DNA of 64,000 bases from assembly GCA_034521595.1 (NCBI GenBank), contig JAXHMG010000003.1:2624001-2688000 (forward strand), written 5' to 3'. Within the stretch, counting starts at the first letter, position 1. Each line of letters starts with the position of its first letter. The translations under genes and the position numbers were made by a program. The notes beneath the pieces were generated by a model, which saw only the letters and a program-made list of their open reading frames with translations, was not told where the DNA came from and did no database searches. This document shows, piece by piece, positions 1 to 64,000 of this stretch. Origin of the DNA: Gemmatimonadota bacterium. GTDB taxonomy: Bacteria; Gemmatimonadota; Gemmatimonadetes; Longimicrobiales; Gaopeijiaceae.

Positions 1-93
1 GAAGATCCCGGAGCGGCGGAACATCTGGTCGACGAGCGTGGTCTTGCCGTGATCGACGTGCGCGATGATCGCGATGTTGCGAATGGAGGCCAT
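1..93 (-). CDS. typA: Translational GTPase TypA/BipA, N-terminal fragment (runs off the left edge)
   Basis: Reverse complement of 1-93 translates [31 protein letters not shown], the TypA G1 motif; not in the ORF track. Confidence 0.9.
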
Positions 94-144
94 AGAGGAA
101 AACGCCGTGAAGGCGCGGACAAGGCGAATCGATGATCCTGCGGA

Positions 145-161
145 GCATTAAAAGTTAATGC
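145..161. promoter_or_regulatory. AT-rich inverted repeat upstream of typA (possible operator or promoter element)
   Basis: GCATTAA-AAG-TTAATGC, a perfect 7-bp inverted repeat in GC-rich DNA, about 50 nt upstream of the typA start. Confidence 0.25.
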
Positions 162-248
162 ATTCGTCCGCGGACGTCGCCTCCGTCCACACCTGAATGC
201 CCGGCCGGGCGCAGCGGGCCGCCGGAACGGGGACGGCGGCGCCCGACG

Positions 249-1325
249 TCATCGCTCCGTGGCGCGTCGCCCCAATCGGAACGAGGAGAGGAATCCGTCG
301 AGTGTCTCCTGAAAATCCTCGCGGGCGGGATCGTTCGCGCTCGGACGGGCGAACGCCTCCACCACGAAGGCCAAGACCGTACCTCCCATGGCGCCGAGCA
401 CGAGTCCCAGCGCGAGGAAGAGCTTGAGCCGACGGTCGTCCGGGCCCGGAGGCATGAACGGAGGCTGGAGGACGGTCATCACCGGTGTGTCACGCACTTC
501 CGATATCCGCGCCTGCTCGAACGACTGAACGAGAGTGGTAAACACCTGTTGCCGTAGAGACACGGTCCGTTGGAGGCGCTCGTACTCGAACTGGAGCTCC
601 GGAGATGCCTCGAACTGCCGGTTCGACTGGAGGAACCGCTGTAGCTCGTCCTCGGCCTCCTGAAGGTCCTCACGGGCATTCTCGACGCGGGATTCGATGA
701 AGCTCCGTTCCTCGGCGGCTTGCGACCGACGCGTCTCGAGGTTGAACCGGCTCACCTCGGCCAACAGGCGCTCGGCGATCTGGCGGGACAGCTCCGGCCA
801 CTCGGTAGTCACCTCGAGCGTGACGATGCCGGTCTCCGTGCCCGTCTGCACCGAAGTCGCCGACTCGCGCAACCATCCGATGACCGCCTTGACCCTGAGG
901 TCTTCCGTATCCTTCTCGACTTCGAGAAGGTCGGCGAGCGACGTCGGCGCGCCTTCGACCTCGTATTCGCCGGTCGCGACCCGCAACAGGATCTCTCTCG
1001 AGGTCAGCAGCTCCGCGTAGAATGCGGGGCTCAGCTCACCACCCGCCCCGCCGACATTGACTCCGAACTGGTTCGCGAGAGAGGCGAGTTGCGACTGGGT
1101 GGCTTCCGCGCCCTGAGGACGGAAGGACGCCGCGGTCGTGAAGGACGGCGCTCGGAGCAGCGCGAACGCGACGGCCAGCGCACCCAGCACGAGGGTGGTG
1201 AGCACGATGACCCGGCGCCGCCGGAGCAGAACGGCGAGCACTTCCCAGAGCGAGATCTCGTCATCCGGAACGCTCCCTGGCTGCGCGGTCGTGCTCGACG
1301 CCGCCGGTGTCTGATCGCTCGTCAT
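249..1325 (-). CDS. Wzz/GumC-like polysaccharide chain-length determinant
   Basis: DEISLWEVLAVL start, N-terminal TM helix, coiled-coil periplasmic region, Pro-rich motif before a Gly-rich C-terminal TM helix. Confidence 0.8.
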   Translation of the reverse strand: MTSDQTPAASSTTAQPGSVPDDEISLWEVLAVLLRRRRVIVLTTLVLGALAVAFALLRAPSFTTAASFRPQGAEATQSQLASLANQFGVNVGGAGGELSPAFYAELLTSREILLRVATGEYEVEGAPTSLADLLEVEKDTEDLRVKAVIGWLRESATSVQTGTETGIVTLEVTTEWPELSRQIAERLLAEVSRFNLETRRSQAAEERSFIESRVENAREDLQEAEDELQRFLQSNRQFEASPELQFEYERLQRTVSLRQQVFTTLVQSFEQARISEVRDTPVMTVLQPPFMPPGPDDRRLKLFLALGLVLGAMGGTVLAFVVEAFARPSANDPAREDFQETLDGFLSSFRLGRRATER

Positions 1326-1461
1326 CCTCGCTCCCTCGGAACCGTCTCTCGCGTGGCCCTCCGGCCACCTCGGACTCGCGACGGATTATCGCGCCCGCCG
1401 CTGCGGCCAGCAACCCGCTTCCGGCGTCGCGACGGAGCGTTGGGTGGCGCGCCGGATGCGG

Positions 1462-3831
1462 TCAGAACGGCAGGAAAACCGGGGTGACGAGGATCGTCAG
1501 GACGAGCACCAGCACGGTCATCGGAATGCCGAGGCGAAGGTAGTCTCCCATGCGGTACCCGGCGGGCGTCATGACGAGCGCGTGGGCCGGTTGCGACACG
1601 GGCGAAGCGAGGGAGGTCGCGGCGATCGCCGCCGCCATGACCAGCGGATAGGGAGAGACGTCGAGGTGGGTCGCGGCGTTGATGGCCACGGGCGCCATCA
1701 GCACGATCACCGCGGAGCCGGGCATGATTTGTCCGCCCACGCCCGTCGCCACCACGAGGAAAGCGAGCACGGCGTGAGGGCTCAGCGTCCCGGTGGCTCG
1801 CAGCATCATCTCGCCGAACAGCGCGACCGCACCGGTCTCCTCGAGCGCCGCGCCGAGCGAGAGCATCCCGGCCACGAGCACGAGCGTCGGCCAGTCCACC
1901 GCCCGGTACGCCTGATCCGCGGAGAGGCAACCGCTCAGGATCATCAGCACGGCCCCCGTGATCACCCCCACCGCCACCGGGACCCAACCCAGCATGACGG
2001 GCGCGAGCGCGACGACGGTCACCGCGATGGAGCGAGCGGCCAGGGGAGCCCGAGGAGCGGCCTCTTCGGGCGCTTGCAGGAGGATGAGGTCCGGTTCGTT
2101 CGCGAGCGCCCGCTGACGGCGGTGTGGTCCGTAGAGCAGAAGGGCGTCTCCGAACTGAAGCGCTTCGTCCCTGAGGTTGGTCTCCACCACGCCGCTCTCC
2201 CGGACGATCGCCACCACGTGCATGCCGAAACGTCCCTGGAAGCTCACCTGACGCAACGTCCGGCCGATCAGCTCGCTCCGGGGCGCCAGGACGGCCTCGG
2301 CGAAACCCACGTCGTCCCCCTCCAGCACGCTCGGATCGACCGGGGAGTCCAGATCGATGAGGAGCCGCTGGAGAGCACGCAGCACCACCATGTCACGCAC
2401 GCTGGCCTTGACCAGCAACTCGTCACCCGCACGGAAGACCTCGTCCGGATCGGGGAGCGGTCGAACCCGGGTGTCGCCGTCCTCGCCGTCCCGGCCGACC
2501 GCCACCACCATGAAGCCGACCGCGTCCCCCAGGCGGGAGTCCCGGAGCGTGCGTCCGACCAGCGCAGAGTCCTCCGTCACCCGGAGCGACCAGAGGCGAT
2601 CTTCCAGGTCGAACGCGCGCACCGCCTCCCCCGCCTCCATCGGTTCGACGGCCTCCAGATCGTGGCGCTCCACGAGTCCCTGGGCCGCGTCGCGGGGCGC
2701 CTGGATGAGAAGCTCGTCTCCGGCTCGCATGTCCGCGTCCAGGAACCGCGTCCGACGCTGCAGCCCCGGCGCCCGCCTCAGTGCCAAGATCACGATCCCT
2801 TCCCGGGAGTTGAGATCCAGGTCACTCGCGCTCTTGCCGACGAATCGGGAGCGTTCGGGCACGCGAGCGCGCACTAGCTCGACGGTGTCGGATCGCAACC
2901 ATGCGGCCGGCGCCGCTTCGGAGATCGAAACGAGGTGTCGCCGACCGCGCACCTCCAGCAGATGGTCGGGACTTCCCTGCACCAGAACGCGGTCCCCTCC
3001 CTTCAGCACGGCGTCCGGGCCGGGAGCGCGACGGATGCGATCGCCCCGTTGAATGGCCAGCACGTGCAAGCCCAGAGCCGAATCGATGAGGCTTTCCGCC
3101 AACGTCTTGCCGTCGAGCGCGGACCGGGCCGGCACTTCGATATAGAAGAGGCGGGACCGGAGGTCGACATCCTCCCGGATGCCCGACCGGTCGACCTCCA
3201 CACGTCCCGTGAGGGGCGTGCGGCTCGGGAGGAGACGAGGCCCGGCGACCGCGATGAGCACGGTCCCGGCCACGAGCAGGATCATCCCGATCGGTGTGAA
3301 CGTGAAGAGGCCGAACGGTTCCAGGCCGGCGTCGGCGAGGGACGCCGCGGCGAGGAGGTTCGGCGCGGTCCCGATGAGCGTCGTGAACCCCCCGAGCTGG
3401 GCCCCGAGAGCCATCGGAATGAGGAGCTTCGACGGCGCGATATCGGTGCGCTTCGCGATCCCCAAGGCGACCGGAAGCATCATGGCCGCCACTCCGACGT
3501 TGTTCATCACGCCGGAGACGGCACCCGAGACGAGCGTGACGCCGACGACGATCCGCCCCTCGGCAGCCCCGGCCCATCGAAGCACCAGCCGCCCCACCAG
3601 ACGCGCCACTCCGGTGCGGGACAACCCGGCCGAAACCACGAACATGCCGCCGACGGCGATGACCGCGGGGCTCGCGAACCCCGCGATCGCCCGCTCGGGG
3701 GACACGAGCCCCAGAAGGGACACCGTGACCATCACGATGAGCGCCACGAGGTCCATGCGGACACGACGTGACGCCAGCACCGCGACGGTGCCGGCGAGCA
3801 CGCACAGGACGAGGACGATGTCGGTGGACAT
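1462..3831 (-). CDS. SLC13/CitMHS-type permease with TrkA-C (RCK_C) domains
   Basis: MNNVG and TLIGTAPN motifs, repeated RCK_C segments, C-terminal GYRMGDYLRLG; start moved to the ATG of MSTDIV. Confidence 0.85.
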   Translation of the reverse strand: MSTDIVLVLCVLAGTVAVLASRRVRMDLVALIVMVTVSLLGLVSPERAIAGFASPAVIAVGGMFVVSAGLSRTGVARLVGRLVLRWAGAAEGRIVVGVTLVSGAVSGVMNNVGVAAMMLPVALGIAKRTDIAPSKLLIPMALGAQLGGFTTLIGTAPNLLAAASLADAGLEPFGLFTFTPIGMILLVAGTVLIAVAGPRLLPSRTPLTGRVEVDRSGIREDVDLRSRLFYIEVPARSALDGKTLAESLIDSALGLHVLAIQRGDRIRRAPGPDAVLKGGDRVLVQGSPDHLLEVRGRRHLVSISEAAPAAWLRSDTVELVRARVPERSRFVGKSASDLDLNSREGIVILALRRAPGLQRRTRFLDADMRAGDELLIQAPRDAAQGLVERHDLEAVEPMEAGEAVRAFDLEDRLWSLRVTEDSALVGRTLRDSRLGDAVGFMVVAVGRDGEDGDTRVRPLPDPDEVFRAGDELLVKASVRDMVVLRALQRLLIDLDSPVDPSVLEGDDVGFAEAVLAPRSELIGRTLRQVSFQGRFGMHVVAIVRESGVVETNLRDEALQFGDALLLYGPHRRQRALANEPDLILLQAPEEAAPRAPLAARSIAVTVVALAPVMLGWVPVAVGVITGAVLMILSGCLSADQAYRAVDWPTLVLVAGMLSLGAALEETGAVALFGEMMLRATGTLSPHAVLAFLVVATGVGGQIMPGSAVIVLMAPVAINAATHLDVSPYPLVMAAAIAATSLASPVSQPAHALVMTPAGYRMGDYLRLGIPMTVLVLVLTILVTPVFLPF

Positions 3832-4010
3832 GGAACGTTCCGGAGGAGAGTCGGCACAAGTTCGAAGCAAGAGGCGGAGCGCGCCATGTCATCCGTCCAT
3901 GCGGGCGTCCACCGCCGCGCCATGGCGCGGAGGCCCCGTGCTTCATATCGTCAACATGTCGGCATCCCGCACGACCCGTACTCCGGGGAGGTGAGCCGGC
4001 CGGAGGGCGC

Positions 4011-4865
4011 ATGAAGTTCCGCAGCTGTATCTGGATGACATGGTCGCTGGCCCTCCTCGGGTCAGGAGCAGCGGCCGCTCAGAATTCGTCGTCGGACACC
4101 GTTCCGTCCGACGGGGAAGGCGTGCGCGTGATCGGCAGAGTGACCGACCGGAGCACCCAGCGTCCTCTTCCCTCGGCCTCCGTCCGCTTGATCGACGTGG
4201 AAGACGACGAGCGCTTGGCGTGGGAGGGAGCTTCGGATTCCACGGGCACGTTCCGCGGGCCCCGCGTGCGCCCGTCCACGTACCGAGTGCGGGTGGAGGC
4301 ACTGGGCTACGGCGAGCTCGTGCAATCCGTGCCACTCTCGGGTTACGGCACGGTCGAGCTGATGGTCGAGCTCAGCCCGAGCGCGCTCGAGCTCGATCCC
4401 CTCGTGGTCGTTTCCCGGCGCCGCTCACGCCTGGAAAGCGCCGGGTTCTACGACCGCCGGCGACGCGGCTTCGGACACACGCTGAACCGCCGGGAGATCG
4501 AAGACCGCCACCCGTCCACCGTCACCGATCTCGTGCGAGCCATGCCCGGCGTGAGCGTAGCGCCGGGAGGGCTCGGAACCGGAGGGATCATCCGGATGCG
4601 CGGCGGCTGCATTCCCGACGTCATCCTGGACGGCGCGAGGTTGTCCGGGCCGGTCCGCCTGGATAACCTGCTCTCGGTTTCCGACCTGGAAGGCTTGGAG
4701 GTCTACAGCGGCTCCACCACACCGGCCCAGTACTCCACATCCTCCTGCGGCACCGTCCTGGCCTGGACTCGCGATCCGGGCTCCACGGATGGCCGTCCGT
4801 GGAGCTGGAAGAGGGCCGGAGCCGCCGCCGGCTTCATCCTCCTGAGCATCCTGCTCACGAGCTGA
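4011..4865 (+). CDS. Exported carboxypeptidase-regulatory-like domain + TonB-plug-like protein with C-terminal TM anchor
   Basis: GGAGG RBS before ATG 4011, signal peptide, GRVTD...GY beta-sandwich, GFYDRRRRGFG and LEVYSG...CGTVLAWT plug-like motifs. Confidence 0.7.
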   Translation: MKFRSCIWMTWSLALLGSGAAAAQNSSSDTVPSDGEGVRVIGRVTDRSTQRPLPSASVRLIDVEDDERLAWEGASDSTGTFRGPRVRPSTYRVRVEALGYGELVQSVPLSGYGTVELMVELSPSALELDPLVVVSRRRSRLESAGFYDRRRRGFGHTLNRREIEDRHPSTVTDLVRAMPGVSVAPGGLGTGGIIRMRGGCIPDVILDGARLSGPVRLDNLLSVSDLEGLEVYSGSTTPAQYSTSSCGTVLAWTRDPGSTDGRPWSWKRAGAAAGFILLSILLTS

Positions 4866-4896
4866 CACCGCTCGACCCTTCTCACCGCCCTATACG

Positions 4897-5199
4897 ATGA
4901 AGCACTACCTACTGTTCTACGAAGTCGTCGAAGATCACGCCGAGCGTCGCAAGCCGCACCGGACTTTGCACCTGCAGCGCGCGTGGGAAGCGCACGAACG
5001 GGGTGAGCTCGTGCTCGGCGGCGCACTCACGGAAGGCGCGGCGGGAGCCGCCTTGCTGTTCCGTGGAGAGTCCCCGCGCGTGGCCGAAGCCTTCGCCGAA
5101 GGGGATCCCTACGTGACCGAAGGGCTCGTCACCCGCTGGTGGGTGACCGAATGGGTGACCGTCGTCGGCGACCAGGCGGCCAACCCCGTCCGTCCCTGA
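4897..5199 (+). CDS. YciI-like protein
   Basis: R..HR..HL, LVLGGAL and FAEGDPYVTEGLV motifs. Confidence 0.85.
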   Translation: MKHYLLFYEVVEDHAERRKPHRTLHLQRAWEAHERGELVLGGALTEGAAGAALLFRGESPRVAEAFAEGDPYVTEGLVTRWWVTEWVTVVGDQAANPVRP

Positions 5200-5232
5200 G
5201 CGGAGGGGAAGCCTCTCCGCATCCCGGACGGC

Positions 5233-6207
5233 TCAGTCCCCCAAGACGTACGCACAGACGAGGGGAGCCACGATCGCCGCGTCCGAGTTGATCTCGAAGC
5301 GTGGGGTCTCAACCGCGAGCTTGCCCCACGTGATCTTCTCGTTGGCGGGTGCTCCCGAGTACCCTCCATACGAGGGCTGCGCATCCGTGATCTGGCAGAA
5401 GTAGCCCCAGTAAGGCACCTCTCGCTTCAGATCCTGGATGATGCAGGGCACCGAGCAGATCGCGAAGTCCCCCGCGATGCCTCCACCGAGTTGGAAGAAA
5501 CCGACGGAGGGGTGGGCTCCGGCGCCGTGGTTCTTCTCGTACCACTCGATGAGCATCTGGAACTGCTCGGTCCCGGACTTCACGACCTGGTGGGTGGGGA
5601 TCCTTCCCCGCATGACGTTGGCCGCGAAGATGTTGCCCGTCGTCGAGTCCTCCCACCCGGGTGCGAAGACGGGGATCCCCGCCTCCTTGGCGGCCACGAG
5701 CCACGAGTTCCGAGGATCGATCTGGTAGTGCTCCCACAAGGTCGGATCGTCGAGGAGCTCGAAGAGAAATTCCGCCGGGGTCTTCCGCGCCCCCTCCTCG
5801 GCAGCACGCCGCCAACAGGAGACCAGCCGCTCTTCGATCTGTCGCATCACCGTCTCCGGGATACACGTGTCGGTGACCCGGTTCATGCCGCGTTCGTACA
5901 ACGCCTCCTCGTCCGCCGCCGAAAGCTCACGCCACGAGGGGATGATCTCGTACTCGTCGTGCGCGACCAGGTTGAACAGATCCTCCTCGAGATTCGCGCC
6001 GGTACAGGAGATCGCGTGCACTTTCCCTTCACGGATCATCCGCGCGAGAATGATTCCGAACTCGCCGGTCGACATCGCGCCCGCCATCGTCACGAGCATC
6101 TTGCCGCCGCCGTCGACATGCGCTTCGTACGCCTTTGCGGCGTCCACCACCTCCCTGGCGTTGAAGTGTAGGTAGTGGCGCTCCATGAAGTTCCGAACCT
6201 GACCCAC
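5233..6207 (-). CDS. Deoxyhypusine synthase-like protein (probable homospermidine synthase)
   Basis: CTGANLEED, LGGG, YGGYSGA and NEKITWGK (active-site Lys) motifs; GTG start at 6207 with GGAGGG RBS. Confidence 0.85.
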   Translation of the reverse strand: MGQVRNFMERHYLHFNAREVVDAAKAYEAHVDGGGKMLVTMAGAMSTGEFGIILARMIREGKVHAISCTGANLEEDLFNLVAHDEYEIIPSWRELSAADEEALYERGMNRVTDTCIPETVMRQIEERLVSCWRRAAEEGARKTPAEFLFELLDDPTLWEHYQIDPRNSWLVAAKEAGIPVFAPGWEDSTTGNIFAANVMRGRIPTHQVVKSGTEQFQMLIEWYEKNHGAGAHPSVGFFQLGGGIAGDFAICSVPCIIQDLKREVPYWGYFCQITDAQPSYGGYSGAPANEKITWGKLAVETPRFEINSDAAIVAPLVCAYVLGD

Positions 6208-6336
6208 GCTGATTCCCTCCCGTGTTGACCTGGCAAGACCCGAGAACCCCAATGTTAAGAGATCGCACTCGCGAAGGCGACGCGAGTGCACCGTCCCGCC
6301 CCTGTCGTGACGAGCCACTCGGGTTATCATCCGCTC

Positions 6337-7113
6337 ATGATCTCTCCCACGTCACTGAACCGGTCGATCGTGCTGACCGTGGACGGCCATGTCGCCCGGA
6401 TCACGCTCAATCGGCCCGACCGACACAACGCGCTCGAATCCGAAGACATCCAAGCCTTCCGGTCCGCGTTGGCCACCGTCTCCGACGATGACGGAATCCG
6501 AGCTCTGGTGGTGACCGGAGCGGGATCGAGCACGTTTTGCGCGGGCGCTTCGCTCAAGCAGCTCAACACGGGCGAGATGAGCGGAGCCGTCTTCGACACC
6601 CTGACCGACGACCTCGCCTCCCTGCGCGTGCCGACCGTGTGCGCCGTGAACGGTGGTGCGTACGGAGGAGGTGCGGAAATCGCGCTCTGCTGCGACTTCC
6701 GGATCGGCGTCACGACCGCCCGGCTCTCGGTACCGGCGGCCCGCCTCGGGATCTGTTACCCCATCGGCGGGCTCGAGCGGTACGTGCAGCGCCTCGGGCT
6801 CGACACCGCCCGTCGCCTGCTCGTCGCCAACGAAGAGCTCACCGCGACGGAGATGCTGGAGATCGGCTTCCTGCACCGGGTCGTGGAGCCCGAGGCGCTC
6901 TCGGACGCGACCGACGCGCTGGCGGACCGGCTCGCGAGCTTGGCCCCCCTGGCGGTCCAGGGGATGAAGCGCATCCTCGGAGAGATCGCCTCCGGGACGC
7001 TGGACGAGGAGGGCGCCCGGGAGACCGTGGAGCGCTGCATGGCTTCCCAGGACCTCCAGGAGGGTCTCCGCGCCCAGCGGGCCGGCGAGGACCCGCGCTT
7101 CCAAGGGCGATGA
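6337..7113 (+). CDS. Enoyl-CoA hydratase/isomerase family protein
   Basis: LNRPDRHNAL, FCAGA and GGGAEIALCCDFRI crotonase motifs. Confidence 0.9.
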   Translation: MISPTSLNRSIVLTVDGHVARITLNRPDRHNALESEDIQAFRSALATVSDDDGIRALVVTGAGSSTFCAGASLKQLNTGEMSGAVFDTLTDDLASLRVPTVCAVNGGAYGGGAEIALCCDFRIGVTTARLSVPAARLGICYPIGGLERYVQRLGLDTARRLLVANEELTATEMLEIGFLHRVVEPEALSDATDALADRLASLAPLAVQGMKRILGEIASGTLDEEGARETVERCMASQDLQEGLRAQRAGEDPRFQGR

Positions 7114-8864
7114 GCGCACGCGATACCGAAGCGCTGCGCCATCGGCTCGCGCAGATCGACGGGGCGGGGTACAAGCGCTACAAAGAGCTTCGCGGCCGTT
7201 GGCGATTCCCGGACTTCACGCTGCACGTGGACCACGTGCAGGGCGACCCTTACGCCGCCCCCAGTCCGGTCCGCGTGGAGCTCCCCGCGGAGACCTCCGA
7301 GCTGCCGGCCGAAGGCTACGGGACCGAGCCCGGACGTCTCGGAGTCGCGGCCTGGCTCGCCCGGCGCTTCTCGGAGGCCGCGCGGACCGTCCCGACCAGA
7401 GGAAGCGGGCGGAGCGGCGAGGTCCGGATGGAGCATCCCGGGCAGAAGGTCGAGCCGCAGACGGCCGCGCTGTGCCGTCCGGACGGATCCGTGGAAGCTC
7501 GCTTCACGGTGGGGTTACCCGGACGGGGTCGCAGGATCGCGGGGGAGCAGGCGGCGACCCTCCTCCTGGACGTGGTTCCCGAGCTGGTCCGCCGGTGGCT
7601 CGTGTGTCACGAAGAGGACGTGCCGGAGCTGCTCGCCGCGGCCCGAACCAACGAAGACGCTCAGGCGTTGCGGAGGTTTCTCCGGGAGGAAGATCTCGTC
7701 GCGTTCCTCGCGGACGGCGCCATGCTCGCGCGTGCCAGCGGGGTGGAGGACACGCCGCTCGACTCCGACACGGCGGTTCCGTTCGAGAGCCCCGAGAGCC
7801 TACGCGCCACCGTGGATCTCCCCCACGCCGGGCGGATCTCGGGAATGCCCGTGCGGCCGGGAGTGACCGTCATCGTCGGGGGCGGCTTCCACGGAAAGAG
7901 CACGCTCTTGCGAGCGCTCGAAGCCGGCGTGTACAACCACATGCCGCAGGACGGGCGGGAGCGGGTCGTGACCCGGCGCGACGCCGTCAAGATTCGCGCC
8001 GAAGACGGACGCTCCGTCACGGGGGTCGACATCTCGAGCTTCATCGACGGACTCCCGCTCGGACGCCCGACCCACGATTTCACGACCCCCAACGCATCCG
8101 GCTCCACCAGCCAGGCGGCGTCGATCGTGGAGGCGATCGAGTCCGAAGCCCACGTCCTGCTCATCGACGAAGACACGTCGGCCACCAACTTCATGACCCG
8201 AGACCGCAGGATGCAGGAGCTGGTGCCGGGTGCGGGCGAGCCCATCACGCCGTTCGTCGACCGGGTTCGCTCGCTCCATGGGCGGGACGACGTGAGCACC
8301 GTCCTGGTGGTGGGAGGGACCGGGGACTACCTGGACACGGCGGACACGGTCGTGCGCATGGACACCTACCGTCCGTACGATGTGAGCGCGCACGCGAGAG
8401 AGACCGCGCGCCAGCACCCCACGGGGCGGGCGACCGAGGGCGTCGACGCCCCCCTCCGTGCACGTCCGCGCCGGATCCGAACAGCCTCGCTCGACCCCTC
8501 CCGGGGACGGCGTGACACGTATGTCCGTGTGCCCGACGCACGAACGCTCCGGTTCGGCACCGACACCCTCGACCTCGGCGCGGTCGAACAGATCACTTCC
8601 CGCGCGCAGGTCCGCTCCATCGGACTCGCGCTTGCGTTCCTGGCCCGTGTCGACGAACAGGTGCTCGACGTCGCCGAGGCACTGGACCGGGTGGAGGCCC
8701 TCCTCGAACGAGAGGGCCTGGACGGCCTCGACCGCCGCCGTCCCGGTGACCTGGCCTGGTTCCGTCGCTTCGAGCTGGCCGCGGCGCTGAACCGACTCCG
8801 CTCGCTCCGCGTGGGGGAGAACGAGGAGGAAGCCGGCAGCTCGGAGGATGGGACAGGACGGTGA
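7110..8864 (+). CDS. ABC-class ATPase domain protein (ABC_ATPase/MRB1590-like)
   Basis: DHVQGDPYAAPS, Walker A GGGFHGKST, ASGSTSQAA, LIDEDTSATNFM; ATGA overlap with the upstream stop. Confidence 0.85.
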   Translation: MSARDTEALRHRLAQIDGAGYKRYKELRGRWRFPDFTLHVDHVQGDPYAAPSPVRVELPAETSELPAEGYGTEPGRLGVAAWLARRFSEAARTVPTRGSGRSGEVRMEHPGQKVEPQTAALCRPDGSVEARFTVGLPGRGRRIAGEQAATLLLDVVPELVRRWLVCHEEDVPELLAAARTNEDAQALRRFLREEDLVAFLADGAMLARASGVEDTPLDSDTAVPFESPESLRATVDLPHAGRISGMPVRPGVTVIVGGGFHGKSTLLRALEAGVYNHMPQDGRERVVTRRDAVKIRAEDGRSVTGVDISSFIDGLPLGRPTHDFTTPNASGSTSQAASIVEAIESEAHVLLIDEDTSATNFMTRDRRMQELVPGAGEPITPFVDRVRSLHGRDDVSTVLVVGGTGDYLDTADTVVRMDTYRPYDVSAHARETARQHPTGRATEGVDAPLRARPRRIRTASLDPSRGRRDTYVRVPDARTLRFGTDTLDLGAVEQITSRAQVRSIGLALAFLARVDEQVLDVAEALDRVEALLEREGLDGLDRRRPGDLAWFRRFELAAALNRLRSLRVGENEEEAGSSEDGTGR

Positions 8865-10621
8865 GCGGAAGCCGCGAAGACCCTTCCTTGCCGAGCTTCA
8901 CCCTACCCGAGTCCATCCCCCCGATCGGACACGAGGAGCCTGACCTGGCCGTCGCGGCGCCCGGCGCGTCCAGTGCCTTCCGACTCGACGGAGCGCGGGT
9001 CTCCGTCCACGGGACCGCCAACGGTCCCGTGACCGACGTCTGGATCGACGGGACCCGGGTCGCGGCCGAGCTCGACGGATGGGAGGGAGCCGTCGCGAAC
9101 ACCGTGACGTCGCCCGGCCGGATGCGCCGGGAGCGCGTCGGCAGGGTAGGCTCCGCGGAAGAGGTGTTCCTGGTCCCGCCGAGCCTACCGTTCGCGGCCT
9201 TCCAGTGGACCGGATCCGGAGCGGCACCACTCCGGCTGCGAGCCTGGCCCGACGCACCCGGGGTTCGCTACCGAATCGAGGACCGCACGCTGACGCTGGC
9301 GGCCGACGACTCCGATCGGCTGCTCGTGGTGGGACTCATGTCCGGGTCCGGGCAGTGGACCGTGCAGGATCATGCGGAAGGGGACGGCGTGCTCCTGGTC
9401 GCGAACGGATCCACCGCGCCTCGTACGCTTCTCCTCGCGCTCGGAACTCCTGATGCGCTCCGGACCGCGATGCGCAGCGCACGGCTCCTTGCGACGCACG
9501 AAGCCCCCGCGACGACCGGACCGGGCGTGGGCACGATGCGACTGCGGACGGGCGTGCGGGAGCTCGACGACGCGGTTGCCTGGATGAGCGGAAGGCTGCG
9601 ACACGGCGTGACAGGCAGCGGAACCCGCGCCACGCCCGCGCCCCTGGATCAGCGGGCCTGGCTTTGGGCCGGCCTGGCGGCAACGGCGACGGGCGACGAA
9701 GAGAGCGCCGAGCGTTGCGCCTCGATCCTCGAGCGACTGGCACCGGACGAAGAAGGCGCTCTGCTCGCGGGATCGATCGGATTGGCCACGGGGAAGAGCG
9801 GCCGAGCCGTCACGTGCGCCGAGCGGTTGCTCGATCCGGAGCTACCGCCTCCGGCCCCCCACGCTCCGGGCGCGGAGATGTTGCGTCGCCTCGCGCGCCA
9901 CAGACTCGCCGACGCACTTCGGTACGCGGCTCCGGAGGAGGTCTTGAGCCGGCTGCGGGAGGAACCCGTAGCCAGGGGCGGCGTCGGCCTGCCCACCGTC
10001 GGAACCCCACCTCCGAACCCGCCGAGCCTCGAGTCCTGGATCCGCTCGCTCGTTCGAGACATGCGCGGTCGAGCCGTTGACCGTGAAGATGTCGGAAGGG
10101 CCCTTCGGGCCTGGGCGGACACCTACACGAACATCGACGCGGGATGGGCTTCCTGGCGGTCACATGTCGGCGAAGGGCTCACGAACGGGCATCACGGCAT
10201 TGCCGCTTGGGACGGGCTCGATCGGGCGGGCCCACCGGCCGTGACCGGGCTGCTCCTGGCCGGTATGGCCTACGGATGGCTGGGGAGCGAACCCGACGCC
10301 CCCGTCGGCAGGCTCCGCTTGGCCCCCCGGATCCCCACACACGTCACGAGGTTCCACGTTTCGGGCATCCCCATCGGTGACGCTCGCGTCGCCCTGGCTT
10401 ATGAGCGGACGAACGGAACCTACCGGTTCGAGCTCGAGGTGGAACGGGGACGGGTGCCTCCCCTGGTCGCATTCGAGCCGACCCTCGGGTGCCGGGTGGA
10501 GCGGGTGCGTGTGGACGAAGCGCCGGCGGACCCCGAGATCACCCTTTCGGGAACGGGCACCACCATCCGGCTCCAGACCCCGCTCGACGCGAAGCGACGG
10601 ATCGAAGTCGACGCACGCTGA
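8861..10621 (+). CDS. Hypothetical protein with glycogen-debranching/alpha-barrel glycosidase-like C-terminus (probably degenerate)
   Basis: GTGA coupling to upstream gene; GWLGSEPDAPVGRLRLAPRIP resembles C-termini of amylo-alpha-1,6-glucosidase-like proteins. Confidence 0.45.
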   Translation: MSGSREDPSLPSFTLPESIPPIGHEEPDLAVAAPGASSAFRLDGARVSVHGTANGPVTDVWIDGTRVAAELDGWEGAVANTVTSPGRMRRERVGRVGSAEEVFLVPPSLPFAAFQWTGSGAAPLRLRAWPDAPGVRYRIEDRTLTLAADDSDRLLVVGLMSGSGQWTVQDHAEGDGVLLVANGSTAPRTLLLALGTPDALRTAMRSARLLATHEAPATTGPGVGTMRLRTGVRELDDAVAWMSGRLRHGVTGSGTRATPAPLDQRAWLWAGLAATATGDEESAERCASILERLAPDEEGALLAGSIGLATGKSGRAVTCAERLLDPELPPPAPHAPGAEMLRRLARHRLADALRYAAPEEVLSRLREEPVARGGVGLPTVGTPPPNPPSLESWIRSLVRDMRGRAVDREDVGRALRAWADTYTNIDAGWASWRSHVGEGLTNGHHGIAAWDGLDRAGPPAVTGLLLAGMAYGWLGSEPDAPVGRLRLAPRIPTHVTRFHVSGIPIGDARVALAYERTNGTYRFELEVERGRVPPLVAFEPTLGCRVERVRVDEAPADPEITLSGTGTTIRLQTPLDAKRRIEVDAR

Positions 10622-10633
10622 GACGGACCCGGC

Positions 10634-10876
10634 TCAGTGCCGCCGCTTTCTACCCTTCACCTTGGGTGGGGCGACGCTCTCGTCGAGGTATCCGTGCTCG
10701 ATGAGCAGCTGATAAAGGCGCGTCTCGCGCTCGGGTAGCTGCGTCTTCGCGACTTCGCGGGCGAACTCCACACGGTGGATTTCCGACATATCGTCGAGGA
10801 TCGCGATCGGAGCGCCGTAACGCAAAAGGATGCGCTTCGCGTCGACGGTTACGGGATCACTCACGATACCCACCAT
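10634..10876 (-). CDS. Small hypothetical protein with basic C-terminal tail
   Basis: AGG before ATG, helical composition, tail PPKVKGRKRRH; fills the gap after apaG. Confidence 0.6.
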   Translation of the reverse strand: MVGIVSDPVTVDAKRILLRYGAPIAILDDMSEIHRVEFAREVAKTQLPERETRLYQLLIEHGYLDESVAPPKVKGRKRRH

Positions 10877-10951
10877 CCTGCTTGCGAGGGGGATGTTATA
10901 GCTGAAAAACGAGGAAACATAACATGTTACGTGTCCGGCTCCAACGCGCCC

Positions 10952-11389
10952 TCAGTGCATCGCGGGCTCGTTCTCTCCGTCCTCGTCCGGCTCGACGAGC
11001 CCCGAGGGCACCACCAGTGGTCCGTTCAGGTGGAAGCGGGGAACCTCCACCCGAAACCTTTCTCCCGTGGGCCGCGCGAAAGTGTAATACCCTTCCATGT
11101 AGCCCGCCGGTGAGCGGAGCACGCAATAGCTCCGGTACTCGTGAGCGTCTCCGGGCCGCAGGCAGGGCTGCTCTCCGACCACGCCCTCGCCGTCGACCTC
11201 CGCGTCCTCACCCACGGAGTCGTGGATGAGCCAGTGGCGAAAGAGGAGCGTCGCGGGCGTTTCCCCCTCGTTCTCCATGCTGATGTGGTAGGAGAAAACG
11301 AAAGTCCCGTCGGCCGGATCGGAGTCCGCCAGGGAGAAACGCGGGCTCACCTGTATCTTGATGCCCTGGGTGGCTCTCTCGTATTGCAT
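10952..11389 (-). CDS. apaG: ApaG domain protein
   Basis: LLFRHWLI..EVDGEGVVGEQP..YRSYC..GYMEGYY; start at MQYERAT. Confidence 0.9.
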   Translation of the reverse strand: MQYERATQGIKIQVSPRFSLADSDPADGTFVFSYHISMENEGETPATLLFRHWLIHDSVGEDAEVDGEGVVGEQPCLRPGDAHEYRSYCVLRSPAGYMEGYYTFARPTGERFRVEVPRFHLNGPLVVPSGLVEPDEDGENEPAMH

Positions 11390-11414
11390 GAAGATCCCGT
11401 CGGAGTTCGAAAGA

Positions 11415-11915
11415 TCACAGTCGCTCGATGACGACTGTATGCGTATTACCCGACGAGAAGAGAATCGAGCCTCCGAGGAACTGGGAGACCGCGTTGTTGA
11501 GGTCGTCGGCATCGGTCGTCACCGACACCGCGATCAGGGCCTGAGTCGTGGGGTCACCCGGGAGCCCGCTCGGAAAGTCCAACCGCTCGTAATCCAACTC
11601 GTAGCCGTTACCCTGGAAGGTGAAGCCGTCGGGCAGGTATTCCACGAGCCCGGGCGGGACCACACCGGCGTTCGTATCCGCGGGCCAACGAAGGCTGTCC
11701 GCCTGGAACTGCGCGGCGGCGATCCGCACGACATCGACATCCGCCGCGACCTCCGTCGCTCGCGCCCGCATGACGACCGTGCGCATGTTCGGGATCGCGA
11801 GGCCCGCGAGGATCCCGATGATCGATACGACGACCAGCAGCTCGACCAACGTGAAGCCGCCGTCGGCTCGCTTCGAACGCATCCGTCGCACATCGACGCT
11901 TCGCTGCACGCTCAT
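11415..11915 (-). CDS. Type IV pilin/pseudopilin with prepilin cleavage-methylation motif
   Basis: G|FTLVELLVVVSIIGILAGLAIP; ATGA-coupled to the upstream gene. Confidence 0.85.
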   Translation of the reverse strand: MSVQRSVDVRRMRSKRADGGFTLVELLVVVSIIGILAGLAIPNMRTVVMRARATEVAADVDVVRIAAAQFQADSLRWPADTNAGVVPPGLVEYLPDGFTFQGNGYELDYERLDFPSGLPGDPTTQALIAVSVTTDADDLNNAVSQFLGGSILFSSGNTHTVVIERL

Positions 11916-12430
11916 CCCCCTCGGACTCTCGCGCCCAGGTTGAGCTCGGCGGCCCAGTCGGCCAGGGATTCCGTCGAGTCGTACACGACCGTCTCCTCTC
12001 CGACCGAGCCGACCAGCTGATAGTCGCCGCCTCCTCGCACGAAGTACTCGACGCCGTTGCCGGTGTTGACGCCGGTGTCTTCGAGCTGTTCCGGCAAGCT
12101 TCCGTTCTCGGCTCGGTACGCTTCGATCTGGGACGCGGTGACGTACATCGCGGTACGTAGGCCCAGGAGCTGCTCCTCCGGCGGAGGTGGCTCGATCGGG
12201 TTGAGCACGACCCACGCCGGCGGAGCGATCAGGAGGTAGACCGCGAGCACCCCGAGGTTGATGCCCAGGGGCAGCATCCACTTGGATTGCGACCGCCGCT
12301 TCTGCTTCGCGCGAGAGGCTTCGTCCCGCTGCGCCGCATGCTGGAGCACCTCCGCCAGGGTATCGGCCGTCTCCTTGCCGGAGCCGACGTCCTTGGCATG
12401 GTACGGCCGAACCTCGTCCTGATCGCTCAT
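11912..12430 (-). CDS. Single-TM hypothetical protein with pseudopilin-like helix
   Basis: TM helix followed by QIEAYRAENGSLPEQL (GspG-like); paralog at 59137-59631. Confidence 0.7.
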   Translation of the reverse strand: MSDQDEVRPYHAKDVGSGKETADTLAEVLQHAAQRDEASRAKQKRRSQSKWMLPLGINLGVLAVYLLIAPPAWVVLNPIEPPPPEEQLLGLRTAMYVTASQIEAYRAENGSLPEQLEDTGVNTGNGVEYFVRGGGDYQLVGSVGEETVVYDSTESLADWAAELNLGARVRGG

Positions 12431-12592
12431 CGACGGTGGAATGAATGCTCGGAATGGGAGAGGAGTCCGACAGCCGGCGCACCGACCGACCCCGTGATGA
12501 TATCCGTGATCGCCTCACGGGGACAGATGTTCGAAGGGATCGCCGGAGCCGACGCACTCGACGGTGTTCGCGGCGTGACCTAACTTCGAAGC

Positions 12593-13270
12593 ATGAGCAG
12601 CCGCGCGCTATCCCGGTCGGAAGAGGACTACCTGAAGGCCATATACGGCCTTTCCGAGTCCGGTGACCCCGCCTCCACCACCGCGATCGCAACGGTTCTG
12701 GACATCCAGCCGGCGTCCGTGACGGGAATGATCAAGCGCATGGCGGAAACCGGGCTCCTCGAGCACATCCCCTACCGTGGCGTCCGGCTCACCGGTCGGG
12801 GCACGAAGGAAGCGCTCCGGGTCCTCCGCCGACACCGGATCCTGGAAACCTACCTGTGCGAACGGCTGGGCTTCTCGTGGGACGATGTGCACGCGGAAGC
12901 CGAGCGTCTCGAGCACGCGGCGTCCGACAGGCTAATCGAGCGGATGGCGGCCGCGTTGGAATTTCCCCACTACGATCCCCACGGCGCACCGATTCCCACA
13001 AAGGGCGGAAAGATCGAGCCGGCCGACCCCGCCACACTCGCCGACGCACGCAGGGGTGACCGCGTCAGGGTGCGCGCGGTACGCGACGAGGATGGCGAGA
13101 CGCTTCGCTTGATCGCCGACGAAGGTCTGCTCCCGGGTGTCCGGGTCGAGATCCGGGAGCGGCGTCTGGGAGAGGGCGCGATCGCCGTGAGCCTGGGGGA
13201 AGACACCGCGGTCCGGTCCATCGAGCGCGAGCTCGCCCGCCAGATCTACGTGGTGCCGGACGAAGACTGA
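12593..13270 (+). CDS. DtxR/MntR family metal-dependent transcriptional regulator with FeoA domain
   Basis: EDYLKAIY, HRILETYL, VHAEAERLEH and DPHGAPIP motifs. Confidence 0.92.
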   Translation: MSSRALSRSEEDYLKAIYGLSESGDPASTTAIATVLDIQPASVTGMIKRMAETGLLEHIPYRGVRLTGRGTKEALRVLRRHRILETYLCERLGFSWDDVHAEAERLEHAASDRLIERMAAALEFPHYDPHGAPIPTKGGKIEPADPATLADARRGDRVRVRAVRDEDGETLRLIADEGLLPGVRVEIRERRLGEGAIAVSLGEDTAVRSIERELARQIYVVPDED

Positions 13271-13292
13271 GCATCCGCCACGGGCATGGCGC

Positions 13293-14255
13293 TCACGACG
13301 ACCCCCGACACGGTGGGAGCGCGGCGGCCGGACCCGAGGGACCCACGAATACTCCGAAGCGTCGCATGACGACGGACGCGAAGACCCCGGTACCGTCCCC
13401 CCGGACGCTGGGAACGCGGATCTGTCCGGACGGATTGAAGTTTCCACCCCGAGCCCAATCCACGTAGTTCCGGTCCGCCGCGCTGATGCCCACCGTCGCC
13501 TGAGTCCCCTCGGGAAGCCCTTGTTGAAGCCGCACGGTCAGGTCCTGGTCGAGGTCGAAGCGATCGAAGACGCCGAACTCGCCTGGAAAAACGATCGTCG
13601 TGTCCGATGCCGAGAGGGACAGCCCCAGCAAGTAGAGCTCGTCCGGCGCCTCGATTCCCTCGTCGCCGAGCGCCACGTCCAGGCCGTCGATGCGGGTCTC
13701 GTTCACGTACGCACGCGCACCGTCGGATGGCGTCCAACGGACCTCGAACGGAGTGTTCGGCGGAAGGGCACAGTCGGACGCTTCCCCCTCGACCCGGAAC
13801 GTCCCGGGGATGCGGGTGCGACCCTCCAGCGTGCGTCCGTCCGGCAGACGGACATCCAGCTCGAGCTCGTCCCCGCTCCTCAGACCGACCGCCGCGACCC
13901 CGGCGTCGTAACACACGCCCGGACGCTCACGGCGGGGGTCGCTCACGCACTCGTCGAGCTCGGCGCGCTCGAGGCGAAACCGGACGCCGTCCGCGGGTCG
14001 CCTCACGGTCACGCTCGCGCGACGGAGCACGGACGGATCGCCCCCGGCCCCTCGTGTTCGTCCCAGAAAGACCCAGAGCCGGTTCTGTACCCCCGGGTCA
14101 CGGCCCGGCACGCCCACGAGCGCGTACGCCTCGGCGACGATCACGTCCTCCGCTTCGACGACGGTCACCTCCTGAAGCTCGCAGCCCATCAAGAGCAAAG
14201 CGCCTAAGCCTCCGAGGAGCATCCCTCGCCGAGTACACCGCCGGGAATTCGTCAA
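13293..14255 (-). CDS. Lipoprotein partner of the TonB-dependent receptor (DUF4249-like)
   Basis: Lipobox LLMGC, C-terminal SVRGDGTGVFAS; TTGA overlap with the receptor stop. Confidence 0.65.
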   Translation of the reverse strand: MTNSRRCTRRGMLLGGLGALLLMGCELQEVTVVEAEDVIVAEAYALVGVPGRDPGVQNRLWVFLGRTRGAGGDPSVLRRASVTVRRPADGVRFRLERAELDECVSDPRRERPGVCYDAGVAAVGLRSGDELELDVRLPDGRTLEGRTRIPGTFRVEGEASDCALPPNTPFEVRWTPSDGARAYVNETRIDGLDVALGDEGIEAPDELYLLGLSLSASDTTIVFPGEFGVFDRFDLDQDLTVRLQQGLPEGTQATVGISAADRNYVDWARGGNFNPSGQIRVPSVRGDGTGVFASVVMRRFGVFVGPSGPAAALPPCRGSS

Positions 14256-16633
14256 AACCGGACCTCCAAGCCCACCGTCGGCAGGACGGGGAACATCGAG
14301 ACCCCCGAGCGCACGGGAGGGTCGTCCTCGTAGTCGAAGGAGTAGAAGAGGACGTTCTTCTGGTTGTAGGCATTCACCAGGTTGACATAGGGGACGAGCG
14401 TGCCCCACGACTTCGTCATCGATTTCCTGAAGCTCAGATCGAGACGGTGGTAGGTGGGGTAGCGGGACTGGTTACGATCTCCCAGCTGCACCGCGAACCC
14501 GGGATCGAAGGATCCGTCGTCCCCGTCGGAGCCCGACCAGCGCAAGCGCCCGCCGTCGTCCACGAAGCGGGGCGTGTGGTAGGCGTACGTGCCTACCGGT
14601 CGGGTGAACGGCGTGCCCGTCCCCACGTTGAGGCGCACGCCCCCCTCCCACCCCCAGGGCGCCGGATAGCGGAGGACGAGGTCCATATCAAGGCGGCGAT
14701 CGAAGACCGGCGGGTAGGTGATCTCGGGGCGGGGCTCGACCGCCGAGAACGGGTCGGCGAAGGTGCGGTCGGCCTCGAGAAGGGACACCGCAAGCCACCC
14801 GGTCACGTCTCCGCGCTCACGCCTGAGGAAGAGATCCACGCCCCGAGAGGTTCCACGACCCTCGAGAATATCATCGAGCTCGTCGTTGGGGTCGTCCGCT
14901 GGATTGAACGCCACCACTCCGTCGAAGTCGCGCAGGTAGCCCTCCACCGACCAGAACCAGTTCGATCCGAGGTAACCCTCGACCCCGACCTGGAGCTGAT
15001 CCGAGACGAGGTGTGGAGCCCGGGCCCCCGCCAGGATCCAGATGTCGAGCCCGAGCGGGAGCTCCTCGTCCCGGAGCGAATGCAGGAACTGTGTATACCG
15101 GCCCGCGGCGACTTTCACCGCCGTCTCGCCCCCGCCCATGAAGCGCTTCAATGCCACCCGTGGCGAAACCGCCACGGTCGGGGACCCCGGGTCGGGAATC
15201 CAGGTGTCGGCTCGCACGCCGGACTCCAGCAGCCAGGCGTTCGGACGGCTCCACGTGGCCTTGAGGTACGATCCGACCAACGAACCGGTGCCCTCTCCTC
15301 CCGAGAACCGCGTCCCTCCGCTCACGAAGCGGTTGTCGTAGGCCATCCGCTCGAGGCCGACACCGGCGCCCACGCGCCATCGGGCAGTCGGCCGCGTGTC
15401 GAGATCCGCCCGGAGCTGAGCCTGCCGGATACGGCTCTGGAAATCCGTATCAGCGAAATCCGGGAACTGAAGGCCGGTCGCGAAACGGCTCATGTTGGCA
15501 TGGAGGCTCAGAGAGCCTCCGCCTCGGCGGGGATGGCGCCACCGAAGCCCCACGAGATCGTTGCCCCAGTCCCAATCCACCCGCAGGGGGAAGTCGTCCG
15601 CGTCGAGGCGGGTCAGGTCGAGCACGTCCCTGCCGGAATAGGCCGTCAACGTGAGCTGGTTTCCCGCCTGCGACCACCCCTCCAGAACAGTTTGAAAATC
15701 GGTGAGATGGTAGGGAAACTCGAACAACGGCTTGAGGAGCACGTCGAAGTACGAGCGTCGGGCGGACGCACGATACCGCACGCTCGACTGTCCCAACGCT
15801 TCCGCCGCTCCGGTGGGCAGCCCTCCGCCCACCGCGGCCCTGCTCGCGAGCAGCGAGAGCCCGGCATCCACCGAGGTGGCTCCGTCCCCCACGTCGCTTT
15901 CGATCTCGAGCACCGACGAAACCCGCCCACCATGCTCCGCGCCGAATCCTCCCGATGAAAGCTCGACCCGCTCGATCAGGTCGGCGTTGAAGACCGAGAA
16001 GAGACCGCCCAGGTGAAAGGGGCTGAAGATCGGCGCCCCGTCGAGGAGGATGAGGTTCTGGTCCTGAGAGCCCCCACGCACGTGGAACGAAGCGGAGAAG
16101 TCCGAAGTCGACACCACGCCCGGAAGGACTTCGATCGCGCGAACGGGGTCGGTCTCGGCGACTCCCGGGATGCCGCGCATCTGCGCCAGATCCATTTCAC
16201 GCACGGTCACCCCGGCGACTTCCTCGAACCGCGCGCGCTCGCGGCTCCGCTCCGCCTCCACGGAGAGCCCCTCGAGCTCGATGGCCCGGGCGGAAAGAGC
16301 GATCTCGAGATCCACCGTCTCCCCCGGCTCGACGTCGACGACCGACGTGTGTTCCGCGAACCCCAGCGCGGTCACCTCCAACGCATGAGCGCCCGCCGGG
16401 ACCGTGGGAAAGCGAAACGAGCCGAGCCGTCCGGATACGACGGAACGGGTGGTCCCGTCCGAGGCTTCGAGCCGCACCGCGGCTCCCACCACCGCCACGC
16501 CCTCACCGTCGTGAACCCGCCCCTGCACGATGCCGGCCTGGGCCGAGACGGCACCTCCCGACGGCCACACGCCCACCGCGAGAAGAACCACCACGACAGC
16601 TCCCGGGGTCCGGTATCGGGACCTCACGCACAT
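14252..16633 (-). CDS. TonB-dependent receptor with N-terminal carboxypeptidase-regulatory domain
   Basis: Signal peptide, plug motif VRGGSQDQNLILLDG, barrel ending YHRLDL...EVRF. Confidence 0.9.
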   Translation of the reverse strand: MCVRSRYRTPGAVVVVLLAVGVWPSGGAVSAQAGIVQGRVHDGEGVAVVGAAVRLEASDGTTRSVVSGRLGSFRFPTVPAGAHALEVTALGFAEHTSVVDVEPGETVDLEIALSARAIELEGLSVEAERSRERARFEEVAGVTVREMDLAQMRGIPGVAETDPVRAIEVLPGVVSTSDFSASFHVRGGSQDQNLILLDGAPIFSPFHLGGLFSVFNADLIERVELSSGGFGAEHGGRVSSVLEIESDVGDGATSVDAGLSLLASRAAVGGGLPTGAAEALGQSSVRYRASARRSYFDVLLKPLFEFPYHLTDFQTVLEGWSQAGNQLTLTAYSGRDVLDLTRLDADDFPLRVDWDWGNDLVGLRWRHPRRGGGSLSLHANMSRFATGLQFPDFADTDFQSRIRQAQLRADLDTRPTARWRVGAGVGLERMAYDNRFVSGGTRFSGGEGTGSLVGSYLKATWSRPNAWLLESGVRADTWIPDPGSPTVAVSPRVALKRFMGGGETAVKVAAGRYTQFLHSLRDEELPLGLDIWILAGARAPHLVSDQLQVGVEGYLGSNWFWSVEGYLRDFDGVVAFNPADDPNDELDDILEGRGTSRGVDLFLRRERGDVTGWLAVSLLEADRTFADPFSAVEPRPEITYPPVFDRRLDMDLVLRYPAPWGWEGGVRLNVGTGTPFTRPVGTYAYHTPRFVDDGGRLRWSGSDGDDGSFDPGFAVQLGDRNQSRYPTYHRLDLSFRKSMTKSWGTLVPYVNLVNAYNQKNVLFYSFDYEDDPPVRSGVSMFPVLPTVGLEVRF

Positions 16634-16957
16634 CCTCCATACTCAGGCGAGAAGGGGACCCGGCGCGCTCGTCCGCACGCCGGATTCCGCTCGAACAAAA
16701 AGTGGATACACGCGAAGCACGGCCGATGATCATTCGGAGCCGAGCTTCGGGGCCACGGTCCGGAAGAGCCCGAGCGGACCGGCACCGCGCCAACCCGCAC
16801 GCCGAGGACCCGTCCTCCGAGGAAGATCACTCCACACCGACGTCTCGGCGCGCCTCGCCGGCTCACGAGACGCTGGACACACCGCCCCCCCGAGCCATCA
16901 TTAGGGAGGCGGCACGAGGGACACGGCCGGGCGCCGCGGCGAACTTCAGGAGGCCCC

Positions 16958-17134
16958 TTGGATCAGATCATCGACTTCCTGCTCGCGCACCCGATCGTGC
17001 TCTTCCCGATCCTGGTGGTCGTGGCGATGGTCGTCTTCGCGCTTCTCAAGAAGCTGTTGAAGGTGGCCGCGGTGTTGGCGATCGCCGGGGTGCTCTACGT
17101 GTTGTTCTTCGAGTACTTCGGTCCGGGCCTCTGA
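16958..17134 (+). CDS. 58-aa two-TM small membrane protein (absent from ORF track)
   Basis: AGGAGG RBS, then TTG start; MDQIIDFLLAHPIVLFPILVVVAMVVFALLKKLLKVAAVLAIAGVLYVLFFEYFGPGL*; third codon positions mostly G/C. Confidence 0.75.
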   Translation: MDQIIDFLLAHPIVLFPILVVVAMVVFALLKKLLKVAAVLAIAGVLYVLFFEYFGPGL

Positions 17135-17183
17135 TGCCGGTGGGCGGGCGGGCGGCCGGCTGGTCCCCGACGGACCGCGGCCC

Positions 17184-17999
17184 TCAGAACGCGAGCCTCC
17201 GGGTGATGTTGAAGCCCAGACGCCACTCGTCCGGCGTGAACTCGGCCGCGCTCCCTCCCAGCACCTGACTCTGATTCATCCGGATCTGGTTCGTGAGCAC
17301 GACCTTGAAGAAGTGTCCGCGCGTCCGCAGCTCGACCCCGAACGTGCCGGTATCGAACTGCTGGCCCCGCCGCGCTTCGCTCACGATCCACTCCCCGAGG
17401 ATGTTCACGTTGGCCGTGAGGGCGACGTGCCCGTGGAGGCCGAGCACGAAGGCGTCGTCCGCCTCCACGTCCCGGATGCGGGGGTTGCGTAGATAGGTCG
17501 GCACGAGCCCCACGGCGGCACGCTCTCCGAGTCCCGCATCGAGCACGAGCTGGGCGTAGAGCTGCGCCTCGTTGTCTTCGGCGCCTTGCACGAGCGCCGG
17601 CGACGTATTCCACGCCACGGCCCCCTTTCCACCCAAGGCGAGCGGCAGCTCCTCGGAGCCACCACGCCACAGCCGCCCCTGCACACCCAACTCCAGGTTG
17701 TCCTCGAGATTACTCCGCGTGACGCCGACCATGGCCCGGTCGGAGACGGCGTAGGCGAGCCCGAGTCGATTGATGACCGGACCGTCGAGGCCCCACAGGG
17801 CCCCGGCCCCGTCCGCGACGCGCGGAGTGAAGCGGTGGGAGATCTCGAAAAGGAGATCACCCTGGGGCACGGTCGTGGCGGTGGGAAGGTTGGCGGCGTG
17901 GGAGGACTGGAACACCTGCCCGGCTCCGGAGACGGGGCTCCAGAGCGCGAACAGCAATACAGAAAAGACCGGAAGCCGACGGGTCATGAGCGCCTCCAA
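17184..17999 (-). CDS. DUF5777-like outer-membrane beta-barrel protein
   Basis: Signal peptide, FEISHRF, GHFFKVVLTN, C-terminal LGFNITRRLAF. Confidence 0.75.
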   Translation of the reverse strand: MEALMTRRLPVFSVLLFALWSPVSGAGQVFQSSHAANLPTATTVPQGDLLFEISHRFTPRVADGAGALWGLDGPVINRLGLAYAVSDRAMVGVTRSNLEDNLELGVQGRLWRGGSEELPLALGGKGAVAWNTSPALVQGAEDNEAQLYAQLVLDAGLGERAAVGLVPTYLRNPRIRDVEADDAFVLGLHGHVALTANVNILGEWIVSEARRGQQFDTGTFGVELRTRGHFFKVVLTNQIRMNQSQVLGGSAAEFTPDEWRLGFNITRRLAF

Positions 18000-18067
18000 T
18001 ACGCGGGGTACACGGTTTCGTCACCCCTCAAAGCTCAGTCTTGAAAGCTTGAAGCGCTACCGCGCCG

Positions 18068-18928
18068 TTACCTCCATTCTTCGGCGTGGTCCTGCGCGAA
18101 CGTGCGGAACGAGCGAGCGGGGCGGTGCAGAACCTCCTCGATCTCCTCGCTCACCGAGGCTCGGACACCGGCACGAACCGCTTGGTAGAGCGCGATGACC
18201 ACCCCCGCCACTTCCGGCGACCATCCGGCACCGGTGAGCCACCCGAGCATCTCTTCGTCGGAGCAGCTCTCGAATCGAATCTGCCGACCGGAGACCTCGG
18301 AGAGGACCTCGGCCATCTCATGGTGCGTCAGCGCCTCCGGTCCCGTCAGCGTATAGGCCCGGCCCATGTGCTCGGACCCCGTGAGCGCCACCGCGGCAAC
18401 CGCCGCGACATCCCGCCCGTCGACCATGCTCACCGCGGCGTCTCCGACCGGCATGGCGAACACACCGGTCCCGCGAATGCGCTCGCCGAGAAAATCTCTC
18501 TGGAAGTTCTGCATCAGCAGGTTCGGGCGCAGGAACGTGTAGTCCACACCCAAGGAAGCCACGTGCTTCTCGAGTCGACGGATGGGCAGGTCTCCTCGGA
18601 CCTCCATGCCCATCGCCGAGAGCGCGACGACGTGCTCGGTCCCCGCCTGCACGGCCCAATCCAGAAGCGGTGCGAGCGTGTCGTAGGCGTCCGAAGAGAA
18701 GGGGGGCGGCTGAAGAAATACACGGTCGGCCCACTCCACGGCCGCATCGAACGTGGCGGGCTGACGGTAGTCCAGCTCCACGACTTCGACCTCGGGATCG
18801 AACAGGTCCCGGGCGAGCGCGGGGTTGCGAGTGCCGGCCTTCACCTCGACGCCCTCGTCGACGAGAAGCCCTACGAGTTCCGAACCGACGATGCCGGTGG
18901 CACCGGTGACGAGAATACGATCGCTCAT
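18068..18928 (-). CDS. NmrA-like/SDR NAD(P)-binding oxidoreductase
   Basis: ILVTGATGIVG, LRPNLLMQN, VDGRDVA and YTLTGPEALT motifs. Confidence 0.88.
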   Translation of the reverse strand: MSDRILVTGATGIVGSELVGLLVDEGVEVKAGTRNPALARDLFDPEVEVVELDYRQPATFDAAVEWADRVFLQPPPFSSDAYDTLAPLLDWAVQAGTEHVVALSAMGMEVRGDLPIRRLEKHVASLGVDYTFLRPNLLMQNFQRDFLGERIRGTGVFAMPVGDAAVSMVDGRDVAAVAAVALTGSEHMGRAYTLTGPEALTHHEMAEVLSEVSGRQIRFESCSDEEMLGWLTGAGWSPEVAGVVIALYQAVRAGVRASVSEEIEEVLHRPARSFRTFAQDHAEEWR

Positions 18929-19052
18929 ACCCCGGACGATAGCGAGAACGGACGCCCGAAGGCAACGCGCAGGGAGCTGACCTGCGCTCCGAGCTCACCG
19001 TCCGAGATCCGGCGGACGGGCCTCCCTCTGGCAAGCGTGACCGGAGACCGAG

Positions 19053-19472
19053 TCAACCCGCGTCGGCGGCGCGGAAGCGGTAGCACCACGCCTCTCCCTC
19101 CAACACCGTCTCGCCCTCCTGCCGCCTTACCTCCACGCGCAGCTGACATACCGGCTTTTCCGGGTGCACGCTCTGAACTTCCGCGAGGCCCGTGATGGTG
19201 TCCCCGATGTAGACGGGCGCCGTGAACTTCCAGTCCTGGCTCAGAAACACGGTCCCGGCTCCGGGCATGTCCTCGGCCACCAACGCGTGTAACACGCCAG
19301 TGGTGATTCCCCCTTGAGCCGTGAGGCGACCGAACGGGGTCCCGGCGGCGAACGCCTCGTCGAAGTGCAACGGGTTGTGGTCACCCGTGATCTCCGCGTA
19401 TCGCCGGACGTGCTCCTCCGTCACGGTCATGGTTCGCGAAGCCGTCTGTCCGGGCACGAGGTCCAGCTTCAT
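19053..19472 (-). CDS. MaoC family (R)-hydratase/dehydratase
   Basis: TGDHNPLHFD and FTAPVYIGD motifs. Confidence 0.88.
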   Translation of the reverse strand: MKLDLVPGQTASRTMTVTEEHVRRYAEITGDHNPLHFDEAFAAGTPFGRLTAQGGITTGVLHALVAEDMPGAGTVFLSQDWKFTAPVYIGDTITGLAEVQSVHPEKPVCQLRVEVRRQEGETVLEGEAWCYRFRAADAG

Positions 19473-19535
19473 CTCCGCTCTCCCAGAAGAGTGTTGAAGG
19501 GGTAGGGCAGCCGATCTCAGCTCCCTCACCACCGG

Positions 19536-20540
19536 CTACTTCCCATCTTCACCCTCTCCACCCTCGGCGGAAAGCTCCAGGGAGGCGATGAAGGCCTCGA
19601 TGCGGGTTTGAACGAGGTCTGTGCTTTGGGGTGACAGCGCGGCACCCGCCGGCACGTGTCGGTCCGGATCGCCGGGCTCCTCCACCGGGACAATCTCCTT
19701 TCGGGCCGATCCGAGCCGTCCGAAAGCACGCTGCGTCTCGCGTGCGTCCACGACCCGGTCACCGGGGACGTAGGCGACGAGCGCGGGGGCCGTGACGCGC
19801 TCCAGCTCGGAGGTCCGCACATGCTCGACGAGCGCCATCATGGGAAGGAGTGCTCGTGTAGGGTAGCACGTCGTCCAATAGCGCTCGTGCAGCACGCCGT
19901 GCGTCTCGGAGCAGCGCTCGGGCCCCTCCACGAGCCGGGCGATCCATCCGCCCCACGGCCAGAGGAGCACCCGGGAGGTCGGATCAGCCGGGTGGAAATT
20001 CGGTGAAAGCAGCACGAGCGCCGATACGTGCTCCCTGAGCCGCGGCTCCATCGCCGCCCAGGTCGCCAGAGTTCCTCCGGTCGAGGTCCCGACCAGGATG
20101 ACGTGGGTCCCCAGTCTGCGTCCCACTGCGACGGCCTCGGCTGTGTCCTCGAGCCAGTCGTCGACCGTCACCTCACCCATCGCGGAAGCGCTCCGGCCGT
20201 GACCGGCCAGCCTGGCGAAGTACACGTTCGCCCCGAGCGTGCGCCCGAGGTCGGTCATGAGCGGTTCGACCTCGTGGGGGTCGGCGGAGAACCCATGGAG
20301 ATAGACGAGGGCAAGGCCGGTGCGCCGACGCTCGGTGGAATCCCTCCAGACCACCCGCTTGGCCGCCCCGGGGCGGAGGTCGGGAATCCCGCGCTCCGAG
20401 GCCGCCAGATACGCGTCGACGTCCCTCCCGACGTCGGGCATCCCCTCGAGCGTGCCCATCGAAGCGCGCGGGCCCGACCAGACACCGAACAGGAGGAGCG
20501 ACAGCGCGACCAGGAGCACAGCGAGCTTGCGCGCGCTCAC
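19536..20540 (-). CDS. Exported alpha/beta hydrolase (esterase/lysophospholipase-like)
   Basis: YLHGFS oxyanion motif, GTSTGG nucleophile elbow, Asp and His downstream. Confidence 0.8.
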   Translation of the reverse strand: MSARKLAVLLVALSLLLFGVWSGPRASMGTLEGMPDVGRDVDAYLAASERGIPDLRPGAAKRVVWRDSTERRRTGLALVYLHGFSADPHEVEPLMTDLGRTLGANVYFARLAGHGRSASAMGEVTVDDWLEDTAEAVAVGRRLGTHVILVGTSTGGTLATWAAMEPRLREHVSALVLLSPNFHPADPTSRVLLWPWGGWIARLVEGPERCSETHGVLHERYWTTCYPTRALLPMMALVEHVRTSELERVTAPALVAYVPGDRVVDARETQRAFGRLGSARKEIVPVEEPGDPDRHVPAGAALSPQSTDLVQTRIEAFIASLELSAEGGEGEDGK

Positions 20541-20650
20541 GGCTGCCCCCCCGGGACCATTCGCGTCGCTTCCGTGCCGCAGAGTCGACTGGCAGGAATC
20601 GCCGGGGCATCCGAGATTTCAGCGACCCTCGACTGGAGTGAATCATCAGG

Positions 20651-21142
20651 ATGCCAAGCGACGACGCGCACATGGGCCTCGGACGGGCGAGCGAACACGC
20701 CGACGTAACCGACCCGGAGACGGGCCTCGCGAACAAGCTCCACTTCGACCTGGTCTACCGGTACCTCTTTCTCGCCGGGGACCGCGGGGTCGCGTTCACG
20801 GTCATGCTCATCTCCGTGGACGAGCCGAGCGCCCCGGAGGGCAGGCTCCCGAATCAGGAGGATATCGCGAACACGATCCACCGCACGACGCGAGCCGCGG
20901 ACCTGGTCGCTCATGTCGAGCAGGGGCGGTACGCGGTGCTTCTCCTCGGCACCAACCTCCCGGGCGCCCGGATCGCGGCGGACCGTCTCGAAGCCGCGCT
21001 CCGCGAGCATTCCTTCGGCCCACCCGCCATCGGGCTGGCGACGTTCAACCCGGACATCGCCGACTCCGCGGAGCTTCTCCGAGCGGCCGAGTCCGCGCTG
21101 GACGCGGCCCACGCGGCCGGCGGTGGTGTGGAGATGGCTTGA
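20651..21142 (+). CDS. Stand-alone degenerate GGDEF-like domain protein
   Basis: DPETGLANK, RAADLVAH, IGLA and LLRAAESAL; EQGRY occupies the GGDEF position. Confidence 0.7.
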   Translation: MPSDDAHMGLGRASEHADVTDPETGLANKLHFDLVYRYLFLAGDRGVAFTVMLISVDEPSAPEGRLPNQEDIANTIHRTTRAADLVAHVEQGRYAVLLLGTNLPGARIAADRLEAALREHSFGPPAIGLATFNPDIADSAELLRAAESALDAAHAAGGGVEMA

Positions 21143-21155
21143 GCCCATCGATCCA

Positions 21156-21773
21156 TTGCACTCTTCTGATCGGTTCGAGCATCTGGTCGACCAGACGACC
21201 GGCACGCAGCCCTGGCGCCGGATCGTCCATGCCGTGAACGGCATCACGTTCGCGTCCATCCTCACGTTCTGGCCCTACTCGGAAGCAACGGCGATCGTCC
21301 TGCTGACCGGCGCCGTCGCCGCTCTGCTCCTCCTCGACGCGCTCCGCCTCAGGCTCCGCCGACTGAACGCGTGCTTCTTTCGAGTCTTCAACCGGCTCGC
21401 ATCGCCACGCGAAGCCGACCACATCGCCTCCTCGACATGGTACATGCTCGGCATCACGCTGGCCGTCGTTCTATCGCCGACGTGGGCGGCGGTATCCGGT
21501 ATCCTCGTCCTGGCCCTGGCCGACCCCACGGCGAGCTACGTCGGGCGACGATGGGGTCGTCGTCCCTTCCTGGGCGGGTCAATGGAAGGAAGCGCGGTCT
21601 TCTTCCTCGTCACGCTAGCGGTGCTTCTCCCCCGTCATCCCTGGGCGGTCGCCCTCGCTGTGGCGCTACCGATCACGGTGCTCGAGCGCCGAGCGTGGCC
21701 CCTCGACGACAACCTCGCGATCCCCGTCGCGTGCTCGGTCCTGTTGCATTGGTTGGAGGGCCAGCCCTTCTAA
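21156..21773 (+). CDS. Diacylglycerol/polyprenol (phytol/dolichol) kinase-like membrane protein
   Basis: WRRIVH, LADPTASYVGRRWG, SMEGS and LDDNLAIP motifs; start codon uncertain. Confidence 0.8.
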   Translation: MHSSDRFEHLVDQTTGTQPWRRIVHAVNGITFASILTFWPYSEATAIVLLTGAVAALLLLDALRLRLRRLNACFFRVFNRLASPREADHIASSTWYMLGITLAVVLSPTWAAVSGILVLALADPTASYVGRRWGRRPFLGGSMEGSAVFFLVTLAVLLPRHPWAVALAVALPITVLERRAWPLDDNLAIPVACSVLLHWLEGQPF

Positions 21774-22132
21774 CAATCCACCAACTCGATCGTGTCCGGG
21801 CGGTTCGGCACGACGCAGAGGAACTCGAAGGGCTCCTCGCCCTGGTCGGCTTCGTAGTTGTGAGGCACGCCCTCCGGAATGTATACGACGTCGCCCGCCT
21901 TGACGTGGTGGACCTCGTCTCCGATCTGCACGCGCGCGCTTCCCCGGAGGACGTATTGCTCGTGCTCCACCGTGTTGGTGTGCATCGGCATGCCGCCGCC
22001 CGGCTCCATGATGAACCGCCGCATGGCGAAGTTCGGTCCTTCGTCGGGACCGATCAGCACCTGACGCTTCGTCCCGGTCCCGGCCTGGACCTGTTCGGCG
22101 GGCAACGTATCTGCATGACGTACGGAAGACAT
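21770..22132 (-). CDS. Cupin domain protein
   Basis: HTN..EHEQYVL.G and GDVVYIPEGVPH cupin motifs. Confidence 0.88.
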   Translation of the reverse strand: MSSVRHADTLPAEQVQAGTGTKRQVLIGPDEGPNFAMRRFIMEPGGGMPMHTNTVEHEQYVLRGSARVQIGDEVHHVKAGDVVYIPEGVPHNYEADQGEEPFEFLCVVPNRPDTIELVDC

Positions 22133-22280
22133 TCCGCTCTCCTGTCGTTCGGTGTTGGACAGCGCGTGGCGAACGCCGTACGGCCGGCGTTCCCCGGACC
22201 ACGGACTGCTCCGTGAAGTGGAGCGCAACAGGCGTGACCGCGCAAGGATCGAGACCGGCCACTGCTACACCCATCCACAC

Positions 22281-22316
22281 GAAAACGGCCCGGCAGAACC
22301 GAAGCTCCACCGGACC
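22281..22316 (-). terminator. Intrinsic terminator
   Basis: Minus strand GGUCCGGUGGAGC-UUCG-GUUCUGCCGGGCC (13-bp stem with GU pairs, UUCG loop) followed by GUUUUC. Confidence 0.65.
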
Positions 22317-22472
22317 GGTGCGAGACGCCCGTGACCCTCCCGCCAACGGACGTCCGCATGTTTCGTGGCTCCACCGAAAACCCCTGCCCGAAGCTCCCGG
22401 TGGAGCCCGGGAGGCTTCGACCGACGATCGTCGTGTCGACCGATCGTGTGCTCGGTGCCAGCCCCCGCATGC
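22281..22472 (-). ncRNA. Candidate structured RNA of about 190 nt (6S-like rod or attenuator leader)
   Basis: Lies in a ~520-nt gap without a credible CDS; TAGACT -10-like hexamer at 22479-22484; 18-bp hairpin at 22367-22407; terminal pairing; ends in a terminator. Confidence 0.4.
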
Positions 22473-22529
22473 TGATTTAGTCTAACTGCCGCAGTCGCCG
22501 GGATCAGTCGGGAAGGGCCTTAACCGAAT

Positions 22530-22546
22530 GTAGGGGATTCCCCTAC
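22530..22546. promoter_or_regulatory. Palindromic operator GTAGGGGA-T-TCCCCTAC (NarL/LuxR-type-like)
   Basis: Perfect 8-bp arms with a 1-nt spacer, too tight for an RNA hairpin; sits upstream of the putative -10. Confidence 0.5.
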
Positions 22547-22650
22547 GGGGACACCCAGTGCCACACTGATCCCACCAAGCCCGCGGCCCGATCGCATACC
22601 GGCGCGGCGGGATCTAGCGGCCCGTGGTAGGCTCGGCCCCGGACGCCGGC

Positions 22651-23061
22651 TCAGGACCGGGGTCGGTAGACGCTCACCCGGAGAGGCGGTGCGATGGAGT
22701 AGCTGAACCGGAGACGGTTCTCCCCTTCCACGATCACGTTGGAGATCTTCTGGCGCGTCTTGGGATAGTCGTGCCCCTGCTCGTTCTCGACGATGAGCAC
22801 CTCGTCCTCGTCGAGATTCTCGACGAGTGTGTCGAGCTGCTGACGCAAGCGGTCCAACAGCACCTGCTCGGTTTCGTCCTGTACGTCCCCTTCGGCTTCG
22901 CTCACGAGCTCGTGGACGTCCCCCCGTTCGTATCGCTCCTCGAGCTCCTCGAGAGATATCGCTCGGGCTCGGTTTCTACGGAACGACACCTCGTTCAGAG
23001 CCTTGGAATCGAAGTTGGGATCGACGCTCTGGTACGTATCGCCGTATTTCTTGAAGATCAT
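22651..23061 (-). CDS. Hypothetical protein (acidic, 136 aa)
   Basis: ATG 11 nt after the helicase stop; coding-like composition. Confidence 0.7.
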   Translation of the reverse strand: MIFKKYGDTYQSVDPNFDSKALNEVSFRRNRARAISLEELEERYERGDVHELVSEAEGDVQDETEQVLLDRLRQQLDTLVENLDEDEVLIVENEQGHDYPKTRQKISNVIVEGENRLRFSYSIAPPLRVSVYRPRS

Positions 23062-23072
23062 CCCAGAGACGC

Positions 23073-24332
23073 TCAGGAGTCGGGGTTCAGGAGCGCATCG
23101 AGCTCTTCGGGCGTCAACTCGTCGGCGGAACGGGAGCCCATGCCGTGCGGGGAGCGGGACCTGCGTCCGCGCGTGGCCGCCGCGCGCGTCTCGGTCTTGG
23201 GGGCTCCGGAATAGTCGTACTCGGGAAGGTGCTCTCGCTCGATGGGCCGGTCCAACCGATGCTCGATGCTCTTCACGGCGCCCAGATCCCCCGCGGTCAC
23301 GAACGTGACGGCCGTACCCGTCGCGCCGGCCCGGCCTGTGCGGCCGATCCGGTGCACGTAGTCTTCGGGATCCAACGGAACGTCATAGTTGACGACATGG
23401 CTGATGCCCTCCACGTCCAGGCCGCGCTGCGCGACGTCGGTCGCGACGAGAGCCCTGACCTTCCCCGAGGCGAACCGCTCCAGTGCACGAGTGCGGTGTT
23501 TCATCTGCCGATCCGAATGCATGACGTCGACCTCGATCCCCTCACGCTCCAGCCGTCGCTCGAGCACGTCGGCTCCCGCTTTGGTGCGGGTGAAGATCAA
23601 CACCTGACTCCACTCGGGATTGGACATCAACTCGATGAGCAGCTCCGGCTTCTTGTCCGGCTTGACGGAATAGAAGCGTTCCTCGATCCCGACCGCCGTC
23701 GTGCCGGAGGGGGTCGCCTCGATCCACTCCGCATCGCGCGTGAGACGGAGCGCCAGGTCGTGCACGCCGTTCGGCATGGTGGCGCTGAAGAGCATCGTCT
23801 GACGCTTGGACGGCATCGACCGGAACACGTCCTCGATTTGCGGACGGAAGCCCATATCCAGCATGCGGTCGGCCTCGTCGAGAACGAGGTATTGGACGTT
23901 CGACAGGTCGACTCTGCCCGACCCCATGTGATCGATGAAGCGACCCGGTGTCGCGACGATCACCTCGTAGCCCTGATCCAAGGCCGTGATCTGCGGCCCG
24001 TAGCCCACACCACCGAAGATGCTCTCACTTCGGATGCTCGTGCCCTTTGCCAGGGCCTGTGTGTCTTCGTGGACCTGTTGCGCGAGCTCTCGCGTCGGGC
24101 AGAGCACCAAGATCTGCAAGCCCTTTCCCGCCTCGATACGCTCCAGGCCGGGAATCATGAACGCACCGGTCTTACCCGTGCCGGTCTGCGCCACGCCCAC
24201 GATATCGGAACCGGCGAGAGCGGGTGGAATGGCCCGTTCCTGAATGGGCGTGGGGGTCGTCCACCCGAGCGCCTCGACGGCAGCCAGGCGGTCCGAAGAG
24301 AGGCCGAGATCGGCGAAGCTTTTCGTATCCAA
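23073..24332 (-). CDS. DEAD-box RNA helicase (RhlE-like)
   Basis: Q motif, TGTGKT, PTRELA, DEAD, SAT and HRIGRTGR all intact. Confidence 0.95.
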   Translation of the reverse strand: MDTKSFADLGLSSDRLAAVEALGWTTPTPIQERAIPPALAGSDIVGVAQTGTGKTGAFMIPGLERIEAGKGLQILVLCPTRELAQQVHEDTQALAKGTSIRSESIFGGVGYGPQITALDQGYEVIVATPGRFIDHMGSGRVDLSNVQYLVLDEADRMLDMGFRPQIEDVFRSMPSKRQTMLFSATMPNGVHDLALRLTRDAEWIEATPSGTTAVGIEERFYSVKPDKKPELLIELMSNPEWSQVLIFTRTKAGADVLERRLEREGIEVDVMHSDRQMKHRTRALERFASGKVRALVATDVAQRGLDVEGISHVVNYDVPLDPEDYVHRIGRTGRAGATGTAVTFVTAGDLGAVKSIEHRLDRPIEREHLPEYDYSGAPKTETRAAATRGRRSRSPHGMGSRSADELTPEELDALLNPDS

Positions 24333-24588
24333 AGAAGACTCTTCCTGCTGAGCGCATCACGGGGTAGCGGCCCCCGAAACGTGACACCCGAGGAGCCTGA
24401 AGTTGATGAGGCGCGCTCGATCCGATGGGCCACCGTGCGTGTGACGTAGGCTCGATCGGATGCGCCCCGGCCAAGAAGATAACGAGCTTCCTTGCCAAGG
24501 GTGTAGGAGCTTGGACAACTTGGCCGCATCCCGAACGGGAGTGCTCCGAACTTTTCATCGACCCGACACGAGTGAGCCTGCCACCGCC

Positions 24589-25086
24589 ATGGACGCAGAT
24601 TCCACGAACGAGGATCGCATCTCGGTTCTGTTCGTCTGTCTCGGCAACATCTGCCGCTCTCCGCTCGCCGAAGGCGTCTTCCGAGCCCTCGTCGACGAAC
24701 GCGGCCTGAACGACCAATTCGAGATCGACTCGGCCGGAACCGGAGGTTGGCACGTGGGCGAGCAGGCGGACTCGCGAGCCACCATGGTCGCGAAGCGCTA
24801 CGGCGTGGCGCTCGAAAGCCGTGCCCGGCAGGTCACGGAGGAAGATCTCTCCCGCTTCGACTACGTCATCGCGATGGACCGCGACAACCTCGACGTGCTC
24901 GAGGGTATGTTGGGGTCGTCCGAGGCGGATACCGAGCTGCACCTTCTTCGGGAATTCGACCCTCGAGGAGACGGCGATGAAGTGCCGGACCCGTACTACG
25001 GCGGTGCGAGCGGGTTCGAGAACGTCTACGAGATGATCGAACGCTCCTGCACGGCTCTGCTCGACCACATGCTCGCACAACGGTGA
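24589..25086 (+). CDS. Low-molecular-weight protein-tyrosine phosphatase family protein
   Basis: FVCLGNICRS P-loop and DPYYG motif. Confidence 0.95.
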   Translation: MDADSTNEDRISVLFVCLGNICRSPLAEGVFRALVDERGLNDQFEIDSAGTGGWHVGEQADSRATMVAKRYGVALESRARQVTEEDLSRFDYVIAMDRDNLDVLEGMLGSSEADTELHLLREFDPRGDGDEVPDPYYGGASGFENVYEMIERSCTALLDHMLAQR

Positions 25087-25988
25087 TCGACGCGCTGCCG
25101 GAGGAGTTGCGCCACGGGGTCGAGCAGGCGCTTCGCACACGGGAGCAATCGCCACGGATCGTCCGCGTGGAGCCGGTGGCCGGCGGGTGCATCCACAACG
25201 GCTGCCTGATCGTGACAGACACTGGCTCCGAGTGGTTCCTGAAGTGGAACCGGACGGTCCCACCGGGCATGTTCGAGGCGGAAGCCGAGGGCCTTCGGGC
25301 CCTCCGAGCCACCGGCGCCGTGAGGGTGCCCGAGCCCATGGCCTGCGAGGCCCCCGAGACGGAAGGTCCCGCGTGGCTCCTCATGGAGTACGTGCGTCCT
25401 GGTCCCGTCCGACCGGGATCGGAGCAGGCCCTCGGGGCAGGGCTGGCCCGGCTGCACCGCTCCGCCGTCGACCGCACGTTCGGGTGGAGCGAGGACAACT
25501 GGATCGGCTCCCTCCCCCAAGCCAACCCGCTCATGGAGTCTTGGGGGGAGTTCTGGCGTGATGCGCGAATTCACCCTCAGCTCGAGCGAGCGCGGCGGAG
25601 CGGGAGGCTTCGCGATCCGGTATTCGACCGACTCCTCGAAGCCACGCCGGGTGCGCTCAGCCACGTCGTCCAACCGGAGCTCCTCCACGGCGACCTATGG
25701 CAAGGAAATACCTTGACGGCGGAGGACGGGGAGCCGGTGCTGATCGATCCGGCCGTGTACCGCGGCGACGGAGAAGTCGATCTCGCGATGTCGGAGCTCT
25801 TCGGCGGCTTCGGGTCGGCGTTCTACGAAGCCTACGCCACGGGCCGACCCATCACGTCCGAGTATCGCACATACGGCCGGGACCTCTACCAACTCTACTA
25901 CCTCCTGGTCCACGTGAACCTGTTCGGCGCTTCGTACGAATCCGCCACGCTCGCCGCGGCCAGACGGGTCATGGAGGCGGTCGGTTGA
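25083..25988 (+). CDS. Fructosamine/ribulosamine 3-kinase family protein
   Basis: GGCIH, FEAEAEGL, FGWSEDNWIG, LHGDLW.GN, DPAVY and LVHVNLFG motifs; GTGA-coupled to the phosphatase. Confidence 0.93.
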   Translation: MIDALPEELRHGVEQALRTREQSPRIVRVEPVAGGCIHNGCLIVTDTGSEWFLKWNRTVPPGMFEAEAEGLRALRATGAVRVPEPMACEAPETEGPAWLLMEYVRPGPVRPGSEQALGAGLARLHRSAVDRTFGWSEDNWIGSLPQANPLMESWGEFWRDARIHPQLERARRSGRLRDPVFDRLLEATPGALSHVVQPELLHGDLWQGNTLTAEDGEPVLIDPAVYRGDGEVDLAMSELFGGFGSAFYEAYATGRPITSEYRTYGRDLYQLYYLLVHVNLFGASYESATLAAARRVMEAVG

Positions 25989-26112
25989 AGGGCTTGGATC
26001 GACGCCGCGCTGGTCCTTTTCTTGCAGCCTGAAATCGGCGCACCTACCTTTCGTCGCGGGTCGATGGGGCGCCCCAACCCTTCCCCTTCCCCCATCTTCG
26101 GATGCATTGCAC

Positions 26113-27483
26113 ATGTCGGACAGGCGCGAGGCAGCCGCGCGTTCCGTGGCCGCGGCGAGTGATGTGACGCCCCCGGGTCCGGCGGCCGACCACGAACGAA
26201 TGCTCCTGCTCGAGTGCCGGCTGGAGCAGATGAGGGCGGCGGTCACGGCCGCCCGTGAGGAGGCCGACGACGCCCGGACCAAGCTGGCCGACGCGTGCGC
26301 GCGGGAAGCCACCCACATGCGCCGGTCGAGCGTTCTGCACGAGGAGCTCGCCGACGCGCGCGCCGAGATCGCCTCGCTCCACCGGCAACTGGAACGCTCC
26401 GAAGCCCTCAGGGCCGAAATCGAGGGACATCTTTTCGAAGGGGGAACCCGGGAAGACGCCGAGGAGCTGGTGCGCCTCCGCCAACAGGTCCTCGCCGAGG
26501 ATCAACGCTCCGTCGTGAACCATCGCACCCTGACCCGGCTGCGTGCCCGGATCGAAGAGCTCGTAGCGAGTCGGGAGACGCTGCTCACGCGGATCGCGGA
26601 GTGGCAGAAGCTCATCAGGGAAGATGGGCCGGAGGCCGCCGATCTTTCCGAGTTCCTGGCCGAGCTGCGCCGCGAGATCCTCGACCTCGAGCACCGAGAC
26701 GTCACCAGTGACGCCCGGGAGAAGGCACTGCGGGAGCGCCTGACTCAGGCGGGCATCGACCCGGACGCGGAAGCGACCGCTCTGGAGGCGGACGAGCCCG
26801 AGCCGCGCACCGACGAGGCGGTATCCACCGGAGCCGACCCGAGCGAGGACGCTTCCCCGGCTGCGGACCCGGCTGCGGACATGCCGGGCCGGAACCGCGA
26901 ACTGCCAGCGTCCCGCCGGTCGCCGGCCCCGGCCCGGCCAGGCCCCGCGCGGAGCGATACCGACGCCGCGACGGCCGAGTTGGCGGCGGCGGAGGGCCCC
27001 GCTCGGCGAGCGGACCTCCTGCTCCGTCTGGGCCGGAAGGGAGAAACGGGCATGCTCGACGTGATCCGCCCATGGACGGAAGCTCCGCAAGCCTCGGTGC
27101 GTGCCGCCGCGTACGAAGCTCTCGGCCGGCTTCTCGAACGAGAGCCCGAAACGCTGGAGCCGCACCTGCGCAGGGGGCTCGCCGACACGGACGCGCGCGT
27201 GCGGCGACGCGTGGTTCTGGCCGCGGCCACCGCTCGAGGGCTACCCCCCGAGTCTCTGCTGGAGCCCCTGGAGGAAGACCCCGACGGGCAGGTACGTCGC
27301 GTCGTCCGCGAGGTCCTCCGGCAAGCGCGATCGACCACATCCGACCCCCGGCAGAGCAACGGGCTTGGCCCGGGTGCCCGGGCACCGTCCGCGCCGACGC
27401 TGGAACGCGAGCCCACGCGGGATCCACGTCCCGAAAGCTCGCATGAGCCGGCCCACTCGCACCGTTCCTCGAGGGCTCGTTAG
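26113..27483 (+). CDS. pomY: PomY-like protein: coiled coil, Pro/Ala-rich linker, HEAT repeats, disordered tail
   Basis: Heptad N-terminus; HEAT-like VRAAAYEALG, DTDARVRRRVV and DPDGQVRRVV; first gene of the ParA operon. Confidence 0.65.
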   Translation: MSDRREAAARSVAAASDVTPPGPAADHERMLLLECRLEQMRAAVTAAREEADDARTKLADACAREATHMRRSSVLHEELADARAEIASLHRQLERSEALRAEIEGHLFEGGTREDAEELVRLRQQVLAEDQRSVVNHRTLTRLRARIEELVASRETLLTRIAEWQKLIREDGPEAADLSEFLAELRREILDLEHRDVTSDAREKALRERLTQAGIDPDAEATALEADEPEPRTDEAVSTGADPSEDASPAADPAADMPGRNRELPASRRSPAPARPGPARSDTDAATAELAAAEGPARRADLLLRLGRKGETGMLDVIRPWTEAPQASVRAAAYEALGRLLEREPETLEPHLRRGLADTDARVRRRVVLAAATARGLPPESLLEPLEEDPDGQVRRVVREVLRQARSTTSDPRQSNGLGPGARAPSAPTLEREPTRDPRPESSHEPAHSHRSSRAR

Positions 27484-28448
27484 TGGAGATCCGATATCGG
27501 AGAAAACACCTCGCAGAGGTGCTCGGCATCCCGGAGCAGCGCCTCGCCGAAGCCGATGACCGGACCGATCCGTCGTCCGTGAACGGCGGACCGGACGACT
27601 ACGGTCCCGAGGATCTCTCCGCGTACCGGGAGGCGCTCGGGCTCCGACCCGGCCGGCGCCCCCTGCGGCGGCAGCTCTTCCTCAACTTCAAGGGCGGCAC
27701 CGGCAAGACCAGCTTGTCCGTCTCGTACGCGTACCGGCTGGCCGAGATGGGGCACCGCGTCCTGCTCGTGGATCTGGATTCGCAGGGGCACGCCACCCAA
27801 CACATGGGCTTCGAGGGAGAACACTGCGCGCATACGCTCCACGACGTGCTGATCGAGCGTCTGCCCGTCCGGGACGCGGTCGTGGACACGCCGTTGGCGG
27901 AGTTCGATCTCTTGCCCGCCAACCTCGGCATGAGCACCATCGAGCTGGCTCTCATGCCCCTGGCCGGGCGTGAGTACCGACTCAAGAAGGCGCTCGACGA
28001 GATCTCCGACAGCTACGAGTTCATCGTCATGGACGCGCCTCCGTCGTTCGGCCTCCTCAATCTGAACGCCCTGATCGCGGCCGACGACCTCTTCGTGCCC
28101 GTGCTTCCCGACTTTCTGTCCTTCCACGGCCTCAAGCTTCTCTTCGAAACGCTCAACGGGCTGGAGGAAGATCTCGACCATGCGCTGGAGCGCATCTTCA
28201 TCGTCATCAATCAGTACAACCCGACGACCCGGATCGCGCGAGAGGCGCGTGAAGCGCTCCAGACCCACTACCCCGAGTTCCTCCTGAAGACGATCGTCCG
28301 CCAGTGCACCCGGTTCGCTCAGGCGTCCAGCGAAGGGTTGCCCATCTGCGCCTTCGACCCGCGAAGCAAGGGAGCGGAGGATACGGATTCACTCATTCAC
28401 GAAGTGATGCCCACCCCGCGGGCGGAGCAGCAGGAGAAGAGCGCATGA
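27483..28448 (+). CDS. pomZ: PomZ-like ParA/MinD ATPase
   Basis: RRQLFLNFKGGTGKTSLS, DLDSQGHAT, DAPPSFGLLNLNAL, DFLSFHGLKLLFET and RQCTRFAQASSEG match my recollection of M. xanthus PomZ; N-terminal HTH-like extension. Confidence 0.85.
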   Translation: MEIRYRRKHLAEVLGIPEQRLAEADDRTDPSSVNGGPDDYGPEDLSAYREALGLRPGRRPLRRQLFLNFKGGTGKTSLSVSYAYRLAEMGHRVLLVDLDSQGHATQHMGFEGEHCAHTLHDVLIERLPVRDAVVDTPLAEFDLLPANLGMSTIELALMPLAGREYRLKKALDEISDSYEFIVMDAPPSFGLLNLNALIAADDLFVPVLPDFLSFHGLKLLFETLNGLEEDLDHALERIFIVINQYNPTTRIAREAREALQTHYPEFLLKTIVRQCTRFAQASSEGLPICAFDPRSKGAEDTDSLIHEVMPTPRAEQQEKSA

Positions 28449-29356
28449 AAAACGGATTCAACGCGAACGTGCCGGTGCGGAAGCCACGCACGCGGATCGG
28501 CCAGATGCTCACGGAGCTGACCTCCGAAGCGGAGGAGCGAGAGCTCGACGATCTGGTCGAAGCCCAGGAGGAGGCGCCGGCCACCCCCTCGGAAGACCCG
28601 GACGCACCCCGAACCCCGGACGAGCCGGAAGCCCGGGATGATGCGGCCGACCCCGATGTGGAAGCTCCCACCCCACCGACATCGTCCCGGCCTCCGAGCG
28701 ATTCGACCCGCCTCGCGGCCGGCCGCGAACGGGTGGCATCGCTTCGCGACCGGCTCGCCGCGGCGGAGCGGGCTCCCGTCGCGGACAGGCAACCGAAGGA
28801 AACCGCCGCGAGCGTGCTGGAAGTCGTCGAGGACCTGCACGATCGCCTGGAAGCAACGATCCGAGAGCGCGCGGAAATGGCCGAGACGCTCGACGACACC
28901 CGAAGGCAACTCGCCCAGGTCGAGTCGGAGCTCGAAAAGGAACGGAGCGCGCGCGCCGCGATCGAATCGCGCCGGGAGGAACATGTACGCATCGCCGAGG
29001 AAGCGGTCACCGAAGCCGAGGCGCTCGCCGCCGAGCGTGACCAGGTCCTTTCCGAGCTCGCCGAACAACGGCGGCTCGACGACGAACAGGCGGAGCTCCT
29101 GGCCGAAGCGGAAGCGATGCTCGAGCGCCGGGACGCCGAACGGGCAGAGGCTGCCGCGGAGGTGGCGGAACTGCGCGAACAGCTGGAGACCCGCTCGGCG
29201 GAGATCGCGGACCTGAAGAGCCGCCTCCAGGCCCGGTCCTCCGACTACGCTCGCCTGGAGACCCGTTGCCGGGAGCTGGAGGCAGAGGTCGAGAAACTCA
29301 CCGAAGCACGTGAAGCGCTGGAGGCCATCGAAGCCCAGGTCCACCGCCGCACCTGA
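28445..29356 (+). CDS. pomX: PomX-like protein: basic N-terminal peptide, Pro-rich linker, long coiled coil
   Basis: N-terminus MKNGFNANVPVRKPRTRIG with K13 and R15; ATGA-coupled to pomZ. Confidence 0.75.
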   Translation: MKNGFNANVPVRKPRTRIGQMLTELTSEAEERELDDLVEAQEEAPATPSEDPDAPRTPDEPEARDDAADPDVEAPTPPTSSRPPSDSTRLAAGRERVASLRDRLAAAERAPVADRQPKETAASVLEVVEDLHDRLEATIRERAEMAETLDDTRRQLAQVESELEKERSARAAIESRREEHVRIAEEAVTEAEALAAERDQVLSELAEQRRLDDEQAELLAEAEAMLERRDAERAEAAAEVAELREQLETRSAEIADLKSRLQARSSDYARLETRCRELEAEVEKLTEAREALEAIEAQVHRRT

Positions 29357-29445
29357 CCCCGACGATCCGTCGGGAGCGAGCCACCACGAAAAGCCCCGTC
29401 AGGCCCCGGATAGAGGCCCGGCCTGGTGGCGGGTCGCCACCCGCA

Positions 29446-30642
29446 CTACGCCGCCGAGGTATCCACCACCTCCGCGATCCGGTCGAGCGCCTCGAGTAGC
29501 GTCTCGTCCGAAGCCGCGTAGCTCATCCGTACCCACCTGTCGTCTCCGAACGCGGCGCCCGGAACGAGCGCGACCCCCGCCTGCTCGATGATCTCGGAGC
29601 ACCAGGTCGTCGCGTCCGGCACACGGTCGTCGAAGAACCCGTCCACCCGGAAGTACACGTAGAACGCACCGTCGGGCTCGATCAAACGCACGGACGGGAA
29701 CAGCTCGCGCATGCGCGCGACCACGAGGTCCCGGCGACGCCGAAAGGCACGTCCCATCTCGGCCACCGCCTTCTCCGACGCGTCCACGTTCCGATACGCC
29801 TCGAGCGCAGCCATCTGAGTCGGTGTCGAAGGATTCGAGGTGACCTGACTCTGGAGTGCCGTGAGCTTGACCGCCACGTCCTTTTCGGCATAGGCGAAGC
29901 CCAAGCGCCACCCCGTCATCGCGTGGCTCTTGGAAAGCCCGTCGATCAGCACGGTCCGACCGAGGCTCTCGGGATCGAGCTCGAGCAAGCCGGGCGCCGC
30001 CGACCCCTCGCCGTGGTAGATCCTCCGGTAGATCTCGTCGCTGATGAGCCAAACGCCCCGGTCACGCGCCCACTCGGCGACCGCGGTGAGCTCCTGGTGC
30101 GAATAGACGGCACCGGATGGATTGCTCGGAGAGTTGAGAATCAAGCCCCGAGTCTCCTCCGTGACGGCACGGTCGAGATCCGCCGGCGTGACCTTGAAGT
30201 CACGCGACTCGGCGCCCCGAGCCACCACGGGCTCGGCGCGAGCCAACTGCACGAGCGCGGGATACGTAGTCCAGTACGGCGCCAGCATCAGCACGTCGTC
30301 TCCGGGGCCGAACAGGGAGAAGACGGCATTGAACAGCGCCTGCTTCGCACCGGTGCCGACCACCACGCCTTCCCAGGAGATCTCGCGTCCCGCCCGGTCC
30401 GCCAAGCGATCGGCGATCGCCTTCCGCAGCTCGGGCAAGCCGGGCGCCGGCGTATAGCGAGTGATTCCCCCGCGTATGCCCGCGATCGCCGCCTCCGAAA
30501 TGAACTCGGGCGTATCGAAATCCGGCTCACCCGCGCTCAGATTGATGATATCTCGTCCCTCGGCAGCGAGCCGTTTGGCGAGGGCGCTGACCGCCATGGT
30601 GGCCGACGGCTCGAGCTTTCCGATATTTTCGCTGAACGTCAT
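29446..30642 (-). CDS. Class I/II PLP aminotransferase (aspartate aminotransferase-like)
   Basis: GEPDF, NSPSNPSG, DEIY and SKSHAMTGWRLG motifs; start MTFSEN with GAGAGG RBS. Confidence 0.92.
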   Translation of the reverse strand: MTFSENIGKLEPSATMAVSALAKRLAAEGRDIINLSAGEPDFDTPEFISEAAIAGIRGGITRYTPAPGLPELRKAIADRLADRAGREISWEGVVVGTGAKQALFNAVFSLFGPGDDVLMLAPYWTTYPALVQLARAEPVVARGAESRDFKVTPADLDRAVTEETRGLILNSPSNPSGAVYSHQELTAVAEWARDRGVWLISDEIYRRIYHGEGSAAPGLLELDPESLGRTVLIDGLSKSHAMTGWRLGFAYAEKDVAVKLTALQSQVTSNPSTPTQMAALEAYRNVDASEKAVAEMGRAFRRRRDLVVARMRELFPSVRLIEPDGAFYVYFRVDGFFDDRVPDATTWCSEIIEQAGVALVPGAAFGDDRWVRMSYAASDETLLEALDRIAEVVDTSAA

Positions 30643-30750
30643 GCGATCCTCTCTCCGGTGGCAGTGGGGTCGAGAATATGGGCGAGGCCCGGGTCCCGTG
30701 AAAGCGACCACCTGGCCAGAGAGCCGCGGTATGGTGACCTTGTGCGTCTC

Positions 30751-31344
30751 ATGAACGACGCATCCCCCGAGCACCCGCTCACGCTCTACTTCGACCTGGT
30801 GGACCCGCTGTCCTTCCTCCTGGACAGGGAGTTGATGGCCGCCGAACAGGAGCTCGGCGTGCGCGTGCTGCGCCACGGCGTGGAGATCAGCCCACCGCCC
30901 CACCCACTCACCGCGCCTGGAGAGGCTCCGTGGAAGGAGCGGTGGGCACAGGCGGAGGCCGGAGCGGAGGAGCTCGACGTCCAGCTGCGGAAACCGGCCA
31001 TCGTGCCGTGGAGCCGCAAGGCCCACGAGCTGTTGCGCCACGCCGAGCAGGAAGGGAAGGCGGACGACCTCCGGGTCCGAATCTTCCGTGCGTTCTTCGA
31101 AGAGGGCTCGGACATCGGACGCGTGGATGTTCTGGTCGCTCTCGCAGTGGAAGCGGGATTCGACCGATCCGGCACGAAGGCCGTGCTCGATGTGGACCGC
31201 TACGACGAAGAGGTGGCTGGCCGTCGGGAGGCGGCGCTGGATGCCGGGATCCGCGTCATTCCCACGCTCCTCGGGGACGCAGGCCGGCTCGAGGGCTTCC
31301 GCAACCGCGCTTCGCTGAGCACCTTTCTCAGTGGGTCCTCGTGA
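30751..31344 (+). CDS. DsbA/FrnE-like thioredoxin-fold protein lacking CxxC
   Basis: YFDLVDPLSF, SRKAHEL, IFRAFFEEGSDIG and GIRVIPT (cis-Pro) motifs; no Cys in the protein. Confidence 0.75.
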   Translation: MNDASPEHPLTLYFDLVDPLSFLLDRELMAAEQELGVRVLRHGVEISPPPHPLTAPGEAPWKERWAQAEAGAEELDVQLRKPAIVPWSRKAHELLRHAEQEGKADDLRVRIFRAFFEEGSDIGRVDVLVALAVEAGFDRSGTKAVLDVDRYDEEVAGRREAALDAGIRVIPTLLGDAGRLEGFRNRASLSTFLSGSS

Positions 31345-31381
31345 CCTTGAGCACGCCTCGAAAACCCCGACCCCGTGGATC

Positions 31382-31687
31382 ATGGCCGGCTACCAGCGCA
31401 AGACCGCATCCTCCCCCTCCGAGATTCTGGAGCACGCCGAATCGGCGCTGCCGGAGATGGTGGGGCTCACGAAGGTCAAAGCCTCGGAGCACGGAGCGAC
31501 CTTCAGCGGTGACGAAGGAACGGTCACCTTCTCGGTGCATCGACACGGTCCGTATACCGATGTCGTCGCGAGCACCGACCGCCTACGGACATCCCGCCTC
31601 GACTACGAAATTCAACGGTTTCTGAACCGACTTCCGTACGAGCCGGGTGATCGCGGCGGGCGAGGGGCGGGAGAGCCGACCGGCTAG
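31382..31687 (+). CDS. Hypothetical protein (101 aa)
   Basis: MAGYQRKTASSPSEILEHAESALP...; co-directional between the DsbA-like and DEAD-like genes. Confidence 0.65.
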   Translation: MAGYQRKTASSPSEILEHAESALPEMVGLTKVKASEHGATFSGDEGTVTFSVHRHGPYTDVVASTDRLRTSRLDYEIQRFLNRLPYEPGDRGGRGAGEPTG

Positions 31688-31759
31688 CCCTCCTTCTTCC
31701 GTCTTCGACGCGAACGACCGCGTCGATGTCTTTCCGTTCGGACCTCAGGATTACATAAA

Positions 31760-33298
31760 GTGGACTCGTTCGAGGACCTCGGGATCCGCCCCGAGCTCGT
31801 GGAAGCGCTCGCCTCGGCGGGTATCGAAAAACCCACGCCCCTCCAGGAGGCGGCGATCCCGCTTCTCCGGAAGGGCAACAACGCGGTGCTCGCCGCCGGC
31901 CCCGGCAGTGGGCTTCTCGCCGGGTGGGCGGTGCCCCTACTGCAGCGTGTCCCGCCCGAGAATGCCGGGGCCCATGTGCTCGTGCTCACGGCGGACCGGG
32001 ACACCGCGACGCGCCTCGCTGAATCGATCGCGCTGCTCTCCCGCGACACCGGACACGCCGTGGCGGGGCTCGGGGCGCCCTGGGCCCTCCCCGGCCGAGC
32101 GCACGTTCTCGTCGGGACGCCCGCCGATGTGCTCGCCACGATCCGCGAGGACGGAATCTCGCTCGACGCGGTGCGTGCTCTCGTGCTCGACCAGGCACAG
32201 GCCGTCGAGCGGCTCGGAGGCCTGGATTCGGTCGAGGAGATCCTCCAGTACCTACCCGAGGGCACGCAGCGCGTCCTCACCGCCCTGCCGGTGACGCCGG
32301 CGGTCACCACCTTCGTGGAGCGCCACCTCAAGCGTGCGGTCACCATCCCGTCCGCGCATGACCCGTCGGGCACGCCGAGACGCGGCACCGTGCGATACCG
32401 CGTCGTGAACGAGCCCGCGGATGAAGCACTCGCAGCCGTCACCGCCCAGCTCTTCGAGGACGGAGCCCGCCACGTCCTCGTCTTCTGTCGCAACGAAGAC
32501 AGAGCCGCCGATGCTGGAGACCGGCTGACGTTGAGGGGCTTCGTGGCGGGAGCCCCCGGCGAGACCGACGTTCCCGTGTGGCTGGGCGTGGACGCGCTGG
32601 AAGCGAGAGGGGCCATCGAAGGCGCGGACGGCGTCGTCGTGGTCAGCGCCGACGTGCCTGCGGACCCCGACACGCTCGACCGGCGACATGGGAGCACGGA
32701 GGCAGGCGTCGTTCTCCCCCTGAGCCGCGAGGTGGGACACCTGCGGGACGTGGCGCGACGCACCGGTTACGAGCTCACGCCCTTCCCGGAGCCTGCCCAC
32801 CGGGCGCCCGAGAGCGTACGCGAGTTGCACGAGACGTTGGAGGCCGCGTTGAGGTCCGAGGACATCGGGCCCTACCTCTTCGCGCTCTCTCCGCTCTTCG
32901 AGCGTCATGACCCGGCTGAGATCGCCGCGGCAGCCGTCGCTCTGCTGCGAGGTGGAAAGGGGGGAGCATCAGCGACCGCCAAGCACGAGGCCGAGCCATC
33001 TCACTCCGCGACGCCCTCGTGGGCCAAGCTCTTCGTGAGCGTGGGCAGCCGTGACGGGTTGGTCCCCGGCGACCTGCTCGGCGCCGTCACGGGCGAGACG
33101 GGCGTGGCGGGCGACACGGTCGGCCGCATCGACATCAAAGAGAGCCACACCCTCCTCGAGGTCCACGACTCCGTGGCCGCCAGGGTGATCCAGGCGCTCA
33201 ACGGCATCACGATCCGCGGACGTTCCGTGCGTGCCGACTTCGACCGCCCTCGCCGGACCTCCGCCCCGGCCGGGCGACGGAAGGCTCCGCGAAGCTGA
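31760..33298 (+). CDS. Degenerate DEAD-box helicase-like protein with C-terminal DbpA-type RNA-binding domain
   Basis: Q motif intact; motif I AGPGSGLL; motif II DQAQ; C-terminal LFVSVGSRDGLVPGDLLGAV...GRIDI. Confidence 0.8.
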   Translation: MDSFEDLGIRPELVEALASAGIEKPTPLQEAAIPLLRKGNNAVLAAGPGSGLLAGWAVPLLQRVPPENAGAHVLVLTADRDTATRLAESIALLSRDTGHAVAGLGAPWALPGRAHVLVGTPADVLATIREDGISLDAVRALVLDQAQAVERLGGLDSVEEILQYLPEGTQRVLTALPVTPAVTTFVERHLKRAVTIPSAHDPSGTPRRGTVRYRVVNEPADEALAAVTAQLFEDGARHVLVFCRNEDRAADAGDRLTLRGFVAGAPGETDVPVWLGVDALEARGAIEGADGVVVVSADVPADPDTLDRRHGSTEAGVVLPLSREVGHLRDVARRTGYELTPFPEPAHRAPESVRELHETLEAALRSEDIGPYLFALSPLFERHDPAEIAAAAVALLRGGKGGASATAKHEAEPSHSATPSWAKLFVSVGSRDGLVPGDLLGAVTGETGVAGDTVGRIDIKESHTLLEVHDSVAARVIQALNGITIRGRSVRADFDRPRRTSAPAGRRKAPRS

Positions 33299-33331
33299 AG
33301 CTCGTTCCGTCCACACCGGTCCTCGAGCTAT

Positions 33332-33371
33332 GAAGAGAGGCCGCGTCGCCGTGGCGACGCGGCCTCTCTTC
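33332..33371. terminator. Bidirectional terminator-like hairpin between convergent genes
   Basis: Perfect 19-bp inverted repeat GAAGAGAGGCCGCGTCGCC-GT-GGCGACGCGGCCTCTCTTC. Confidence 0.75.
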
Positions 33372-33454
33372 GTTCCGCGATCCGTGTACGTCCTCTCCCT
33401 CCGCCGGAGATGCGTTCCGGCATCCCTACGGGGTCGGGACCGATCCGGGCGAGA

Positions 33455-33739
33455 CTACTGGATGGCGTCTTTCAGGCCCTTGCCGGCACGGAAGCCGGGA
33501 GTCTTGGTCGCCGCGATCTGGATGCTTTCACCCGTGCGGGGATTCCGCCCCATCCGTGCCTTGCGCTGCTTGGCCTCGAACGTGCCGAAGCCCGTGATCT
33601 GGACGCGCGTGCCATTCTTGAGCGCCTTGGAAATGACACCCTCGTCGGGTGAGAAGAGGGCATCCACGGCCCGCGCGGCGTCGGCCTTCGTCATGCCAGT
33701 GTCGTTGGCAAGTGCGTCCACGAGTTCGGACTTGTTCAT
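33455..33739 (-). CDS. hup: HU family DNA-binding protein
   Basis: MNKSELV, GFGTF, GRNPRTG and FRAGKGLKD motifs. Confidence 0.95.
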   Translation of the reverse strand: MNKSELVDALANDTGMTKADAARAVDALFSPDEGVISKALKNGTRVQITGFGTFEAKQRKARMGRNPRTGESIQIAATKTPGFRAGKGLKDAIQ

Positions 33740-33999
33740 CTGGCAGCTCCTGTGACTGGGAATAGGAAGAGGTCGCGGCCGGAGCCGCCCTTCATTCGGA
33801 CCCTGGAGAGCGTGCTCCGGAGGAGTGGACGATCACTCGAAAAGCCGCATAAAATCAAGAGTTCCCGGGCCCGGTCAGTCTGAATACGACCAACGGTAAG
33901 CCTCGCCTGTGGGACCGTCAAGGGAAGGATTCGCCGGACAGGCGCCGCAGCGCGCGCATTCCGCGGGGGGCTCGCTCCCGTTCGGAGCGCTCCGCGCAC

Positions 34000-34197
34000 C
34001 TACACGGCGGCTTTGTTGCTCGCCTTCTTGAACATGGAATAGACGAAGAATCCGAGTGCCGCGACGAGCGCGAGCTTCACGGTCAGAGCGACCAAGCCCA
34101 TCAAGAGGCCCAGCGCGGGGATGACCACCGCGGCGAGGAGCTTGAGCAGGATCAGGCCGGCGACACCGGCCGCCGTGAGCGTGGCGAACGTTTTCAT
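34000..34197 (-). CDS. Small membrane protein (65 aa)
   Basis: GGAG RBS, strongly hydrophobic, Lys-rich C-terminus. Confidence 0.7.
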   Translation of the reverse strand: MKTFATLTAAGVAGLILLKLLAAVVIPALGLLMGLVALTVKLALVAALGFFVYSMFKKASNKAAV

Positions 34198-34316
34198 GGA
34201 AGACTCCGAAGTGAACGTGTGCAGAGGCGCTTCGGCATTCCCTACGGCCCCGGCGGTCGGCGGGTTTCGGAATCGGCGGGCAAGGGCACGGCACGGTCGT
34301 GGCGCACCCCGACCTC

Positions 34317-34532
34317 CTACTTGTAGCGGTAGGTCACCCGTCCGCGGGACAAGTCGTAGGGCGACATCTCCACCTTCACCCGGTCACCTTCGAGCACCCG
34401 GATGTAGTTCTGTCGCATCTTGCCCGACAGGTAGGCCAACACCTCGTGATCGTTCTCGAGCGTGACCCGGAAGGTCGCGTTAGGAAGCACTTCCGTGACC
34501 GTGCCCTCGATCTCAATTGCGTCTTTCGCCAC
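34317..34532 (-). CDS. infA: Translation initiation factor IF-1
   Basis: [13 protein letters not shown] and [17 protein letters not shown] motifs. Confidence 0.97.
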
Positions 34533-34623
34533 GCGTATCCGTAGCCTGCGTTAGAGTTTTTCTGGAGAAATCGAACGCTACACAGGGCCCGGCTCCGGGG
34601 CAACGGCTCCGGACCGCGGACCG

Positions 34624-37008
34624 TCACATGCGGAATCGGTAGCTGAGCTTCACGAACAGCCCGTCCTGCGTCGGACGGAGGTCGCGGAAATCAAAGGCCA
34701 CGGGGTCCCGCATGTCCCGTGAGTAGCCGACGAAGAAGACGGTTCCCGGCGAAGGCTCGTACGATACCAGTCCTTCGACATGGAAGTCGTTCCGGTCCGA
34801 GCCCCCGCGGGCCGAACAGTCCCCGCCCGAACAGCCCAACAGACCTCGTCCGGACTCCGGGTCACGGAGCGCGCGCGACTCCTGCGCGGAATACTCGAAG
34901 ATGCCCCGAACGAACAGCGACCTGGAAAACTGGTACTGGGCACGGACGCGGGGGATCACGGCGGACGAGTGCTCCGATCCGTCCCGCTTCCGGACCAGCC
35001 GGGTCTGTCTCACGCCGAGCTCCGCCGTCAGGGACCGAGTCGGGAAGAGATTGACGCCGACCTCACTGGAATAGGAAGTCGCCGGCTCCACCGCGACGCC
35101 GAACGAACGGTCGAAGATCGGCGTATCTTCGACCGTGAAGCGCCAATTACCGCGCACCCGCTGCCATTTGTTCACCCACATGCCGACCGTCAGCCCGTCG
35201 AGTCCGTCGAAGTGCCCCTGGTCGGGTCGGAACGGCCGCACCGTCCCTGAAGCGTCCTCGACGAACAGGCCTTCGTACTCGGAAGGTTGAAAGGCGAACC
35301 GCCCGCGCGTGTAGTTCCCCCAGAACGTGACGTTGTCTCGGAATTGGAAGCGCCACCCGAGCTGGGCCCGGACCTCCTCGGCCTCCTCCCCCGCCCAGAA
35401 GCGGTCATGGTCCCAGAACGACCGCAGATTGAAGGACGGGTGGATGGACTGGAGAATCCCTCCGGAAGGGGCGTACCAATTATACGAGACCCGGCCCTCG
35501 AGCTTGGTGTCTCCCACGCGCCGGAAGAAACCGCTGCCCGCGCGGAAGTCCGGATCGGTATCGTGAAACTCACCGTTGAAGGAGAGCTCACGCCCCGAGC
35601 GCTCGACGCGTCCGAACAGGAAGCGCCCGTCCATGCGTTCCGTGGGGGCGGAAGGGTCGCGCGTGAAGCTCGCCGCCGACATGAGCGAAACCATGTACCT
35701 GGAGCCGAAGGCCAAACGAGCGTCAGCACCGGCCAGGCGGTTGTAGTCCGCCGAGCCCGCGGTGCGGTCGGTATATACGCCCCCGACCGTGGATCCCTCG
35801 CCGACGTCGGTCCTGACACGCAATAGATTCACGGCCGTGTTCCGCCCGGCGTCGTCAAAGCCCTCGTCGAGCGCACCCAGGTAACCCACGTTCGTGCCCC
35901 CGACCTTCCCCGTGAGCTTGGCCCCGGCGATCGGGTTGACCACCGAGCGGGTGTAGACCAGCCGGCGTGGCATGGAGAAGATCTCCGTCCCTTCGAGAAA
36001 GAACGGGCGCTTCTCGGGCAGGAAGATCGCGAACCGTTCGTTCACCGAGATCTGGCCGGCATCGGCTTCGACCTGGCTGAAATCCGGGTTGAACGTGGCG
36101 TCGAGCGTGAGGTTGGACGTGACTCCGTACGTGGCGTTGAGCCCGAAGGACGCGGTCGGATCCTCGTGCCGGAAGCCTTCCCCGCCCGGATCGAGCGTGC
36201 CCACCCGCGAGCCGGTGAGCACCGGGTTCACCTCCATGAACAATCCCGGATCGAGGCCCTGGAGTCCGGTAAGCTCACCATACTGGGAGAGTTGGTTCGC
36301 CACGTCCGAGCTCTGCGGCGCCCATGAGCTCATGAAGCCCGAGCGTTGGACTCTGCGGACCACTTGGATCCCCCAAGCCTGTTGCGCACGCTGAGGGAAG
36401 CGCAGGCTCTTGAACGGGATCCTGACCTCCACCTGGTACCCCTCACCAGTCACCCGGGCCTCGGAATCCCAGATGAAATCCTGATTCTCGTCGATGGGAG
36501 GTCCGAAGTTGCGTCGTCCCCCGCCACCACTTTCGCTCCACATGCCGTCGTGTTGCACACCATACGGGTTCACCGTGAACACGAACGCGCTGCGCTGATC
36601 GTCGTAGGTGTCGAGGAGGATACGGACCCAGTCGTCCGTGCGCTGAAAGCCGTCCCGCTCCGTCAGCGTCGCACGGATGTCCTCCGGCTGCGAATCCATC
36701 GCCCGGATACCGAGGTAAAGGGCCTCCTGGTCCACGAAGACCAGGACTTCGGTAGCCTGACTCGCGGAAACGCCTTCGTCGGGCTGGAACTGAGTGAAGC
36801 CGTGGAGCACGGCGGCTTGGCTCCAGGTCGGCTCGTCGAAACGTCCGTCGACCTCGATCGCGGCGCCGCTCACGGACGGCGTCTCGATGCGTGTCTCTCC
36901 GACCGAGCCGTCGTAATAGGCCGAGGCACCGGGGTCGGCCGTGTCGGCCGTGTCGGCCGGCAGAGCCAGGGCGGACACGAGAAGGGGCAGGAACGTGGTA
37001 TATATCAT
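34624..37008 (-). CDS. DUF5916 / CBM9-like domain outer-membrane protein
   Basis: Signal peptide, VDGRFDEPTW, NPDFSQVEAD, EKRPFFLEG and C-terminal FVKLSYRF. Confidence 0.85.
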   Translation of the reverse strand: MIYTTFLPLLVSALALPADTADTADPGASAYYDGSVGETRIETPSVSGAAIEVDGRFDEPTWSQAAVLHGFTQFQPDEGVSASQATEVLVFVDQEALYLGIRAMDSQPEDIRATLTERDGFQRTDDWVRILLDTYDDQRSAFVFTVNPYGVQHDGMWSESGGGGRRNFGPPIDENQDFIWDSEARVTGEGYQVEVRIPFKSLRFPQRAQQAWGIQVVRRVQRSGFMSSWAPQSSDVANQLSQYGELTGLQGLDPGLFMEVNPVLTGSRVGTLDPGGEGFRHEDPTASFGLNATYGVTSNLTLDATFNPDFSQVEADAGQISVNERFAIFLPEKRPFFLEGTEIFSMPRRLVYTRSVVNPIAGAKLTGKVGGTNVGYLGALDEGFDDAGRNTAVNLLRVRTDVGEGSTVGGVYTDRTAGSADYNRLAGADARLAFGSRYMVSLMSAASFTRDPSAPTERMDGRFLFGRVERSGRELSFNGEFHDTDPDFRAGSGFFRRVGDTKLEGRVSYNWYAPSGGILQSIHPSFNLRSFWDHDRFWAGEEAEEVRAQLGWRFQFRDNVTFWGNYTRGRFAFQPSEYEGLFVEDASGTVRPFRPDQGHFDGLDGLTVGMWVNKWQRVRGNWRFTVEDTPIFDRSFGVAVEPATSYSSEVGVNLFPTRSLTAELGVRQTRLVRKRDGSEHSSAVIPRVRAQYQFSRSLFVRGIFEYSAQESRALRDPESGRGLLGCSGGDCSARGGSDRNDFHVEGLVSYEPSPGTVFFVGYSRDMRDPVAFDFRDLRPTQDGLFVKLSYRFRM

Positions 37009-37094
37009 CAGCGTGGGTGTGGGCTGCGAAACGTCTTACGAGAGCGCCTGTGCCGACGGAACACTCGCCGCACGAGCGGCCGTGCCCCATCGTG

Positions 37095-37361
37095 ATGGTG
37101 CGCAGATTAATAAAGACACTCGAACCACCCCAGCCGTTGAACTCTCCACCGACATCCCACGGCGGCTATTCGGAGGAGCACCGGAAGGCGATTCGGCGCT
37201 CCGTGCGCGGCGGAACCGACCCGACCTGCCCCATTTGCTCCGTGCCGATGGATCGCCGCCCCGTGCCACCGAGGCCGGACGTCTCCTACGTCCGGGATCG
37301 ACTGTGGCTGACGTGTCCCTCGTGCGGGCGGTCCCTGGTCGTGGATCTGCGGGGGCCCTGA
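37095..37361 (+). CDS. Small zinc-ribbon protein
   Basis: CPIC...CPSC pair; start uncertain (ATG 37095 or TTG 37137). Confidence 0.6.
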   Translation: MVRRLIKTLEPPQPLNSPPTSHGGYSEEHRKAIRRSVRGGTDPTCPICSVPMDRRPVPPRPDVSYVRDRLWLTCPSCGRSLVVDLRGP

Positions 37362-37440
37362 CCCGGCGGTGGCGCGCGACCCGGGCAGCTCCGAAGTTGG
37401 ACACTCGTCCCGCCTCCATCCTCTCGACTCACCGTTCACC

Positions 37441-38352
37441 ATGGTCCGCACCATCCCACTCGCGCTCACAGCGTTCTTCACCGTCGGCGTCGTGACTCCC
37501 CTCACGGCCCAGAGCGGCTACCCGGCGCTCGGACCCGATCTGCCCTCGTCGACGCGAGCGATGGCCCTCGGGGGCGCGTACGTGATGGACGCGGGGCGCG
37601 CCGACGCGGTGTTTCGGCATCCCGAGCTTCTCCGCGGTGCCGGGGACATGACACTCGACCTGCAGCGATGGGGAAGCGCGGCGAGCACGGCGTCGGTGTC
37701 CGCCGCCACTTCGTGGTTCGGAGGAGATCTGGGCGTGGGCGTGGGAGTCCAAACGGTCCAGCAAACCGGAAATCCCGGAAGCGACGTCGACGGCCCGTAC
37801 GCTCAAGACCCGATGTTCGTGCACGGCGGCATCGGCATCTCCGAGCGGGCCGCGGTGCTCGGCCTCTCGGCCGCGCTCGAAGAGGTGGACTGGGGCCTGT
37901 CGTTACGGCTGACCGAGGCGTTCGTGGGAGTCCCCGGCGTCGACCGGTACTCCGACCTGGAGCTGGGGTTCGGCGCGGCGCGGGAGGTCGGGCCCGTGAC
38001 CGTCGGCGCCGCGTACCACGACGTGCTGAGGAGCGTCTCCGAGCTCACGGTCGGAGTCGGCGGATACGGGTGGGAGCTGGGCTTCCTGGACGTCGGGCTG
38101 AGCGGTCGCCTGGACTACTACGATGCGGACATCCAGGTGGGCGGAGGTCTCGAGCTCGGGTACTGGCCGATTCGCGGGCGAACCTTCATCGCGCGAATCG
38201 GTGCGCAGACGACTCCCGATCCGACCGCAGCTCGTCCGTTCACCTTCGGTTTCGCCTATTGGGGTGACGCGTTGACCGTGGAATGGGCGTTCCAACCCTT
38301 CGACGGGATGCCCGAGAGCGGCACGCACCGCTTCTCCGTGGGCTGGCGTTAG
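37441..38352 (+). CDS. PorV/FadL-like outer-membrane beta-barrel protein
   Basis: Signal peptide, STRAMALGGA...AVFRHP and C-terminal THRFSVGWR. Confidence 0.65.
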   Translation: MVRTIPLALTAFFTVGVVTPLTAQSGYPALGPDLPSSTRAMALGGAYVMDAGRADAVFRHPELLRGAGDMTLDLQRWGSAASTASVSAATSWFGGDLGVGVGVQTVQQTGNPGSDVDGPYAQDPMFVHGGIGISERAAVLGLSAALEEVDWGLSLRLTEAFVGVPGVDRYSDLELGFGAAREVGPVTVGAAYHDVLRSVSELTVGVGGYGWELGFLDVGLSGRLDYYDADIQVGGGLELGYWPIRGRTFIARIGAQTTPDPTAARPFTFGFAYWGDALTVEWAFQPFDGMPESGTHRFSVGWR

Positions 38353-38367
38353 CAGCCCACGGCCGGT

Positions 38368-40272
38368 TCACGGGCTTTCGACACGCGCCTCGAGAAAACC
38401 GGGATCGAGCTCACCGAGCCCGATCTGGTCGATGGCTAGCTCGCCGGCCGGGACGGCGTCGAACACGAACCGGACCTCCCGCAGGCGGGACACGTCGATG
38501 TCCGGCGATCGTGCCGCGAAATCGGACAGCGGAATCGCGTACGTCTGCTGAATGAGCTCCCAGTGCTCGCGGAATCGCTCGCGCTCCCGGTCCCGCCGCC
38601 GGAGCACATAGGTTTCCAGCGGCCTCCGGATCGCGCCATAGGCGCTCAAGGCCACCCGGGAGGACTGGCCGGCCGCGTCGACGATCTCGACCGTCACGTC
38701 GACAGCCGGCGGGTCTTCATCGACAGTGTCGGAGGGGGAGCCCTCCGACTCGTCTCCCGAGGGTGAAGGAACCTCGTGGGTCGGCGCGAGCATGAAGCTG
38801 AGCGCATGGTCCGCACCGACATTCCACCGCTCCACCACCTCGGCCGGTATCTCGACCACGTACCGTGCCGTGTCCGCCGGCGTGCCTTCCAGCCCGTCCG
38901 GTCCGTAGTTCCAACCGACCAGAACGGACTGGTTCTCCTGAGACGCCGAAGTGTTATTCCGGTTGCTCGACCGGAGCAGCAACATCGTTTCCTTCCACGA
39001 CGCGAGCCCCTCCCCCCGGATCCGCACACCCGGCTCCGTCCCGGTCGTGACGTCGATATCCTCCTCGAACGTGGCCAACGGACGAAAGGAGCTCGTCTCG
39101 AACCGCGTGACGTACATCGTCTCGGGGAGCCACTCGCCGACCGTCCGGTGATCCCGGAACATCGGCAGGTAGGAGCGATCGCCCGTGAGGACGACGTCGA
39201 GGAACGCGGAGATGTAGAGCTCGGCGACGCGTCGCTGGTCCTCCCCCGGGATGAGCGGACGCAAGTCGAGGATGCGGCCACTCCTCGGCCCGTTGTCGTG
39301 TGGGCCCCACACGGTGTTCCACTGCCCGTGGTTCGCACGGTAGACGTAGATGGCCGACTTCAACCTGAAGTGATCGGGGTCCGTGAAGCGAACCCGGTCG
39401 TAGAGCCGGACCCCGTGGAAGCTCGTCACGTCCCCGTCGTGCGACCCGTGAAAGGTGAGGTAGCTCACGTCTTCGACCACGACCCTCCGCCCGGTCGGGA
39501 GATACTGTCCGTCGACCGGAGCGATCGACACGATGCCTCCGATGTCGAAGCCGAAGTCGAACTCCAGCGTGGCGTCGTCGGGATAGTGGTCGAGGCGGTT
39601 GAAGGCGGCCGCGTTCGCGACGGCCTCACCGCCGCGCGAATGCCCGATCAAAGCGATTCGCTCCAGATCGACCTTGCCTTCGAAGGGATTTCCGTCCTCT
39701 TCGTGGAAGCCTTCGAAGAGCTCCAGATGCTTGAGCAGGAACCAACCGCGCGCGTCGTTCTCTTCACGGATGCTTCCGTTCAAGAAGTTCTCGTCGACGC
39801 TCGCGAGAATGTAGCCGCGGCTCGCCAGAAGCTCGCCCAGATAGCCGTAGCCGGGATCGGAATAGTCGCGCATGTCGTGATTCCCGTGCACCACGAGCAC
39901 CAGCGGGAACGGTCCCTCCCCGTCCGGATACCAGACCCGCGCGTTCAGGGGCATCTCCTCCGGTCCGAACCCCCAGTATTCGTTCCGCTCCTCCTCCGAC
40001 TCGCCGAGCTCGAGAAGCTTCGACGCATCGACCGACGGAGTGCGCATCGTGACTGAATCTCGGTACTCGGGGCGGTTCGCGTCCGTACCACTCCCGTAGT
40101 AGAGCGTGCGCACATCGTGTGGCCCCATGCGGCCCGGGTCGGGGGCATCGAGGACCTGGCGCGCGAGCACTTGTTCCGCGTCGCTCGGGGTGAGCTCGAG
40201 CGCGGGGGTGCACGACGCGGCGGCTGCGAGCGCCAGGGTGATCCCGGCGCGATGTCGTGTGATAGGTCTCAT
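38368..40272 (-). CDS. Lipoprotein alpha/beta hydrolase
   Basis: Lipobox AASC, PLVLVVHGNH, GHSRGG nucleophile, DGDV and ANHGQWNT. Confidence 0.8.
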   Translation of the reverse strand: MRPITRHRAGITLALAAAASCTPALELTPSDAEQVLARQVLDAPDPGRMGPHDVRTLYYGSGTDANRPEYRDSVTMRTPSVDASKLLELGESEEERNEYWGFGPEEMPLNARVWYPDGEGPFPLVLVVHGNHDMRDYSDPGYGYLGELLASRGYILASVDENFLNGSIREENDARGWFLLKHLELFEGFHEEDGNPFEGKVDLERIALIGHSRGGEAVANAAAFNRLDHYPDDATLEFDFGFDIGGIVSIAPVDGQYLPTGRRVVVEDVSYLTFHGSHDGDVTSFHGVRLYDRVRFTDPDHFRLKSAIYVYRANHGQWNTVWGPHDNGPRSGRILDLRPLIPGEDQRRVAELYISAFLDVVLTGDRSYLPMFRDHRTVGEWLPETMYVTRFETSSFRPLATFEEDIDVTTGTEPGVRIRGEGLASWKETMLLLRSSNRNNTSASQENQSVLVGWNYGPDGLEGTPADTARYVVEIPAEVVERWNVGADHALSFMLAPTHEVPSPSGDESEGSPSDTVDEDPPAVDVTVEIVDAAGQSSRVALSAYGAIRRPLETYVLRRRDRERERFREHWELIQQTYAIPLSDFAARSPDIDVSRLREVRFVFDAVPAGELAIDQIGLGELDPGFLEARVESP

Positions 40273-40377
40273 TCGGCACAGGTTAGCGGGGTGTCGACGG
40301 ACGGGGCAAACTCCGGCGGGGTGCCGTGCCCTGGGGTCCGCGGTTACCGTTCGGCTCACCCCAACCAGGAGCTACGG

Positions 40378-40860
40378 ATGGCCAACCCCACGGTCACCTT
40401 CCAGACGACCCACGGCACCTTCGAAGCCGAGATATTCGAAGACCAGGCTCCCGCGACGGCAGGCAACTTCCTCGAGCTCGTTCGCGACGGCTTCTACGAC
40501 GGCGTGGTGTTTCACCGGATCATCGAGGGGTTCGTGATCCAGGGGGGCGATCCCACCGGAACGGGGCGTGGCGGTCCCGGCTACTCGATCGACGACGAGT
40601 TCGCTCCGGGTCTTTCGCACACGGGCGAAGGGATCCTGTCGATGGCGAACGCCGGGCCCAACACGGGTGGGTCACAGTTCTTCGTCACCCTCGCGGCGAC
40701 ACCGTGGCTCGACGGGAAGCACGCCATCTTCGGTCGCGTGACCGACGGAATGGACGTGGTGCGGGAGATCGGGGACGTCGATACCGGACCGGGCGACCGC
40801 CCCAAGGACGACGTGGTCATGGAGAAGGTTACGGCCACGGAGTCTTCCGCCAGGGGATAG
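40378..40860 (+). CDS. Cyclophilin-type peptidyl-prolyl cis-trans isomerase
   Basis: FHRII.GFVIQGGD, SMANAGPNT.GSQFF and WLDGKHAIFG; AGGAG RBS. Confidence 0.95.
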   Translation: MANPTVTFQTTHGTFEAEIFEDQAPATAGNFLELVRDGFYDGVVFHRIIEGFVIQGGDPTGTGRGGPGYSIDDEFAPGLSHTGEGILSMANAGPNTGGSQFFVTLAATPWLDGKHAIFGRVTDGMDVVREIGDVDTGPGDRPKDDVVMEKVTATESSARG

Positions 40861-40869
40861 CATCTCGCC

Positions 40870-41235
40870 TCACCGGGCGCCCGTGGCCCCACCTCGCGCC
40901 CGGCGGGGCTCGTCACCACCGCGCGCCCACTGCTCGAGGCGGCCGACCAGCGTGTCCGAGCCGGCCTTGCTCGAGCCGAAGAGCCCGTCCTCACCTCCGT
41001 CGGCCTCCATGCGTTCCGCGACTCCGTGCAGGTTCAGCCAAGCGTCGAAACGCTCGCTGATCCGGAGAACCGAGTAGAAGAGCCGGGGCCGTTTTCCCCG
41101 GCCCGCGACGAGATCGACGAGCATCGCGATGATCGAGACGTTGAAGACGATGACATCCTTCATGCCGTCGACGGCGAGCTTGAGCTGGAAGATCGCGAAG
41201 TCGCGGAAAGTGACGCCTCTGGATGCCACGTTCAT
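40870..41235 (-). CDS. Hypothetical protein (121 aa)
   Basis: FQLKLAVDG.KD...SERFDAWLNL; coding-like composition. Confidence 0.65.
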   Translation of the reverse strand: MNVASRGVTFRDFAIFQLKLAVDGMKDVIVFNVSIIAMLVDLVAGRGKRPRLFYSVLRISERFDAWLNLHGVAERMEADGGEDGLFGSSKAGSDTLVGRLEQWARGGDEPRRARGGATGAR

Positions 41236-41489
41236 GTCTCGATGCCTTCGGTTCTGTGGTTCGGGATGTCACGGTTCGGAACGCCGGCAGCGGGACCATT
41301 CCCGCGCTCACGCGGCCCTACGCGGTTCCCCCCACGGATGATTCACGGCGCCTCGGCCCGACCGTTGAACAACCGGTCCTCCCGACGTGTCATTCAAGCA
41401 GTGGGCGCCACCCGCATTCCAGGAACCTTACCTCGGGGGCGCCGTACGAAGAGATCCGCGGCCCTCGCCCCCACCGGAGCCCTTGGCCA

Positions 41490-42320
41490 ATGCAGCGTAT
41501 CCTCCGAGCCGCTTTCGTCTCACTCGTGCCGGTCGCGCTCGTAGGTCTCGGAGCCCCGGCCCTGGTGAGCAACGGCGACGGCGAAGATTCCGGCCCCGCC
41601 GCGGCCGCGCCGACCGACCTTGCGGTGGACGAGCGCCCCGGCCGGTACCCCTTCTATTGGACCCGGGCGATCTACTCCAGCGGCTCGAGCGGTGGGTTCT
41701 ACGGCTGGGGGCGACGCGAAAGCTGGGCGACCGACTTCCCCAAGAGCGACCGCCAGTTCGTCACGGTGCTGAAGCGGCTCGTCGAGATCGACGTGTGGGA
41801 CGGCGAGAACGCTGTGCGGCTCGACGACCCGATCCTGAGACACTTCCCCCTCCTGTATATGGTGGAGGTCGGATACATGGACCTCGGCGACTCCGAGGTC
41901 GAAGGGTTGCGCAGCTACCTGGAGGCCGGTGGATTCCTCATCGTGGACGATTTCTGGGGTGCTCGGGAGTGGGCCGTGTTCCAGGAGAACATGGGGCGGG
42001 TCCTTCCGGACAAGCCCATCGTCGACCTTCCGCTCGAACACCCCATCTTCAGCACCTTCTACGACATCGAGGAGGTGAAACAGGTCCCCGCTCGCGGACG
42101 CGGGATTCCAGGTGGCCCGCCCGCTGCGGAGTGCCGCGGATGCGAGCCGACCGTGAGGGGGATCTTCGACGACGACGGCCGGCTCATGGTCGTCATCAAC
42201 TGGAACACGGACCTCGGCGACGCATGGGAGTGGGCTGAAGACCCCCGATACCCGTTGGAGTACTCGACGTACGCTTACCAGATGGGCGCGAACATGATCG
42301 TCTACGCCATGAGTCATTGA
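41490..42320 (+). CDS. DUF4159 domain protein (copy 1)
   Basis: WATDFP, YLEAGGFLIVDDF, HPIF, NTDLGDAWE and MGANMIVYA. Confidence 0.85.
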   Translation: MQRILRAAFVSLVPVALVGLGAPALVSNGDGEDSGPAAAAPTDLAVDERPGRYPFYWTRAIYSSGSSGGFYGWGRRESWATDFPKSDRQFVTVLKRLVEIDVWDGENAVRLDDPILRHFPLLYMVEVGYMDLGDSEVEGLRSYLEAGGFLIVDDFWGAREWAVFQENMGRVLPDKPIVDLPLEHPIFSTFYDIEEVKQVPARGRGIPGGPPAAECRGCEPTVRGIFDDDGRLMVVINWNTDLGDAWEWAEDPRYPLEYSTYAYQMGANMIVYAMSH

Positions 42321-42348
42321 TGAACCTTCGGCGTGGGATCCGGCGCGC

Positions 42349-44634
42349 ATGAACACGGTGTTCGAGTTCCTGTTCAAGTACCGTCCGCTCGTCTTCGAGC
42401 AGGGCGACTTCACGCTCGCGGCCTCGGGAAGCGCGCGGATCTGGATCGGTGTGGCCGCGGTGGCGGCGATCGCCGTCACCGCTTCGTACACTTACGCTCG
42501 CGGACGCAGCACCCCCGTCGAACGCGGGATCATGGCCGCGCTGCGCGTCGGGCTGGTCCTTCTGCTCGCGTTCGCGCTCCTCCAGCCCACCCTCGTGGTC
42601 TCCACGGTGGTTCCGCAGCAGAACTTCGTCGGCGTGCTCATCGACGACTCCCGCAGCATGAGCCTCACCGACGGGGCGGAAGAGCCGCGCAGCGCGTTCG
42701 TCGATGCTGAGCTCGCCCCCGGCGACGGCAGCCTCGTGGACGCGCTCTCGGAACGGTTCGTCCTCCGTTATTTCCGCTTCTCCGACGTCGCCCGGCGCAT
42801 CAACGACTTCGGGGAGCTCGACTTCTCGGGCCCTCGGACCAACCTCGCGTCCGCGCTGGATCTGGCGCGCCAGGAGCTATCGGGCGTGCCGCTCTCGGGG
42901 CTCGTGGTCGTGAGCGACGGCGCGGACACGGGAGACCGTCCGATCACCGAGGCGCTCACGCCGCTGCAGGCCGCGCAGGTGCCGGTCTACACAGTCGGCC
43001 TGGGCGAGGAGGTCATCGAGCCGGATATCGAGGTGGGCCGGATCGAGGTGCCCCGAACCGTGCTCGAAGGGACCACGGTCATGGTCGACGTGGTCGTGAC
43101 GCAACACGGCATGGGGTCGGGGTCGGTGCCGGTCATCGTGGAGGACGACCAGCGGATCCTCACCGAGGAGACCATCGAGCTGGGCGAAGACGGGGATCCG
43201 GTGGTGGCTCGCGTCGGGTTCCAGCTCGACCGCGCGGGCCCGCGCCGCGTACGCTTCCGCATCCCCCCCCAACCCGGGGAACGGGTCGAGCGGAACAACG
43301 CCCGGGAAGTGCTCATCGAAGTCCGTGGAGACCGCGAGAAGATCCTCTATTTCGAAGGCGAGCCGCGGTTCGAGGTGAAGTTCACGCGCCGCGCCGTGGA
43401 GGACGACGAAAACCTCCAGCTCGTCATCCTGCAGCGGACCGCGGAGAGCAAGTTCTTGCGTCTCTCCGTGACCGACAGTACCGAGCTCCGGTTCGGCTTC
43501 CCGACGAGTCGAGAGGAGTTGTACCGCTACCGCGCCCTCGTGCTGGGCAGCGTGGAGGCGTCGCACTTCACCCACAACCAGCTCACGATGATCGCCGACT
43601 TCGTCTCGGAGCGCGGCGGGAGCCTGCTCTTCCTGGGCGGAAGAAGCGCCTTCGCCGAGGGGGGCTGGGCCGGTACTCCCGTCGAAGAGGTCATGCCGGT
43701 GACTCTGGGCGAGCCGGCGGGGGGGCCGGACGGGTTCTTCTCGGAGGTGCGGGTCCGCCCCACACCCGCGGGGTTGGCGCACCCGACCGTGCAACTCGAC
43801 ACGCCGCTCGACGAGGTGGCCGAGCGTTGGGACTCCCTGCCCCCGCTCACGATCGTGAACCCGGTGACCGGGACGAAGCCGGGCGCCACGACCCTGCTGG
43901 CCGGAGAGTCGCCGGATCTCGCTTCCGACCAGGTCGTGCTGGCCTTCCATCGCTACGGGCGTGGTAAGGCGGCCGCCTTCACCGTTCAGGATTCCTGGCT
44001 CTGGCAGATGCATGCCGACGTCCCGGTCGAGGACCGCAGCCACCAGGCGTTCTGGCAACAGATGCTGCGATGGTTGCTCGACGGCGTGCCCACTCCGGTG
44101 GCGGCGTCACTCGATCGAGAGCGCGTCGACCCGGGCACGGCTCTCCGGCTGACGGCCGCGGTCGCCGACTCCTCGTACATCGAAGTGAACGACGCGTCCG
44201 TGCTCGCCCGGGTGACCACGCCGACGGGAGCCATCGAAGAGGTTCCTCTTTCGTGGACGGTGGAGCGCGACGGACAATACGAAACCGAGTTCCGCCCGTC
44301 CGAGGTGGGGGACTACGAGGTCGAGATCGTGGCGGAACGGGGCGGCGAGGTCCTCGGCTCGGGCACGACGCACTTCCGGGCCGGCCCCGGCGACGACGAA
44401 TACTTCGATGCCGGACGCCGCACGTCCCTGCTCGAACGCATCGCCGACGAGACCGGCGGGCAGTCGTACACGCCTCGGTCGGTCGCTTCGTTGCCCGACG
44501 ACATCGCGGTCACCGGGGCGGGGGTCACTCTGGTCGAGGAGCGCGACCTCTGGGACATGCCCGCCATCTTCCTGGCGATGCTGCTCTTGATGGCGGCGGA
44601 GTGGAGCTTCCGGCGACTCCGGGGGCTGGTATGA
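42349..44634 (+). CDS. Membrane protein with VWA and glutamine-amidotransferase-like domains
   Basis: N-terminal TM helices, DDSRSM MIDAS, SDG, FVSERGGSLLFLGG, YGRGK...WLW, C-terminal EW..RR..GL. Confidence 0.8.
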   Translation: MNTVFEFLFKYRPLVFEQGDFTLAASGSARIWIGVAAVAAIAVTASYTYARGRSTPVERGIMAALRVGLVLLLAFALLQPTLVVSTVVPQQNFVGVLIDDSRSMSLTDGAEEPRSAFVDAELAPGDGSLVDALSERFVLRYFRFSDVARRINDFGELDFSGPRTNLASALDLARQELSGVPLSGLVVVSDGADTGDRPITEALTPLQAAQVPVYTVGLGEEVIEPDIEVGRIEVPRTVLEGTTVMVDVVVTQHGMGSGSVPVIVEDDQRILTEETIELGEDGDPVVARVGFQLDRAGPRRVRFRIPPQPGERVERNNAREVLIEVRGDREKILYFEGEPRFEVKFTRRAVEDDENLQLVILQRTAESKFLRLSVTDSTELRFGFPTSREELYRYRALVLGSVEASHFTHNQLTMIADFVSERGGSLLFLGGRSAFAEGGWAGTPVEEVMPVTLGEPAGGPDGFFSEVRVRPTPAGLAHPTVQLDTPLDEVAERWDSLPPLTIVNPVTGTKPGATTLLAGESPDLASDQVVLAFHRYGRGKAAAFTVQDSWLWQMHADVPVEDRSHQAFWQQMLRWLLDGVPTPVAASLDRERVDPGTALRLTAAVADSSYIEVNDASVLARVTTPTGAIEEVPLSWTVERDGQYETEFRPSEVGDYEVEIVAERGGEVLGSGTTHFRAGPGDDEYFDAGRRTSLLERIADETGGQSYTPRSVASLPDDIAVTGAGVTLVEERDLWDMPAIFLAMLLLMAAEWSFRRLRGLV

Positions 44635-45710
44635 GCACGAAGCCCACGCCCGCGAGGAAAGCGGCCACGCGAGCGGGACCGGCATCCCGGGCTGGCAGGG
44701 TCGCGCTCGTCGGCATCTGGCTCTCCTGTCTCGCCGTCACGGCCTCGGTCACGCCCGCGTCGCTCGAAGCGCAAACCGGGACGCGCGCCTTGATCGTCGT
44801 GGGCCTCGGCGGCACCGACGAGTACCGCCAACGCTTCCACGAGCAGGCGACCACGCTGCGCTCCGCCCTCCTCGAGCGCTACGGTCTCGCGGAATCGAAC
44901 GTCGTTTATCTGGGTGAGCGGGTCGAGCTCGATCCGGAGGTCATCGACGACCGCTCGGTGCGGGAGAACGTGCTCGGCACCCTCGACCGTTTCGCGGAGG
45001 AGGCCGCCGCGGACAACCGGATTCTCGTGGTCCTCATCGGTCACGGGACCTCCGGGCCGAGCGGGACCAACTTCAACCTACCGGGACCCGACCTCGGGCC
45101 GGACGACTTCGCCGCCGCATTCTCGGCCTTCGATGCTCACCCGATCGCGTTCGTCCATACCGGAAGCGGGAGCGGAGCCTTTTTGGAGCCGGTGGCCGGG
45201 CCGAATCGCGTCGTCATCACGGCGACCCGAACGGGCCGTGAGCTGAACGCGACCCGCTTCGGCGAGCACTTCGTGGCCGCCCTGGCGGGTGACGGAGCCG
45301 ACATCGACCGCGACGGAAGGGTCTCCCTGAGGGAGGCCTACACGTACGCCAGGGCCGAAGTCTCACGGTATTACGAATCCGAGAACCAGATCCAGACCGA
45401 GCACGCCACCCTCGTCGACGAAGGCGTGACCGCCGCACCGGAGGACGAAGGCCCTGGGCGTCCCGCCGAGGGCCTCGCGGACGCCTACGCGTTCGGAAGC
45501 TCGGCATCGGCCGGCGTGCCGGACACCGACGACCCCGAGCTGCAACGACTCTACGACGAACGTGCGCAGATCCAGAGCCGCATCGACGAGCTCAGGGCAC
45601 GAGAAGGGTCGATGGACGAGGAAGCGTACCTCGACCGCATGGAAGAGCTGTTGGTGGAGCTCGGGCTCAAGAACCGTGAGATCCGTGCGGCCGGCGGAGG
45701 GACACGGTGA
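44631..45710 (+). CDS. Exported caspase/C13-peptidase-fold protein
   Basis: LIGHG, TGSGSG at the expected Cys position, RVVITAT, F.EHF and ADIDRDGRVS. Confidence 0.6.
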   Translation: MSTKPTPARKAATRAGPASRAGRVALVGIWLSCLAVTASVTPASLEAQTGTRALIVVGLGGTDEYRQRFHEQATTLRSALLERYGLAESNVVYLGERVELDPEVIDDRSVRENVLGTLDRFAEEAAADNRILVVLIGHGTSGPSGTNFNLPGPDLGPDDFAAAFSAFDAHPIAFVHTGSGSGAFLEPVAGPNRVVITATRTGRELNATRFGEHFVAALAGDGADIDRDGRVSLREAYTYARAEVSRYYESENQIQTEHATLVDEGVTAAPEDEGPGRPAEGLADAYAFGSSASAGVPDTDDPELQRLYDERAQIQSRIDELRAREGSMDEEAYLDRMEELLVELGLKNREIRAAGGGTR

Positions 45711-48343
45711 AGGCCCGAACGGGGATCGGCCTGGTCTTCGCCCTGTGGATGGGGCCGTTGACCGCGACCGCGGTCACGGCCCAGAGCCAGGACATCGCGC
45801 GAGAAGCGCTCCGCACGGGCGCCTACGACGAGGCCGTGGAGGCGTTTACACGAGCGTTGCGGGCGGACCCGTCCGATGTCGCGGCGAGGCTCGGCCTCAT
45901 GGAATCGCTCATGGCCACGGGCCGCTACGAACGGGCGATCGAGGTCGGCCGGGACGGCTCCGATCCCGAAGCCACCGCCAATCATCTGGGAGAAGCGCTT
46001 CTCCGCGTCGGCCGCCGTGGCGCCGCGGAGGAGGCGTTCGCGCGTGCTGCGGACGCTGGAGGCAGGTGGAGCCTCACCGCCGAGGCCAATCTCGCGGAGG
46101 TTTTGTTCAGGCGAGGCGCCGTGGACGACGCCATGGAACGCTTCGACCGGTTCATCGACGTCTACAACGCCTCGTCCGGGCGTCTCGGCGCTCCCGATCT
46201 GGTGGCGGTCGGGCGTGCGGTGACGTATCTGGGACGGAAGCGTCCGGACCTGTTCCAGGACGCGTTGAGGGCCTTCGACGAAGCCACGGACGCGGAGCCG
46301 GGCTGGCACGCCGCCCGCGTCCGCGCCGGCGACCTGTTCCTGGAGAAGTACTCCAGCCCCGAAGCCAAGGTCGAGTACCAAGCCGTGCTCGCCACCAACC
46401 CGAACCACACGGGGGCCCTGTTCGGAATGGCGCGCGCGCTGGAGTTCGATCGCGACGCGTCGGCCGGCGGTTATCTGGAACGACTCCTCGAAGTCAATCC
46501 GAACCATGTCGAGGCCCGTGCCCTCCGGGCGCGACGCCACCTCACCCGCGGTGACTGGGATGCCGCTCGCGCCGAGGTCGACCGGGCGCTCGAAGTGAAC
46601 CCGTCCTCCCTTTCCGCGCTGACCGCGCTGGCAGGGATCCACTTCGTGACCGGGGACGACGCCGCCTTCGCCGAAACCCGGCGCAGGGTCTTGGAGTTGA
46701 ATCCGCGCCACGCCGGCATGGATGCGACGCTCGCCGACCTCGCGGTCCAAACCCGCCGGTACTCCGACGCGGTCGCACGTGCCCGGGCTGCGGTCGAGCT
46801 CGATTCGGCGTCGTGGGAAGCGTGGGGCCTGCTCGGGCTGAATCGCCTGCGCACCGGACGGATCGCCGAAGGGCGCGAAGCGCTGGAACGTGCCTTCGAA
46901 GGCGACCCCTACAACCCCTGGTTCAAGAACACGCTCGACCTGCTCGACACCTTCGACCGCTTCGACATCCACGAGACGCCGCGCTTCGAGCTCTTTCTGC
47001 ACGGTGACGAAGCCGACCTCCTGGCGACGTATCTGGCTCCGTTGGCGGAGGAAGCCTATACGGCGCTGGCCGAGCGTTACGGGGTCGAGCCCGAGCCGCC
47101 CGTTCGAGCGGAGTTCTACCCGAGCCACGCCGATTTCTCGGTCCGCACGCTCGGCGAAGCCGGCCTCGGCGCACTCGGGGTGAGCTTCGGCCCCGTTCTG
47201 GTCATGGACGCACCATCCGCCCGCACCCGGGGTGACTACAACTGGGCTTCCGTCTTCTGGCACGAGCTCGCGCACACCTTCCACCTCGCCATGACGGACC
47301 ACCGGGTGCCGCGGTGGTTTTCCGAGGGCCTGGCCGTCCACGAGCAGCGGAAAGCGCGGCCCGGCTGGGGGCATCGGCCCACCCTCTCGTTCCTCTCGGC
47401 GCTGCGCGACGGCCGGCTCAAGCCCGTGAGCGAGCTCAACGACGGCTTCATGCGCCCCGATTATCCGGAACAAGTCGTCCACTCCTACTACCAGGCGTCT
47501 CTGGTGTTCGAATGGATCGAAGAGCGCCACGGCTTCCAGGCCATCCGTTCGATGCTCGAAGGGTATCGGCACGAAGAGGACCCGGAGGCGCTTTTCGAGT
47601 CGGTGCTCGGCACACCGCTCGAGGCATTCGACGAAACGTTCGAGACCTATCTCGAAGAGCGGTTCGCCCGCCCTCTCGCCGGACTGCCCGATCGAGCCGA
47701 GCGTCCGGGCACGGGCGCCACTACGTCCGAGCTGGAAGACTTCGTCGAGCGCCGTCCGAACGACTTCGCGGCGCGCCTGTCACTCGGTGCGCGGCTCATC
47801 GAAGCAGGGCGCCTCGAGGAGGCGGAAGGACACCTCCGAGAGGCCGCGGAGATCTTCCCCGAGTACGCGGGGCCCAACGCCCCGCACCTCCAACTCGCCC
47901 GCCTGTACCGCGAGCAGGGGGACTTGGAGCGCGCGGTCGAGAGTCTCGCACGCCATGACGCGCTCGCGGAAGCCAGCTACGAGACACGGCTGGAGCGGGG
48001 CGAGCTGTTGGCCGAGCTCGGCCGGCCCGCCGAAGCCGCGGACGCCCTGGCCGAAGCGGTGCTGATCTGGCCCTACGAGCTGGACCTCCACCGGGAGCTG
48101 GCCGACCGGTACGCGGAGCTCGGCGACCACGACGCGGAAGTCCTGGAACGCCGGGCCGTGGTCGCGCTCGATCCGACCGACCGAGCTCGCGCGTACTACC
48201 GTCTCGCCCGTGCCGAGACGGACGCCGGTCGCACCGAGGAAGCAAGACGGTCCGTGCTTCGCGCGCTCGAGATCGCCCCCAACTACGAGGAAGCGCTCGA
48301 GCTGCTCCTGGAGCTGCGGGGTCGGGCCGGAGGCAACCGATGA
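45707..48343 (+). CDS. Exported TPR-repeat protein with gluzincin (MA clan) metallopeptidase domain
   Basis: Many TPR-like repeats flanking HELAH...PRWFSEGLA. Confidence 0.85.
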   Translation: MKARTGIGLVFALWMGPLTATAVTAQSQDIAREALRTGAYDEAVEAFTRALRADPSDVAARLGLMESLMATGRYERAIEVGRDGSDPEATANHLGEALLRVGRRGAAEEAFARAADAGGRWSLTAEANLAEVLFRRGAVDDAMERFDRFIDVYNASSGRLGAPDLVAVGRAVTYLGRKRPDLFQDALRAFDEATDAEPGWHAARVRAGDLFLEKYSSPEAKVEYQAVLATNPNHTGALFGMARALEFDRDASAGGYLERLLEVNPNHVEARALRARRHLTRGDWDAARAEVDRALEVNPSSLSALTALAGIHFVTGDDAAFAETRRRVLELNPRHAGMDATLADLAVQTRRYSDAVARARAAVELDSASWEAWGLLGLNRLRTGRIAEGREALERAFEGDPYNPWFKNTLDLLDTFDRFDIHETPRFELFLHGDEADLLATYLAPLAEEAYTALAERYGVEPEPPVRAEFYPSHADFSVRTLGEAGLGALGVSFGPVLVMDAPSARTRGDYNWASVFWHELAHTFHLAMTDHRVPRWFSEGLAVHEQRKARPGWGHRPTLSFLSALRDGRLKPVSELNDGFMRPDYPEQVVHSYYQASLVFEWIEERHGFQAIRSMLEGYRHEEDPEALFESVLGTPLEAFDETFETYLEERFARPLAGLPDRAERPGTGATTSELEDFVERRPNDFAARLSLGARLIEAGRLEEAEGHLREAAEIFPEYAGPNAPHLQLARLYREQGDLERAVESLARHDALAEASYETRLERGELLAELGRPAEAADALAEAVLIWPYELDLHRELADRYAELGDHDAEVLERRAVVALDPTDRARAYYRLARAETDAGRTEEARRSVLRALEIAPNYEEALELLLELRGRAGGNR

Positions 48344-49143
48344 CCGGGCTCGCTCGCTACGCGCTATGGGTCGCCTGCGCGGCCGGTGGAACCGCCGGAC
48401 TCGTGACCGTGAGCGCACCTCGGCACGTGGAGCCGCCAACGTCGTCCACTGCCAGGCAGGAGACACAGGAGATGACCGTGCCGTACGACGGCCGGTACCA
48501 GTTCGCCCGGATCCGTTTCGAGTCGAGGGGAAGAGGTGGGTTCGGCAGGTTCGGGCGCGGCCGCGAGCCGATGTGGGCTCACGACTATCCACGCGCTGAA
48601 CGCAACTTCCTGAGCATCCTCGACGAAACGACCTACATCGGTATCAACCCGGAGGGGATGAACGTCTTCACCGCGGACGACCCACGCCTCTTCCGGCATC
48701 CCGTCGCCTACATCGTCGAGGTGGGCGCGTGGCGGCCAACGGACGAGGAAGTGGAGGCGCTTTCCGCATACCTGCGGAAAGGCGGATTCCTGATCGTCGA
48801 CGACTTCCGAGGCCGGTCCGCGCTCGACAACCTCTCCCGCCAGGTGAACCGTATCTTGCCGGAGAGCCGGTTGCTGCCGCTCCACGAGGAGCATGCGATC
48901 TTCGACGCGTTCTTCCGGATCGTGCCCGACGAGGTCATCCCCCCGTACGGCAACCAACCGCCACTGTGGTTCGGCGTGTTCGAAGACAACGACCCGGACG
49001 GACGCATCCAGATGGTCGTAAACTACAACAACGATATCGGCGACTACTGGGAGTTCAGCGACCGCGGGTACTACCCGATCGATCTCTCGAACGAAGCGTA
49101 CAAGCTGGGCGTCAACTACGTCGTGTACGCCCATACGCACTGA
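48340..49143 (+). CDS. DUF4159 domain protein (copy 2)
   Basis: WAHDYP, YLRKGGFLIVDDF, NNDIGDYWE and LGVNYVVYA. Confidence 0.85.
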   Translation: MTGLARYALWVACAAGGTAGLVTVSAPRHVEPPTSSTARQETQEMTVPYDGRYQFARIRFESRGRGGFGRFGRGREPMWAHDYPRAERNFLSILDETTYIGINPEGMNVFTADDPRLFRHPVAYIVEVGAWRPTDEEVEALSAYLRKGGFLIVDDFRGRSALDNLSRQVNRILPESRLLPLHEEHAIFDAFFRIVPDEVIPPYGNQPPLWFGVFEDNDPDGRIQMVVNYNNDIGDYWEFSDRGYYPIDLSNEAYKLGVNYVVYAHTH

Positions 49144-49187
49144 TTCACGTTGGACCGACCTTCACGCCCTCGGGGCCAAGCAACCAA

Positions 49188-50240
49188 ATGGAGACAGCTT
49201 TGACGGACGAAGCGATCGGAACGCTCAACCTCGAGGACGCGGACGACATCGAACTCGCCGACCGGCTGAAGCGCGGCCGGGAAGAAGTCATCGTCGAGCT
49301 GAGGAAGCAGATCATCGGCCAGGACGATGTGATCGAGCAGATGCTGCTCACCCTCTTCGTCGGCGGCAACAGCCTCCTCATGGGGGTGCCCGGACTGGCG
49401 AAGACACTCCTCATCCAGACCGTCTCGGAGGTGCTGGACCTGGAGTTCTCCAGAATCCAGTTCACGCCCGACCTGATGCCGTCCGACATCACCGGTACGG
49501 ACATCATTCAGGAGGACGTGGAATCCGGACGGCGGGAGATGGTTTTCGCGCCCGGGCCGGTGTTCTCGAACATCGTCCTCGCGGACGAGATCAACCGGAC
49601 GCCCCCCAAAACCCAAGCCGCGCTGCTCGAAGCCATGCAGGAGCACCGGGTGACGGTGCAGGGGCGCACCTACGTCCTGGAAGAACCCTTCTACGTCTTC
49701 GCGACACAGAATCCGATCGAGCTGGAAGGCACGTACCCGCTCCCGGAAGCGCAGCTCGACCGGTTCATGTTCGAGATCGTCATCGAGCACCTTTCCGAGG
49801 AAGAAGAGCTCGAGGTGGTTCGCACCACCACGGCGATGCAGGACCCCCAGTTCAATCACGCGATCACCGGCCCCGACCTCGTCGCGTTCCAGGAGCTGAT
49901 CCGCCGCGTGCCGGTTTCCGAGTCCGTCCTCCGTTACGCGGTGAGCCTGGCCCGCACCAGCCGGCCCTCGCCCAACGGCGACTCTCCCGAGTTCGTGAAG
50001 AAGTGGGTCGCGTACGGCGCCTCCGTGCGCGCGGCCCAATACCTGGTGCTCGGCGCGAAAGCACGGGCCATCACGCGGGGACGCTACCACGTCACGTTCG
50101 AAGACATCCGGGCGCTGGCCCATCCCGTGCTGCGCCACCGTGTGCTCACGAACTTCCACGCCGAGTCGGAAGGCCGCAGTTCCGGGGAGCTCATCGACAT
50201 GCTGCTCGATGAGGTGCCCGTGCCTTCCTCCGGGATGTAG
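49188..50240 (+). CDS. MoxR family AAA+ ATPase
   Basis: GVPGLAKT, RIQFTPDLMPSD, DEINR and ATQNPIELEGTYPLPEAQLDRF. Confidence 0.95.
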   Translation: METALTDEAIGTLNLEDADDIELADRLKRGREEVIVELRKQIIGQDDVIEQMLLTLFVGGNSLLMGVPGLAKTLLIQTVSEVLDLEFSRIQFTPDLMPSDITGTDIIQEDVESGRREMVFAPGPVFSNIVLADEINRTPPKTQAALLEAMQEHRVTVQGRTYVLEEPFYVFATQNPIELEGTYPLPEAQLDRFMFEIVIEHLSEEEELEVVRTTTAMQDPQFNHAITGPDLVAFQELIRRVPVSESVLRYAVSLARTSRPSPNGDSPEFVKKWVAYGASVRAAQYLVLGAKARAITRGRYHVTFEDIRALAHPVLRHRVLTNFHAESEGRSSGELIDMLLDEVPVPSSGM

Positions 50241-50249
50241 GAGCGACCG

Positions 50250-51167
50250 GTGACGGCGAACGCCCGAAGCGCGGCACGTGGGGCACGGTTTCTCGACCCG
50301 GCGGTGCTCGCCCGGATCAGCAACTTGGAGCTGCTCGCGCGTACCGTGGTCGATGGTTTTCTCACGGGACTGCACCGGTCCCCGTACCTCGGGTTCAGCA
50401 CGGACTTCGCCGAGCACCGCCCGTATATGCCTGGAGACGACATCCGGCGCATCGACTGGCGGTTGTTCGCACGCACGGACCGACACTACATCAAGCTGTT
50501 CGAGGCGGAGACGAACGCGAACTTCGTGGTGCTTCTCGACGTCTCCCGCTCGATGAGCTATGGCAGCCACGAGGTGACCAAGCTGGACTACGCCCGCTAC
50601 CTCGCGGCCTGCCTGGGCTACCTTTCCAACCGCCAGCGAGACAGGGTCGGGCTCGTCACGTTCGATCGGGAGATCGTGGACTATCTGCCGCCCTCCATGC
50701 GCCCGATCGACACCATGCTCCACATGCTCGAGGCGATGCGCGCGGAACGTTCGGGCAACCTGGGACCGCCCCTGCTCCGAGCCACCGAGCTGCTTCGCCG
50801 CAAGGGCATCGTGCTGCTCGTCTCGGACTTCTACGAGGAGCCGGACGACGTTCTGGCCGCGGTCGCGCCGTTACGGTCGCGCGGTCACGACGTGCTCGTC
50901 GTGCAGGTTCTCGATCCGATGGAGCTCGAGTTCTCCTTCGAGGACGCGTCCGGCTTCGAAGACCTGGAAACGGGTGAGCAGATCCCCGTGGTGCCGGAAC
51001 GGCTCCGATCCGAGTATCGCCGCCTGATGGACGAGCATCTGGAAACGCTCGCGACCCGATTCTCGGCGAACGGGATCGACTACCTCCGGCTCGACACGTC
51101 GCAGCCGCTCGACGACGCGCTGCTCCGCTACCTTCTGGTCCGCGAGCGCATGAGGTCCACGCGATGA
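50250..51167 (+). CDS. DUF58 (VWA-like) protein
   Basis: GLHRS..GFSTDFAEHRPY.PGDDIRRIDW, DVSRSM and SDF. Confidence 0.92.
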   Translation: MTANARSAARGARFLDPAVLARISNLELLARTVVDGFLTGLHRSPYLGFSTDFAEHRPYMPGDDIRRIDWRLFARTDRHYIKLFEAETNANFVVLLDVSRSMSYGSHEVTKLDYARYLAACLGYLSNRQRDRVGLVTFDREIVDYLPPSMRPIDTMLHMLEAMRAERSGNLGPPLLRATELLRRKGIVLLVSDFYEEPDDVLAAVAPLRSRGHDVLVVQVLDPMELEFSFEDASGFEDLETGEQIPVVPERLRSEYRRLMDEHLETLATRFSANGIDYLRLDTSQPLDDALLRYLLVRERMRSTR

Positions 51168-53290
51168 GCTTTCTCGTACCGCTGTTCCTGCTCGGGATGG
51201 TTGGACTCGCGATTCCTCTCGCGATCCATCTCACGCGACGTCAGCGCCGGAACGTGGTCGCGTTCCCCTCCCTCATGTTCCTCGCCAAGATCCCCTACCA
51301 GGAACAGCGGCGCCGCCGCATCCAGCACTGGTTCCTCCTTCTGCTGCGCGCCGTCGCGCTGGCCCTCATCGTCTTCGCCTTCGCCCGGCCGTTCTTCGAC
51401 CGTTCGGACCTCATCGCGGGAACCGCTTCGGGGCCGAGGGAAGTCGTCGTGCTTCTCGACCGATCCTACAGCATGGACGTCGAGGGCCGCATGGACGGAG
51501 CACGGTCCGAAGCGGAGCGGATCTTCGAGCAGCTCGGGCCACTCGACCGGGCCAGCTTGGTGACCTTCGACCGGAGCGCCGCCGTTCTCGTCCGCTCCAC
51601 CTCGGACCGGGGGCGCCTGCGCGCGGCGCTGGATACCGTGCGGAGCGGGTCGGACGTGACCCGATTCAGCCCCGCCCTGAAAGTGGCGCAGACCATCTTG
51701 GAGGAGTCCGAGCTACCCGCTTCGACGGTCCACCTGCTCAGCGACTTCCAGCGAACGGGCTGGTCCGACGACGAGAGCGTGCGCCTCCCGGCGGGGTCGG
51801 AGTTCGTGCCGGTGCCGGTCGGAGGGGAGGCACCGGAGAACGTCCAGGTGGCCGGAGTGTCGCTCCCCCGGACCGTGGACGCCGGCCGAGAGCGGATCAC
51901 GCCGACCGCTCGCGTGGTGCGGCGAGGAGGGGAGGGGCCCACCGAAGTTCCGGTGACGCTCAAGATCGACGGCCAGCCCGTGGAGACGGTCGAGGTGGAG
52001 CTCGGGGGTGAAGGCGCTGCATCGGTGACGTTCCAGCCCGTGACGTTGTCGCGCCCGCACACCCGAGGCACCGTTTCAACCCCGGAAGACGCCGTCCCCG
52101 CCGACGACCGAAGGCACTTCGTCGTCTCACCGGGGACGGTGCTCACGGTGCGCGTCGTCGGATCCACCTCCGGCGAGTCGGATCCGAACCTGTACCTCGC
52201 ACGGGCTCTGGGCATCAGCCAGGACGGACGCTTCGAGGTGACCACGCGGCGCAGGAACGGCCTCGTGCCGGCGGATACCGAGGGGGTCGACGTGCTCGTC
52301 CTCAACGACGTGCGCGTCGACGGGGCGGCGGCGGAGCGACTCCGCTCGTTCGTCGAGAACGGGGGCGGACTGCTGGTCGCGCTCGGAGAGAACGCCACCT
52401 GGCCGGCGTCCGCGGCGGACCTCCTTCCGGGCGACCCGGGTTCACCCCGGGACCGCGAAGCGGGACGGGGGGCCCGGCTCGGACAATTGGCATACGATCA
52501 CCCCGTCTTCGAGCCGTTCGCCGGCCCCAGGGGCGGAGGCTTCGGAAACGCACGCTTCTTCCGAGCGCGTGACCTCACGCCGACGGACTCGGCGGAGGTG
52601 CTGGCCCGCTTCGACGACGGCTCCGTGGCGCTCGCCGAAGCGACCCGGGGCGACGGCAGGGTCCTGGTCTGGACGACGACCCTCGACGCCTATTGGAACG
52701 ACCTCGCATTGCAGCCGGTGTACCTGCCATTCGTCCACCGAATGGCGGAGCACCTCGCCGGTCGCACGGAAGCCACGCCCTGGTTCACGGTCGGCCAGAT
52801 CGTCGACCTTTCGGATCCGGAGATGTTGGAGGCCGCGGGCCTGGACGCGTCCGCCGCGGAGCTCGAGGCGGGAGGAGAGCGCGTGGCGCTCGACCCGTCC
52901 GGAGCCGGCATACGGCTTTCGGAAGGTACCGAGAGCCAGTACCTGACCCTCGCGGAGCACGGGTTCTACATCATCCGCCCCCCGGGCGCCGACCCCGAGC
53001 GCCCCTTCACGCTGGCGGTGAACGTCGATCTCGAGGAGTCCGCGATGAGCCGGATCGACCCCGAGGAAGTCGCCCTCCGGGTGGAAGCCGCGACGGTCGC
53101 GAGCGAGGACGGCGGGACGACCGAGGCCGCCGCGCAGACCCTCCGCATGGAGGATCAGGAACGCCGACAGTCCCTCTGGCGATGGATCCTCGCGGGGGCG
53201 CTGGGACTACTTATTCTCGAGACCTTGATCTCGAACTGGGTGTCGCGCACGAAAGCGGTGGCGTCCCCTCAGACGGGAACGATAGGTTGA
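51164..53290 (+). CDS. BatA N-terminal + VWA domain membrane protein
   Basis: IPLAIHL..FPSLMFL..LLLLR..ARP, DRSYSM, SDFQ and a C-terminal TM helix. Confidence 0.88.
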   Translation: MSFLVPLFLLGMVGLAIPLAIHLTRRQRRNVVAFPSLMFLAKIPYQEQRRRRIQHWFLLLLRAVALALIVFAFARPFFDRSDLIAGTASGPREVVVLLDRSYSMDVEGRMDGARSEAERIFEQLGPLDRASLVTFDRSAAVLVRSTSDRGRLRAALDTVRSGSDVTRFSPALKVAQTILEESELPASTVHLLSDFQRTGWSDDESVRLPAGSEFVPVPVGGEAPENVQVAGVSLPRTVDAGRERITPTARVVRRGGEGPTEVPVTLKIDGQPVETVEVELGGEGAASVTFQPVTLSRPHTRGTVSTPEDAVPADDRRHFVVSPGTVLTVRVVGSTSGESDPNLYLARALGISQDGRFEVTTRRRNGLVPADTEGVDVLVLNDVRVDGAAAERLRSFVENGGGLLVALGENATWPASAADLLPGDPGSPRDREAGRGARLGQLAYDHPVFEPFAGPRGGGFGNARFFRARDLTPTDSAEVLARFDDGSVALAEATRGDGRVLVWTTTLDAYWNDLALQPVYLPFVHRMAEHLAGRTEATPWFTVGQIVDLSDPEMLEAAGLDASAAELEAGGERVALDPSGAGIRLSEGTESQYLTLAEHGFYIIRPPGADPERPFTLAVNVDLEESAMSRIDPEEVALRVEAATVASEDGGTTEAAAQTLRMEDQERRQSLWRWILAGALGLLILETLISNWVSRTKAVASPQTGTIG

Positions 53291-53314
53291 GGTGAGAGCC
53301 ACGCTGGAGGAGAC

Positions 53315-56300
53315 ATGACCGATTCGGAGCGAAGCATGGCGGACCGGAGATTGACCAACCTCGTCCGTACGGTCCGCAGACGCTGGAAGCTGCGTCTCGC
53401 GCTCCGTGGCCTCGCGTGGGCGACCGGCATCTCCGTCCTCGTCTTCCTCCTCGCGGGGGTGGCGGTGGAACGGGCCCGTTTCTCGCCGGAAGCCCTGCTC
53501 TGGCTGCGCCTCGCCAGCTGGGGCACGCTCGGCCTGACGTTCTTTCTCTTCGTCGTGCGCCCGCTCCTTCGACCGGTGACGGACAGCCAGGTGGCGCTGT
53601 ACCTCGAAGAGCACGAGCCTTCGCTCCAGCATGCCTTCGTGAGCGCGCTCGAAGCGTCGCGCAATCCGGGCTTTTCGCGGGGGCTGAGTGGACGGGTCCT
53701 GGAGCATGCCCTCGACCGTGCCGCCGCGGTCGAAAATGGGCGACGCGTGGAGCAAGGTGCGCTCTACCGCTTCGGGGGCGCGCTCACCGGTATCGTGGTG
53801 GCGAGCCTGCTCCTGGCGGTCCTCGGACCGACGTCTCTCCGCCACGGAGTCGGCGCGCTCCTCGCACCGACGCGCGACGCCGCCACCGTGAACCCGTACG
53901 CCATGGATGTGGAGCCCGGGAACACCGCGATCGCCCGTGGATCCGACCTCGTCGTACGCGCGGCTCCGCGAGGGTTCGAAGCCGGCGAGGTGTCGATCTT
54001 CACGAGCTCGGGTGAAGGAACGGGCTTCCAACGGCTCAGCATGCTCCCGAACGAGAGCGGATTGTTCGAGGTCATGCTTCTCGGCGTCGAACAGGATACC
54101 CGGTACTTCGTGGAGGCATCCGGCGTCCGCTCGCCCACCTTCACCGTCGAGGTGGCGGAGCTGCCCTACGTGGAGAACCTCGACCTCACCTACCACTTCC
54201 CCGACTATACCGGTCTCTCACCCAGGGTGGTCGAAGGCGGAGGAGACGTCGCGGCACTTCCCGGAACGGTCGTCGAGCTGAGCATCTCCTCGACGATCGC
54301 GACACCGGGCGGACGACTTCTGCTCGACGGCGAGGCCGCGAGCGAGCTCGAAGTCGGAGCGGACGGCACGCTCAGCACGCGGTTCACGGTGGAAGACACC
54401 GGCCTGTATGCGATCGAGCTGGCCCGCGACAACGGTGAGATGGTTTCGGCTTCTCCGGAGTACACCATCGACGTCTTGCAGGACATGGAGCCCTCCGTCC
54501 ACTTCTCGGAGCCCGGTCGGGATATGCCGGCCTCCCCCATCGAAGAGGTCTACCTCGAGATGGAGGCGCTCGACGACTACGGCATCGGGGATCTGCGGCT
54601 CGTGTACTCGGTCAACGGCGGAGCGGAGGACACGGTCTCGGTATTCCGCACGGACGGTCCACCCCTCCCGGAGGTCTCGGCCGGACATACGCTCTACCTC
54701 GAGGAGTGGCAGCTCGAGCCCGGAGATCTCGTCTCCTACTACGCGTTGGTGCGCGACAATCGCCGGCTCGGCTCGGAGCAGGTCGTCGCCAGCGACATGT
54801 ACTTCCTCAACGTGCGTCCGTTCGAGCGCGAATACCGTGAAGCGGAGCAGCAGGGCGGCGGCGGCCAAGCCGGCGGGGCCCAGGGGGCCGAGACGGCCCT
54901 GTCCGAGATGCAACGCCAGGTCATCTCCGCGACCTTCAATTTGATTCGCCAGCGCGACAGCTACGCCGAAGGCGAGTTCGCCGAGAACGTCGTCAGCGTC
55001 GCGCTCGCCCAGGAACGGCTCCGCGAGCAAGTCACGACCCTCCTCGAGCGGATGGGGAACCGCGGCTTGACCGAGGAGGACCCCGGATTCCGAGACGTCT
55101 CCGCGATCCTTCCCGACGCCGCGGACGCCATGACGCGCGCACACGAGCTCCTGACGGACGAGGCCCTCCAAGACGCCCTTCCGGTCGAGCAGAAGGCCCT
55201 ACGGTTCCTCCAACAGGCGGAAGAGACCTACGAGCGGTACGTCACCACCTCCCAGAACCAGCAAGGAGGGGGCGGCGGGGGTGGCAACCCGGCCGCGGAC
55301 GATCTCGCCGACCTGTTCGAGCTCGAGCTGGACAAGCTGCAGAACCAGTACGAAACCGTGCGGCGGGGTCAACAACAGCAGGCGGACGCCCAGGTCGACG
55401 AGATCATGGAAGAGCTCGAGGAGCTGGCGCGCAGACAGGAGCAGGAAGCGGAGCGGCAGCGTCGGCGCGCTCAAGCCGGCATGCAGGGCACTGCGGGCGC
55501 GGGCGCGTCTCAGCGGAATCTGGCCGACGAAACCGAAGAAGCGGCGCGACAGCTCCAGCGACTTGCACGCGAGCGCGCCGACCAGGAGTTGGAGCGGACC
55601 GCACGCGCCATGCAGGAGGCGGCGGAAGCCATGAGACGCTCCGCGTCCGAAGGTGGGAACACCGCCTCCACGGGAGCGTCGGAGGCCCTCCGCAGACTCG
55701 AAGACGCACGCCGGTCCCTCCAAGAGAACCGCGCCGGACGGGCGGGGCGCAGCGCCCAGGAGGCGCTACGCCAGGTGGACGAGCTACAGCGTCAGCAGCG
55801 CGAAGTGCAGCGGGCGGTGCGGGATCTTCCCTCCGGCGGCGAGGAACGCCGAGAGGTCGTGGACCGCTTGCGCGAGCGGAAGAACCAGATGACCGACGCG
55901 GTCCGGCAGCTCGAACAGGAGCTCGACCGCTCCGCGAGCTCGGCCCAGCAAGAAAATCCCCAAGCCGCCCGGAAGCTACAGGCAGGAGCCGACCGAATCC
56001 GGGAATCGAGCTTGAAGGAGAAGCTTCAGTACTCGCGGGGCACGATCGTGCAATGGGACCCCGAGTCCGCGTTGACGCTCGAGCTGGGGATCGAAGGTGA
56101 CCTGGAAGACGTGCGCGAGGAGTTGGAAGGCGCGTTGGAGGCGGCCGGCGCCCAGGAGCGCAACCCCCTGACTGAAGCGCTCGACGAAACGCGCGACCTC
56201 GTCCGGGGAATGGAGGCGATGGAGCGCCGTCTCAACGAAGGGTCCAGCCGCGCAGGTGAGCAAGCAGACGAGGCCGGCGACGCTGCCTCCGAGGCCGACG

Positions 56301-56800
56301 GGCAACCGGGCAGAACCCCCGAGGGCACCGGAGAGCCCGGAACGGGCGATACCGCCGGCGCCACGGAGGGCACGACCGACGAGCGGGCGACCGAGGCCCG
56401 CGCCGGAGGCGGTGGTGGCCGGACCCGAGGCGATCCACGGCGCCCCTCGGCGGAAGAGATCCGTCAGTACCGCAACGAGTTCGAGCGAAGGGCCGGACAG
56501 GTCCGAGACGTGCGCGAGCGGCTGGAGGAAGCCGGCCGGTCGACCGAGGACCTACAGTCCGTCCTCGACGCCATGGAGCGACTGGCGCAAGAAGGGGCGT
56601 ACGACGATCCGACTCAGGTCGCGCAGCTTCAGGCCGAAGCGCTGGAGGCGCTGAAACGGCTCGAGTTCGGGCTACGCAGGGAGGTCGAAGGCGAAACCCC
56701 TCAGCGCGCCACCCTCGGTGGATCCGACGACGTTCCCGACGGATATCGGGCGCTCGTCGAGGAATACTACCGAACGCTGGCGCGGGAGGGCGGACGGTGA
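53315..56800 (+). CDS. Large membrane-anchored Ig-like/coiled-coil protein (DUF4175-like)
   Basis: N-terminal TM helices, PDYTGL and DDYG motifs, Gln/Glu-rich coiled coils, C-terminal VPDGYRALVEEYY. Confidence 0.75.
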   Translation: MTDSERSMADRRLTNLVRTVRRRWKLRLALRGLAWATGISVLVFLLAGVAVERARFSPEALLWLRLASWGTLGLTFFLFVVRPLLRPVTDSQVALYLEEHEPSLQHAFVSALEASRNPGFSRGLSGRVLEHALDRAAAVENGRRVEQGALYRFGGALTGIVVASLLLAVLGPTSLRHGVGALLAPTRDAATVNPYAMDVEPGNTAIARGSDLVVRAAPRGFEAGEVSIFTSSGEGTGFQRLSMLPNESGLFEVMLLGVEQDTRYFVEASGVRSPTFTVEVAELPYVENLDLTYHFPDYTGLSPRVVEGGGDVAALPGTVVELSISSTIATPGGRLLLDGEAASELEVGADGTLSTRFTVEDTGLYAIELARDNGEMVSASPEYTIDVLQDMEPSVHFSEPGRDMPASPIEEVYLEMEALDDYGIGDLRLVYSVNGGAEDTVSVFRTDGPPLPEVSAGHTLYLEEWQLEPGDLVSYYALVRDNRRLGSEQVVASDMYFLNVRPFEREYREAEQQGGGGQAGGAQGAETALSEMQRQVISATFNLIRQRDSYAEGEFAENVVSVALAQERLREQVTTLLERMGNRGLTEEDPGFRDVSAILPDAADAMTRAHELLTDEALQDALPVEQKALRFLQQAEETYERYVTTSQNQQGGGGGGGNPAADDLADLFELELDKLQNQYETVRRGQQQQADAQVDEIMEELEELARRQEQEAERQRRRAQAGMQGTAGAGASQRNLADETEEAARQLQRLARERADQELERTARAMQEAAEAMRRSASEGGNTASTGASEALRRLEDARRSLQENRAGRAGRSAQEALRQVDELQRQQREVQRAVRDLPSGGEERREVVDRLRERKNQMTDAVRQLEQELDRSASSAQQENPQAARKLQAGADRIRESSLKEKLQYSRGTIVQWDPESALTLELGIEGDLEDVREELEGALEAAGAQERNPLTEALDETRDLVRGMEAMERRLNEGSSRAGEQADEAGDAASEADGQPGRTPEGTGEPGTGDTAGATEGTTDERATEARAGGGGGRTRGDPRRPSAEEIRQYRNEFERRAGQVRDVRERLEEAGRSTEDLQSVLDAMERLAQEGAYDDPTQVAQLQAEALEALKRLEFGLRREVEGETPQRATLGGSDDVPDGYRALVEEYYRTLAREGGR

Positions 56801-56806
56801 GTCCTC

Positions 56807-57187
56807 TCAGGAAGAGCCGTCGAGCACTTCCCTGACCTTCTCTCTGAGTCCGGCCACCGTGAACGGCTTGGAGATGTAGTTCACCTCGGCGACACGGATG
56901 CCCTGGAGGAGCACTTCATCCTCCGTGTACCCGGACATGAAGAGAAGCTCGGTGTCGGGATGAACCTCCCGGAAACGCTCGCCGAGCTCGCGCCCGCCGA
57001 GCCCCGGCATGACCACATCGGTGAGCAGAAGGTCGATCGCGCCATCGTGCTCGTCCGCGATCCGAAGCGCCTCTTCACCTCCCAAGGCTTCCAGGATCTC
57101 GTATCCATCACGCCGCAGCACTTTGCTCGCGACTCTGAGGACGGAGGGCTCGTCGTCGACGACGAGAACCGTCTTGACGGCACTCAT
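56807..57187 (-). CDS. Single-domain response regulator receiver
   Basis: VVDDE, LLTDVVMP, MSGY and KPF motifs. Confidence 0.92.
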   Translation of the reverse strand: MSAVKTVLVVDDEPSVLRVASKVLRRDGYEILEALGGEEALRIADEHDGAIDLLLTDVVMPGLGGRELGERFREVHPDTELLFMSGYTEDEVLLQGIRVAEVNYISKPFTVAGLREKVREVLDGSS

Positions 57188-57454
57188 TGCTCCTCCTTCG
57201 CACTCGAAGTCGTGATCGGTGGTCCGAGCCGTGCTATACCCGCTTTCGCATCCGCCGCCCTTCGCTCGACGTTGCCCCGCGAGTCGGCGACGGAGCGACC
57301 GGAGGGGTGAATATTTACTGAATCTTCATCGTGAATGCCATGCCCTCCCGGGCCGCCGACACCTCCGGACGCGACTCCCAAGCCGTTAGATTCGACCATT
57401 CATGCCGCACTCGAGCCGTGCGGGTACTGACGACACGCATCACAGCGACGAGCC

Positions 57455-59137
57455 ATGTCCGGACCGCAGTTCATCTACCACATGCATCGGTTGTCCAAGA
57501 TCGTCCCGCCCAAGCACGAGATCTTGAAGGACATCAGCCTTTCGTTCTATCCCGGGGCGAAGATCGGCGTGGTCGGACCCAACGGCGCCGGGAAGAGCTC
57601 CCTACTGCGCATCATGGCCGGTCTCGACACGGACTTCCAGGGAGAAGCATGGGCGGCCACGGGAACCCGGATCGGATATCTTCCGCAGGAACCGGAGCTC
57701 GACGAGAGCCTGGACGTGCGGGGCAACGTGGACGAAGCGGTCCGGGAAACGCGTGACCTCCTGAAGCGTTACGAGGAGGTCAACCTCGCGTTCGGTGACG
57801 TCTCGAGCGACGAAGAAATGAACGCGCTCATCGAGGAGCAAGCCCGACTTCAGGACCGGATCGACGCCTCGGGCGCCTGGGAGCTCGACCGGAAGATCGA
57901 GATCGCGATGGACGCTTTGAGGCTACCACCGGGCGATGCGGACATCTCGACGCTCTCCGGAGGGGAAAAGCGACGGGTGGCTCTCTGCCGCGTGCTTCTG
58001 GAGCAGCCGGACATGCTACTCCTCGACGAGCCGACCAACCACCTCGACGCCGAGTCGGTCGCGTGGCTCGAACACCACCTCGCGGCGTTCTCCGGCACGA
58101 TCGTCGCGATCACGCACGACCGGTACTTCCTCGACAACGTCGCCGAGTGGATCCTGGAGCTCGACCGGGGCCAGGGAATTCCCTGGAAGGGCAACTACTC
58201 GTCCTGGCTGGAGCAGAAGAAGGAGCGACTCCGGATCGAGGAGAAACACGAATCCGCCCGTCAGCGGACCCTCGACCGGGAGCTCGAGTGGGTACACATG
58301 TCGCCGCAGGCCCGGCACGCGAAAGCGAAATCCCGCATCAACCAATACGAAGAGCTTCTCAACCGGGACGAGCGCGAACAGGTCCGGACTGCCGAGATCA
58401 TGATCCCCAAGGGGCCCCGGCTCGGCGACGTGGTCGTGCGCGCCGACGGAATCCGGAAGGGCTACGGCGACCACCTCCTGATCGACGACCTGTCCTTCGA
58501 TATTCCGCCGGGCGCCATCGTCGGGATCATCGGTGCCAACGGCGCGGGCAAGACCACGCTGTTCCGCATGATCGTCGGCGACGAGGAACCGGACGCGGGC
58601 ACACTCGAGGTCGGACAGACCGTGGAGCTCGCGTACGTCGACCAGTCGCGATCCGAGCTCGACCCGACCAAGACGGTGTTCGAAGAGGTGAGCGGGGGGC
58701 AGGAGGCGTTGCATTTCGGAAGGGCGGAAGTGAACCCGCGCGCCTACCTTTCGTGGTTCAACTTCCGCGGCTCCGACCAGCAGAAGAAGGTCGGCGTCCT
58801 GTCCGGCGGTGAGCGCAACCGTCTTCATCTGGCCAAGCTGTTGAAGTCGGGCGGGAACGTGATGCTCCTGGACGAGCCGACGAACGACCTCGACGTGGAC
58901 ACCCTGCGCGCACTCGAGAACGCGATCCTGGACTTCGCGGGATCGGTGCTCGTCATCTCCCACGACCGCTGGTTCCTGGACCGCATCGCGACACACATCA
59001 TCGCATTCGAGGGCGATTCCCGGGTCGTGTGGTTCGAAGGCAACTATCACGAGTACGAGGAGGATCGCCGTGCACGCCTCGGAGAGGACGCGGACCGGCC
59101 CCACCGCCTCCGCTACCGGAAGCTCGTCCGGGACTGA
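57455..59137 (+). CDS. ettA: Energy-dependent translational throttle protein EttA (ABC-F)
   Basis: [23 protein letters not shown], two ABC domains, [14 protein letters not shown] and WFEGNY..YEED. Confidence 0.92.
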
Positions 59138-59631
59138 TGACGCCGGCCGACACCAGTAGCCCGGAGGAACGTGACCGGCTGATCGCGGAGGCCCTCGAGG
59201 ACTCGGAAGCCCGTGACGAGCGCTACCGCCCCCCGTCGGAGCCCCCGAAGGACGACCGCTGGAAGGGGGCCCTCGCGCTGTGTTTGTTCATCCTCGCGGG
59301 AGTGGTGGCCATCGCGCCCCCGGGTTGGGTCGCGCCCGAGCCTCCGCCAAGGGTGCCGGACGGGGCACGCACGCTCGGAGCAAGGGCCGCCGTGTTCCTG
59401 CAGGCGCAGGAGATCGAGGCGTTCCGTCAGCGGAATCACAGGCTTCCGGACGACCTCACGGAGGTTTCCACGACCCTTCCCGGCATTCGGTACATCCGCT
59501 CCAACGAACGCGTGTATCAGGTAGTGGCGACGGACCCGGACGGACGCACCGTCGTATTCGACTCCACCGAGCCGCGGGACGAGCGTTCGGCACGCGTGCA
59601 CGCCTTGCTGCGCGAGATCGACGAGTCGTGA
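59137..59631 (+). CDS. Single-TM hypothetical protein with pseudopilin-like helix (paralog of 11912-12430)
   Basis: IAPPGWV, EIEAFRQRNHRLPDDL and VVFDSTE; TGATG-coupled to ettA. Confidence 0.7.
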   Translation: MTPADTSSPEERDRLIAEALEDSEARDERYRPPSEPPKDDRWKGALALCLFILAGVVAIAPPGWVAPEPPPRVPDGARTLGARAAVFLQAQEIEAFRQRNHRLPDDLTEVSTTLPGIRYIRSNERVYQVVATDPDGRTVVFDSTEPRDERSARVHALLREIDES

Positions 59632-60158
59632 GCCGATCCGGGCACGGTTCCCGCGCCGGGGCGAGCTTCGCCGACGTCATGCTCGTCCTCGCCGCCCTAT
59701 CGCTCGTTCTCGCCGTGCTCTATCCCCACTGGAAGGCCCGGATGCTGCAAGATCGTGTGGACACGGCCGTCGACAGGGTCGAGCAGCTGATCGAGGCGGC
59801 GGAAGAGGCAAGGAACGAAGCAGGCACCTGGCCTCCCACGGCGTCCGACGAGGAGCTCACGCCCGCCCCTCCTGCGAGCGAAGGTGAAGTCGAAGGCGCA
59901 GGGCCGACCCTCGAATGGCGACGCCTGGAAAGCGTCGAGGTACCCTCGCCCCCGTCGGCGAACACCGACCCGAGCGGGGAGGGAGCGGATCAGGAACCGG
60001 GCACGCGCTCACCGGTCTTCTTCCATCGGGGCGCCGTGTCCGTACACACGGCGAACGAATCGGTGCTCGACGCGCTCTCACGGCGCTACCCCGGGTCCGT
60101 GGTGCACGATACGGTCTGGACACTGCTACTTCCACGGGTTCCCGCCGCGCCCGACTGA
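59628..60158 (+). CDS. Atypical prepilin-like protein (paralog of 11415-11915)
   Basis: G|ASFADVMLVLAALSLVLAVLYP, WP motif, AVSVHT and GS; GTGA coupling. Confidence 0.6.
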   Translation: MSRSGHGSRAGASFADVMLVLAALSLVLAVLYPHWKARMLQDRVDTAVDRVEQLIEAAEEARNEAGTWPPTASDEELTPAPPASEGEVEGAGPTLEWRRLESVEVPSPPSANTDPSGEGADQEPGTRSPVFFHRGAVSVHTANESVLDALSRRYPGSVVHDTVWTLLLPRVPAAPD

Positions 60159-60267
60159 CCGTTCTCGTCGCGCGGGCACCGCGTCGATCCTTATCAACAC
60201 GGGCCGAAACCGTCACATTAACAGGTCCGCCTCGGTTTCAGGCACTCGCGTAATCAATCCGTCATCC

Positions 60268-63200
60268 ATGATCCAAATCCAGCGCAGGCCGGAGATCGCG
60301 CTCCAGGAAGTCCTGGAAGCCGTACGCTCACGCTACGATCTGGACGGCACGCTCACACCCCTTCCCGGCGAGCGGGACCAGAACTTCCTGCTCGACACCT
60401 CGGACGGAAACCGTTACGTGGTGAAGATCAGCTCCCCCGAAGAGCCCGATCCCATTCTCCGGTTCGAGACGGAGATGCTGGTCAAGCTGTGCAGCGAGAC
60501 GGAAGGGCTCGTACCGGGCGTCAAAGAGGCGCAGTCCGGCGAGCACCTCGTGGAGTTCGATGACAGCGCCGGCAACACCCAGCGCCTCAGGATCGTCGAC
60601 TTCCTGCCGGGCACCTTGCTGGCCAACGCCCGTCCCCGCACGGACGCGCTCTTCTACGACTTCGGCAAGCGCGTGGCCGAGCTCGACAGCGCCCTCGGCG
60701 GCTACCCGGACCATCCTCCCGCGCGGTTCAACTTCGATTGGGCGCTAGGGAGCGCGGGGAGCGTCATGGAGCGGTGTCTCGAGCTCTTCACGGGGGAGCG
60801 CCGCGGGCTGATCGAGAACGCGCATCGATCGTTCGATGAGCGCGGGCACGATTTCCTGGGCCTGGGCTCGCAGATCATCCACGGCGACGTGAACGAGCAC
60901 AACGTCCTGGTCTCGGATCCCGACGGAACACGCCGGTACGTGACGGGATTCATCGATTTCGGCGACGCCCATTCCGCGCCCCGGGTCTTCGACCTGGCCA
61001 TCGCGGTCGCGTACGCCACGCTCGGAGTGTCCGATCCGATCTCGGCGGCGGCCACGATCGTGCGGGGGTTCAACGACACGACCCCCCTTCTCCAGTCCGA
61101 GATCGACGTGATCTTCACTCTGGCACGCGCACGGCTCGGCCAGAGCGTCAGCATCGCGGCCTGGCGGCGGAATCAGGGTGAAGCCGTGGACCCATCGCGG
61201 CACGTCTCGGAAGAGCCCGCCTGGGAGCTCCTACGTAAGCTCGACGACGTGCCGGACAAGTTCCTGCGAGGCGTGCTCCGCGACGCCTGCGGCCTGTCCG
61301 CGAACGTGCGCACTCCGGCGTTGATGGAGTGGCTCGACGAGCAGGAGTGCAGCCCGGTCATCGACGTGCCCGAAGAGGACGGCGCGTTGACGGTCCTCGA
61401 CCTGAGCGTGGACAGTCCCGACCTGGACGGTCGCGACACGGACGACACCGAGCGTTTCGCGACGCGGATCGCTCGGCTGATCGAAGACGCGGGCGCCCGG
61501 ATCGGCATCGGGCGCTACCTCGAGCCCCGCGGCTTCTACCTGACCGACCAGTTCGCCGGTCGCGAGGGCGATCCCCGTGAACGGCGCACGATCCATCTGG
61601 GCCTGGACCTCTTCGTGGAAGCCGGAACGGACGTACGGGCCCCCCTGGACGGGAAGGTCCGCGTCATCGAGACCAACGCGGCCCGCCTCGACTACGGTCC
61701 CACGGTCGTGCTCGAGCACCTTTCGCCGCACGGCCGGTTCTGGACGCTCTACGGACACCTCGAGCAGACATCCGTCGACGAGCTCGAGATCGACCAGCAG
61801 CTCCAGGCCGGCGAGACGTTCGCCCGGATCGGGGCCCCTCCCGAGAACGGAGATTGGCCGCCCCACCTCCACCTGCAGCTCGTCACCCACTTCCTCGGAC
61901 ACGGCGGGGACTTTCCCGGCGTGGCCCTCCCCAGGGAACGCACCGTTTGGGCCTCGTTCTCACCGGACCCCAACAGCCTCCTGGGCCTGCCGGTCGAAAC
62001 GACCTACCTCGAAGAGGACAAGGACCTGCTGGAGCGACGGGGAAAGGCGCTTCCGGCGAATCTGTCGCTCTCGTATGCATCGCCGATCCACGTGGTGCGC
62101 GCCCGCGGAACCCGGCTGTACGATCCGTTGGGACGCAGCTACCTCGACTGCGTGAACAACGTGGCCCATGTCGGCCACGAGCATCCGTCCGTCGTGCGTG
62201 CCGGCCGTCGACAGATGGCCGTGCTCAACACCAATACCCGGTACCTCCATCGGAACGTGATCGAGTACGCCGAGCGACTGGCGGAGCTCCTACCGGAGCC
62301 GCTGTCCCGCTGCTTCTTCGTCAACTCGGGGAGTGAAGCCAACGAGCTGGCGCTCAGGATGGCCCGGTCCCACAGCAACGGCTCCGGGGTGGTGGCTCTC
62401 GAGGGTGGCTACCACGGGCACACGCAGACCTTGGTCGACGTCAGCCACTACAAGTTCGCGGGCAAGGGCGGCCGGGGCGCGCCACCCTGGGTGCGCACGA
62501 CGCCCGCGCCCGACGTGTACCGAGGTGCGTACGGTCGGAACATGCCCGACCGGGCCAGCCGGTACGCCGGGCACGTGCGTGACGCGCTGGCCGACCTGCG
62601 CGGCGCTTCGATCACGCCGGCGGCCTTCATCGCGGAGACGTTCCTCTCGTGCGGCGGGCAGATCGAACCGCCGCAGGGGTATCTCGCGGCGGCCTACCAG
62701 CACGCCCGTGCCGCGGGCGCGGTCTGCATCGCCGACGAGATCCAGACCGGCTTCGGACGGATCGGGAGCGACTTCTGGTCGTTCGAATCACAGGACGTCG
62801 TGCCCGACATCGTCACGCTGGGCAAGCCCGTCGGCAACGGTCATCCGATCGGCGTGGTCATCACCACCCCGGAGATCGCCGAGTCGTTCGACAACGGCAT
62901 GGAGTTCTTCAGCACGTTCGGAGGGAATCCGGTCTCGGCGGCGATCGGGCTGGCGGTGCTGGACGTTCTGGAGGAGGAGGATCTCCAGGACCGGGCGGCG
63001 GTGCTGGGCGGCACGCTCAAGGGCTCGCTGGCGTCGTTGGCCATGCGCCACGACGTGGTGGGCGACATCCGGGGACGCGGCCTGTTCCTGGGGATCGACC
63101 TCGTATCCGACCGTGCGTCGAAGAGGCCGGCGCCCGAAGTCGCCCGCTACGTCATCGACCGCCTGGCGGAGCGCGGCGTGTTGGTCGGGGTGGACGGACC

Positions 63201-63357
63201 TGAACACAACGTGCTCAAGATCAAGCCACCGATGCCGTTCTCGGAGGAGGACGCGGAACGGTTGGTCGAGGAGCTCGACACGGTGCTCGGCGAGGACGCG
63301 GTCCAATGGCTGGCCGACCACGCCGAAGCCGCGGACGAGGGCAGCGACGCGGTCTAA
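60268..63357 (+). CDS. Fusion of APH-like (hydroxylysine-kinase-type) kinase, M23 peptidase-like domain and class III PLP aminotransferase/phospho-lyase
   Basis: GERDQNF, HGDVNEHN and DFGD; HLGLD, YGHL and PHLH; DCVNNVAHVGH, DEIQTGFGR and LGKPVGNG. Confidence 0.9.
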   Translation: MIQIQRRPEIALQEVLEAVRSRYDLDGTLTPLPGERDQNFLLDTSDGNRYVVKISSPEEPDPILRFETEMLVKLCSETEGLVPGVKEAQSGEHLVEFDDSAGNTQRLRIVDFLPGTLLANARPRTDALFYDFGKRVAELDSALGGYPDHPPARFNFDWALGSAGSVMERCLELFTGERRGLIENAHRSFDERGHDFLGLGSQIIHGDVNEHNVLVSDPDGTRRYVTGFIDFGDAHSAPRVFDLAIAVAYATLGVSDPISAAATIVRGFNDTTPLLQSEIDVIFTLARARLGQSVSIAAWRRNQGEAVDPSRHVSEEPAWELLRKLDDVPDKFLRGVLRDACGLSANVRTPALMEWLDEQECSPVIDVPEEDGALTVLDLSVDSPDLDGRDTDDTERFATRIARLIEDAGARIGIGRYLEPRGFYLTDQFAGREGDPRERRTIHLGLDLFVEAGTDVRAPLDGKVRVIETNAARLDYGPTVVLEHLSPHGRFWTLYGHLEQTSVDELEIDQQLQAGETFARIGAPPENGDWPPHLHLQLVTHFLGHGGDFPGVALPRERTVWASFSPDPNSLLGLPVETTYLEEDKDLLERRGKALPANLSLSYASPIHVVRARGTRLYDPLGRSYLDCVNNVAHVGHEHPSVVRAGRRQMAVLNTNTRYLHRNVIEYAERLAELLPEPLSRCFFVNSGSEANELALRMARSHSNGSGVVALEGGYHGHTQTLVDVSHYKFAGKGGRGAPPWVRTTPAPDVYRGAYGRNMPDRASRYAGHVRDALADLRGASITPAAFIAETFLSCGGQIEPPQGYLAAAYQHARAAGAVCIADEIQTGFGRIGSDFWSFESQDVVPDIVTLGKPVGNGHPIGVVITTPEIAESFDNGMEFFSTFGGNPVSAAIGLAVLDVLEEEDLQDRAAVLGGTLKGSLASLAMRHDVVGDIRGRGLFLGIDLVSDRASKRPAPEVARYVIDRLAERGVLVGVDGPEHNVLKIKPPMPFSEEDAERLVEELDTVLGEDAVQWLADHAEAADEGSDAV

Positions 63358-63372
63358 GCAGCCCGTGCTAGC

Positions 63373-64000
63373 TCAGCGTTCCCCCGGAGGGCTCAAGACC
63401 TCGAATCTCCGTTCCTGCTCGAGGCCGTCGACCGTCATGCGCACGCGATAGACACCGGGCGGGACCACGCCCGTCCCGTCGCCCTCGCTCGGAGACAGAT
63501 CCCAGACGATTCGATGGACGCCACTGCGCGTACCGGGGATCTGGCGGTCTTCTTCCTGTTCGTCGGTCTCTTCGGCCGGACCCGTGAACGATGTGAGCAC
63601 GGTGCCCTGTCCGTCGAGCACCTCCAACCGGACGCGGCGCACGAATGACGGCAGCAGGTAATCGAAGATCGCTCCACGTCCGTCGTCGACGTACGTGGGG
63701 GAGGGCTCGAAGAGATACGGCTCTCCCGTCGCGAGCCCGTCCATGACCTGCCGCAGCGGCTCGATCTCGTCCATCACGAAATGGCCCCGGCCCGCCGTGG
63801 AGACGAGCAGGTCCCTGCCGACCACGCGTATATCCGTGACTTCGGCCTCGGGAAGGTCGAACTGGAAGCGGTCCCAGGAATTCCCGGTGTCGAACGATAC
63901 GAACACCCCGTCCGACGTGCCGGCGAAGACCAAGCCGTTCCCTTCGGGATCTTCCCGGACCACCGTGATGCGCGAAGAGGCAGCGATCTCGCTGCCGGCT
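63373..64000 (-). CDS. VPS10/BNR-repeat glycosyl-hydrolase-like protein, C-terminal part (starts beyond the window)
   Basis: VREDP...FAGTSDGVFVSFDTGNSW, TAGRG, GVHRIVWDL and PPGVYRV; frame open to the right edge. Confidence 0.8.
   Translation of the reverse strand, partial: AGSEIAASSRITVVREDPEGNGLVFAGTSDGVFVSFDTGNSWDRFQFDLPEAEVTDIRVVGRDLLVSTAGRGHFVMDEIEPLRQVMDGLATGEPYLFEPSPTYVDDGRGAIFDYLLPSFVRRVRLEVLDGQGTVLTSFTGPAEETDEQEEDRQIPGTRSGVHRIVWDLSPSEGDGTGVVPPGVYRVRMTVDGLEQERRFEVLSPPGER

Follow-up and report, generated by a model that had tools for sequence, protein, structure and literature searches.

Three adjacent genes in a Gemmatimonadota chromosome probably make up an orthologous PomY-PomZ-PomX module, which would work by a mechanism like that of Myxococcus xanthus and would derive from some Myxococcota lineage close to genome G733. 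Among positive regulators of Z-ring placement PomXYZ has been studied most thoroughly, and it serves as a model for how condensates drive FtsZ nucleation; by homology the trio described here may also serve to place the Z-ring.

The genes lie within a 64,000-nucleotide stretch of contig JAXHMG010000003.1 (hereafter the window). They form same-strand ORFs at 26113-27483 (456 aa), 27483-28448 (321 aa), and 28445-29356 (303 aa), with overlaps of 1 and 4 bases. The pomY/pomZ overlap is TAGTG (TAG at 27481-27483, GTG start at 27483-27485), and the pomZ/pomX overlap is ATGA (ATG at 28445-28447, TGA at 28446-28448). A preliminary description of this DNA had pointed out three co-directional genes with these overlaps and had claimed the Y-Z-X order of M. 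xanthus; both observations hold, and the M. xanthus locus (L010) is likewise arranged on a single strand. The GC content of the cassette region (0.67-0.705) is unremarkable compared with the rest of the window. In a scan of 25800-29600, no sigma-70-like site was found in the upstream intergenic region and no terminator-like site passed, the region downstream of pomX included. No RNA run was listed among the sequencing runs that hold the sequence. The features of the locus are as follows.

25989..26112, + strand: upstream intergenic region, presumed promoter region; congener DNA matches to the cassette start (~26012-26112)
26113..27483, + strand: pomY-like gene, short PomY of 456 aa; PomY profile match, HEAT_2, AlphaFold2 model
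26179..26748, + strand: PomY coiled-coil region, residues 23-212, with conserved N-terminal motif and DLSEFLAELRREIL motif; AlphaFold2 helices, motif alignment to M. xanthus PomY
26956..27342, + strand: PomY HEAT-repeat domain, residues 282-410, eight helices, ~four repeats; pLDDT 90-98, alignment to M. xanthus HEAT repeats, HEAT_2
27483..28448, + strand: pomZ orthologue by sequence, ParA/MinD-family ATPase of 321 aa with PomZ-type N-terminal extension; identity, reciprocal best hits, clade, pocket residues
27690..27710, + strand: deviant Walker A KGGTGKT, residues 70-76; invariant in 36/36 aligned PomZ
28445..29356, + strand: pomX-like gene, 303 aa, start overlapping the pomZ stop; myxobacterial PomX profile match
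28445..28525, + strand: PomX N-terminal peptide, residues 1-27, NPEP-type putative ATPase-activating peptide plus IGQMLTELT extension; conservation in 36 PomX
28730..29353, + strand: PomX C-terminal coiled-coil region, residues 96-303, presumed scaffold-forming part; aligns to M. xanthus PomX 183-400, conserved block EAEALAAERDQ
29357..29445, no strand: intergenic region between pomX and the convergent aspartate aminotransferase gene, with short GC-rich palindromes

Identification of the three proteins

Sequence comparison identifies the ATPase as a PomZ orthologue and its two neighbours as homologues of M. xanthus PomY and PomX, the former in a short form. The ATPase has a ParA/MinD-type P-loop (Pfam AAA_31, E 4e-45) and aligns with M. 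xanthus PomZ over 306 aa, the N-terminal extension included, at 57% identity and 74% similarity. The two proteins are reciprocal best hits, at 375 bits versus 140 and 120 for the next ParA. Equivalents of M. xanthus PomZ K61, K66, and D90 are conserved, and both partner pockets are retained: judged by contact lists that come from AF3 models rather than a solved structure (bioRxiv 10.1101/2025.12.01.691545, available text), 11 of 13 PomX-peptide contact residues are identical and the other two are conservative (V to I, L to I), while all eight residues of the PomY alpha5 pocket are identical. Soj/ParA controls differ at most positions of both pockets. When a PomZ dimer, ATP, and two PomX 1-45 chains were modelled as a complex, the prediction scored 0.17 against a mark of 0.32 and was used as evidence in neither direction.

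The third protein matches the profile of myxobacterial PomX with a probability of 99.9% (E 2.4e-36, 215 columns), and the first matches that of myxobacterial PomY with a probability of 99.8% (hhalign, E 4.2e-29, 316 columns), compared with E-values of 1.7e-4 to 0.017 for non-cognate coiled-coil control pairs. The N-terminal 27 residues of PomX are basic (pI 11.7), residues 28-95 are acidic and proline-rich (17.6% proline, pI 4.05), and residues 96-303 are coiled-coil-like, with coiled-coil family hits that are all sub-threshold. In its N-terminal peptide 10 of 21 residues match M. xanthus, including K13 and R15, which are reported as essential for activating PomZ in the available text of PMC7993993. 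Across 36 PomX sequences from both phyla M1, F5, N8, and P14 never change, and V9 almost never does. The gene after pomZ opens with the PomX motif and is intact in 37 of the 39 loci of both phyla with downstream sequence present; of the other two, one encodes a variant peptide and the second breaks off after 36 codons.

The relationship of PomY is clear only by profiles, as pairwise BLASTP against M. xanthus PomY is weak (E 5e-4) and covers the coiled coil only. Pfam HEAT_2 matches residues 324-403 (E 1.7e-9, 38.2 bits versus a cut-off of 27.7). The AlphaFold2 model (mean pLDDT 78) has long helices over residues 23-212 (23-108, 112-171, and 178-212, pLDDT mostly >83), a disordered stretch at 227-279, eight helices in four HEAT-like pairs at 282-410 (pLDDT 90-98), and a disordered tail at 414-456; the N-terminal motif and the DLSEFLAELRREIL motif align to their M. 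xanthus counterparts. Pfam, composition, and modelling agree with the product types that had been read from the sequence beforehand, namely a protein combining a coiled coil with HEAT repeats, a ParA-type ATPase, and a protein made up of a basic peptide, a proline-rich segment, and a coiled coil. The assignment of the two flanking proteins to PomY and PomX stands as well, with the refinement that this PomY is a truncated form.

The long disordered region, helix alpha5, and gD domain are missing from the window PomY. The alpha5/gD C-terminal module is also missing from the Gemmatimonadota PomY whose C-termini were compared, and from five Myxococcota PomY among those examined. In a genome-wide search for gD-like sequence, hmmsearch over 37,824 frames returned nothing at E<=10, and the lowest E-value with tblastn was 0.049. 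In M. xanthus, residues 496-682 of PomY carry activator function, according to the available text of bioRxiv 10.1101/2025.12.01.691545, and the accessible part of PMC10307791 reports that no truncated PomY variant complemented the deletion, while a variant of coiled coil and HEAT repeats alone still formed PomX-dependent clusters that colocalised with constrictions. The window PomY has an acidic pI of 5.3, against a basic one for M. xanthus PomY (9.4 as computed here, 9.3 in PMC10307791), so the electrostatic pairing of PomY with an acidic PomX is not kept.

Distribution and mobility

The available texts treat the Pom system as myxobacterial, and in them orthologues were sought only in genomes of myxobacteria (PMC7993993; bioRxiv 10.1101/2025.12.01.691545). 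Our full-text literature search found no paper reporting Pom proteins outside the myxobacteria, and according to a 2024 study none of MinCDE, MipZ, PomZ, MapZ, and SsgAB seems to be encoded in gemmatimonadotal genomes (PMC11271474). The preliminary description had likewise known the trio only from myxobacteria; the occurrence in Gemmatimonadota that it suggested is real, but PomZ proved far commoner in Myxococcota than it had assumed, being present in 268 of 401 sampled Myxococcota genomes (67%) versus 14 of 401 Gemmatimonadota genomes (3.5%). The latter belong to four families in two orders. Ten distant PomZ-like cluster representatives carried one organism name, that of a Riflebacteria MAG (47% identity).

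A PomY homologue lies upstream of pomZ in 16/16 Gemmatimonadota loci examined and a PomX homologue downstream in 14/14 with downstream sequence, so that this synteny survey found the trio together throughout. Its genomic position varies: within the genus the trio occupies four different sites, and the flanks of the cassette differ between genomes, with no alternative cargo gene travelling along. The trio was not found in one of seven genomes of the genus (G806, 98% complete), and in the same family no other genus was PomZ-positive among 69 sampled genomes. Frames are broken in G046 (pomY and pomX) and G802 (pomY), which could also reflect assembly errors. No transfer vehicle was identified: a search showed the cassette flanked by neither direct nor inverted repeats, and the eight adjacent ORFs scanned in congeners included no integrase or transposase.

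Proposed function

We infer every step of the mechanism by homology with M. xanthus, next to the homology, gene order, residues, taxonomy, distribution, and tree that were observed. PomX would polymerise via its C-terminal coiled coil into a single scaffold, which the short PomY, with its coiled coil and ~four HEAT repeats, would coat while recruiting or concentrating FtsZ. ATP-bound PomZ dimers would associate non-specifically with the nucleoid and hold the PomX/PomY cluster to it, and the N-terminal peptide of PomX, via K13 and R15, would trigger ATP hydrolysis by PomZ. The resulting PomZ flux would move the cluster to mid-nucleoid, where the Z-ring would form. As the PomY lacks helix alpha5 and the gD domain, PomX would be the only recognisable ATPase activator in this version, unlike in M. 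xanthus. A search of the genome (93% completeness) for division genes, as had been suggested beforehand, recovered one copy of ftsZ over the family cut-off, no MinD over cut-off, and no MinC match. The window ATPase reached 33.5 bits with minD_bact and the genome-wide best was 62.1 bits, versus a cut-off of 212.9, and MinC_C had no match.

A more far-reaching proposal, which we offer as speculation with the odds against it, is that the trio is a self-contained mobile division-site cassette that passed from Myxococcota to Gemmatimonadota and is still relocating within genomes. It would then be a natural single-activator system in which the extended PomX N-terminus (peptide plus the conserved IGxxLTELT) fills both the NPEP pocket and the conserved alpha5 pocket of PomZ, replacing the lost activator module of PomY.

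An unlikely alternative is that the proteins are true Pom homologues with an accessory or different role, positioning another nucleoid cargo or acting conditionally instead of being the main determinant of Z-ring position. Such a role would fit the patchy distribution (14/401, no other genus among the 69 family genomes, and G806 without the trio), the four sites within one genus and the broken frames in two genomes, as well as a PomY that is acidic and without alpha5, gD, and the long disordered region; most Gemmatimonadota also divide without the module, according to the available text of PMC11271474. The rarity, the lack in G806, and the broken frames point to dispensability, and we count them against a main role in Z-ring placement. 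Against an accessory role, the three partners stay together in every locus examined, both PomZ partner pockets and PomX K13/R15 are conserved, no alternative cargo gene accompanies the cassette, and the genome has no recognised MinCD. We prefer a role in Z-ring placement by an M. xanthus-like mechanism.

Evolutionary origin

In the PomZ trees, the Gemmatimonadota sequences form one side of a branch (UFBoot 96) with G733 as sister (support 100), and a split with a support of 99 separates the group that they form with Myxococcota loci L103-L113 from PomZ of the M. xanthus type and from generic ParA. The quick trees and a separate UFBoot run gave the same topology, and the inference of the donor depends on rooting with generic ParA. 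The PomZ of G733 is 71% identical to that of the window, and the G733 locus is syntenic with its myxobacterial relatives. Since one Gemmatimonadota clade is nested among myxobacterial PomZ, the tree together with the distribution favours a single interphylum transfer. Most likely there was one entry of the module into Gemmatimonadota, with a Myxococcota relative of G733 as its source; afterwards it changed genomic sites and probably passed between lineages as well.

Of the two origins that the preliminary description had left open, horizontal acquisition is accordingly favoured and ancient inheritance less so. It is improbable that the module is ancient in Gemmatimonadota, having descended vertically from an ancestor shared with Myxococcota, or from an early Gemmatimonadota ancestor, and then been lost many times. 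The single clade (UFBoot 96) and its presence in four families of two orders would fit such a history, but under a generic ParA outgroup this clade is nested in Myxococcota PomZ (supports of 99, 100, and 96), and the frequencies are 3.5% versus 67%; vertical descent would require very many losses. Within the clade, families f2, f3, and f4 group apart from f1 although f1-f3 share an order, and the cassette site differs even between congeners.

Integrity of the locus

The genome is of Gemmatimonadota and not Myxococcota, as the surrounding genes had suggested: all five organism-named hits of the adjacent aminotransferase are to Gemmatimonadota, Gemmatimonadetes, or Gemmatimonadales, and the PomZ of a congener is an NCBI “Gemmatimonadota bacterium” protein. 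We rejected the very improbable case of an assembly chimera or contamination that places a myxobacterial fragment in a Gemmatimonadota contig. What speaks for it is that the flanking genes are directly adjacent and cassette-free in six congeners, and that one metagenome contig (run X3) joins 25924 to 29642, skipping the cassette. However, a 5635-nt Logan contig assembled from run X1 spans 25000-29494 of the window with four differing letters and one 12-nt gap, bridging the left cassette junction, and a second contig continues from 29465; since the source sample may itself be X1, the assembly counts as independent but the data do not. The window itself sits on a 3.1 Mb contig, five of the six congeners hold the same cassette elsewhere in the genome at 73-79% DNA identity, and the GC content is unremarkable. 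In the databases, PomZ and the flanking aminotransferase have their nearest homologues (at 87% and 88%, respectively) on contigs that each measure 4350 nt, consistent with these being one contig with the same arrangement.

Curated family models on the window ATPase are sub-threshold for ParA, RepA, and MinD (ParA_partition at 97 bits versus a cut-off of 180), and none of the three proteins reached the cut-off of an NCBIfam model. Although no PomZ-specific model is among these matches, the ATPase is almost certainly not a generic ParA/Soj, ParC, McdA, or plasmid-partition protein beside unrelated coiled-coil neighbours, an identity we rejected because the protein is a reciprocal best hit of PomZ at 57% identity versus 31% to the Soj-like ParA elsewhere in the same genome (G000:C3:2954540-2955274), falls in a PomZ clade split from generic ParA at support 100, and is flanked by matches to the PomY and PomX profiles, in line with the PomZ assignment made at the outset.

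Significance and comparison with known systems

The presence of the complete Pom module in several uncultured lineages of Gemmatimonadota would mean that an entire division-site system is able to cross from one phylum to another. The module also offers a natural minimal version, with a short PomY and one putative activator, for testing which components the M. xanthus machine cannot do without. The genes are concrete candidates for division-site placement in part of a phylum reported, in the available text of PMC11271474, to be without every known system. The significance is limited, as these are clear orthologues of a known system, occur in ~3.5% of sampled species, and have a function assigned by analogy.

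The module shares with M. xanthus PomXYZ the Y-Z-X order, the PomZ N-terminal extension and partner-pocket residues, the PomX activating peptide (K13, R15), disordered proline-rich linker, and C-terminal coiled coil, and a PomY with an N-terminal coiled coil with conserved motifs followed by HEAT repeats. The reference system is the PomX/PomY/PomZ division-site positioning system reportedly described in M. xanthus by Schumacher et al. in 2017. The differences begin with the host phylum, here Gemmatimonadota, and with a cassette at variable sites within a genus. PomY has 456 aa versus about 682-697 in M. xanthus and ~four HEAT repeats versus six or seven, and it is without the long proline-rich disordered region, alpha5, and gD of its counterpart, hence without a recognisable second activator. 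PomX has 303 aa versus 404 and adds the conserved IGxxLTELT extension after the peptide, and the genes overlap by 1 and 4 bases where those of M. xanthus are separated by gaps of 40 and 5 bases.

The short-PomY Myxococcota clusters (G733, G499, G517, G484, and G433; loci L103, L108, L110, L111, and L113) are alike in that PomY ends soon after the HEAT repeats, without gD, and PomX has a similar post-peptide extension, but their genomes are placed in Myxococcota; we found no description of this form in the available portions of the Pom literature. MinCDE of E. coli and MipZ/ParB of Caulobacter also set the division site with a ParA/MinD-family ATPase whose ATP cycle is triggered by a short basic peptide of a partner, but they are negative FtsZ regulators, with MinD acting on the membrane and MipZ as a gradient from ParB. 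In McdAB carboxysome positioning and ParABS, a nucleoid ParA-type ATPase similarly moves a cargo and the N-terminal basic peptide of an adaptor stimulates ATP hydrolysis, but the cargo and adaptor families differ, and the window ATPase belongs to the PomZ clade, outside generic ParA.

Gene content and order of the pom trio

Three overlapping genes on one strand of the window had been read in a preliminary description as a division-site positioning operon like PomY-PomZ-PomX, in an apparently non-myxobacterial genome. Our analysis supports this reading: the genes are a true PomY-PomZ-PomX module, and their host is a member of Gemmatimonadota, as judged for the module from the homology of all three proteins and from a gene order, Y-Z-X, that is the same in Myxococcus xanthus.

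26113-27483, (+) strand: gene 1, pomY-like, 456 aa
27483-28448, (+) strand: gene 2, pomZ, 321 aa
28445-29356, (+) strand: gene 3, pomX-like, 303 aa

The stop and start codons overlap exactly as first described, as TAGTG at 27481-27485 (genes 1 and 2) and as ATGA at 28445-28448 (genes 2 and 3). The reference locus was located by scanning genome contigs with the pomX forward primer from PMC7993993, which led to a locus of M. xanthus AM003 (L010) with pomY at 863-3037, pomZ at 3078-4037, and pomX at 4043-5257, all on one strand. The PomZ numbering of this locus matches the literature, D90 being the second D of DLD. By homology, we infer that the window trio would take part in Z-ring placement.

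The product of gene 2 is a ParA/MinD-type ATPase (AAA_31, E 4e-45) that reached no curated NCBIfam cut-off. Its alignment with M. xanthus PomZ takes in the N-terminal extension and runs for 306 residues, at 57% identity and 74% similarity (E 2e-131). The two proteins are reciprocal best matches: the window ATPase has the pomZ locus as its top match in the M. xanthus genome (375 bits, next ParA 140), and M. xanthus PomZ has the window gene as its top match in the window's genome (375 bits versus 120). The Soj-like ParA of the window's own genome is only 31% identical to the window ATPase. A generic ParA was considered for this gene and is ruled out by the 57% identity to PomZ, the reciprocal best match, and a split from generic ParA with a support of 100. 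From AF3 models, the available text of bioRxiv 10.1101/2025.12.01.691545 lists the PomZ residues in contact with the PomX peptide and with helix alpha5 of PomY. In the window PomZ, 11 of the 13 modelled peptide-pocket positions are identical, the remaining two being V229I and L242I, as are all eight (8/8) in the alpha5 pocket; the two controls, Soj of this genome and ParA of M. xanthus, are unlike PomZ at most of these positions.

PomX and PomY homologues

The window PomX begins with a basic stretch (residues 1-27, pI 11.7), continues with an acidic linker rich in Pro (28-95), and is coiled-coil-like over its C-terminal two thirds; as a whole, it is acidic, as is M. xanthus PomX. BLASTP against M. 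xanthus PomX aligned the first 21 residues, with 10 identical, and the coiled coil weakly. Across 36 aligned PomX sequences from the two phyla, M1, F5, N8, and P14 never vary, and V9 almost never does. The window protein also has K13 and R15, which in M. xanthus PomX are described in the accessible part of PMC7993993 as needed for PomX to interact with PomZ and activate it. Profiles of the Gemmatimonadota (13 sequences) and myxobacterial (25 sequences) PomX matched with a probability of 99.9% and an E of 2.4e-36 over 215 columns, against E values of 1.7e-4, 0.017, 0.0085, and 4.3e-5 for non-cognate coiled-coil profile controls, which together with K13/R15 bears out the identification of the third protein as PomX.

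The window PomY has a HEAT_2 domain above the Pfam gathering score (E 1.7e-9), and pairwise BLASTP against M. xanthus PomY was weak. Profiles of 11 Gemmatimonadota and 16 myxobacterial sequences, leaving out rows without a match to the N-terminal motif pattern and keeping the Myxococcota genome G733 separate, matched with a probability of 99.8% and an E of 4.2e-29 over 316 columns spanning the coiled coil and the HEAT region (E 5.6e-27 with 6 sequences). Set against the same controls (E 4.3e-5 to 0.017), this agrees with the reading of the first protein as PomY.

Host genome and locus integrity

The trio is flanked by ordinary genes, encoding an RhlE-like helicase, a low-molecular-weight phosphotyrosine phosphatase, a 301-aa ORF, and a convergent aspartate aminotransferase. 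Among the best 120 homologues of this aminotransferase, all five of the organism-named ones (5/5) are from Gemmatimonadota, Gemmatimonadetes, or Gemmatimonadales. Four of the best 120 PomZ homologues (66-100% identity) are organism-named: one Gemmatimonadota, two Longimicrobiales, and one Myxococcota MAG. The PomZ of the congener G803 is, letter for letter, an NCBI protein labeled "Gemmatimonadota bacterium". The aminotransferase homologues and the G803 protein point to a non-myxobacterial host, as had been supposed.

The window lies on a 3.1-Mb contig of a genome of 3.49 Mb in three contigs that is 93% complete. A Logan contig of 5635 nt from sequencing run X1 spans window positions 25000-29494 with four differing letters and a 12-nt gap, and a second contig continues from 29465. 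X1 is possibly the source sample, which makes the assembly independent but not the data. The gap lies in the Pro-rich linker of pomY (window 26855-26868), where the X1 contig is 12 bases shorter at 26856 and a contig from run X4 has an additional 12-base copy (CCCGGCTGCGGA) at 26855, representing in-frame length variation. Shares of 0.96 and 0.70 of the sampled words of window 25000-30600 occur in two runs labeled as salt pan metagenomes (X1 and X2), and two sediment-metagenome runs have small shares only, from relatives.

A search of the same 93% complete genome for division genes recovered one ftsZ above the cut-off, no MinD above it (best 62.1 bits versus 212.9), and no match to MinC. According to the available text of PMC11271474, gemmatimonadotal genomes seem to lack MinCDE, MipZ, PomZ, MapZ, and SsgAB.

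Distribution of PomZ and conservation of the trio

Searching with the window PomZ (E<=1e-60), we found the protein in 14 of 401 sampled genomes of the phylum, the window's own (G000) included. By family, the counts are 0/69 in f1 (without G000), 1/7 in f2, 1/4 in f3, 11/166 in f4, and 0/154 in eight further families. Within the window's genus, six of seven genomes encode it; it was not found in the congener G806, which is 98% complete. We checked for the trio on 40 fetched loci, leaving out the PomZ-positive genomes G007, G073, and G174, whose matches lie at contig ends. In the Gemmatimonadota loci examined, the arrangement is kept, with a PomY homologue upstream of pomZ in 16/16 loci (the window, L089-L102, and L129) and a PomX homologue downstream in all 14 of the 14 with downstream sequence. 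In G046 (pomY and pomX, L093) and in the congener G802 (pomY, L102), the genes have disrupted frames, with matches to the window proteins falling in two different frames, which could reflect gene decay and frameshift or an assembly indel error.

In Myxococcota, M. xanthus PomZ has matches at E<=1e-60 in 268 of 401 sampled genomes (G401-G801, counting the unpublished genome G597), many of the positive genomes being 2-5 Mb in size. With the window PomZ as query, 40/401 match at E<=1e-115, the best being G733 (71% identity) and G444 (67%). In their available portions, PMC7993993 and bioRxiv 10.1101/2025.12.01.691545 describe searches for Pom orthologues in myxobacterial genomes only and term the system conserved in Cystobacterineae or Myxobacteria; the spread in Myxococcota (268/401) is much wider than the "Cystobacterineae" wording of PMC7993993, as far as its available text goes, suggests. 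In the accessible main-text passages of the literature on PomXYZ, we found no published report of Pom proteins outside myxobacteria, in keeping with the suggestion that this occurrence is undescribed.

Phylogeny and origin of PomZ

Three trees were built from the PomZ of 41 loci, near representatives from a 50%-identity library, and generic ParA: a quick IQ-TREE tree of 69 rows, a second quick one of 59 rows, and a UFBoot tree also of 59 rows (LG+F+G4), the last two omitting representatives that were fragmentary or had very long branches. The PomZ family, with the window ATPase inside it, is separated from generic ParA with a support of 100. Gemmatimonadota PomZ form one side of a branch (SH-aLRT 88 in the 59-row quick tree, UFBoot 96); in the 69-row tree, the corresponding branch (90) also contains the fragmentary representative P0131. 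Their sister is G733 (support 99 and 100); the flanks of the G733 locus are syntenic with those of its myxobacterial relatives, so it is not a misbinned Gemmatimonadota contig. A branch with supports of 95-96 and 99 parts Gemmatimonadota, G733, and the Myxococcota loci L104-L113 from M. xanthus-type PomZ and the outgroups, so that, with generic ParA as the root, the Gemmatimonadota clade falls inside a myxobacterial grade.

The preliminary description had left the origin between horizontal acquisition and ancient inheritance. The nested position speaks for the former and against the latter, and the window module most likely goes back to a single acquisition from Myxococcota. Within the Gemmatimonadota clade, families f2, f3, and f4 group together apart from f1, although f1-f3 belong to one order, which hints at transfer of PomZ within Gemmatimonadota too.

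Several ATPases that are 40-49% identical to the window PomZ (P0129, P0132, P0134, P0135, P0139, and P0142-P0144), one of them from a Riflebacteria MAG, branch between generic ParA and PomZ proper. More distant Pom-like systems may exist in other phyla.

Chromosomal contexts of the cassette

Within the genus, the pom module appears to have stayed mobile. The window cassette is flanked by a fructosamine-kinase-like gene and the aminotransferase gene, and in six congeners these two are ~70-100 bp apart with nothing between them; five of these genomes carry the trio elsewhere, and in the sixth, G806, the trio was not found. In G803 and G804, it lies between homologues of two genes that are adjacent in the window's genome (G000:C1:93135 and C1:93076), preceded by genes for a CBS protein, an S9 peptidase, and a DUF2204/AbiEii-like nucleotidyltransferase. 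G805 and G802 provide two further contexts. Comparing the window cassette (25989-29445) with the congeners G802-G807 (loci L084-L088 and L099-L102) gives a total of four chromosomal contexts in five genomes, counted without G807, whose contig is too short. Neither repeats bracketing the cassette nor an integrase near it were found. The nucleotidyltransferase in G804, of the toxin-antitoxin type, is immediately upstream of pomY (L100, 5667-6149), which fits a variable genomic region.

Comparison with the M. xanthus system

In M. xanthus PomY, the HEAT repeats are followed by a long, Pro-rich disordered region, helix alpha5, and a C-terminal domain (gD), and the available text of bioRxiv 10.1101/2025.12.01.691545 places the ATPase-activating activity of the protein in this post-HEAT part. 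An AlphaFold2 model of the window PomY (23-row alignment, mean pLDDT 78) predicts long helices at 23-212, disorder at 227-279, eight well-predicted helices at 282-410, and a disordered basic tail at 414-456. The protein stops 46 residues past the HEAT domain and lacks the long disordered region, alpha5, and gD, which are also absent from the other Gemmatimonadota PomY whose C-termini were read. Of the 37,824 stop-to-stop frames in this genome, none matched a gD profile from 18 myxobacterial PomY at E<=10, and the best tblastn match to gD there had an E of 0.049. The computed pI also differs, the window PomY being acidic (5.33) and that of M. xanthus basic (9.37).

Short forms are present in Myxococcota as well, where five PomY (L103, L108, L110, L111, and L113) end just past the HEAT repeats, likewise without the long disordered region, alpha5, and gD. 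The PomX of these five loci has a hydrophobic segment (xMLAEV or xVLTELT) directly after the activating peptide; the gD-bearing relative L109 also has this segment, so the association with short PomY is only suggestive.

As described in the accessible part of PMC10307791, M. xanthus PomY reduced to the coiled coil and HEAT repeats still forms PomX-dependent spherical clusters that colocalize with constrictions, and none of the PomY truncations complements a pomY deletion. Set beside this system, the window module is a short-PomY and, judging by its protein sequences, probably single-activator variant.
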